In this document: in pieces, positions 1 to 32,000 of the stretch
Position numbering within the stretch: position 1 is the stretch's first letter
Layout of the letters: every line of letters begins with the position of its first letter
Assembly (NCBI RefSeq): GCF_000016745.1
Contig: NC_009483.1
Span: 300,001 to 332,000, forward strand
DNA length: 32,000 nt
DNA from: Geotalea uraniireducens Rf4
GTDB taxonomy: Bacteria; Desulfobacterota; Desulfuromonadia; Geobacterales; Geobacteraceae
Direction of reading: 5' to 3'
Position numbers and translations under genes: made by a program
The notes under the pieces: model-generated
Database searches by the model: none
Seen by the model: only the letters and a program-made list of their open reading frames with translations
Told to the model about the DNA's origin: nothing

Positions 1-2
1 CG

Positions 3-503
3 GTGGCGCTTCCCCAGATCCTCTACAACGTGCCCGGACGCACCGGCGTCAACCTCCTACCCGAAACAGTGGCGCGGCTCGCCGAGCACAAAAACATCGT
101 CGCCATCAAAGAGGCGACCGGCTCGCTGCAGCAGGCCTCCGAGATCATTGACCTGTGCGGCGACAAGATCGACGTCTTTTCCGGCGACGATTTCATCACC
201 TTTCCGATGATGGCCTGCGGCGCCAAGGGGGTCATCTCCGTCACCGCCAACATCATGCCCAAGGAAGTGGCGGCACTGGTTGACGCCTTCTTCGCAGGTA
301 AGATGGAAGAGGCGCGCCAATGGCACCTGAAGCTGCTGAAGATCTCCAACGCCATGTTCATCGAGAGCAACCCGGTGCCGGTCAAGACCGCCGTGGCCCT
401 AATGGGCAAATGCAGCGCCGAAGTCCGTCTGCCGCTGGCACCGCTGGCCGAGGCAAACAAGGTCAAACTTGTTGCGATCATGAAAGAGTACGGACTGATC
501 TAA
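3..503 (+). CDS. dapA: 4-hydroxy-tetrahydrodipicolinate synthase, C-terminal ~166 aa (5' end lies outside the window)
   Basis: ORF is open to the window edge. YNVPGRTG and IKEATG (Schiff-base Lys region) motifs are typical of DapA. dapB follows directly. Confidence 0.9.
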   Translation: MALPQILYNVPGRTGVNLLPETVARLAEHKNIVAIKEATGSLQQASEIIDLCGDKIDVFSGDDFITFPMMACGAKGVISVTANIMPKEVAALVDAFFAGKMEEARQWHLKLLKISNAMFIESNPVPVKTAVALMGKCSAEVRLPLAPLAEANKVKLVAIMKEYGLI

Positions 504-515
504 TCAAACCTTGTA

Positions 516-666
516 ACCGCAAAGGACCCAAAGGGCCTAAAGCGCGAAGGACGCGAAGAGATGCAAACCCAGGAACTCTTCTCAGGTTAAGTCCTGAACC
601 AGGCGACTTTGTCGTCGAGTTTCCTTTGCGCTCTTTGCGTTTTAGGCCCTTTGGGTCCTTTGCGGT
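516..666. repeat. 151-bp element with long terminal inverted repeats in the dapA-dapB spacer (MITE-like or structured RNA)
   Basis: ACCGCAAAGGACCCAAAGGGCCTAAA at 516-541 is a perfect reverse complement of 641-666. The arms continue imperfectly inward (542-560 vs 623-640). Confidence 0.7.
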
Positions 667-686
667 GAAAAAATCTGGAGTTAATT

Positions 687-1490
687 ATGGTTAAGATAGC
701 GGTTTGCGGCGCAGCCGGCCGTATGGGGGGCCGGATCATCGCGGCCATCAGCGAAACAGAAGGTGCGGTAGTCTCCGGCGCGCTGGAACGGCTCGGCCAT
801 CCCATGGTCGGCCAGGATGCGGGCTTCAACGCCGGTCTCGGCGCCATCGGCGTCACGATCAGCGACGACCTGACCGCGGTGGTGCAAGGGTGCGATGTGC
901 TCATCGACTTCACTACCCCCAAGGTTTCCCTGAAGAACCTGGAGGTCTGCGGCCTCAACAAGAAATCGATCGTCATCGGCTCTACCGGCTTCACCCCGGA
1001 AGAGCGGGCCTTGGCGGCCGAGTTGGCCAAGGATATCCCCGTGGTGCTCGCACCCAACATGTCGGTCGGGGTCAACGTCTGCTTCAAGGTGTTGGCCGAT
1101 GTGGCGAAGATTTTGGGCGACGACTTCGACGTGGAGATCGTCGAGGCGCACCACAAGATGAAAAAGGACTCCCCCTCCGGCACCGCGGTGCGCATGGGCG
1201 AGGTGGTGGCCGAGGCCCTCGGGCGCGACTACAACAAGGTGGCCAACTTCCACCGCGAAGGGATCTGCGGCGAGCGGACTAAGGACGAGATCGGCATGCA
1301 GACCATCCGCGGCGGCGACATCGTCGGCGAGCACACCGTCTACTTCATCGGCATGGGGGAGCGGATCGAGATCACCCACCGCGCCCACACCCGCGATATG
1401 TTCTCCAGGGGGAGCGTGCGCGCTGCCAAATGGGTGGTTTCGCAGAAGCCTGGACTATATGACATGCAGGATGTGCTGGGGCTCAGGTAA
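687..1490 (+). CDS. dapB: 4-hydroxy-tetrahydrodipicolinate reductase
   Basis: 267 aa. N-terminal VCGAAGRMGG dinucleotide fold and the EAHHKMKKDSPSGTA signature. GGAG lies upstream of the ATG. Confidence 0.95.
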   Translation: MVKIAVCGAAGRMGGRIIAAISETEGAVVSGALERLGHPMVGQDAGFNAGLGAIGVTISDDLTAVVQGCDVLIDFTTPKVSLKNLEVCGLNKKSIVIGSTGFTPEERALAAELAKDIPVVLAPNMSVGVNVCFKVLADVAKILGDDFDVEIVEAHHKMKKDSPSGTAVRMGEVVAEALGRDYNKVANFHREGICGERTKDEIGMQTIRGGDIVGEHTVYFIGMGERIEITHRAHTRDMFSRGSVRAAKWVVSQKPGLYDMQDVLGLR

Positions 1491-1510
1491 CCCCTCGGGG
1501 AGAAAATCGG

Positions 1511-1822
1511 ATGCTTTCCTTTCAGGACATAGAACAGCTCAGGGACAGGATAGCTCAGGCGCTTCATCCTGAAAAAATATTCCTCTTTGGTTCCTATGCA
1601 GAAGCGAGGGCTACTGAAGACAGTGATGTTGACCTGGTCGTGGTCATGGAGTCGGACTTGGCCCCCCACCAACGAAACGTTGCGCTGAAACGGCTGTTTC
1701 CCCGGCGGTCATTCTCTCTGGATGCATTTGTCTATACCCCGCAGGAATTCACGAAGTATAAGGACATTCCGGGCACCATCGTCTATAACGCCACCCACCA
1801 CGGAAAGCTGCTCTATGGATGA
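1511..1822 (+). CDS. Minimal nucleotidyltransferase (MNT-type antitoxin-like)
   Basis: 103 aa. The LFGSYAEARATEDSDVDLVVV motif (GS...D.D) belongs to the Pol-beta-like NTase fold. The ORF overlaps the next ORF by 8 nt. Confidence 0.8.
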   Translation: MLSFQDIEQLRDRIAQALHPEKIFLFGSYAEARATEDSDVDLVVVMESDLAPHQRNVALKRLFPRRSFSLDAFVYTPQEFTKYKDIPGTIVYNATHHGKLLYG

Positions 1823-2210
1823 AGCGACAACCGATTTTGTCCGGCAGTGGTTCCGCAAGGCGGAACATGATCTGCAAAACATCCGCAACAATCTCGCCGC
1901 TGAGTCGGTGCCTACCGATACGGTTTGCTTCCATGCCCAGCAGGCGATTGAAAAACTTCTCAAAGGTCTGTTGGTTGCGAATGGGAGAAACGTCTCCAAG
2001 ACCCACGATCTCGTGAAGTTGTTGACGGATGTGGCCGATATTATCCCCGAATTGCTGCCGTTTGAGGAGCAGCTTGAAGATATTTCCGAATATGGAGTGG
2101 GTGTCCGTTACCCGGATGACTTTTATGAACCCACACTGGATGAAGCACACCGTGCTTTTGAATTGGCATTGAAAATTGAGGCAATAGTCCTGGATAAGAT
2201 TCAACCTTGA
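1815..2210 (+). CDS. HEPN domain protein (toxin-like partner of the MNT)
   Basis: The ATG at 1815 overlaps the MNT stop (ATGGATGA). WFRKAEHDL...[10 protein letters not shown]...YGVGVRYPD matches the HEPN (PF05168-like) pattern as I recall it. Confidence 0.75.
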
Positions 2211-2238
2211 ACATAAAGAAACAAGGAGACAATTTGTT

Positions 2239-3471
2239 ATGGCACTGATTAACGACAACTACCTGAAACTGAAGGCGGGCTACCTCTTCCCGGAGATCGG
2301 CCGCCGCGTGCGCGCCTTTGCAGAGGCGAACCCCTCTGCCAAGGTGATCCGCCTGGGGATCGGCGACGTGACGAGACCGCTTGCCCCAGCCGTCCTCAAG
2401 GCGTTCCACGCCGCTGTCGACGATCTCGGCACTACTGACAACTTTGCCGGCTACGGCCCGGAGCAGGGGTACGACTGGCTGATCAACGCCATCATCGAGA
2501 AGTCCTACAAGCCGCTCGGCGTTTCCCTGAAGACGGACGAGATGTTCATCTCCGACGGCTCCAAGTGCGACTGCGCCAACATCCTCGACATCTTCGCCCT
2601 CGACAACGTGGTGGCCATCGGCGACCCGGTCTACCCGGTCTACAACGACACCAACGTCATGATCGGCCGCACCGGCGAGGCGGACGACAAGGGGTATTAC
2701 AAAGGCATCGTCTACATGCCGTGCAACGAGGAGAACCACTTCATCCCCTCTCTCCCCACGGAGAAGGTGGACATCATCTACCTCTGCTTCCCCAACAACC
2801 CGACCGGCACCGTCGCCTCCAGGGCCGAGCTGAAGAAGTGGGTCGACTACGCCAACGCCAACGACGCGGTCATCTTTTTCGACGCAGCCTACGAGGCGTT
2901 CATCACCGATCCCGAAATCCCCCACTCCATCTACGAGATCGAAGGTGCCAAGAAGTGCGCCATCGAGTTCCGCTCCTTCTCCAAGACCGCCGGCTTTACG
3001 GGCGTGCGCTGCGGCCTCGTGGTCGTTCCGGAAGAGGTGATGGGGACGACATCAACAGGCGAGCGGTACAGCTTCAACAAGCTCTGGCTGCGCCGCACCA
3101 CCACCAAGTTCAACGGCGCCTCCTACCCGGTACAGCGGGCCGCAGAAGCAGTCTACTCCGACGAGGGGTGGAAGCAGACGAAAGAGATCATCGACTATTA
3201 CATGGAGAACGCCCGGATCATCCGCGAAGGGATGAAGGAAGCCGGTCTGACTGTCTATGGCGGCGTCAATGCCCCCTACATCTGGCTGAAGACCCCGGCC
3301 GGCATGACCAGCTGGGATTTCTTCGACAAGCTCCTCACCGAGTGCAACGTGGTCGGTACCCCTGGCTCCGGCTTCGGTCCCAGCGGGGAAGGGTACTTTA
3401 GATTGTCGGCCTTCGGCCATCGAGAGAATGTGATTGAGGCGGTGGAGAGGATCAAGAAGAATTTGAAGTAG
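2239..3471 (+). CDS. dapL: LL-diaminopimelate aminotransferase
   Basis: 410 aa. N-terminal [17 protein letters not shown], the [13 protein letters not shown]-lysine motif and the position after dapA-dapB. Confidence 0.9.
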
Positions 3472-3480
3472 CGTATGACA

Positions 3481-3512
3481 GCAAAAGGCGACTGCGATTG
3501 GTCGCCTTTTGC
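3481..3512 (+). terminator. Hairpin terminator after dapL
   Basis: GCAAAAGGCGAC-N8-GTCGCCTTTTGC forms a 12-bp stem 10 nt after the dapL stop. The hairpin sequence is related to that of the repeat family listed below. Confidence 0.55.
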
Positions 3513-3581
3513 ATATCTGGTTTTGACCGATTTCAGACGTTCGATTATAATTGAATTAATCCTTGGCACGAAGGGAACGGT

Positions 3582-3842
3582 ATGCCGGAAATTTCCAGAT
3601 TTTATGGGATTATCGTGGCAATGTACTACGATGAGCATAATCCACCGCATTTTCATGCCCGATATGGCAGCCACGAGGTTATTATCCGTATTAAGGATTT
3701 AGCCCGGATTGCCGGAAGTTTTCCTCCTCGTGCGCTCGGCATGTTGCTGGAATGGACGGCGCTTCATCAAGAGGAAATCATGGACAATTGGACGAGAGCC
3801 AGGAATGACCAGGAGCTGAAGTCTGTTTCACCGCTCGACTAG
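3582..3842 (+). CDS. DUF4160 family protein
   Basis: 86 aa. MPEISRFYGIIVAMYYDEHNPPHFHARYG is the hallmark N-terminus of DUF4160. Confidence 0.8.
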   Translation: MPEISRFYGIIVAMYYDEHNPPHFHARYGSHEVIIRIKDLARIAGSFPPRALGMLLEWTALHQEEIMDNWTRARNDQELKSVSPLD

Positions 3843-3851
3843 GGGGACGCT

Positions 3852-4136
3852 ATGTATTATGACATCAGAGATTTCAAGCATCTTGAGGGGTATCAAGTTG
3901 AGCTCAAGTTTGACGATTCTCGTACGGGCATCGTCGACTTTGGCCGGTACGTAAATCGAGGCGGAGTATTCAGCAGGTTTGCCGATATGGAGTATTTTCG
4001 GCAGGCGGCCATCGAATCAGGTGTTCTATGTTGGCCTGGAGGGGTGGATATAGCCCCGGAAACACTCTATCATGAGGCAACTGGAGAACCTTTACCCATG
4101 TGGATGCATGATGAGGGACAAGGGGAAGCAGCTTGA
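3852..4136 (+). CDS. DUF2442 family protein
   Basis: 94 aa. The pattern ...ELKFDDSRTGIVDF...GGVFSRF...VLCWPGGVDIAPETLY fits DUF2442. It lies 9 nt after the DUF4160 gene, which is the usual pairing. Confidence 0.8.
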   Translation: MYYDIRDFKHLEGYQVELKFDDSRTGIVDFGRYVNRGGVFSRFADMEYFRQAAIESGVLCWPGGVDIAPETLYHEATGEPLPMWMHDEGQGEAA

Positions 4137-4308
4137 ACAGGGTTTTATCATGACAGTTGAAGAATTCAACAAGAATAACGGTTCTGACCGTATAGAGCTG
4201 ATCGACGACACAGAAGAAGCACGTGCGAAGTTCGGTGAGACTTCGGCGCGTTCGAGTTCAAGCTGACCCCCGAATTCGCCCCGTTAACAAATCTCAAGGA
4301 GCGGCAGT

Positions 4309-4608
4309 ATGGTCAGAGACAGAAATGATATTCTTACATTCTTGCAAACACACAAGGATGAAATGGCGCAGCGTTTCGGTGTGGTGAGCGTCGGTCTCTT
4401 CGGCAGTTATGCACGAGGAGAGGCTCGTGAAGATTCTGACATTGACATTGCCATAGAACTAAAGCCCGAAAAGAAATCCTTGAGTAACTTCTTCGGTATT
4501 AGGCGTTATCTTGAGCAGCAGCTGGGCAAGACGGTCGATCTGGGGATAGAGAGCACCTTAAAGCCGTTGGCGCGGAAAATGGTTGCCAAGGAAATCATCC
4601 ATGTCTGA
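4309..4608 (+). CDS. Nucleotidyltransferase (MntA-like antitoxin)
   Basis: 99 aa with GLFGSYARGEAREDSDIDIAIE. Its stop overlaps the start of the DUF86 ORF. Confidence 0.8.
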   Translation: MVRDRNDILTFLQTHKDEMAQRFGVVSVGLFGSYARGEAREDSDIDIAIELKPEKKSLSNFFGIRRYLEQQLGKTVDLGIESTLKPLARKMVAKEIIHV

Positions 4609-4789
4609 GCGTCCACAGCTTCTCTATTGTCAGGACATTCTTGAATCCGGCGCGGCCATCCAGTCGTATGTTCAGGGCATGACCTGTGATGCCTTTGCTC
4701 AGGACCGCATGCGTTACTCGGCGGTGATCCGGGAGTTCGAAATTATCGGCGAGGCAGTAGGCAAGCTGCAAAAATCACAAAAACTATAA
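4601..4789 (+). pseudogene. Truncated DUF86/HepT-like HEPN toxin (N-terminal ~62 aa only)
   Basis: MSERPQLLYCQDILESGAAIQSYV...VIREFEIIGEAVGKL is the DUF86 N-terminal half. The ORF ends where composition turns AT-rich, before the expected R-x4-6-H active-site region. Confidence 0.65.
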
Positions 4790-4804
4790 ATATACGAGGC
4801 TGAA

Positions 4805-5407
4805 ATGAAAATATATTGCGCTGGGCCACTATTTAATCCAAAAGAAAAAGAAGAAATGCAAGAGATAGCGGATATTCTTGAAATGAATGACTTCAAGGTA
4901 TTTCTCCCCCACAGAGATGGTTTGGAATTTAGTAATCTTATGACTACATTTTCAGAAATGGGAATCTCAAATGAAAAAGCTATTCAAGTGCTAAACAAGG
5001 CTATATTTACTCTTGACGTATTTCAGGTCCTTGATAGTGATGGCCTAATTTTGAACATGAATGGACGCGTTCCTGACGAGGGCGCAATGGTTGAAGCTGG
5101 TATCGCTTGGAATGCTGGTAAAGCAATGGTTATATATAAGAACGACGCAAGAACATTGTTAAACGGGAATGATAATCCACTTCTCCTCGGGCTAAGTAAT
5201 TTTGAAACAGTCAGTAAAATATCAGAAATACCAAGTAAGTTTAATTCATTATTGGCAGATGAACCCACACATGGCAAAATAGATAACACCAGAATAAAGA
5301 ATTTGTATAAAAAGGGTGAAGAAGTTTATAAAGTTGCAACATCTAATAAAGATGAAAGCGTAATTTGCCGTGATCTTATGGTTATTTTGGAGGTATGTTG
5401 TGTGTAA
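4805..5407 (+). CDS. Nucleoside 2-deoxyribosyltransferase-like (NDT/deoxyribohydrolase fold) protein
   Basis: 200 aa. MKIYCAGPLFNPKEKEE...VFLPHRDG plus RVPDEGAMVEAGIAWNAGKAMVIY resemble the PF05014 family. GAGG lies 5 nt upstream of the ATG. The gene is AT-rich. Confidence 0.7.
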   Translation: MKIYCAGPLFNPKEKEEMQEIADILEMNDFKVFLPHRDGLEFSNLMTTFSEMGISNEKAIQVLNKAIFTLDVFQVLDSDGLILNMNGRVPDEGAMVEAGIAWNAGKAMVIYKNDARTLLNGNDNPLLLGLSNFETVSKISEIPSKFNSLLADEPTHGKIDNTRIKNLYKKGEEVYKVATSNKDESVICRDLMVILEVCCV

Positions 5408-6557
5408 ACCTTTTGACGAGAAGTTAATATATACAAGTGAATACGCTGCATTGTCAGCGAATTCCAAAGGTAGAGTTAAGGCTTTAGAGCCGGACTCGTA
5501 CAGGACGGAATACCAAAGAGACATCCACAGAATTATTTATTGCCAGTCATTCCGAAGGTTACGCCACAAGACGCAGGTCTTTTTCATGCCGAATAATGAT
5601 CATATTTGCACCAGAATGGAGCATGTTCTTCATGTCTCTTCAGCTTCACGTACTGTCGCACGACATCTCAGGCTTAATGAAGACCTTGTAGAGGCAATAG
5701 GCTTAGGCCATGATTTGGGACATGCTCCATTTGGGCATCATGGTGAACATGTTCTAAACGACATTTCCAAACAGGCAGGACTGAATCAGTCTTTTCAACA
5801 TGAAATGCACGGGCTCAGGGTTATTGATAAGTTAGCAGAATTGGATCGTGAGCCGTCTGCCGGTTTAAATTTAACGTATGAGGTTCGTGATGGAATTGTC
5901 TCTCATTGCGGGGAAGATTTCAAATCAAATACATTGAAACCTTTTGAAGGAGACAAAAATTTAAGTAAAATTGTAGACAAAAAAACTTGCGGCATGCCGT
6001 TAACATATGAAGGATGCATAGTTAGGATTGTTGACAGGATTGCTTATGCAGGCCGAGATGTAGAAGACGCGATTGTAGCTGGTCTCATTGACGATAAAGC
6101 AATACCAAAAGATATTGTCAAAGCGTTGGGACGTAATAACGGTGAAATAATAGGAACCTTACTTGTAGACTTGATTGAGTACAGTAAGAAAAACGAAGGA
6201 GAAATTGGTTTAAGCAAAGAAAAGCACGAACCTTTACAGGCTTTGATTCATTGGAATTACGAGAACATATATACATGTGCGAGGACTGATAAATATAAAA
6301 AGCAGGCTACACTCGCTCTGCAAGAGTTATTTTTCAGGTTGGTTTCAGATTTAGAAAGGACTGATCGCCTTACAGCAGGAGTTAAAGAACTTCCTGAAGC
6401 AACTATATATGATGTTTTGGCTACGTTCATTGAAAAAGTTGGTTATACTCCGGAGGATAAAAATGAGCTGATTGTTTTAGATTTTATTTCAGGCATGACA
6501 GATAACTATGTTCTGAAATGTCTTGACGAGGTCTTTGTTCCAAAATGCATAACTTAA
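5400..6557 (+). CDS. dGTP triphosphohydrolase-like HD-domain protein
   Basis: Motifs YQRDIHRIIYCQSFRRLRHKTQVF, TRMEHVLHVS and GLGHDLGHAPFGHHGE. The likely start is GTG 5400, with GGAGG at 5389-5393; ATG 5370 is an alternative. The start overlaps the upstream stop. Confidence 0.85.
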   Translation: MCKPFDEKLIYTSEYAALSANSKGRVKALEPDSYRTEYQRDIHRIIYCQSFRRLRHKTQVFFMPNNDHICTRMEHVLHVSSASRTVARHLRLNEDLVEAIGLGHDLGHAPFGHHGEHVLNDISKQAGLNQSFQHEMHGLRVIDKLAELDREPSAGLNLTYEVRDGIVSHCGEDFKSNTLKPFEGDKNLSKIVDKKTCGMPLTYEGCIVRIVDRIAYAGRDVEDAIVAGLIDDKAIPKDIVKALGRNNGEIIGTLLVDLIEYSKKNEGEIGLSKEKHEPLQALIHWNYENIYTCARTDKYKKQATLALQELFFRLVSDLERTDRLTAGVKELPEATIYDVLATFIEKVGYTPEDKNELIVLDFISGMTDNYVLKCLDEVFVPKCIT

Positions 6558-6595
6558 GGAAATATGAGACACACCACCATTTTTAGCTTACCCGG

Positions 6596-6693
6596 ACAGA
6601 GTTCCGGGGACCAGAGTTCCACAGAGTTCCGCCAGAGTTCCGCCAGAGTTCCGCCAGAGTTCCGCCAGAGTTCCGCCAGAGTTCCGCCAGAGT
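6596..6693 (+). repeat. 11-bp tandem repeat array (CAGAGTTCCGC), left part
   Basis: About 8.5 head-to-tail units are visible. The first units are degenerate (CAGAGTTCCGGGGAC, CAGAGTTCCA). The array is cut by the IS256-family element. Confidence 0.9.
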
Positions 6694-8018
6694 GAGGGTG
6701 TAAAAAGGTTTGTGTAAATGGTCATTAGGGGGTACACCAAGTTACCCTAAGGAGATCACATGACTATTAACACCGACGTAATCGACGACCTGCTCAAACA
6801 TTACAAGACCCCCGAAGAGATTCTAGGGGAAAACGGGCTGCTGAAGCAATTGACCAAGGCTGTTCTTCAGCGGGCGCTCCAGGCTGAAATGACACTGCAT
6901 CTCGGCCACGAGAAGCATGCTTCCGTTTCCGCCAAGGGTGGCAATGCACGCAATGGCTCGTCGGCAAAGACCATCAAAGGCGATTTCGGCACCATGCCGA
7001 TTGAGGTCCCTCGTGACCGGGATAGCAGCTTTGAACCAGTCATCATTCCCAAGGGCCAAACCCGGTTCGCCGAGTTCGATGATAAGATTATCTCTCTGTA
7101 CTCCCGCGGGCTTACCACTCGTGAGATCCAGGGTCACTTGGAGGAAATCTACGGAGTTGAGGTATCCCCCGCCCTGATTTCAATAGTGACTGAAGCAGTA
7201 GCTGAAGAGGTCAAAACCTGGCAGAACCGCCCGTTGGATGCGCTTTATCCCATCGTCTACATGGATGCCATCAGGGTCAAAGCCAGAGGCAATGGCCATG
7301 TTGTGAACAAGGCTGTCTATCTGGCCATCGGCATCAACACAGACGGCGCCAAAGAAGTTCTGGGAATGTGGGTTTCCGAGAACGAAGGTGCCAAGTTCTG
7401 GCTTCAGGTTGTTACCGAACTAAAGAACCGTGGTGTCCAGGACATCTTCATTGCCTGCGTTGACGGCCTAAAGGGGTTCCCTGAGGCCATAGAGACCGTT
7501 TTCCCGAACACTCAGGTCCAGCTTTGCATCGTCCACATGGTACGCAACTCTTTGAAATTCGTCTCGTGGAAGCAGCGTAAAGAGGTCGCTGCTGATCTGA
7601 AGGTAATCTACCAGTCGGCGACAGCAGAGCAGGCCGAAATGGAACTGACGGCATTTGAGGCGAAGTGGGATAAAACGCACCCGACTATCGGCCAGTCATG
7701 GCGCCGGAACTGGGAGCAAATCACGCCTTTTTTCGCTTATCCTGCTGATATCAGAAAGGTTATCTATACCACCAACGCCATTGAATCCCTGAATATGTCG
7801 CTCAGAAAGGTGACCAAAAACCGGGGTTCGTTTCCCAATGACGAGGCAATGCTCAAGCTACTTTATCTGGCGCTGAAAAACATCGCGAAGAAATGGACCC
7901 TGCCGATCAGGGACTGGAAGGCTGCGATGAATCGCTTTTCCATCCTTTTTGAAGACAGAATGCCAAGCTATTAAAAACCGGGAACCAAAACCATTTACAC
8001 AAAACTATTGACAGGCCC
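6694..8018 (+). mobile_element. IS256-family insertion sequence (~1.3 kb)
   Basis: Imperfect terminal inverted repeats are GAGGGTGTAAAAAGGTTTGTGTAAATGG (left) and CCATTTACACAAAACTATTGACAGGCCC (right). CCAGAGT occurs on both flanks, but this possible target duplication is ambiguous because the element sits in a tandem array. Confidence 0.8.
6760..7974 (+). CDS. IS256-family (Mutator-type) transposase
   Basis: 404 aa. The N-terminal ...LLKQLTKAVLQRALQAEMTLHLGHEKH... and the ...YTTNAIESLN... motif are typical of IS256 transposases. Confidence 0.95.
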   Translation: MTINTDVIDDLLKHYKTPEEILGENGLLKQLTKAVLQRALQAEMTLHLGHEKHASVSAKGGNARNGSSAKTIKGDFGTMPIEVPRDRDSSFEPVIIPKGQTRFAEFDDKIISLYSRGLTTREIQGHLEEIYGVEVSPALISIVTEAVAEEVKTWQNRPLDALYPIVYMDAIRVKARGNGHVVNKAVYLAIGINTDGAKEVLGMWVSENEGAKFWLQVVTELKNRGVQDIFIACVDGLKGFPEAIETVFPNTQVQLCIVHMVRNSLKFVSWKQRKEVAADLKVIYQSATAEQAEMELTAFEAKWDKTHPTIGQSWRRNWEQITPFFAYPADIRKVIYTTNAIESLNMSLRKVTKNRGSFPNDEAMLKLLYLALKNIAKKWTLPIRDWKAAMNRFSILFEDRMPSY

Positions 8019-8090
8019 CCAGAGTTCCGCCAGAGTTCCGCCAGAGGATTCCGCCAGAGGATTCCGAGGGGATTCCGGGATTCCGAGGGG
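8019..8090 (+). repeat. Continuation of the 11-bp tandem array, degenerating into GGATTCCG units
   Basis: Two CAGAGTTCCGC units are followed by CAGAGGATTCCGC, CAGAGGATTCCGAGG, GGATTCCG and GGATTCCGAGGGGAC. The last unit merges into copy A of the composite element. Confidence 0.85.
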
Positions 8091-8138
8091 ACACCATACT
8101 TAATTCAGAGGCGGCCGATCGGCCGCCTTTGCTGTTTT
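8078..8138 (+). repeat. Composite intergenic element, copy A
   Basis: GATTCCGAGGGGACACCATACTTAATTCAGAGGCGGCCGATCGGCCGCCTTTGCTGTTTT. Confidence 0.85.
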
Positions 8139-8189
8139 GAGATTTAGGGAGCCAGCTGACGAACGCTCCACACAATTGCAGATGCAGAT

Positions 8190-9478
8190 ATTGCCTTGAC
8201 AGGAAGTTATAAAAAAAGTCAGTAACTTCCGGTTAGGTTTTTGCACGACGTTTCTTACGTTTCAACTGTCTAATTTTGTTTGAGTTACCTTGTATTCTTG
8301 TGCGACGGCTCTGCTGTTCGGCTGCTGCTTCATTTGCAATCTGATTGCGTAATTCTCGTACCCTGCTAATGCTGACTGGCTCCTGGTGCTGCTCACGGCA
8401 ATAGATGGCTAGCAGCAGATAGGTGATGAGACCACCAAGTATTTGAACCATGAGACCATATTCGCTTCTGGCAATCAGGTGATACACCTTTAGGTGGCGT
8501 TTCCACCAACCGAAGAAGGTCTCTATGTTCCAGCGCAGTTTATAAACCTGGGCCACTTCTTCAGCCGTCAGGTCGTATCTGTTGGTTGCTACCCAGTAGT
8601 CCTTGCCGTCAATACGGTAACCAACAAGGCGCAGCTCTTTCTCAGTCTGGTTTATACCTTTGGTGCCGAGAAGTACTATCTGGTCATAGAAGACAATACT
8701 GTCAGGATTTACGGCATTCTCTCTGATGACGGTTTTGTGTGTATTCTCCCTGATACGGCAGACAAAAAACTTCTCGGCGGCCTGCCACTGGTCAAAGTGA
8801 TTATGAGACTGATACCCACGATCCATGACACCGGTTTCGCCTTTGTCGATGATCTTATCAACAAAGGGGCGCTCACCCTCTTTACCGTCGGTCAGGAATA
8901 TCTTCCTTGGAATACCACGGTTGATATCGAAGCCGATATGGGCCTTGGCCTTCTTAGAGCCGCTTCGGTAATCTGCCCATTCCATAGATAGAACAGCATC
9001 TATCAAAGAACCGTCTATGGATACCAGATTGCCAAGGTGAGCATATTCATCGGGAAGCACTCTGCCTGCTTGCTTGACAAGATGCCCGAATACCTCGGAA
9101 AGCTGTTCAAGACCACGGTTGTTGATTGCCTCAAAGAAAGAGCTCTTTTTGATTCCCTTGGGGGGAGCAACACATTCCTTGGCGAAGTCATCCTGATCCA
9201 GCGCCTGGAGAAGTTCGCTCCCGGAAGAGAACTCTTCCAAGTGATAAAAGATCAGGGCTTTTAGCTGATCATCGAAAGTCATTTGCAACGGGCGATACCC
9301 CCTGGATTCAAGTTCATTATCTGACTTGAATCTCTCAAAAATCGGGGTAAGAAGCAATTTGAAAGCGCGTGATTTTCGTCTTTGTTTCAGTCGTTTGAAC
9401 GGTCGCATATCGTAACTCCTGTAATATTGGATAGTTACGAGTGCGGACCACCGTTTTTTTACTCAAAGTCAAGCAAAT
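8190..9478 (-). mobile_element. IS4-family insertion sequence (boundaries approximate)
   Basis: Candidate imperfect inverted repeats are ATTGCCTTGAC...AAAAAAAG (8190-) and the reverse complement of GTCAAGCAAAT (9468-9478). They enclose a single DDE transposase gene. Confidence 0.55.
8233..9408 (-). CDS. IS4-family DDE transposase
   Basis: 391 aa with ...VMDRGYQSHNHFD... and ...YKLRWNIETFFGWWKRHLKV... motifs (the Y-x2-R-x3-E region typical of IS4/IS5 DDE_Tnp_1). Confidence 0.85.
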   Translation of the reverse strand: MRPFKRLKQRRKSRAFKLLLTPIFERFKSDNELESRGYRPLQMTFDDQLKALIFYHLEEFSSGSELLQALDQDDFAKECVAPPKGIKKSSFFEAINNRGLEQLSEVFGHLVKQAGRVLPDEYAHLGNLVSIDGSLIDAVLSMEWADYRSGSKKAKAHIGFDINRGIPRKIFLTDGKEGERPFVDKIIDKGETGVMDRGYQSHNHFDQWQAAEKFFVCRIRENTHKTVIRENAVNPDSIVFYDQIVLLGTKGINQTEKELRLVGYRIDGKDYWVATNRYDLTAEEVAQVYKLRWNIETFFGWWKRHLKVYHLIARSEYGLMVQILGGLITYLLLAIYCREQHQEPVSISRVRELRNQIANEAAAEQQSRRTRIQGNSNKIRQLKRKKRRAKT

Positions 9479-9608
9479 AATGCGGTATAACGCTGATTTT
9501 ACAACTTTTTTACATTCTCAAAGAACCTTGCAAAGACCAAACCGGACAATGCTGAAAAAAAGTATCTGATTTCGGAGGTGGTACCGATTATTGCCGAGGA
9601 GTTGACAA

Positions 9609-10118
9609 ATGTCATGTATCGTACCCATTGCCGGAACGGCTGCTGACCGTGAGGCGGCAGTTGCGCGAGAGGTTGAGAAATTAAAGCGGCGAGTCATCTG
9701 GAGTGAGCGGGCCGGCGGCGATCGCTGGCGGCAGATCTCCTTCCTCTACCGGGCGGCGGACAGGTTCGGCAGCCGGATTATTGACCATTCCTTCTGTGGT
9801 GGAGAAATAGGAGCGACAGGCTGTTCGACCGGCTCCTGCTGCCGTTGCAGGCCCGATGTGTTTGCCTATGAACGGCAGGTGCTGGATCTGCTGCCGAAAA
9901 GGCTCGACGCTTCCGGATACTGCCCCTTTTTCAATCTTGCCAGAAAAAACTGCGGCATCTATGGCGTCAGGCCGTTTGCCTGCCGAATCTACTTCAACCT
10001 CGGCTCTTCAGATCATTACTGCCAAAACCCGAATGACACGACCCTGCAGTTGTTTGATAATCTCAAGCCCCATCTGGAGAGGATCCTGGGGGCTTGCCTG
10101 GGGGGATATGGCAGCTGA
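9609..10118 (+). CDS. YkgJ-family cysteine-cluster (CxxCxxCC) protein
   Basis: 169 aa. The CSTGSCCRCRPDVF...CPFFNLARKNCGIYGVRPFACRIY pattern fits the UPF0153/YkgJ zinc- or iron-chelating domain. Confidence 0.7.
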   Translation: MSCIVPIAGTAADREAAVAREVEKLKRRVIWSERAGGDRWRQISFLYRAADRFGSRIIDHSFCGGEIGATGCSTGSCCRCRPDVFAYERQVLDLLPKRLDASGYCPFFNLARKNCGIYGVRPFACRIYFNLGSSDHYCQNPNDTTLQLFDNLKPHLERILGACLGGYGS

Positions 10119-10129
10119 CGGTCCGCAGA

Positions 10130-10187
10130 GAATTCCTGGGACCCATACTTAATTCATAAGGCGGCCAAACGGCCGCCTTTGCTATTT
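10130..10187 (+). repeat. Composite intergenic element, copy B
   Basis: GAATTCCTGGGACCCATACTTAATTCATAAGGCGGCCAAACGGCCGCCTTTGCTATTT, 12 nt after the ykgJ-like stop. Confidence 0.85.
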
Positions 10188-10245
10188 CTGTTCTTGAATT
10201 TTACGGCAAGCTGAACCACAATACACGCCGAGGTATGCACTAAGA

Positions 10246-10443
10246 ATGTTTGACGGGATTTTCTGGGACAACGACGGGGTGCTGATGGAGACCGAGCACC
10301 TCTACTATCAGGCCAATGCCGAGGCGCTGGCTCGGGCGGGGGTGGAGCTTACCCTCGAAGAGTTCTGCCGGATCTCCCTGCGCCAGGGGGAGAGCGTGCT
10401 CAGCCTCGCTAGGAATTCCGTGGAGACCATACGTATTTCATAA
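10246..10443 (+). pseudogene. HAD-superfamily hydrolase, N-terminal ~55 aa fragment
   Basis: FWDNDGVLMETEHLYYQANAEALARAGVELTLEEF is HAD motif I plus the start of the cap. The reading frame runs into repeat copy C and stops. The rest of the gene is absent. Confidence 0.7.
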
Positions 10444-10477
10444 GGCGGACAGGGACACTTTTACGTCCGTCTGCTAT
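10412..10477 (+). repeat. Composite intergenic element, copy C (variant hairpin)
   Basis: GGAATTCCGTGGAGACCATACGTATTTCATAAGGCGGAC-loop-GTCCGTCTGCTAT. The 5' modules are conserved, while the hairpin has a different stem and a long loop. Confidence 0.7.
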
Positions 10478-10525
10478 AGTGACGACAAGCGGTTTCAACA
10501 GCCTCTAAGGAAAGGAAAAGATACA

Positions 10526-10786
10526 ATGCTGGTGCGTATTCGGTTGACACTTGTACTGTTTTCGCTGGCCATGCTCCTTGGTTGCAGCAAGCTGACAATG
10601 GAGAACTACTCCAAAATCAAGACAGGGATCGGGTACACCGAGGTGGTCAAGATCCTCGGCAAGCCCGACAACTGCTCGGAGGCTCTGTTTGTAAGGAACT
10701 GCGTCTGGGGGAACGAGCAGAAGAACATCACGGTGAGTTTCGTGGGGGACAAGGCGATTCTCTTCAGCAGCAAGAATATCAAGTAG
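10526..10786 (+). CDS. Small lipoprotein
   Basis: 86 aa. The signal peptide has lipobox LLGC (MLVRIRLTLVLFSLAMLLGCSK). AAAGGAAAAG lies upstream. Internal ATG of the 10316 ORF. Confidence 0.7.
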   Translation: MLVRIRLTLVLFSLAMLLGCSKLTMENYSKIKTGIGYTEVVKILGKPDNCSEALFVRNCVWGNEQKNITVSFVGDKAILFSSKNIK

Positions 10787-10807
10787 GGCTATTCGACAGA
10801 GACATCC

Positions 10808-10878
10808 TTTAATTCGCGAGGCGGCCAAGTGGCCGCCTTTGCTGTTTGGGAAGAGACTTTCGTTAGGAATTCCGGGGT
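10808..10878 (+). repeat. Composite intergenic element, copy D (modules rearranged)
   Basis: TTTAATTCGCGAGGCGGCCAAGTGGCCGCCTTTGCTGTTT is followed 18 nt later by GGAATTCCGGGGT. Here the ATTCCGGGG module lies downstream of the hairpin. Confidence 0.7.
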
Positions 10879-10891
10879 ATTGTTCGAAAGT

Positions 10892-12091
10892 TCAACCCAC
10901 GGAACCATCAATGTGCCGATTCTTCAGGAAGAGATAAACCAAAGGGGGAAGGACCAGGAGGAAGGCAATTAAGAGTAGCTGGAAGGTTTTTCTTACCCCG
11001 CATGCGTCGGCATACCTCCCCACCAATGGGCCGGTGATCGCGAAAAGCAGCCGGAAACAGAGGGACTGAAGGGAGAGCGTGCCCGCCCGGTTTGCCGACG
11101 GAATCTCGGCCTGTGTGACGTGAAGAAGGAACGGCCCCCGCATCCCTCGCATCGCCGTCAGAAGGTAGTAGAAGAGAAATCCCCACACCCCTGCCGTCCA
11201 CCCCAACCCCAGATATCCCCCCCACACCAGAACCACCAGAAGCAGAATCATGCCGGGTTCCTTAAGGCGTTCCCGCACCCGATGGCTCAGGACGGCGAAG
11301 ATGGCGACGGTGAGATTGGCCCCCGCCCAGATCGGGCCGAAGGAGGCGATGGGGACGCCGGCGTCACGCATGTACGGCTGGATCAACCAGACCGGGTAGA
11401 AGGATGAGAGCCCCAGCACGATACTCAGGAGGATCGTTACGCGGAGGCGCCGATTCTCAATGAAGACGTATCGCGCAGAGGCAAGAGCCTCTTTCAGGTG
11501 TCCCCCGTGGTGTCTCTGCTCACGCTGCGGTTCCGTCAACCCGCGCGTGAGGAGCAACGCCAGAATCCAGACCCCCACCTGGAGTAAGAAGGGGAGGATG
11601 GGGTACTTGGCATAGAGAACTCCGGCGAACAACGCCCCCGCCGCTTCGCCGGTTTGACCGAACCCGGTTGATCGACCTTCGAAACGCGCATAGGCAGGTT
11701 CCTCCTCCGTTCCCTTCAGAGATTCGTAGAGGAGCGCGCTGTCCGTACCGCTTATGAAGGAGGTGGATATGCCGAGGAGTATCTCCGCGATGAGGACGTC
11801 CCAAAACGATGATGCTACGGTGTAGACTCCCCATCCCAGTATCCCGAGAATCGACGCAAAGGTCAGGGCCGTCCTGTAGCCGACCCTGTCGCTGATGTAC
11901 CCGGACGGGTACTCCATCACGACCATCGCCACGGCGAATATGCTTTGCAGGAGCAGGATCTGCGACAGCGACAGCCCGATGTGGTCCTTCCAGAAAAGGG
12001 TGATGACCGCCATGGGAAAGAGGGTCATCTGGAGAAAGGAGAACGCGTAGAGCAGGGGGATATTGCGCCGGAGTGAGGTCATGGGAAGCAT
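10892..12091 (-). CDS. MFS transporter
   Basis: 399 aa, about 12 hydrophobic segments, with an MFS-type loop signature YISDRVGYR. Confidence 0.8.
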   Translation of the reverse strand: MLPMTSLRRNIPLLYAFSFLQMTLFPMAVITLFWKDHIGLSLSQILLLQSIFAVAMVVMEYPSGYISDRVGYRTALTFASILGILGWGVYTVASSFWDVLIAEILLGISTSFISGTDSALLYESLKGTEEEPAYARFEGRSTGFGQTGEAAGALFAGVLYAKYPILPFLLQVGVWILALLLTRGLTEPQREQRHHGGHLKEALASARYVFIENRRLRVTILLSIVLGLSSFYPVWLIQPYMRDAGVPIASFGPIWAGANLTVAIFAVLSHRVRERLKEPGMILLLVVLVWGGYLGLGWTAGVWGFLFYYLLTAMRGMRGPFLLHVTQAEIPSANRAGTLSLQSLCFRLLFAITGPLVGRYADACGVRKTFQLLLIAFLLVLPPLVYLFLKNRHIDGSVG

Positions 12092-12255
12092 TATGAAGCA
12101 TTCGGGACGAATTATGAAGTGGAAAGGTGCCGCTCCCGATGCCAGATCAGCTCTCGTGATTCATTCATTGTTTACCTCTTTCCTGGCTGCACGTTTGACC
12201 TGTGCGGCGACAACAGGTATGATACGGGAACGAAAGAGAAGGGAAGAAACTGCAG

Positions 12256-12774
12256 ATGCACCAATTGAAATATTTGGCAGGCTATTCACCGCAGATAACG
12301 GCCCAGGTGGCCCAGCTGATCGTGGAAAACCGGTTGGGCAGCGCCATTGTGCAGAGGTATCCGAAGGCGCATGATGCCAGAACCGATAAGGCACTCTATG
12401 ATTTTACCGTCAACATCAAAAACGAGTTCATGCGCACCGCTCAGCCGCTGAGCAGGGTGCTATACGATGGGAAAATCCATGTGATCAACAACGCCCTGGG
12501 GATCCATACCTTTGTATCAAGGGTACAAGGGGGCAAGCTGAAGGCAAAGCACGAAATCCGCATCGCATCCATCTTCCGGGACGCGCCCCTAGAGTTTCTG
12601 AAAATGATTGTCGTGCACGAGCTTGCGCACCTGAAGGAGAAGGAGCATAACAAGGCTTTCTACCAGCTGTGCGAATACATGGAACCCGCCTACCACCAGC
12701 TGGAGTTTGACACACGGCTGTTCCTGACCCACGTGGAGATGGCCGGATCGCCCTATCTGCAAACCTGTAAATAA
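12256..12774 (+). CDS. YgjP-like (DUF45/M48-type) metallopeptidase
   Basis: 172 aa with VVHELAHLKEKEHNKAFY, an HExxH motif followed by the typical ...H..F... segment. Confidence 0.7.
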   Translation: MHQLKYLAGYSPQITAQVAQLIVENRLGSAIVQRYPKAHDARTDKALYDFTVNIKNEFMRTAQPLSRVLYDGKIHVINNALGIHTFVSRVQGGKLKAKHEIRIASIFRDAPLEFLKMIVVHELAHLKEKEHNKAFYQLCEYMEPAYHQLEFDTRLFLTHVEMAGSPYLQTCK

Positions 12775-12819
12775 ATTTGGTACACTTTGACTGCAGCCCC
12801 ATTCGGTGAGGAGACGCAT

Positions 12820-13587
12820 ATGATGCAAAACAGCGACAACAGAGTTGCTTTAGTCACCGGTGGTGCCCAGGGGATCGGCAAGGGCATTGCCTTTCGGTTT
12901 GTGGCGGACGGGATGCGTGTGGCAATTGCCGACATCGACGCCGAGGCGGTAGAAGAGACGGCGCGGGAACTGGGCCCATCGGCCAGTGGATATGTGGTCG
13001 ATGTGGCAGACGAGTCGGCGGTGTCGGAGTTGCTGCGCTCCATAGGCGGTAGCTATGGCCGTCTCGATGCCTTGATCACCAGCGCAGGTATTGCTACAGC
13101 TGTGGCCGCACCGGTGGAGCAGTTGGCGCTGGCCGACTGGAACCGGGTGCTGGGGGTTAACCTTACCGGCACCTTTCTCTGCTGCAAGCATGCAGTGCCG
13201 CTTCTGCGCTCCTCTCATGGGGCCGTCGTCACTATTGCCTCAACCCGAGCTATGCAGTCTGAGCCCGATACCGTGGCCTATTCCGCCAGCAAAGGTGGGG
13301 TGGTTTCCCTGACTCACGCCTTGGCAATAAGTCTTGGCCCGCAGATACGGGTAAACTGCATCAGCCCAGGCTGGATCGCCGTTGATAGCTGGCGTAAGCG
13401 CAGCAGACGGCAAGAGCCGGTGTTGAGCCCGAACGATCATGCTCAGCATCCGGTGGGACGAGTTGGTCGTCCAGAGGATGTGGCCGCCTTGGCTGCATAT
13501 CTGATTTCGCCAGAGGCAGGGTTTGTCACAGGGCAGAATTTTGTCGTAGACGGTGGGATGACGCGAAAGATGATCTACGCCGATTAA
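12820..13587 (+). CDS. SDR-family oxidoreductase
   Basis: [13 protein letters not shown] (TGxxxGIG), a YSASK catalytic motif and a C-terminal VDGG. The start is chosen at ATG 12820, after GAGGAG. Confidence 0.85.
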
Positions 13588-13698
13588 ACTTGTCTGATCA
13601 GCCGGTCTAGGACAAGATTGAGGGTCAGGTTTAACATTTAAACATGCTGCTGCTCGGGCCAGCCGATGCTCCAGGTCTGCGCGACATCACCATAAGGG

Positions 13699-13758
13699 TA
13701 ATTCCGGGGACATCCATATTTTAATCAAAAGGCGGCCAATCGGTCGCCTTTGCTGTTT
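13699..13758 (+). repeat. Composite intergenic element, copy E (forms the 5' exon of the group II intron)
   Basis: TAATTCCGGGGACATCCATATTTTAATCAAAAGGCGGCCAATCGGTCGCCTTTGCTGTTT. The intron GTGCG begins at the next base. Confidence 0.85.
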
Positions 13759-15688
13759 GTGCGCCAGGCATGGCGCGTGGCGCGTAAGCGCCATCCAATT
13801 GGGTATGGTGCCTGATTGGTGACTTGGAGGTGAAAGTCCTCTTCGGACCCTGATGGTGGGAACCGATAGCTGAACAGCAAGGGTGTCCGGGGCGACCCGG
13901 AATCTGAAGGAAGCTGTAGGCAAAGTCCTGGCCCGACGAACAGGAATCGCATATGAGGCAGCCACATCTGGGCGAGAAGGCAAACAGATTCAAAGCCCGA
14001 TAACCATCCAGAAAGATGTGGAAGTAGATGCGGCGGGTATATGGGATGAAGGTCACGCGCATTACCCTGGGAGGTCTGTCAACCTGCCTTGTGCTACCGG
14101 CATCGAGAGGTGCCGGGATGGGTTGGCAGAAGTCAGCAGAGGCCATACGAGTCGGAATAACCGACCGACAAAGGGCCGAACTTGAAGTAAGCGGACAGGA
14201 GCCTTGAGTTTCGATGACGACAGGAGCAGCAGAAGGCCGGGTTGGGATACCCGGCGCCAGCCCGGAGGGTAGCGGTTGGAAACCGCGAGAGAAAGGGAGA
14301 GGTGCGGCAAACGTCACGGGAAGGAAAGCAGCTCACTGGCCGGAAGCGGCAACGGGACTGATGGAGAAGATCGTCAGTCGCGGCAACATGATGGCGGCAT
14401 ACTCACGGGTAATGCGCAACAAGGGAGCGCCCGGCGTCGATAACATGCCGGTAACGGCCCTGAAGGGCTACCTACAGGAGGAATGGCCGCGCATCAGAGA
14501 AGAACTGCTGACGGGAACGTATCACCCGCAACCGGTGCGGAAAGTAGAAATTCCCAAACCGGGAGGCGGCACACGGATGCTGGGAATTCCCACCGTCCTT
14601 GACCGACTCATTCAGCAGGCGGTGCATCAAGTTTTGAGCCCGCTGTTCGACCCTGGTTTCTCCATAAGTTCCCACGGGTTTCGCCCTGGACGGAGCGCCC
14701 ATCAAGCGATCAAGGCAGCTCGGAAGTATGTAGAGAGCGGCCTTAGGTGGGTGGTTGACATTGACCTTGAGAAATTTTTCGACCGAGTCCACCACGACAC
14801 CCTTATGTCGCTGGTGAAACGCAAGGTTGGAGACCGTCTGGTGCTGTCCCTTATCGACAGCTACCTTAAGGCAGGGATACTTGAAGGAGGAGTGACGTCA
14901 CCCCGGTTGGAAGGCACGCCGCAAGGCGGGCCTCTCTCGCCGCTGCTGTCCAACATCCTCCTCGACGAACTGGACAAGAAACTGGAAAGAAGGGGCCATA
15001 AGTTCTGCCGCTATGCCGACGACGCAAATATCTATGTTGCAACGAGGAGAAGCGGCGAGCGTGTCATGGCCTCAATTACCGGCTACCTGTCCGAGCGGCT
15101 CAAGCTCACGGTCAACCAGGGCAAAAGCGCGGTTGACCGTCCGTGGAAAAGGTCGTTTCTGAGTTACAGCATGACCCGGCACCGCAAACCGCGGCTTACC
15201 GTGGCCAAGAAAGCGGCTGCCAGGCTCAAGGCCAACCTCAAGACGATCTTTAGGCGGGGAAGGGGTCAGAACATCCAAACCACCGTTGAAGAGACAACCC
15301 CGAAACTTAGGGGTTGGTTAAACTACTTTCGGTACGCGGAAGTAAAAGGCATCTTCGAGGAACTGGACGGATGGCTGAGACGTAAACTGCGTCGCATTCT
15401 CTGGAAGCAGTGGAAGCGCCCCAAGACGCGAGCAAAGAAACTGATGCGGCGGGGATTATCGGAGGCAACTGCATGGCGGTCGGCCACAAACGGCCGCGGC
15501 CCCTGGTGGAATGCAGGGGCCGCGCATATGAACAAAGCTGTTCCGAAATTCTACTTCGACAAACTGGGGCTGGTATCACTCATAGACCAGCTTCACCGAC
15601 TTCAACGTACTTCATGAACCGCCGTGTACGGAACCGTACGCACGGTGGTGTGGGAGGACGGCGGGAGCAATCCCGCCTCCTACCCGAT
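13759..15688 (+). mobile_element. Group II intron, class-C-like (~1.93 kb)
   Basis: 5' GTGCGCC at 13759. The RT/maturase ORF lies in domain IV. Domain V (15619-15648) is CCGCCGTGTACGG-AACC-GTACGCACGGTGG, with CGC at triad positions 2-4 and a 2-nt bulge. Domain VI is a hairpin with bulged A 15682, 7 nt from a 3' end ...CCCGAT. The intron sits directly after a terminator hairpin. Confidence 0.85.
14361..15617 (+). CDS. Group II intron reverse transcriptase/maturase (no endonuclease domain evident)
   Basis: MEKIVSRGNMMAAYSRVMRNKGAPGVD..., the RT block ...FCRYADDANIYV (YADD) and maturase X ...LRGWLNYFRYAE. The ATG at 14361 is preferred over 14214, which lies in ribozyme sequence. Confidence 0.9.
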   Translation: MEKIVSRGNMMAAYSRVMRNKGAPGVDNMPVTALKGYLQEEWPRIREELLTGTYHPQPVRKVEIPKPGGGTRMLGIPTVLDRLIQQAVHQVLSPLFDPGFSISSHGFRPGRSAHQAIKAARKYVESGLRWVVDIDLEKFFDRVHHDTLMSLVKRKVGDRLVLSLIDSYLKAGILEGGVTSPRLEGTPQGGPLSPLLSNILLDELDKKLERRGHKFCRYADDANIYVATRRSGERVMASITGYLSERLKLTVNQGKSAVDRPWKRSFLSYSMTRHRKPRLTVAKKAAARLKANLKTIFRRGRGQNIQTTVEETTPKLRGWLNYFRYAEVKGIFEELDGWLRRKLRRILWKQWKRPKTRAKKLMRRGLSEATAWRSATNGRGPWWNAGAAHMNKAVPKFYFDKLGLVSLIDQLHRLQRTS

Positions 15689-15933
15689 CTTGCAAATAAA
15701 GGAAAGCATATTTTCGTTACATAGAACCTATGACTAATAATCGATAAGCGCTTATAGTTTATTAGCTGTTATTGTTAGGTAACGAACGTTACTTAGCGCT
15801 GGCAATTACGGGCTAACATCCGCTGCATTGTGATTGGTGGTGGATGTTCTGTTCACAATAGTGCATACTAGACCTACGCGGAACGCAGCCCTAAGCGCGA
15901 GAAGCGCATATTACCTCAGCTGGAGTACAACAT

Positions 15934-16149
15934 ATGAATGTAGACATTGACATGATGAAAAACCTGATAAGCAAACGAAGGGATGAGATTGAACAGAGTG
16001 TTGCCGGTACCGGCTATCTGGCAAAAACAGTCATCGGCGTCGGCACCTTTTTTATCGATAACGAAGGGAACTTCGATCTGCTGACCGCTAAGCAAAAGGT
16101 TATCTTTGAAAAATTTCTTCTGCCGTTACTGGATGCACCTTGCCGGTAG
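15934..16149 (+). CDS. Hypothetical protein (71 aa) in an AT-rich segment
   Basis: An ORF with GGAG upstream and a strong hairpin terminator downstream. I recognise no motif. Confidence 0.35.
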   Translation: MNVDIDMMKNLISKRRDEIEQSVAGTGYLAKTVIGVGTFFIDNEGNFDLLTAKQKVIFEKFLLPLLDAPCR

Positions 16150-16211
16150 TCGTTAGGGAGGGCTCTGGGGTCAAGAGGTCTCTGGGGACAAGATGAAGTG
16201 GAGAAGAAAAT

Positions 16212-16253
16212 GGGCCAGGCTACTTTGAAAATAAGCAGCTTGGCCCCTTTTTA
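16212..16253. terminator. Bidirectional hairpin terminator between convergent genes
   Basis: GGGCCAGGCT-N15-AGCTTGGCCC forms a 10-bp stem followed by CTTTTTATT on the + strand. It lies 30 nt beyond the ppiC stop on the - strand. Confidence 0.6.
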
Positions 16254-16282
16254 TTACTGGTTGTAATACAAATAATACCTGC

Positions 16283-16564
16283 CTATTCGGTGCGGCTGGT
16301 GACTTCAAGCAGGTGGTAGCCGAACTGGGTCTGGATCGGACCGAGGACCTTGCCCACTTCGCCGGTGAAAACGGCCTGATCGAATTCCTTGACCATCTGG
16401 CCCGGGCCGAATTCACCCAGTCCTCCACCTTGCTTGCCCGATGGGCAGGAGGAATGTTCCCGTGCGACAGCCGCAAAGTCGGCACCAGCTTCAATCTGCT
16501 TCTTGAGGTCTTCGCAGACCTCCTTGCTTGCCACCAGGATGTGGCGGGCAGTGGCTCTTGCCAT
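16283..16564 (-). CDS. ppiC: Parvulin-type peptidyl-prolyl cis-trans isomerase C
   Basis: 93 aa. ARHILV...GADFAAVAREHSSCPSGKQGGGLGEFGPGQMVKEFD...TQFGYHLLEV is colinear with E. coli PpiC. Confidence 0.9.
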   Translation of the reverse strand: MARATARHILVASKEVCEDLKKQIEAGADFAAVAREHSSCPSGKQGGGLGEFGPGQMVKEFDQAVFTGEVGKVLGPIQTQFGYHLLEVTSRTE

Positions 16565-16625
16565 GGTGTACTCCTTGTTGTGGAATTGTTTCCCGTGCTG
16601 GGGAGAAAATCATATCATAATCGAT

Positions 16626-16664
16626 TAAAGGGGGACAGCGCCTTTTATTACCACCTGCCCCCTT
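16626..16664 (-). terminator. Hairpin terminator downstream of the 16697-17167 gene
   Basis: On the minus strand, AAGGGGGCAG-loop-CTGTCCCCCTTT is followed by AATCGATTAT. Confidence 0.5.
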
Positions 16665-16696
16665 GGAGGGGCTCTGATCGGAGTCCGGGGACAACA

Positions 16697-17167
16697 TCAT
16701 TCGAGTTGCCGCTCGTATACCTTTCGGGGGATACGCTGGAAGTTGTAGTCGGCAAGATCGAGGACGTCCTGCAGCGGAAGCATCCACACCCCGCCGCTGC
16801 GATGCAAACGGAAGTCCCGGACCACAAACCGTGTCCCAACTCCCTCAACCTCTAAGCCCACGCGTGCGTTGATCATCACGTTGTCCGCGTCGAACACCGT
16901 GCTCTTCACTTCCTGCAGCATTTCCCAGCAGCAGGCGGGAATCCGCGAGGCGTAGACGATCCGTTGCGCGAAGTAGGTCCATCCCTTGCCGGGAGGATGC
17001 TCCAGCCGGGTGAAGAGCCTTTCGTAGTCCTCTACCCGCCAGAGATCGAGGATTTCCTTAAACCCCTGCTGCGCCTCTGTTGCCACGTTACTGCCGCTGT
17101 TTGCGGCGGCAGGACCCGCGAACAGAAACAGAAGCAGTAATGCATATGGAAGCACCCTTCTGACCAT
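16697..17167 (-). CDS. Secreted hypothetical protein
   Basis: The start is at MVRRVLPYALLLLFLFAGPAAA (signal peptide), preceded by AGGAGG. I recognise no family. Confidence 0.6.
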   Translation of the reverse strand: MVRRVLPYALLLLFLFAGPAAANSGSNVATEAQQGFKEILDLWRVEDYERLFTRLEHPPGKGWTYFAQRIVYASRIPACCWEMLQEVKSTVFDADNVMINARVGLEVEGVGTRFVVRDFRLHRSGGVWMLPLQDVLDLADYNFQRIPRKVYERQLE

Positions 17168-17280
17168 GCGTTCCTCCTGGTACAAGTATAGCAGCAAAGG
17201 AGAGATTGAGAGGAGAGAGGAGCGGATTCCCTAGATGTTCTCGGTGATCACCTATCTACCGAAGTGACACGGGATGAGGT

Positions 17281-17390
17281 GAATTCCGGGAGGTGAGTTT
17301 CCGGGACAGTTTACTTAATTCAAAAGGCGGCCAATCGGAGGGATTATGGGGGACCACACCAATTTCAAAGGCGGCCCGTCACAGTTTCTC
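17281..17390 (+). repeat. Composite intergenic element, copy F (broken and nested, two partial copies)
   Basis: GAATTCCGGGAGGTGAGTTTCCGGGACAGTTTACTTAATTCAAAAGGCGGCCAATCGG is followed by GGGGGACCACACCAATTTCAAAGGCGGCCCGTCACAGTTTCTC. The hairpin 3' arm is missing from the first copy. Confidence 0.7.
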
Positions 17391-17414
17391 GCCAAGCAGG
17401 GTTTGCAACTGAAA

Positions 17415-18689
17415 TCATCCGCTGCGGCGTGACTTCATCAGAAACGAGAAGACGAGCCCGGCCAGGAGAAACCCGCATCCCATGGCAAAGCTGTAGAAGG
17501 ATGCCCGGCCGGGGTAGAGCCATGTCGGGTAGCGATCCTTGATCAGGGCCACCAGCTGGGGCCCCGCGATACCGGCGGCGGCCCAGGCGGTGAGAATCGT
17601 GCCGTAGACGGCGGGCATGACCCTGCTGCCGAACAGGTCGAGCACGAACGCCGGCATGGTTCCGAAACTCCCTCCGTAGCAGAGGAGAATGTAGCAGACC
17701 AGCAGTGCGAAGAGCCAAGGGGAGTCGGTATACATCAAAAGAACAAATGCCAGGAGCTGGGAGCCGAGGATGAGTCTGAAGGTCTCCCGTCGGCCGATCC
17801 GGTCCGAGAGTCCCCCCCAGAAAAACCTGCCGACACCGTTGAAAAGGGAGCTGACCGCAATCAGGGTGGCGCCGTACCGCGCCAGGGCCTCCTTTCCGAG
17901 CGCCGGATCAGCCTTGCTGCAGATATCCTGAAAGAGCGGCGACTGGAAACCGATGATGGCGATGCCTGCGGTGATGTTGCAGAAAAAGATCACCCAGAGC
18001 AGCGCAAACTCCCGCGAAAGAATGCAGGCGCGGGCTCCTCTTAACCACTCGTCCGGGCCGCTCACGGCGCTCGCCTGCGGCGGGGCATACCCCGACGGCA
18101 CCCACCCTGCGGGCGGGTTCCTGACAAAGGCCGCACAAGGAATGGTCACCAGGAGGAACAGCACCCCCATGACGGCAAATACCCTTACCATGTCCCCGGC
18201 CAGTTGCGCCAGGAGCAGGGGGGCGATAACCTTGGACATGAGCAGGGCGCCAAAGCCGAACCCCATGACCACCATGCCGGTGGCAAACCCTTTCCGGTCC
18301 GGAAACCATCTCGCCACCGTGGCGACCGGAGTGACGTAGCCGAGCCCAAGCCCGGTCCCTCCAATTACGCCATAACCTATGTAAAGGAGCGGGAGGGAAT
18401 GCATCTTGAGCGCCAGCGCCGCCAGCAGGTAACCGGAGCCGAACAGCACACCCCCCAGCAGGGCCAGCCTGGTCGGTCCTGTCCTGGGCAACAACATCCC
18501 CCCGGCTGCGGCAGCCAGGCCGAGAAAGCAGATGGCGAGGCTGAAGGCCCATGCTACCTGACTGTTCGACCAAAAGTAGGTGTCGCAGAGGGGTTTCTGG
18601 AAGAAGCTCCAGGCGTAGACAGTCCCCAGGCTGACCATCAGCAGCGTGCAGATGAATGCAATCACCCAGCGGTTAAGTGTCTTTTCCAC
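17415..18689 (-). CDS. MFS transporter, oxalate/formate antiporter (OFA)-like family
   Basis: 424 aa. The N-terminus RWVIAFICTLLMVSLGTVYAWSFFQKPL is typical of OFA-family members. About 12 transmembrane segments. Confidence 0.8.
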   Translation of the reverse strand: MEKTLNRWVIAFICTLLMVSLGTVYAWSFFQKPLCDTYFWSNSQVAWAFSLAICFLGLAAAAGGMLLPRTGPTRLALLGGVLFGSGYLLAALALKMHSLPLLYIGYGVIGGTGLGLGYVTPVATVARWFPDRKGFATGMVVMGFGFGALLMSKVIAPLLLAQLAGDMVRVFAVMGVLFLLVTIPCAAFVRNPPAGWVPSGYAPPQASAVSGPDEWLRGARACILSREFALLWVIFFCNITAGIAIIGFQSPLFQDICSKADPALGKEALARYGATLIAVSSLFNGVGRFFWGGLSDRIGRRETFRLILGSQLLAFVLLMYTDSPWLFALLVCYILLCYGGSFGTMPAFVLDLFGSRVMPAVYGTILTAWAAAGIAGPQLVALIKDRYPTWLYPGRASFYSFAMGCGFLLAGLVFSFLMKSRRSG

Positions 18690-18863
18690 AGGTCCTCTCC
18701 TTTACGTATTGCCGGGCAACCCCGTGCAGCCAGAAAGGGGATGGGGCCGGTCAGGAATAGAGTATATAGGGAGAGGATATTTTGTCGAGATTTATTGATG
18801 TCCCGAATTTCGTGGACATTCATGAACTATTAAGCGATATGATGTTGAACGAGGAAACGTTAC

Positions 18864-19745
18864 ATGGGAATTTCGAAACATCCTTCCGTCGTTACCATGC
18901 CGAAAGCCGAAAAACCGTACCCTTCCATCCTTGCTTTCTTGAGCGGAAGATTCCCCGCTATTTCCCGGGAGATCTGGGAAAAACGGATTTCAGAGGGAAA
19001 GGTCCTTGACGAAAAAGCACAACGGATAACGCTGGATACTGAATATGCCCCATTGAGACGCGTTTTTTATTTCCGCGAAGTCTGTACTGAGCCGTTCATT
19101 CCCTTTGCTGAAAAAATCCTGTTTCTCGACGACGAGATTCTGGTCGCCTGCAAACCGCATTTCCTTCCCGTGACCCCTGGTGGCCGATATGTTGACGAAT
19201 GTCTGTTGAACCGTTTGCGCGGCAGCACCGGCATCGCAGATCTGGCGCCGCTCCACCGCATAGATCGTGAAACAGCCGGATTAGTGCTCTTTTCCGTCAA
19301 CAAAAAGAGCAGAGGGCTCTACGGCAAACTCTTCTTGAATGGTCTCATTGAAAAAACCTATCAGGCACTCTCGGCGTGTCAGCCGCTTCAGGAAACAGCA
19401 TCATGGGATATCCGGAACAGAATAGAGCGGGGAGAACCGTGGTTCCGGATGAAGACGGCACCCGGCGGAGTAAATGCCCGGTCCGCCATCAATCTGGTGG
19501 AGGTCAAAGGAGGGATGGCCCGTTTTACCCTGCAGCCGCGAACCGGCAAAACCCATCAGCTGCGGATCCACATGAGCGGTCTCGGGTTCGGGATACTGAA
19601 CGACAGATACTATCCTGAGCTGCAGGCCGAAAGTGAGGACAACTTCGACACTCCCCTCCAGCTTGTCGCTCAAATGCTGCGATTCAAGGATCCACTCAGC
19701 GGCAGGAACAGAGAGTTTATATCCGAACGCGAGCTGTTATGGTAG
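18864..19745 (+). CDS. RluA-family pseudouridine synthase
   Basis: The catalytic motif HRIDRETAGLVLFS and a C-terminal GKTHQLRIHM. The start could also be the internal Met at 18897. Confidence 0.85.
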   Translation: MGISKHPSVVTMPKAEKPYPSILAFLSGRFPAISREIWEKRISEGKVLDEKAQRITLDTEYAPLRRVFYFREVCTEPFIPFAEKILFLDDEILVACKPHFLPVTPGGRYVDECLLNRLRGSTGIADLAPLHRIDRETAGLVLFSVNKKSRGLYGKLFLNGLIEKTYQALSACQPLQETASWDIRNRIERGEPWFRMKTAPGGVNARSAINLVEVKGGMARFTLQPRTGKTHQLRIHMSGLGFGILNDRYYPELQAESEDNFDTPLQLVAQMLRFKDPLSGRNREFISERELLW

Positions 19746-19763
19746 CTTATGCATAACATCAGG

Positions 19764-19819
19764 TAATTCCGGGGACAATACTTATTCAAATGGCGACCAA
19801 TCGGTCGCCTTTGTTGTTT
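19764..19819 (+). repeat. Composite intergenic element, copy G
   Basis: TAATTCCGGGGACAATACTTATTCAAATGGCGACCAATCGGTCGCCTTTGTTGTTT, 19 nt after the RluA-family stop. Confidence 0.85.
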
Positions 19820-19867
19820 CTGCTCGACCTTGCGCAGGGCCTTTAGGATCATCTGGCGTATTCCCTT

Positions 19868-19940
19868 GCCAAATATTAATTTGGCTATTATGTTGACATG
19901 TGCGCTTGTCATAATGCTGGAAAAGTGCTATTTAAATAGC
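19868..19940 (+). promoter_or_regulatory. Two operator-like palindromes flanking a TTGACA box upstream of the hipA-like remnant
   Basis: GCCAAAT-ATTA-ATTTGGC at 19868-19885. A perfect 14-bp palindrome GCTATTTAAATAGC at 19927-19940 abuts the ATG. TTGACA and CATAAT lie between them with short spacing. Confidence 0.4.
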
Positions 19941-19941
19941 C

Positions 19942-20451
19942 ATGCAAGCTACCATACAAATCTTTCATCACGGCAGATGGCGAACGGCGGGGATGTTCAC
20001 CCCGGACCGCAGCTCACTGGATCTGGGGATCGTCGGGGGGGGGCTTCCATATGACATCGACTACGTCCTCGACCATGCGACGGGAGAAACCGCTCCCGGA
20101 GTTGCACTTCGCTACCCGGTAACCTTCGAGCTGCACCGAAGCGACCGGTGGCCGGCGTTTCTTCTGGACATCATGCCGACGGGGGCCGGACGGCGCGTCT
20201 GGCTGCGGCGGCTCGACCTCCGGGACGGTGCTGAGGCGGACTGGGAGCTTCTGGTGAAGGGGGGCAGGAAATCCTCCCGGCAGCATCCGTGTTGCCGAGG
20301 CTGTAATCCCCCCTGCTGGCCCGCATCCGGGGTTCACCCGGGAGGAGATCGTCGAGAAGAGAGCTGACTTCATCGAGTACGCCGAAGCGCGGGGCGCTTC
20401 CAGCTGCGCCGAGGTTGCCGGAGACTTGCGGGACGCAGAGACCAGGGGGTA
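19942..20451 (+). pseudogene. HipA N-terminal-domain-like remnant (frameshifted, kinase core absent)
   Basis: ...DRWPAFLLDIMPTGAGRRVWLRRL... resembles the HipA_N motif (ffdNLLPd...R). The frame breaks at a G6 run (20259-20264). The +1 frame continues GAGNPPGSIRVAEAV...FTREEIVEKRADFIEYAEARGASS... to TAG 20451. No kinase domain follows. Confidence 0.45.
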
Positions 20452-20454
20452 GAG

Positions 20455-20763
20455 ATGCCGCGAAGAGCGACGAAGAAACGGACGCCGGAGGAGATCCGGA
20501 GGGAAAAAGAGGCGCTCTATGCCGACATCGATGCGGGTCTGCTGACGATCGGGCAGGCGACCCGGCGAATGCGGAAGATCGTCGGGTTGACCCAGACCGA
20601 ATATGCCGAAAAAATCTTGAAGATCTACCCCCGCGTGCTCATGGAGATCGAGCGGGACCGTGGGAATCCGACCCTCGAAACGCTTGAGAAGATTGCAAGG
20701 CCCTTCGGGCTGAAGGTGGGATTCGTGGCGAAGAAGTCGCATCTGCCAGGTGCGGGGGAGTGA
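20455..20763 (+). CDS. XRE-family helix-turn-helix transcriptional regulator
   Basis: 102 aa with ...IGQATRRMRKIVGLTQTEYAEKI...IERDRGNPTLETLEKIARPFGL..., the HTH_XRE pattern. The N-terminus is basic. Confidence 0.75.
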   Translation: MPRRATKKRTPEEIRREKEALYADIDAGLLTIGQATRRMRKIVGLTQTEYAEKILKIYPRVLMEIERDRGNPTLETLEKIARPFGLKVGFVAKKSHLPGAGE

Positions 20764-21080
20764 GGTGATTTCATTGAATTCAGTGAATTATGAGTCGCTG
20801 CCCCTTCTATTTTTGCCGATCGACCACTTGCATGACCCGACGGTTCTACCACGACAACGATCGGCGGCATAACTCCACCTGAGAGGCCGCCGTTTTCCGT
20901 TCCGGCACGCATGGCCGCAGCCGAGACCGTCATTCTAGACGGAAGCGACATTTTTCGCAAAAGGAATCTGTGGCGGACGACCGACAAAGATTGACTCATC
21001 ATTTCCCGTCCTTGTTATTCTTAACCCATGGCCGGACCATTTTCCGACCCCTTGACCCAATTTACAACAGGGAGGCCACC

Positions 21081-21188
21081 ATGCCTGACACAACCATCCA
21101 GGACCGCGCAGCAGGCGCCATTATGGGCGCCTTTGTCGGTGATGTCTTGGGACTCGGGCCGAATACACTCACTTCCCCGGAATGGTGA
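21081..21188 (+). pseudogene. ADP-ribosylglycohydrolase-like N-terminal fragment (35 aa)
   Basis: MPDTTIQDRAAGAIMGAFVGDVLGLGP matches the family N-terminal motif (dRa.Gal.G.avGDalG). GGGAGG lies upstream. The ORF stops after 35 codons inside the 3' end of the convergent thioesterase gene. Confidence 0.4.
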
Positions 21189-21657
21189 TGCAGAGGCACT
21201 CGCCTTCTGCATAGACCGTCTCGCCGTGGCAGATCCGGCCATGCACCATCACCTTGCGCCCTGCGGCGGAGACGACCCTGCTCTCGACCGTCACCACTTT
21301 TTGCAGCGGCAGCAGGTTACGGAAACTGACGTTCAGGTTGCCGACCACGATCGGATAGCCTGCCGCCCAGGCGGCCAGCCCCAGTACCTCGTCGAATACC
21401 GCGGCCATGGAGCCGCCGTGGGCATGTCCCGGAGGGCCTTCAGTCTCGGGGCCGAACCATATGCGCGCCTGCAAATGCTGCTCCCCGTCACGATAATAGC
21501 GGACCCGGAAGCGGTTTCCGTCCGGCTCGCCGGAGACGAAGCGGAGCGATTCGCCGACCAGTGCCGGCGCATCGAAGGGGACCCACCCTGCTTCGCCGCT
21601 CAGGTCGACCGGCGGACGGGGTGTAATAGATACTTTTCCAGCAGTTGTTTTTGCCAC
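21169..21657 (-). CDS. PaaI-family hotdog-fold thioesterase
   Basis: 162 aa with ...GPPGHAHGGSMAAVFDEVLGLAAW..., the typical PaaI/4HBT core. Confidence 0.8.
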   Translation of the reverse strand: MAKTTAGKVSITPRPPVDLSGEAGWVPFDAPALVGESLRFVSGEPDGNRFRVRYYRDGEQHLQARIWFGPETEGPPGHAHGGSMAAVFDEVLGLAAWAAGYPIVVGNLNVSFRNLLPLQKVVTVESRVVSAAGRKVMVHGRICHGETVYAEGECLCITIPGK

Positions 21658-21792
21658 AGGTGTTCTCCTTCAAAAATGTAGTTACCGTTTACGAAAGCGG
21701 AATATGGAGGTGCTAACATAGCAGAGTTTGCCGGCGGAATAAAGGGGGGATTGTCCCGTCAGGCCCCTCGCATGCCAATGAAGGAGAAACTA

Positions 21793-21820
21793 ACAAAGGC
21801 GGCCAAACGGCCGCCTTTGT
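21793..21820. repeat. Hairpin-only copy of the repeat family (copy H)
   Basis: ACAAAGGCGGCC-AAAC-GGCCGCCTTTGT is fully palindromic and lies between two minus-strand genes. It probably acts as a terminator. Confidence 0.6.
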
Positions 21821-21945
21821 CTTATCTTCTGAAACCCGCGGCTCCTCACTTATGGGAGCTTGGCGGCGAGGACGTCTACCTTCTCGATGACGGGTGCCTT
21901 CATCGAAAAGCCGTACTCGAAATATTTTCTTACAGGAAGAACCGT

Positions 21946-22161
21946 TTAAGCTGACCGACCGGTCAGTGCCCCGGGCATCAGCCTCCGCCCCTGCCGCCCC
22001 CGCTTTCCCCCCCCAGTAGCCCCGCCGATGGCACAGGCTGAGATTTTGCGTGCCACGTCGCTTGAGCCGCACTTCGGGCAGGCTGCCGCCGCTCCCCCCA
22101 TCTTCTGGAGCTTGGTAAACTCCTCACCGCAGCCGGCACAGATGTATTCGTAGATAGGCAT
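21946..22161 (-). CDS. FmdB-family zinc-ribbon protein
   Basis: MPIYEYICAGCGEEFTKLQKMGG...CPKCGSSDVARKIS has the CxxC...CxxC pattern of the FmdB regulatory-protein family. Internal Met of the 21946-22341 ORF. Confidence 0.8.
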   Translation of the reverse strand: MPIYEYICAGCGEEFTKLQKMGGAAAACPKCGSSDVARKISACAIGGATGGGKRGRQGRRLMPGALTGRSA

Positions 22162-22273
22162 CTCATCCACCCCCTTTAAGATTTTGATTCTACATACCAT
22201 ACGCAATCGGACCGACACAAGTGGGAATTGCCCGGCAGCGACGGAGGGAGGTCGCATTTTCCCGCGGAAAAAA

Positions 22274-22978
22274 TCAGGCTTTGCATCTGGTATTTGCATA
22301 AGCTTCCCCAGCCAAAAGTTTCCGCTTGATCTCGGCCGCAAAGCGGTCGGCTTCCCGTTGGGGTTCGGGGAGGCGGAAGCCCGCCGTGGTCCGGAGCACC
22401 ATTGCCACTGCTTCGTCGATGGTGATGAGATGGCCCGGGGAGACGAAGACCGGTCTTACGTTGCTGCGGGTCCTGAGGACGGCGCCGACCGCCTCCTTCC
22501 GGTCGAGCAGGAGAGTGCGTGAGCCACGCTCTGCCGCAGGCTCGACGTACTCTCCCACGAGGCGGGACTTTGCGCAGCCGATGGCAGGAATCCCCAGCTC
22601 CACCCCGAGGTGGCAGGCAAGGCCGAACCGCTTGAGGTGGGCAATCCCCTGGCCATCGACGATGAGGAGGTCAGGTCGCTTCGAGAGCCGGCGGACCGCC
22701 TCGGCCAGGTGGGGGCCTTCGCGAAACGAGAGAAAGCCAGGTATATAGGGGAGAGCGGGACGGGCGACGACGAAGGATCGTGCGACGGGGGTGAGGGTGG
22801 CGAGGTCGAAGAGAACGGCCACGGCAACGATCTCCTCGCCGGCATAGGCCGCGTCCACCCCGGCAACGGTTTCGGGTTGCCCTTGCAGCGGCTCCAGGCG
22901 CACGCTTTGGGCAAGGGTTTCCTGGTGACGGCGGAGTTCCTTCAGGTCGGGACATACATGGGGTTCGATCGGGGGCAT
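22274..22978 (-). CDS. nfi: Endonuclease V (deoxyinosine 3' endonuclease)
   Basis: 234 aa. VAGVDAAY..., PYIPGFLSFREGP, LLIVDGQGIAHLKRFGLACHLGV, IGCAKSRL and YRLPEP-like RLPEPQREAD are colinear with E. coli Nfi. Confidence 0.92.
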   Translation of the reverse strand: MPPIEPHVCPDLKELRRHQETLAQSVRLEPLQGQPETVAGVDAAYAGEEIVAVAVLFDLATLTPVARSFVVARPALPYIPGFLSFREGPHLAEAVRRLSKRPDLLIVDGQGIAHLKRFGLACHLGVELGIPAIGCAKSRLVGEYVEPAAERGSRTLLLDRKEAVGAVLRTRSNVRPVFVSPGHLITIDEAVAMVLRTTAGFRLPEPQREADRFAAEIKRKLLAGEAYANTRCKA

Positions 22979-23073
22979 ACCGGAAGTTTACAGGGAAAAC
23001 GAGTGAATGCAAAGGGTTGCCGAACTCCAAAAGGGAACAAACTACTTCTCGCGAAAATCGCGGGGGACCCGAC

Positions 23074-23102
23074 TTGACTTTCCCCGACGGCTACAGTATG
23101 AT
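23074..23102 (+). promoter_or_regulatory. Sigma70-type promoter
   Basis: TTGACT (23074-23079), an exactly 17-nt spacer, then TATGAT (23097-23102). Confidence 0.55.
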
Positions 23103-23109
23103 GTTCGAA

Positions 23110-23232
23110 AAATCAAGCAGATAGACGATACTACTAAACCATCCGCGAGGATGGGACGGAAAGCCACAGGATCTCCAGAAGACAGCCGGGTCGCCGAAAT
23201 ATCTCTCCTGATATTCGGTCCCGGCTTTTTTC
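23110..23232 (+). promoter_or_regulatory. GEMM-I-like cyclic-dinucleotide riboswitch candidate with an intrinsic terminator expression platform
   Basis: AAACC-[CCATCC GCGA GGATGG]-GACGGAAAGCC (23136-23165) matches the GEMM-I core AAACC-hairpin(GNRA)-GGGACGCAAAGCC. The 3' box AGCCGGGTCGCCGA resembles AGCGGGGTTACCGA of the Vc2 aptamer. It overlaps the terminator AGCCGGGTCGCCGAAATATC-loop-GATATTCGGTCCCGGCT plus T6 (23184-23231). Confidence 0.55.
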
Positions 23233-23281
23233 GTTTGTTGACACGCTAAACAGAGAAAGATTAAAAACAAGAGGTGACAGT

Positions 23282-23461
23282 ATGAATATATTTAAAGTAT
23301 TGAGCTCCCAGAAAGTTTGTCGTACCCGCATGATCAGTCAGGAATTTTTCGAGTGCAAGGTGAAAAAGCCCAACCCCAGATTCTGCGAGTATTCCCTCTG
23401 CATGGGGGACAGTTTTATCTGCAACCATCCCGACCGCGTGGGATTCTCCAACCAGAAATAG
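23282..23461 (+). CDS. Small cysteine-rich protein (59 aa), not in the supplied ORF track
   Basis: Translated by hand: MNIFKVLSSQKVCRTRMISQEFFECKVKKPNPRFCEYSLCMGDSFICNHPDRVGFSNQK. AGAGGTGA lies 5-6 nt upstream. It is the first ORF after the riboswitch-like leader. Confidence 0.5.
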   Translation: MNIFKVLSSQKVCRTRMISQEFFECKVKKPNPRFCEYSLCMGDSFICNHPDRVGFSNQK

Positions 23462-23547
23462 TGGGCGGCTCTTCCCAACAATATTGTCCAAGTTCTATGA
23501 TGACGTCTATCGGTGGTCTGACATTTTGGAAAGCGAAAGGAGCGCGT

Positions 23548-23763
23548 ATGCAAGGGACGCCGCTGCCGGGGAGATACCGGCATTACAAGGGGGGCAACTA
23601 CCAGGTGATCGGGACGGCCCGTCATAGCGAAACCGACGAACAGCTGGTAGTCTATCGCTGCCTGTATGATAACGACTCGCTCTGGGTGCGCCCGCTGGCG
23701 ATGTTCCTGGAGATCGTGCTGGTCGAAGGGCGCGAAGTGCCGCGTTTTGAGCGATTCGACTAG
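23548..23763 (+). CDS. DUF1653 family protein
   Basis: 71 aa. YRHYKGGNYQVIGTARHSETDEQLVVYRCLYDNDSLWVRPLAMF is the DUF1653 signature. AAAGGAG lies upstream. Confidence 0.8.
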   Translation: MQGTPLPGRYRHYKGGNYQVIGTARHSETDEQLVVYRCLYDNDSLWVRPLAMFLEIVLVEGREVPRFERFD

Positions 23764-23803
23764 GCGGGATGTCATGGCGTTACCGGGGCTGATTTGGACC
23801 GTT

Positions 23804-23837
23804 GCACCAATTACTGGTATTGGTGCTTTTTATTTTT
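23804..23837 (+). terminator. Rho-independent terminator
   Basis: GCACCAAT-TACTGGT-ATTGGTGC followed by TTTTTATTTTT. Confidence 0.7.
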
Positions 23838-23848
23838 ACAAGGCGGTC

Positions 23849-24469
23849 TCAGCGTTCCGCCATGTCGTTGCATCGCCGCGGCAGCGACCAGTTATAGCGG
23901 ATGGCGAGCAGGCGCAGGATGATGACCGTCGAGGCGGAGACAAGCAGTGCCCAGGCGCGGGGGATTGCGGTGTGGTGCAGCAGGGTGAGAAGGACCCCTC
24001 CAGCCAGGCAGGCTGAGGCGTAAACCTCCTTTTGCAGCACCATGGGAACCCTGGTGGAGAGAACATCGCGGATCATGCCGCCGGCGGTAGCGGTTGTGAC
24101 CCCCATCATCACCGAGCCGAGAAAGCCGATCCGGAAGTCGAGTGCTTTGCCGGTGCCGATGACGACGAAGGTACCGAGCCCCACCGCATCGAAGAAGAGG
24201 AGCGGATGCTTGAGGAAATCCAGGTTGCGGTGAAAGATAAAGACCGCCAGCGAGACCGCGATGGAAATGTAGAGATAGGTCTCGTTCTGGAAGATGAAGG
24301 GGGGCGTATCCCCCAGGAGCAGGTCACGCAGGGTGCCGCCGCCGGTGGCGGTGACGAGGCCGAGCACCAGTACGCCGAAAATGTCCATGTCGCGCCGGAT
24401 GCCGGCCAAGGCGCCGGAAGCGGCAAAGGCGGCGGTCCCGAGCAGGTCGAGGGTGTAGAGCAGTGTCAT
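23849..24469 (-). CDS. UPF0126/TRIC-family membrane protein (YadS-like)
   Basis: The start is at MTLLYTLDLLGTAAFAASGALAG, after AGGAG. The motif GVLVLGLVTATGGGTLRDLL is duplicated as GVTTATAGGMIRDVL. Confidence 0.8.
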   Translation of the reverse strand: MTLLYTLDLLGTAAFAASGALAGIRRDMDIFGVLVLGLVTATGGGTLRDLLLGDTPPFIFQNETYLYISIAVSLAVFIFHRNLDFLKHPLLFFDAVGLGTFVVIGTGKALDFRIGFLGSVMMGVTTATAGGMIRDVLSTRVPMVLQKEVYASACLAGGVLLTLLHHTAIPRAWALLVSASTVIILRLLAIRYNWSLPRRCNDMAER

Positions 24470-24640
24470 GGGGATCTCCTTTCGGCACAAGTGTACTGGT
24501 GGAGCAGGCCGAAGGCAATCCAAAAATGAGGTGTCAGATGGTAGTGGGCTGTCCAGGAAAAAAGCCCGCTTTCGCGGGCCTTGCCGTCTGATGAAACCAG
24601 CGAGCCTTTTGCCGGCAGAGAGTCAGCCACAACTACGGGG

Positions 24641-25297
24641 TCAGAAATATGTGACCTCCAGCAAAGGTGCAAGAACGTCTCGATTCACTCCCGTGCTGTC
24701 GTCGATTTCGATCAGCCCGGGAGAAACTGGCCCCAAATCCTCCAATATGCGGATCTGGAAGTTGTCCAGGCCTCTAATCTGTGCTTCCGTCATCAATGGT
24801 GTCACATCAACCGCTACGTGGTTACCTACGTCGGCTTGGGAAATCGGCGGTGTGATCGTGACGAATGTCAGCGGCAACAGGATTGCCCGGTCAAAATCCG
24901 AGGCTTGCAACGTCGGTGGTTGAAAGAAAACAAGCTCGATACGAATTGGCACCGTGCCTGACAGCGGTTGGATGCTGTCGATCACTATATCGAGGGTCGC
25001 CGAGACAATGCTGGCGTTAACCGGGACCCCGTCCACGCCTCTCAACGGGAAATCCAGGAACGCCCGGAATTCCGTTCCGGTGGCAGGATTTATGCCGGCA
25101 AACACGCTTTGTACAGTTGAGCTCATGCCCTGTGTTATCGTGAAAGCACCGTTGACATCTTGCGCGATATCACCGTCAAACACGGGGTCACTGAGGATCT
25201 GGGTAACGATTCGCGGGGGCACACTGCTGTCGTCCCCGCACCCTGTCACGGTCAGGACTATGATCGCCATTACTGCCGCAAGGAGCATTCTTTTCAT
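24641..25297 (-). CDS. Lipoprotein, unknown function
   Basis: The start is at MKRMLLAAVMAIIVLTVTGCGDD (lipobox TGC), preceded by GGGAGG. I recognise no family. Confidence 0.6.
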   Translation of the reverse strand: MKRMLLAAVMAIIVLTVTGCGDDSSVPPRIVTQILSDPVFDGDIAQDVNGAFTITQGMSSTVQSVFAGINPATGTEFRAFLDFPLRGVDGVPVNASIVSATLDIVIDSIQPLSGTVPIRIELVFFQPPTLQASDFDRAILLPLTFVTITPPISQADVGNHVAVDVTPLMTEAQIRGLDNFQIRILEDLGPVSPGLIEIDDSTGVNRDVLAPLLEVTYF

Positions 25298-25478
25298 AGC
25301 TACCTCCCACTTTTTTATTTGAGAAGCCCTACCATTCTTTCCTCTGTCCCTACGGAAATGATACCAGAAGAAGAGCAAAACAAAAGGGGAATGGATTTTC
25401 ACTATGACTTGATGTTCGCCAGACAGCAGGGGGGACAACAGGTCAGACTGTCTTATCAAAAAGGCGGTCCGTCCCTGT

Positions 25479-26765
25479 TCAAGCCGGCTCTGATTGCTTC
25501 TGCTCGATCATATCGTGGAGCACGAGGCAAAGGTACTGCTGATCATCCAGCAGGGTGCCGCTGGCATGCACCTCCATGACGGCCAGGGACCGGTCATTAC
25601 GTGTCAGGTGGAGTTCGGCCCGGTTCGGTTTTCCGTCACGGAGTACGGTCTCGATGCAACGCTCGAAGGATTCCGGGTCGTCGGCAAGGATCTCCCTGAA
25701 CAACGTCCCTTCAAGCAGCCCGGGTGGATAACCCAACTGTACGGAAAACCCGGTGTTGGCCCGCACAATCCGGCAGGACCCGGCCTCCAGGATTGCCACG
25801 CCCATGGCAGCATGTTCAACTGCCGCGGCGTAGAGGCGCTCTGTCTCCTCCTCGCGCTGGGAGCCGAAGTATTTACCAAGCCCCCAGTTGCAGACGATGA
25901 TGCTCGCCAGTGAGATGAGGATGCAGCAGAAAAGGAAATACTGGAGCGTCTTGACCCCTTGCTGGTAGATCTGACGAACGAGCGTTATTTTCGCGAGCAA
26001 TGCGGGCCGGTTGTAGAGGTCGCCGATCAGGGCGAATCCGTTGAGCGTCTTGTCGTCAGCGCGGCGGACGCGGAAGGGGTTGGCGAGGGAGAGGGGCTTC
26101 TTCCCTTTGAACGGCGCTGCATTGAGGGATGCCTGGTCACAGGCAGAAATGTCCAGATGGAGGCGCGTCATATTGGCCAGCCGCGCGGTTTCCGCGGCGT
26201 CGATAAAACGCCCCATAATCAGGGTGCCGCGGATCGGCCCTTTCCCCGCGTTGGTGAGGACAGGTTTGGCGGCGACCAGCATGGGGGTGCCGTTCATCAC
26301 CAGGACTCCCTTGACCGTGCTTTCGGTAGAGCGGTGTTGCAGGAGGGGGCTCGACGCGGTGAGATGCTGTCCGAGCTCTGGCGGCAGCGGCACCGCTTTT
26401 GCCGTCCCGCGATCGAGTGCCTTTGCAAAGACTATTTCACCGGACGGACGGACGAAGGCGACAAGGTTGACGCGGAGTTTGGCCAGAGAGTCCTCGGCCA
26501 GGTTTGACTCGATGAACTCAGCGTTGCCGTCCTGCATGAAGCGGTAGGTGTCGTCCCAGGTCGCGTAGTCTCCGGTTGAAGATACCATGGAGTCGAGTTC
26601 GTTGTCGATGACGTTGACCACCCGCTGCAGGTGCTCCTTGGCGCTTGCTTTCTCGAGGGCGCGGTAGCTGGTGATGACGATGAACCTGGCGCTCAGGAGG
26701 AAAATGAGCAAGATCCCCAGCAGTCCTACGGTGATGGCGAAGAGGGTTTTCTGTTTCCTGTTCAT
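25479..26765 (-). CDS. Membrane sensor protein: CHASE4-like periplasmic domain plus PAS, with no output domain
   Basis: N-terminal transmembrane segment, DYATWDDTYRFMQDGNAEFIESNL (CHASE4 hallmark), a second transmembrane segment, then a PAS-like segment (AAVEHAAMGVAILEAGSCRIVRANTGF...). The protein ends right after the PAS domain. Confidence 0.7.
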   Translation of the reverse strand: MNRKQKTLFAITVGLLGILLIFLLSARFIVITSYRALEKASAKEHLQRVVNVIDNELDSMVSSTGDYATWDDTYRFMQDGNAEFIESNLAEDSLAKLRVNLVAFVRPSGEIVFAKALDRGTAKAVPLPPELGQHLTASSPLLQHRSTESTVKGVLVMNGTPMLVAAKPVLTNAGKGPIRGTLIMGRFIDAAETARLANMTRLHLDISACDQASLNAAPFKGKKPLSLANPFRVRRADDKTLNGFALIGDLYNRPALLAKITLVRQIYQQGVKTLQYFLFCCILISLASIIVCNWGLGKYFGSQREEETERLYAAAVEHAAMGVAILEAGSCRIVRANTGFSVQLGYPPGLLEGTLFREILADDPESFERCIETVLRDGKPNRAELHLTRNDRSLAVMEVHASGTLLDDQQYLCLVLHDMIEQKQSEPA

Positions 26766-26884
26766 GGCGTTCTTACCTCGGAGAATACAAGGGTGCAGTT
26801 TTTACGGGGGACTGTCGAGGCTCCCGTATTTTCGGATGAAGCAGCACGCCCATGCAAGCTGCGGATCGGCGGGCGGTGCAGCGT

Positions 26885-27805
26885 CTACCCATCCAGCAGC
26901 GCCTGGCGCTCCTCGGCGGAAATGGCGTCAACGTACTCCATCATGCCGCGCAGGGTGTTGCCGAGGAAGTAGCGTTCGCGAGCCTGGATGTCCTCCGGCA
27001 GTCGGCTTATGTTGCGGTAATGCTTGTCCCACTCCAGCAGCCAGGCGACGAGGGCTTCTTCCCGCCGCGTCTCTGAGGCCGCTGCGGTTGCCGCCACCCC
27101 CCTGACCCAGAGCAGGAGCTGGCTGCGAGCGATCCGCAGATGGTCGAGGGCTGTATCGACCAGGCCGTAGTGGGCGAAGACCATGGCGCGTGGGGCGAGG
27201 GCGATCATCCGGTCCAGGGAGTCGAGGGCGACCTGGAGGATAAAGCGGGGGGGCGTGGCCGGACGCATGAAGATCCCGTCGGGAACGTCGCAGCGCACGC
27301 CGGCCACCTCGCCGCCAAAGAGGAGGTCGTCCAGTAGATAGGAACAGTGGTGCTGGGCATGGCCGGGGGTGAGAAATGCGCGCACCCCGCTCCGGCCGAT
27401 GGTCTCGTCGAAGCGGATCCGCTCCGCCGGCACCGGCACGATTTCGCCATAGGCGTCTGCCAGTGGGCCGAGCACTTTACGGGAGCCTTCCCAGAGCTTT
27501 TCCGGCGACACCAGGTGGCGAATCCCCTCCGGATGGCAGATGACGGTCGCTCCGGGAAACTCCCGCAGGAGCGCGCCGGTCCCGCCGGCATGGTCGATGT
27601 GGATGTGGGTGAGCAGCACGTAGTCGAGGCGCTCTATCCCCTGCCGGCGAAGCTCGGTGCAGAGGCGAGGGATGGTGGAGAGAGGGCCGGGGTCGATGAG
27701 CAGGGTGAAGCCGTTGTCCCGGTAGAGCCAGGAGCTGATGAATTGGCGAAACCCTTCGAGGCTCGGCTGGTCCAGATCGATACAGGTGAGGTTTGCAGGA
27801 TTCAT
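26885..27805 (-). CDS. MBL-fold metallo-hydrolase
   Basis: 306 aa with the LLTHIHIDHAGG (HxHxDH) motif. Confidence 0.85.
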   Translation of the reverse strand: MNPANLTCIDLDQPSLEGFRQFISSWLYRDNGFTLLIDPGPLSTIPRLCTELRRQGIERLDYVLLTHIHIDHAGGTGALLREFPGATVICHPEGIRHLVSPEKLWEGSRKVLGPLADAYGEIVPVPAERIRFDETIGRSGVRAFLTPGHAQHHCSYLLDDLLFGGEVAGVRCDVPDGIFMRPATPPRFILQVALDSLDRMIALAPRAMVFAHYGLVDTALDHLRIARSQLLLWVRGVAATAAASETRREEALVAWLLEWDKHYRNISRLPEDIQARERYFLGNTLRGMMEYVDAISAEERQALLDG

Positions 27806-27982
27806 GCTGTTTCCTTATCCTTGTGAGAAGGTGAGGCGGATGCCATCCGATTGTTGCCCGGAGAAGAGGAGTTTGTCAACTTTTTAGAGCGAACCATACT
27901 TCTCGGTTACATCCCTTGCATTCCGCCAGTTTCCTGCAAGAATTTGAATAGAAAACAAAAACGCATGCGCAGGAGGTGGCAG

Positions 27983-28444
27983 ATGGAATTCAAGCTTACG
28001 AGCCCGGCCTTCAATCATGGTTCACAGATCCCGTCGAAATACACCTGCGACGGTGAGAACATCAACCCCCACCTGGTGATCCATGGGGTGCCGGAGAGGG
28101 CTAAGTCGCTGGCGCTTCTCATGGAGGACCCGGACGCTCCGGCGGGGCTTTGGGTCCATTGGGTGGTCTGGGACATTTTGCCGGAAACGAAGGAGATCGG
28201 GGAGCACACGGCGCCGAACGGGGCGTGGGAAGGGTTTAATAGCGGTGGGGAACAGGGCTACGTAGGGCCCTGCCCGCCGCCGGGAACGCACCGCTACTTC
28301 TTCCGGCTGTTCGCGCTGGACAGCAGGCTGAAGCTGCCGGAAGCCTCGACAAAGGAGGCGCTGGAAGCGGCGATGGTGGGGCATATCCTGGCGACGGCGG
28401 AGCTGATGGGAACATATGCCCGGACTAACGAAGCTCCGCTCTGA
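27983..28444 (+). CDS. YbhB/YbcL-family PEBP (Raf kinase inhibitor-like) protein
   Basis: LTSPAFNHGSQIPSKYTCDGENINP..., MEDPDAP, WVHWVVWDI and GPCPPPGTHRYFFRLFALD. The start is ATG 27983, after AGGAGG. Confidence 0.85.
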   Translation: MEFKLTSPAFNHGSQIPSKYTCDGENINPHLVIHGVPERAKSLALLMEDPDAPAGLWVHWVVWDILPETKEIGEHTAPNGAWEGFNSGGEQGYVGPCPPPGTHRYFFRLFALDSRLKLPEASTKEALEAAMVGHILATAELMGTYARTNEAPL

Positions 28445-28451
28445 GTGGCGC

Positions 28452-28514
28452 GATTCCGGGGACATCCATACTCATGTAATTGCAAAGGCGACTATTCGGT
28501 CGCCTTTGCTGTTT
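28452..28514 (+). repeat. Composite intergenic element, copy I
   Basis: GATTCCGGGGACATCCATACTCATGTAATTGCAAAGGCGACTATTCGGTCGCCTTTGCTGTTT. The hairpin 3' arm and tail are identical to the intron-occupied copy E. Confidence 0.85.
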
Positions 28515-28618
28515 ACGCCGCTCGGCTGCGCTTCTCCTTGGTTACCGCCGCGATTGATGGTATAGTGACGGCGGAACTTTGAGAAACCAGACAGAAGCGA
28601 TACGGAGAACCAGGATCG

Positions 28619-29605
28619 ATGCCCGAAAGCCCGCACCCTTTTCAAACCCTTACCCCCAGTTTCATCATGGACGCCGTCGAGAGCCAGGGGTTCCGCTGCG
28701 ATTGCCGCACCTTTGCCCTGAACAGCTACGAGAACCGTGTTTACCAGGTGGGCATCGACGAGGGGCAGCCGCTCATCGCCAAGTTTTACCGCCCCGGCCG
28801 GTGGAGCGATGCGCAGATCATCGAGGAACATCATTTCTGCCTTGAACTGGCCGAACATGAGCTGCCGGTGGTGGCGCCGATCACTAATGCTTCCGGGGAT
28901 AGCCTCTTTCATCATGACGGCTTTCGATTTGCCCTCTATCCGCGGCAGGGGGGGCATGCCCCGGAGTTCGACAACCTGGACAACCTGCTGATTCTCGGCC
29001 GCATGCTCGGCCGTATCCACAGCATCGGCGCAGTACGACCTTTTCTGCACCGGCCCACCCTCGACTGCCGGAGTTTCGGTTACGCCAGCGTGGCCCTGAT
29101 TGCTGGACGCTTCATCCCTGACGAGTACCGGCCAAGCTACGAGGCCGTCACCGGCCAACTGTTGGAGGCGATCGACGGGATCATGGCCGATGTTGGGCCG
29201 CTCCGGTACATCCGGGCTCATGGCGATTGTCATAGCGGCAATATCCTCTGGCGCGACGGTGCGCCGCATTTTGTAGATTTCGACGACGCTCGCATGGCAC
29301 CGGCGGTGCAGGACCTGTGGATGATGCTCTCCGGCGAGCGGCCGCGCCAGAACGCCCAGCTTGCCGAGCTGATCGAGGGCTACAGCGAGTTCTGCGACTT
29401 CCAGCCGCGGGAACTTCGTCTGATCGAAGCCCTGCGCGCCCTGCGCATGCTCCACTACAGCGCCTGGCTTGCCAGCCGCTGGACCGACCCGATCTTCCCC
29501 AGTACTTTTCCCTGGTTCAACACCGTGCGCTACTGGGGTGAGCAGATCATCCAGCTGCGCGAACAACTGGCGGCGCTCGCCGAACCGCCGCTGGAACTGC
29601 CGTGA
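28619..29605 (+). CDS. srkA: Stress-response serine/threonine kinase SrkA (YihE/RdoA)
   Basis: 328 aa. FQTLTPSFIMDAVESQGF...LNSYENRVYQV...KFYRPGRWSDAQIIEEHHF... is colinear with E. coli YihE. HGDCHSGNILW is the catalytic loop. Confidence 0.9.
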   Translation: MPESPHPFQTLTPSFIMDAVESQGFRCDCRTFALNSYENRVYQVGIDEGQPLIAKFYRPGRWSDAQIIEEHHFCLELAEHELPVVAPITNASGDSLFHHDGFRFALYPRQGGHAPEFDNLDNLLILGRMLGRIHSIGAVRPFLHRPTLDCRSFGYASVALIAGRFIPDEYRPSYEAVTGQLLEAIDGIMADVGPLRYIRAHGDCHSGNILWRDGAPHFVDFDDARMAPAVQDLWMMLSGERPRQNAQLAELIEGYSEFCDFQPRELRLIEALRALRMLHYSAWLASRWTDPIFPSTFPWFNTVRYWGEQIIQLREQLAALAEPPLELP

Positions 29606-29820
29606 AGAAGGGATACGGGCCTGAAATCGGCAGTTGCATGGTGCTCAATTAGAGGATATTTCGGAATTGGTTAAATATTTACTCATGTAATCGTCAATCA
29701 CAGCCGAAAAGACCCTTACGGTCTATTCCCTCACAGCGCTGACAACCAGCCACCGGCAGACCACGAAGACCTGGCGTTACCCGTGCCGCAACGAACTCTT
29801 CATCAACAGGAGATGCAGCG

Positions 29821-32000
29821 TTGAATATTTTCCGCCGGCTTTCCATACGGACCAAGCTCCTCATCATCATGCTGTTTGCCGGGTTGCCGGTCGTGCTGAC
29901 TGTTTGCTATAACTTGTATGGGAGCTACCGGGAAGATTACAGTGAAGCGGAACATGCCGCGCTGGTAACGGCCCAGGCCATTGCCTACCAGCATAATGCG
30001 CAGGTTGAAGGTGTCCGCAACCTCCTCACAACCCTGTCCCAATTTCCGGAAGTCAGACGCAAAGATAAAAAGGCGTGTGCCGGGATTTTCCGGGATATTC
30101 TCCGCCAGAGCCCTTCCAGCCTGAATATCGGCATTGCCGACACGCAGGGAAATATTATCGCCACCGGCGTACAGCCCCTTCCTTCCCGCTATAGTATCGA
30201 GGATAGAAAGTATTTCCAGGACGCCCTGAGAACGAAGCGGTTCAGTGTCGGAGAATATGTAATAAGCAGGGCCGTCGGCAAACCGACGATCCACTTTGCG
30301 CTGCCGGTGCTGGATGCGACCGGATCGCCCCTGTCGGTCTTGTATGCCGCCCTCGACCTCACCCAGTTCAACAGCCTTTTCGATGCCCAGAAGCTCCCCC
30401 CCAACTCCGCCCTCAACCTGACCGACTACAGGGGGGTCGTTCTTTACCGTTATCCCCTCCACAATATAATCAAGGGTGGCTTCGTGGACCGGCCGGACCT
30501 GCGCCGCCGGGTGACCGGTCCTCGTGACGAGGGAGCATTTGTCGATGTCGGCCTTGACGGCGTGAAGCGGTTACTCGCCTTCAAACGGCTGCGCCTCCAT
30601 CAGGATGAGCAACCATACCTCTATATCAGGGTTTCCATCCCGGAAAAGGCCGCCTTGGCAGGCGTGAAAAAATATATAGCAAATTCGGCGGCGATTTTTA
30701 TCGCAGCGTTACTGAGCGCCCTCGTCGTAACCCGGCTGCTGGCTGGGCGTTACTTGGTGAGCCCCATCGAACAACTCGCAGAAGCTTCCCAGGCGGTTAA
30801 GAACGGAGATCTGTCCGCCAGAACAGGCCTGTCTTACAGTGGCGACGAAATCAGCTTTCTTGCCCAATCCTTTGACGCCATGACGGAGTCTCTCGATGCC
30901 AGACTGCGTGAACGGGAGGTTGCTGAAGCTTTGCTCAAGGCGAGCGAAGAAAAGTTCCATGCGATTTTCGACCATATGAGCGATGCGATTTTAATACACG
31001 ACATGGCGACCGGCGCAATTCTCGATGTTAATCAGGCCATGTGCGGCATGTACGGCTACAGTCATGACGAGGCTTGCGCCATAGATGTCGAGGCCATCAG
31101 TCAGGGGGCCACGCCTTACACGCAGAAAGAAGCCATGGCCTGGATGGAGCTGGCTGCAAATGGAGAACCTCAACTTTTCGAATGGCTCTGCAAACACCGT
31201 GACGGACATCTTTTCTGGGTGGAAGTGAGTATGCGGCGGGCATCGATCGGCGGCATCGAGCGTTTGATCGTACTGGCGCGCGACATTTCCGAGCGCAAGG
31301 CGGCGGAAGACGAGAAGAAAAGCCTGATGGAGCAGTTGAACCAAGCCCAGAGGATGGAATCCGTAGGTCGACTGGCAGGGGGGATCGCCCATGATTTCAA
31401 CAACCTTTTGACGCCGATCATCGGTTTTGCCGACATAGCCCGGCGGGAAGCGCCCGAAAACAGCCCAACCGTAGAAAAAATGGAGCGCATCCTGCGTGCC
31501 GCATTCCGTGCAAAAGAGCTGGTCCAGCAGCTCCTGAGCTTCGGGCGCAAACAGTTACTGGACATGAAAATCACCGATCTCAACACGGTTGTCTCTTCGT
31601 TTGCCGAAATACTGCGCAGAACCATTCGCGAGAGTATCGACATCCGGCTGCGGCTTACGCCGGAATTGGACGGAATTTGTGCCGACAAGACCCACATTGA
31701 GCAGATCCTGATGAACTTGTTGGTCAATGCCCAGGACGCCATTGACGGCAAGGGGATAATATCCGTAGAAACCGCGCCTGTCGTGCTTGACGAGGAATAT
31801 GCCCGCCACCATGCCAATGTCATCCCGGGCCACTATGTCATGCTGGCTGTCAGCGACTCGGGTTGTGGGATGGATCGGGAAACACAGGATCATATCTTTG
31901 AGCCGTTTTTTACCACGAAAAAGGCGGGGGAGGGGACCGGACTCGGTTTGGCAACCGTCTACGGCATCGTTAAGCAACATGGGGGTAATGTCTGGGTTTA
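29821..32000 (+). CDS. Sensor histidine kinase (TM, Cache-like sensor, TM, HAMP, PAS, HisKA, HATPase), 3' end outside the window
   Basis: Not in the ORF track because it has no stop in the window. I translated 29821-31020 by hand and found no stop; the H-box and G-box regions further on (31381-, ~31930-) were spot-checked in the same frame. The first start codon after the in-frame TGA at 29740 is TTG 29821, with AGGAG at 29807-29811. H-box GGIAHDFNNLL; HAMP ...GDEISFLAQSFDAMTESL; G-box GTGLGLATVYGIV. Confidence 0.85.
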   Translation, partial: MNIFRRLSIRTKLLIIMLFAGLPVVLTVCYNLYGSYREDYSEAEHAALVTAQAIAYQHNAQVEGVRNLLTTLSQFPEVRRKDKKACAGIFRDILRQSPSSLNIGIADTQGNIIATGVQPLPSRYSIEDRKYFQDALRTKRFSVGEYVISRAVGKPTIHFALPVLDATGSPLSVLYAALDLTQFNSLFDAQKLPPNSALNLTDYRGVVLYRYPLHNIIKGGFVDRPDLRRRVTGPRDEGAFVDVGLDGVKRLLAFKRLRLHQDEQPYLYIRVSIPEKAALAGVKKYIANSAAIFIAALLSALVVTRLLAGRYLVSPIEQLAEASQAVKNGDLSARTGLSYSGDEISFLAQSFDAMTESLDARLREREVAEALLKASEEKFHAIFDHMSDAILIHDMATGAILDVNQAMCGMYGYSHDEACAIDVEAISQGATPYTQKEAMAWMELAANGEPQLFEWLCKHRDGHLFWVEVSMRRASIGGIERLIVLARDISERKAAEDEKKSLMEQLNQAQRMESVGRLAGGIAHDFNNLLTPIIGFADIARREAPENSPTVEKMERILRAAFRAKELVQQLLSFGRKQLLDMKITDLNTVVSSFAEILRRTIRESIDIRLRLTPELDGICADKTHIEQILMNLLVNAQDAIDGKGIISVETAPVVLDEEYARHHANVIPGHYVMLAVSDSGCGMDRETQDHIFEPFFTTKKAGEGTGLGLATVYGIVKQHGGNVWV

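Follow-up and report, generated by a model that had tools for sequence, protein, structure and literature searches.

Triphosphohydrolases turn dNTPs directly into deoxynucleosides, which are in turn the substrates of nucleoside 2-deoxyribosyltransferases (NDTs), and Dgt-type dNTPases are widespread in bacteria. The physiological roles of most bacterial dGTPases are not known, according to the study in which defensive dGTPases were discovered (bioRxiv 10.1101/2021.04.26.441389); membership of the defensive Sp-dGTPase family was defined there by a length of >400 aa and a mutual coverage of ≥90% with Sp-dGTPase. Deoxynucleoside salvage is supplied in Trypanosoma brucei by HD52, a SAMHD1 orthologue (PMC10208901), and the Borrelia NDT BB0426 is central in purine salvage (PMC2764106). 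On contigs of the dZ system, an NDT domain co-occurs with DatZ and DNA pol A and is not directly colocalized with PurZ (bioRxiv 10.1101/2025.10.22.683976). No description of a gene pair that joins an NDT to a dNTPase was found in the literature that we searched. The two-gene, AT-rich, foreign cassette of Geotalea uraniireducens that we analyzed, which lies in a stretch of DNA of 32,000 nucleotides (the window), is such a pair, and it looks like an undescribed module for dNTP breakdown and salvage rather than a proven anti-phage system.

The cassette is set apart by its composition. The G+C counts of the original prediction (19/60 at positions 4801 to 4860 and 20/60 at 5941 to 6000, against 39/60 at 2581 to 2640) proved exact, and the segment from 4805 to 6557 has a GC content of 0.382 versus a window mean of 0.553, the minimum among all 1.75-kb sliding windows (mean, 0.552; standard deviation, 0.051). 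The block holds, as anticipated, two ORFs on the same (forward) strand, ORF1 at 4805 to 5407 and ORF2 at 5400 to 6557, and every motif that had been quoted for them was found in the translations. The onset of the AT-rich block falls in the region from 4768 to 4804 of the forward strand, within a truncated hepT gene; reading of the sequence places both the left junction and the ribosome-binding region of ORF1 here, with GAGG at 4796 to 4799, 5 nt ahead of the ORF1 ATG at 4805, and no promoter-like site above shuffle expectation was detected in this region. The longest form of ORF2 opens with a GTG at 5370, but an in-frame GTG at 5400 follows by 6 nt a Shine-Dalgarno sequence, GGAGG (5389 to 5393, forward strand), that lies inside the 3' end of ORF1. 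The start at 5400 is backed by homologues with an ATG at the aligned position and by a 93%-identical relative (L083), for which an independent gene call gives a protein of 385 aa and the same 8-nt overlap. This overlap, which on the forward strand runs from the GTG at 5400 to the end of the ORF1 stop codon (TAA, 5405 to 5407), couples the translation of the two genes, in agreement with the original prediction. Searches for promoters of the pair gave nothing beyond shuffle expectation, no terminator was found between or after the two ORFs, and when the window and ten loci were scanned with Rfam at its gathering cutoffs, neither a riboswitch nor any other RNA element turned up at the pair.

Several features suggest that the Geotalea pair is a recently imported accessory copy that was acquired horizontally. 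The hepT ORF (4598 to 4789, forward strand) matches only positions 1 to 47 of the 120 of the Pfam HepT-like profile and is thus truncated where the AT-rich block begins, marking the left insertion boundary as had been proposed, while its MntA-type nucleotidyltransferase partner (4309 to 4608) is intact. The surroundings had been described as three TA-like pairs and two IS elements; we located two TA-like pairs, DUF4160/DUF2442 and MntA/HepT', on the upstream side and two transposases, one of the IS256 type and one DDE_Tnp_1, on the downstream side, and a third TA-like pair was not located. To the right lies an unstranded region from 6611 to 8059 in which an 11-bp tandem array, CCAGAGTTCCG (6611 to 6693 and 8019 to 8059), is split by an IS256-family element with inverted repeats at 6699 to 6722 and 7990 to 8013 and a transposase at 6760 to 7974. 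In a 90%-identical Geobacteraceae copy (L001), similarity to the window spans exactly both ORFs, from 4804 to 6557; because it starts at 4804, nothing upstream should belong to the transferred unit, and because it stops at 6557, neither should the tandem array or the IS256 element. The Geobacteraceae copies occupy three contexts, namely, the TA/IS island, a site beside a BglII restriction-modification system, which L001 follows, and a site beside another HD protein. GC3 is 0.33 in the Geotalea pair versus 0.87 in dapL, and these Geobacteraceae copies appear to be mobile and recently transferred.

ORF1 (200 aa) is predicted to be an NDT-family enzyme with its catalytic residues kept. The family assignment of the original prediction held, with PF05014 matching residues 3 to 118 at 62.7 bits against the Pfam gathering cutoff of 28.8 bits. 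The AF2 model (pLDDT, 84.7) and a fold search resolve an NDT core of approximately residues 1 to 136 and a helical C-terminal extension of about 60 residues that is not present in solved NDTs. Y4, D71, D91, E97, and N124 do not vary among 17 homologues, and the catalytic Glu in its D-x-G-x-x-x-E-x-G motif is present together with the active-site Tyr and Asp. Y4, D71, and E97 correspond to Y7, D62, and E88 of the Chroococcidiopsis thermalis NDT, positions that are named in PDB mutant entries; we take E97 to be the nucleophile because the aligned E88 has been mutated (E88Q and E88A entries) and the C. thermalis NDT has also been captured ribosylated (8qc0). The best PDB matches by both sequence and fold were the NDTs of Desulfotalea psychrophila and C. 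thermalis, and the top 25 Foldseek matches in the PDB comprised only these two proteins and 7m5h of Enterococcus faecalis, which is titled "conserved protein" and named nucleoside 2-deoxyribosyltransferase in the sequence search. Target-normalized TM-scores from Foldseek reached 0.86 and lay between 0.81 and 0.86 for 7o62. The NMP/dNMP N-glycosidases MilB, BcmB, and DNPH1 ranked below the NDTs in both sequence and fold searches, and significant E values in the sequence searches were confined to nucleoside transferases.

ORF2 (385 aa) is in all likelihood a Dgt-type dNTP triphosphohydrolase with all of its metal ligands. Its earlier designation as dGTPase-like was borne out by TIGR01353 (167.6 bits versus a cutoff of 152.35) and by matches to HD (42.5 bits) and HD_assoc (26.5 bits). 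The ligands H75, H104, D105, and D212 (H...HD...D) are invariant in 15 homologues, and the best PDB match was 2dqb, a Thermus thermophilus dNTPase (1.8e-41). The protein fell below every equivalog cutoff, NF002327 coming closest (323 versus 393 bits) and the other equivalogs scoring lower.

The two genes belong together far beyond this genome. An ORF2 homologue lies directly downstream, on the same strand, in 55 of the 76 evaluable genomic loci with an ORF1 relative, and the pair is present in at least nine bacterial phyla, although the locus search relies on exact peptide patterns and the counts are not a measure of prevalence within phyla. Among genomic pair loci with both genes called, the ORFs overlap in 44/47 when longest-ORF starts are used for the second gene; the check suggested with the original prediction, whether the genes recur elsewhere as an overlapping pair, was therefore passed strongly. 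The pairwise divergences of ORF1 and ORF2 correlate (r = 0.75). At six further loci of the 76, the downstream slot is taken by a nonorthologous dNTPase of the SAMHD1/EF1143 type (HD plus HD_assoc_2), so that an NDT relative is accompanied by a dNTPase of either lineage in 61/76; the NDTs at these six loci form a separate clade, and with the SAMHD1-type partner this NDT family has been joined to a dNTP triphosphohydrolase a second time, independently. Since the Dgt-partnered NDTs form one clade, their association would be a single ancient event kept by selection rather than many independent ones, and among the pairings only the SAMHD1-type one is independent. A metagenome search from ORF2 gave 46 paired and 24 unpaired relatives (46/70 with enough upstream sequence), a further 11 having too little upstream sequence to judge. 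In these metagenomes all but two or three relatives at identities of at least about 48% were paired, and relatives lacking the NDT partner began at about 44 to 50% identity; the clade in which ORF2 falls is marked by an NDT gene upstream. No third conserved gene was found beside the pair, and modification, biosynthesis, and signaling genes were not conserved nearby.

NDT-dNTPase fusions were sought among 148 representatives of the family after clustering at 50% identity. A single candidate NDT-Dgt fusion, P0169, has 620 aa (48% identity to ORF1 over residues 3 to 161 and 35% to ORF2 over residues 239 to 616), but an Arg/Ser/Pro-rich linker of about 75 residues stands in place of the NDT C terminus and looks like the product of a frameshift. 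About 30 of the 148 are at least 380 aa long, and most of these show two NDT-domain matches, as apparent tandem NDT-NDT proteins.

The reading that we favor, with a probability of about 0.55, is that the pair constitutes a self-contained, horizontally acquired, two-enzyme module for deoxynucleotide breakdown whose most likely role in most lineages is control and rebalancing of dNTP pools together with deoxynucleoside salvage. ORF2, whose family and active site are read from its sequence, would strip the triphosphate from one or more dNTPs, yielding a free deoxynucleoside and triphosphate. Glu97 of ORF1, the family, fold, and residues of which are set out above, would then attack C1' of the deoxynucleoside released by ORF2, its presumed substrate, freeing the base, and the enzyme would hand the deoxyribosyl group on to a different base, with transfer to water as a slower alternative. 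Both enzymes would be made together by way of the 8-nt start/stop overlap, and the net effect would be to drain one dNTP pool while deoxyribose is redistributed or disposed of; in most carrier lineages this would be a SAMHD1-like housekeeping role and not that of a dedicated defense-island system. The nearest characterized relatives of ORF1 catalyze a reversible transfer in which one base takes the place of another, a property at odds with the irreversible destruction that had been envisaged. For one large Dgt clade, the NDT partner provides a testable hypothesis, namely, that the enzyme supplies deoxynucleosides to a transferase, so that a dNTP would be converted first to its deoxynucleoside and then to a different one. 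If this is true, an additional pathway for rebalancing dNTP pools would operate in slow-growing anaerobes, and a ready-made enzyme pair would be at hand for biocatalytic nucleoside synthesis.

The original prediction was of a dedicated nucleotide-depletion system directed against phages or mobile elements, in which the dGTPase would strip dGTP or other dNTPs on infection and the NDT-like enzyme would block recovery by removing or swapping the base; we regard this as possible but unlikely. It has precedents, in that stand-alone dGTPases defend via dGTP depletion, with accumulation of deoxyguanosine (bioRxiv 10.1101/2021.04.26.441389), and retron defense uses NDT-like domains as effectors (PMC13276650). 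It is also favored by the nearly full-length fit of ORF2 to the PADLOC dGTPase model (203 bits; 1.8e-60), by the foreign character of the Geotalea copy and its position amid TA and IS elements, and by the BglII restriction-modification system that precedes the 90%-identical copy. An ORF2 relative of 61% identity that lacks an NDT partner has an Eco57I-type restriction-modification gene on one side and a GmrSD-like gene on the other, surroundings that are a clear defense island. The pair also has a lower GC3 than its flanks in 31/32 loci (median, -0.17), and this holds even where the block is syntenic and vertically inherited; such low GC3 is more typical of accessory or defense genes.

The neighborhoods, surveyed at two genes per side, argue against a defensive role. 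The 159 neighboring proteins at 47 loci are overwhelmingly housekeeping, with 6PGD (9), aminotransferases, dnaX/holB (6), tmk (3), and recR (2) recurring and nrdR-nrdD-nrdG immediately upstream of the pair in an anammox genome; the exceptions were the window itself, L001, and L096. PADLOC matches among these neighbors were a handful and mostly generic, enrichment of the ORF2 family beside known defense genes was not observed in this set, and when all flanking ORFs of the closest relatives were scanned with PADLOC, the matches were mainly generic ones of the helicase/SMC type, together with a second Dgt paralogue. Homologous pairs thus sit largely in the housekeeping settings that the original prediction had named as evidence against it, rather than in variable islands, and their synteny is stable across species, that with gnd being kept in seven (gnd, 83 to 92% identical). 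In one clade of ORF2 relatives that lack the NDT partner, the neighbor is a YfbR-like 5'-deoxynucleotidase. The pair is absent from the phages and plasmids searched: tblastn of ORF1 was negative for all 50,697 phage records and, on plasmids, gave only distant, partial NDTs without the pair. A scan of 2.9 million IMG/VR contigs gave 2 loci, neither paired; at one of them, on a putative prophage contig, an NDT homologue that lacks a dNTPase partner is flanked by a tail-like gene and an integrase. The proteins themselves likewise tell against defense: ORF2 falls below the NCBIfam anti-phage dGTPase model NF041026 (127.6 versus 400 bits, with partial coverage) and short of the length criterion of the validated defensive family, ORF1 has no significant match among the PADLOC models (its sole match, with an E value of 0.033, is to an unrelated region), and the characterized relatives of ORF1 act reversibly. 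Distant dGTPase homologues, moreover, lie beside defense genes in only 10% of cases (bioRxiv 10.1101/2021.04.26.441389). Automated defense annotation may label ORF2 "dGTPase" because of its PADLOC match, a label that the neighborhood evidence does not support. In a variant that we advance tentatively and consider rather improbable, the pair would be a two-enzyme antiviral or anti-mobile-element "SAMHD1 plus" module in which base removal or exchange blocks re-phosphorylation by the phage and the chromosomal copies that look like housekeeping genes are domesticated or dual use; the persistently low GC3, the mobility in Geobacteraceae, the copies next to restriction-modification genes, and the NDT relative on a prophage are compatible with it. 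Were the defense reading true, the pair would represent a new, multienzyme form of nucleotide-depletion immunity.

It is doubtful, on our assessment, that the enzymes are linked by a chain other than that from dNTP to deoxynucleoside to base exchange. ORF1 might, for example, be an N-glycosidase that has dNMPs, dNTPs, or NAD-like molecules as its substrates, the pair might clear or make a noncanonical deoxynucleotide, or ORF1 might be a bound subunit that regulates the hydrolase through its extra C-terminal helices. The PF05014 fold is indeed shared by MilB, BcmB, and DNPH1, found further down the list of fold matches of ORF1, NDT-like retron effectors deplete NAD+ (PMC13276650), the helical extension of about 60 residues is not found in solved NDTs, and in dZ phages an NDT co-occurs with the dATPase DatZ, the two being proposed to bias a specific deoxynucleoside pool (bioRxiv 10.1101/2025.10.22.683976). 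Against this stand the confinement of significant sequence matches of ORF1 to nucleoside transferases and the conservation of the pair alone, with no modification, biosynthesis, or signaling genes near it; a purely regulatory ORF1 is unlikely because the full NDT catalytic set is invariant. That the adjacency is incidental, unrelated nucleotide-metabolism genes having been transferred together, is scarcely credible, as nothing speaks for it except that both families are also found alone, and it is already contradicted by the locus survey, with its 61/76 loci, two dNTPase lineages, conserved overlap, and correlated divergences.

The known NDTs of D. psychrophila (7o62), C. thermalis (8pqp to 8pqt), and Lactobacillus leichmannii have the Pfam family, fold, and catalytic Tyr, Asp, and Glu in common with ORF1, but identity is only about 25%, ORF1 alone carries the additional C-terminal helical residues, and the known enzymes are described as stand-alone salvage enzymes or biocatalysts, whereas ORF1 is partnered with a predicted dNTPase. 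T. thermophilus TT1383 (2dqb), the closest solved Dgt-type protein, shares HD plus HD_assoc, a length of about 380 aa, and the metal ligands with ORF2, which differs from the named Dgt groups in scoring below their equivalog cutoffs and in belonging to a clade with an upstream NDT gene. The anti-phage Sp-dGTPase family belongs to the same superfamily and has the same predicted chemistry (dGTP to dG and PPPi), but its members are single genes of >400 aa that are enriched in defense islands (bioRxiv 10.1101/2021.04.26.441389), whereas ORF2 has 385 aa and an NDT partner. The effector of retron Ec86/Eco1 shows that an NDT-like fold like that of ORF1 can serve in a conflict system; it depletes NAD+, however, and is linked with a reverse transcriptase and with msDNA, while ORF1 matches no NDT-like effector model in PADLOC-DB and has no conserved third gene, and the only reverse transcriptase in the window is that of a group II intron about 9 kb from the pair. 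The NDT and DatZ of dZ phages follow the same logic, an HD dNTP triphosphohydrolase and a PF05014 NDT being proposed to drain one deoxynucleoside pool (bioRxiv 10.1101/2025.10.22.683976). That system is a phage-encoded, counter-defense DNA-modification pathway, and DatZ is a small YfbR-like/HD_3 protein; the Geotalea-type pair is cellular, ORF2 is of the Dgt type, and no phage-borne or PurZ-DatZ-DpoZ-linked pair was found among the phage records or at the two unpaired IMG/VR loci. SAMHD1 and T. brucei HD52 are dNTP triphosphohydrolases that limit or rebalance dNTP pools and feed salvage (PMC10208901), and it is a SAMHD1/EF1143-type enzyme that replaces ORF2 at six loci; these proteins are eukaryotic and have no NDT in a shared operon.

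ORF1 (4805-5407, + strand, 200 aa), 100% identical to a protein assigned by NCBI to Geotalea (Geobacter) uraniireducens, the source of the window, is followed on the same strand by ORF2, the longest form of which begins at 5370; the GTG at 5400, preceded by GGAGG at 5389-5393, overlaps the ORF1 stop by 8 nt, and homologues of ORF2 have an ATG start at the position aligned to it. An independent gene call in L083, a 93%-identical relative, gave an ORF2 product of the same length, 385 aa, and the same 8-nt overlap. The coordinates of the original prediction, as well as its G+C counts of 19, 20, and 39 in three 60-nt lines, proved exact when the sequence was reread and the lines were recounted. 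The GC content of 4805-6557 is 0.382 against a window mean of 0.553, the lowest among all 1.75-kb windows in a sliding-window count and approximately 3.4 standard deviations under the mean.

By membership, ORF1 is an enzyme of the nucleoside 2-deoxyribosyltransferase (NDT) family with an intact active site. It scored 62.7 bits against Pfam Nuc_deoxyrib_tr (cut-off, 28.8), and its best PDB sequence matches were the nucleoside 2'-deoxyribosyltransferases of Desulfotalea psychrophila and Chroococcidiopsis thermalis; these NDTs also came first (TM-score, ≤0.86) in a fold search with an AlphaFold model built from 17 homologues (pLDDT, 84.7), with the CMP/hmCMP glycosidases MilB and BcmB, the L. leichmannii NDT, and DNPH1 at lower ranks. 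In an ungapped alignment, Y4, D71, and E97 of ORF1 correspond to Y7, D62, and E88 of the C. thermalis NDT, the residues mutated in its deposited structures, and Y4, D71, D91, E97, and N124 are invariant across homologues at 53 to 90% identity. Three additional C-terminal helices (approximately residues 139 to 194) distinguish ORF1 from the solved NDTs. ORF2, in turn, is by family a Dgt-type dNTP triphosphohydrolase whose metal ligands (H75, H104, D105, and D212) are intact and invariant among homologues. Its profile matches were to HD and HD_assoc domains, it passed the TIGR01353 subfamily cut-off (167.6 versus 152.35) and reached no equivalog cut-off (best, NF002327; 323 versus 393), and its nearest solved relative is the Thermus thermophilus dNTPase 2dqb.

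The pairing of these genes is widely conserved. A profile scan with ORF1 of one genome per GTDB species returned 107 relatives, from which 80 loci were kept: an ORF2 homologue (45 to 92% identity) lay directly downstream on the same strand in 55, a different HD protein in 6, and no HD partner in 15, with the contig end too near to judge in the remaining 4. The NDT family sits directly upstream of a dNTP triphosphohydrolase in 61 of 76 evaluable loci, and these hydrolases belong to two non-orthologous lineages. The six alternative partners carry HD and HD_assoc_2 domains, match Enterococcus faecalis EF1143 and SAMHD1 in the PDB, and are no more than 29% identical to ORF2 across the HD core. In the Planctomycetaceae-type clade (L070, L071, L072, L074, L078, and L080), the NDT homologue is followed by an EF1143/SAMHD1-type HD protein of approximately 445 aa, located at about 6.7 to 8.0 kb in most of these loci. 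The ORFs of the pair overlap in 44 of the 47 loci in which both were called, and the pairwise identities among ORF1 homologues are correlated with those among ORF2 homologues (r = 0.75). When NDT domains were placed in a neighbour-joining tree, three groups separated, namely, Dgt-partnered (with two secondary losses), SAMHD1-partnered, and partnerless, the last being mostly NC10/Methylomirabilota. This division into partner-defined clades argues that the association with Dgt reflects one old event maintained by selection and that with the SAMHD1-type protein a second, independent event.

A reverse search of metagenomes from ORF2 found 46 paired and 24 unpaired relatives, with upstream sequence insufficient in another 11; the paired set accounts for all but two or three relatives at ≥~48% identity, and an NDT-less clade begins at 44 to 50%. 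Phylum labels of the hosts comprise Desulfobacterota, Margulisiibacteriota, Spirochaetota, Verrucomicrobiota, Hydrogenedentota, Bacteroidota, Caldisericota, Zixiibacteriota, and Planctomycetota, which form the majority and include one anammox genome. The two domains appear fused in a single 620-aa protein (P0169), the linker of which resembles a frameshift. About 30 of the 148 family representatives, among them P0121, P0123, P0125, P0134, and P0137, are ≥380 aa; most have two NDT-domain matches and are apparently tandem NDT-NDT proteins of approximately 400 to 450 aa, and some carry N-terminal signal-like or long unrelated extensions. The NDTs that lack a dNTPase partner (P0107, P0112, P0117, and that of L009) likewise have hydrophobic N termini.

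Triphosphohydrolases yield deoxynucleosides straight from dNTPs, and NDTs use deoxynucleosides as their substrates; the chemical fit between the two reactions is good, and dNTPases of two independent lineages have been recruited to a place beside this NDT family. The best-supported scheme is a two-step route whose activities and specificities, like any physical complex of the proteins, are inferred: ORF2 would convert a dNTP to deoxynucleoside and triphosphate, and ORF1 would then capture the deoxyribosyl group through Glu97 and transfer it to a second base or to water. The original prediction envisaged irreversible destruction of deoxynucleotides; interconversion is more likely, because the closest characterized relatives of ORF1 are transferases.

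The surroundings of the pair are mostly those of housekeeping genes. Clustering of all flanking ORFs showed that the pair alone is conserved across the locus set, with other neighbours recurring in ≤11 loci. Pfam and PADLOC scans of two genes per side in 47 pair loci (159 proteins) identified 6-phosphogluconate dehydrogenase (9), LarA-like proteins (7), DNA polymerase III delta'/gamma-tau (6), thymidylate kinase (3), and RecR (2), together with DegT-type and class I/II aminotransferases, tRNA synthetases, thiamine genes, and similar functions; PADLOC matches among them were few and mostly generic (one methyltransferase, a kinase, DinG helicase, and SMC). In the anammox genome of "Ca. Subterrananammoxibius" (L079, 2092-7777), the pair is directly preceded, in the same orientation, by nrdR, nrdD, and nrdG (radical-SAM activase), which may form with it a dNTP-supply operon. 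Elsewhere, the pair is found within an ffs-dnaX-recR region (L034), and gnd-[pair] synteny is kept in seven species (gnd, 83 to 92%; ORF1, 56 to 81%; ORF2, 69 to 81% identity). The gene after an NDT-less ORF2 relative in L137 encodes a YfbR-like 5'-deoxynucleotidase. The pair was not found in 50,697 phage records or on plasmids. We suggest from this neighbourhood context that in most hosts the pair most likely serves to limit or rebalance dNTP pools and to support salvage, and we assign the two-step shunt with such a housekeeping role a probability of roughly 0.55. Precedents exist for a dNTPase in pool control and salvage (Trypanosoma brucei HD52; PMC10208901) and for an NDT in salvage (Borrelia; PMC2764106).

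Depletion of nucleotides as an anti-phage measure, the defence role originally proposed, draws on the mobile character of some copies and is in our judgement less likely. Similarity between the window and L001, a 90%-identical Geobacteraceae copy, spans exactly 4804-6557 with unrelated flanks; a BglII endonuclease and an MT-A70 methylase lie upstream of the pair in L001, and L083 offers yet another context. In the window, the cassette takes the place of the 3' part of hepT and adjoins IS256-type and DDE_Tnp_1 transposases. Between dapL and the cassette are a DUF4160/DUF2442 gene pair (3582-4136) and, at 4309-4789, an MntA-type nucleotidyltransferase next to a hepT remnant that keeps only the 5' part of the gene; a third toxin-antitoxin-like pair, as had been predicted, was not found. 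Beyond the cassette, an IS256-family element (6699-8013) interrupts an 11-bp tandem array, CCAGAGTTCCG (6611-6693 and 8019-8059; ~7.6 and 3.5 copies); the element has 24-nt inverted repeats (6699-6722 and 7990-8013) and a transposase gene at 6760-7974. The window also holds a complete group II intron at 13886-15688 (Rfam D1-D4, 13886-14176; D5/6, 15617-15688) with an RT/maturase ORF (14214-15617; RVT_1 and GIIM) and a c-di-GMP-I riboswitch aptamer at 23123-23198 (+ strand; 42.7 bits versus a gathering score of 35).

Within the segment 737-8406 of L096, an NDT-less ORF2 relative (61% identity) has a 1,410-aa Eco57I-type restriction-modification protein on one side and a GmrSD_N protein on the other, a clear defence-island setting; L095 is of the same contig type. 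On an IMG/VR contig (L081), a dNTPase-less NDT homologue at 5953-6624 has as neighbours, judged by eye, an 835-aa tail/host-specificity-like ORF and, on its other side, a tyrosine-integrase-like ORF, a position typical of prophage cargo. A close relative of the pair in L088 is followed by a 455-aa paralogue of the Dgt family (1986-3350, - strand) that shares 28% identity with ORF2 and has a strong PADLOC dGTPase match; the pair in L083 is followed by an HD protein of 476 aa (2413-3840), a distant relative of the SAMHD1-type partner. The GC content of the pair is under that of its flanks in 46 of 48 loci (median, -0.078), and its GC3 is under that of flanking long ORFs in 31 of 32 (median, -0.17; e.g., L011, L043, and L055); low GC3 also holds inside the syntenic gnd-[pair] block, where copies are apparently vertically inherited. 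The Geobacteraceae copies are extreme (pair GC3, 0.31 to 0.33; flanks, 0.87 to 0.90), and the Geotalea module is a recent import. ORF2 matched the PADLOC dGTPase model (203 bits) and failed the NCBIfam anti-phage dGTPase model (127.6 versus 400).

Validated defensive dGTPases are single genes encoding >400 aa, and distant dGTPase homologues lie beside defence genes in only 10% of cases (bioRxiv 10.1101/2021.04.26.441389); ORF2 falls outside that family as defined. Retron NDT-like effectors have no sequence-level relation to ORF1. Full-text literature searches found no account of an operon of the NDT-Dgt or NDT-SAMHD1 type. The enzyme kinds are already known, and it is the conserved coupled arrangement that appears to be undescribed, a finding that gains interest if the defence reading is true. 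The pairing has its nearest analogue in diaminopurine phages, where PF05014 NDTs occur together with DatZ, a small HD dATPase, in a proposed drain of the dA pool (bioRxiv 10.1101/2025.10.22.683976), but that system is phage-borne and its HD family is other than that of ORF2.
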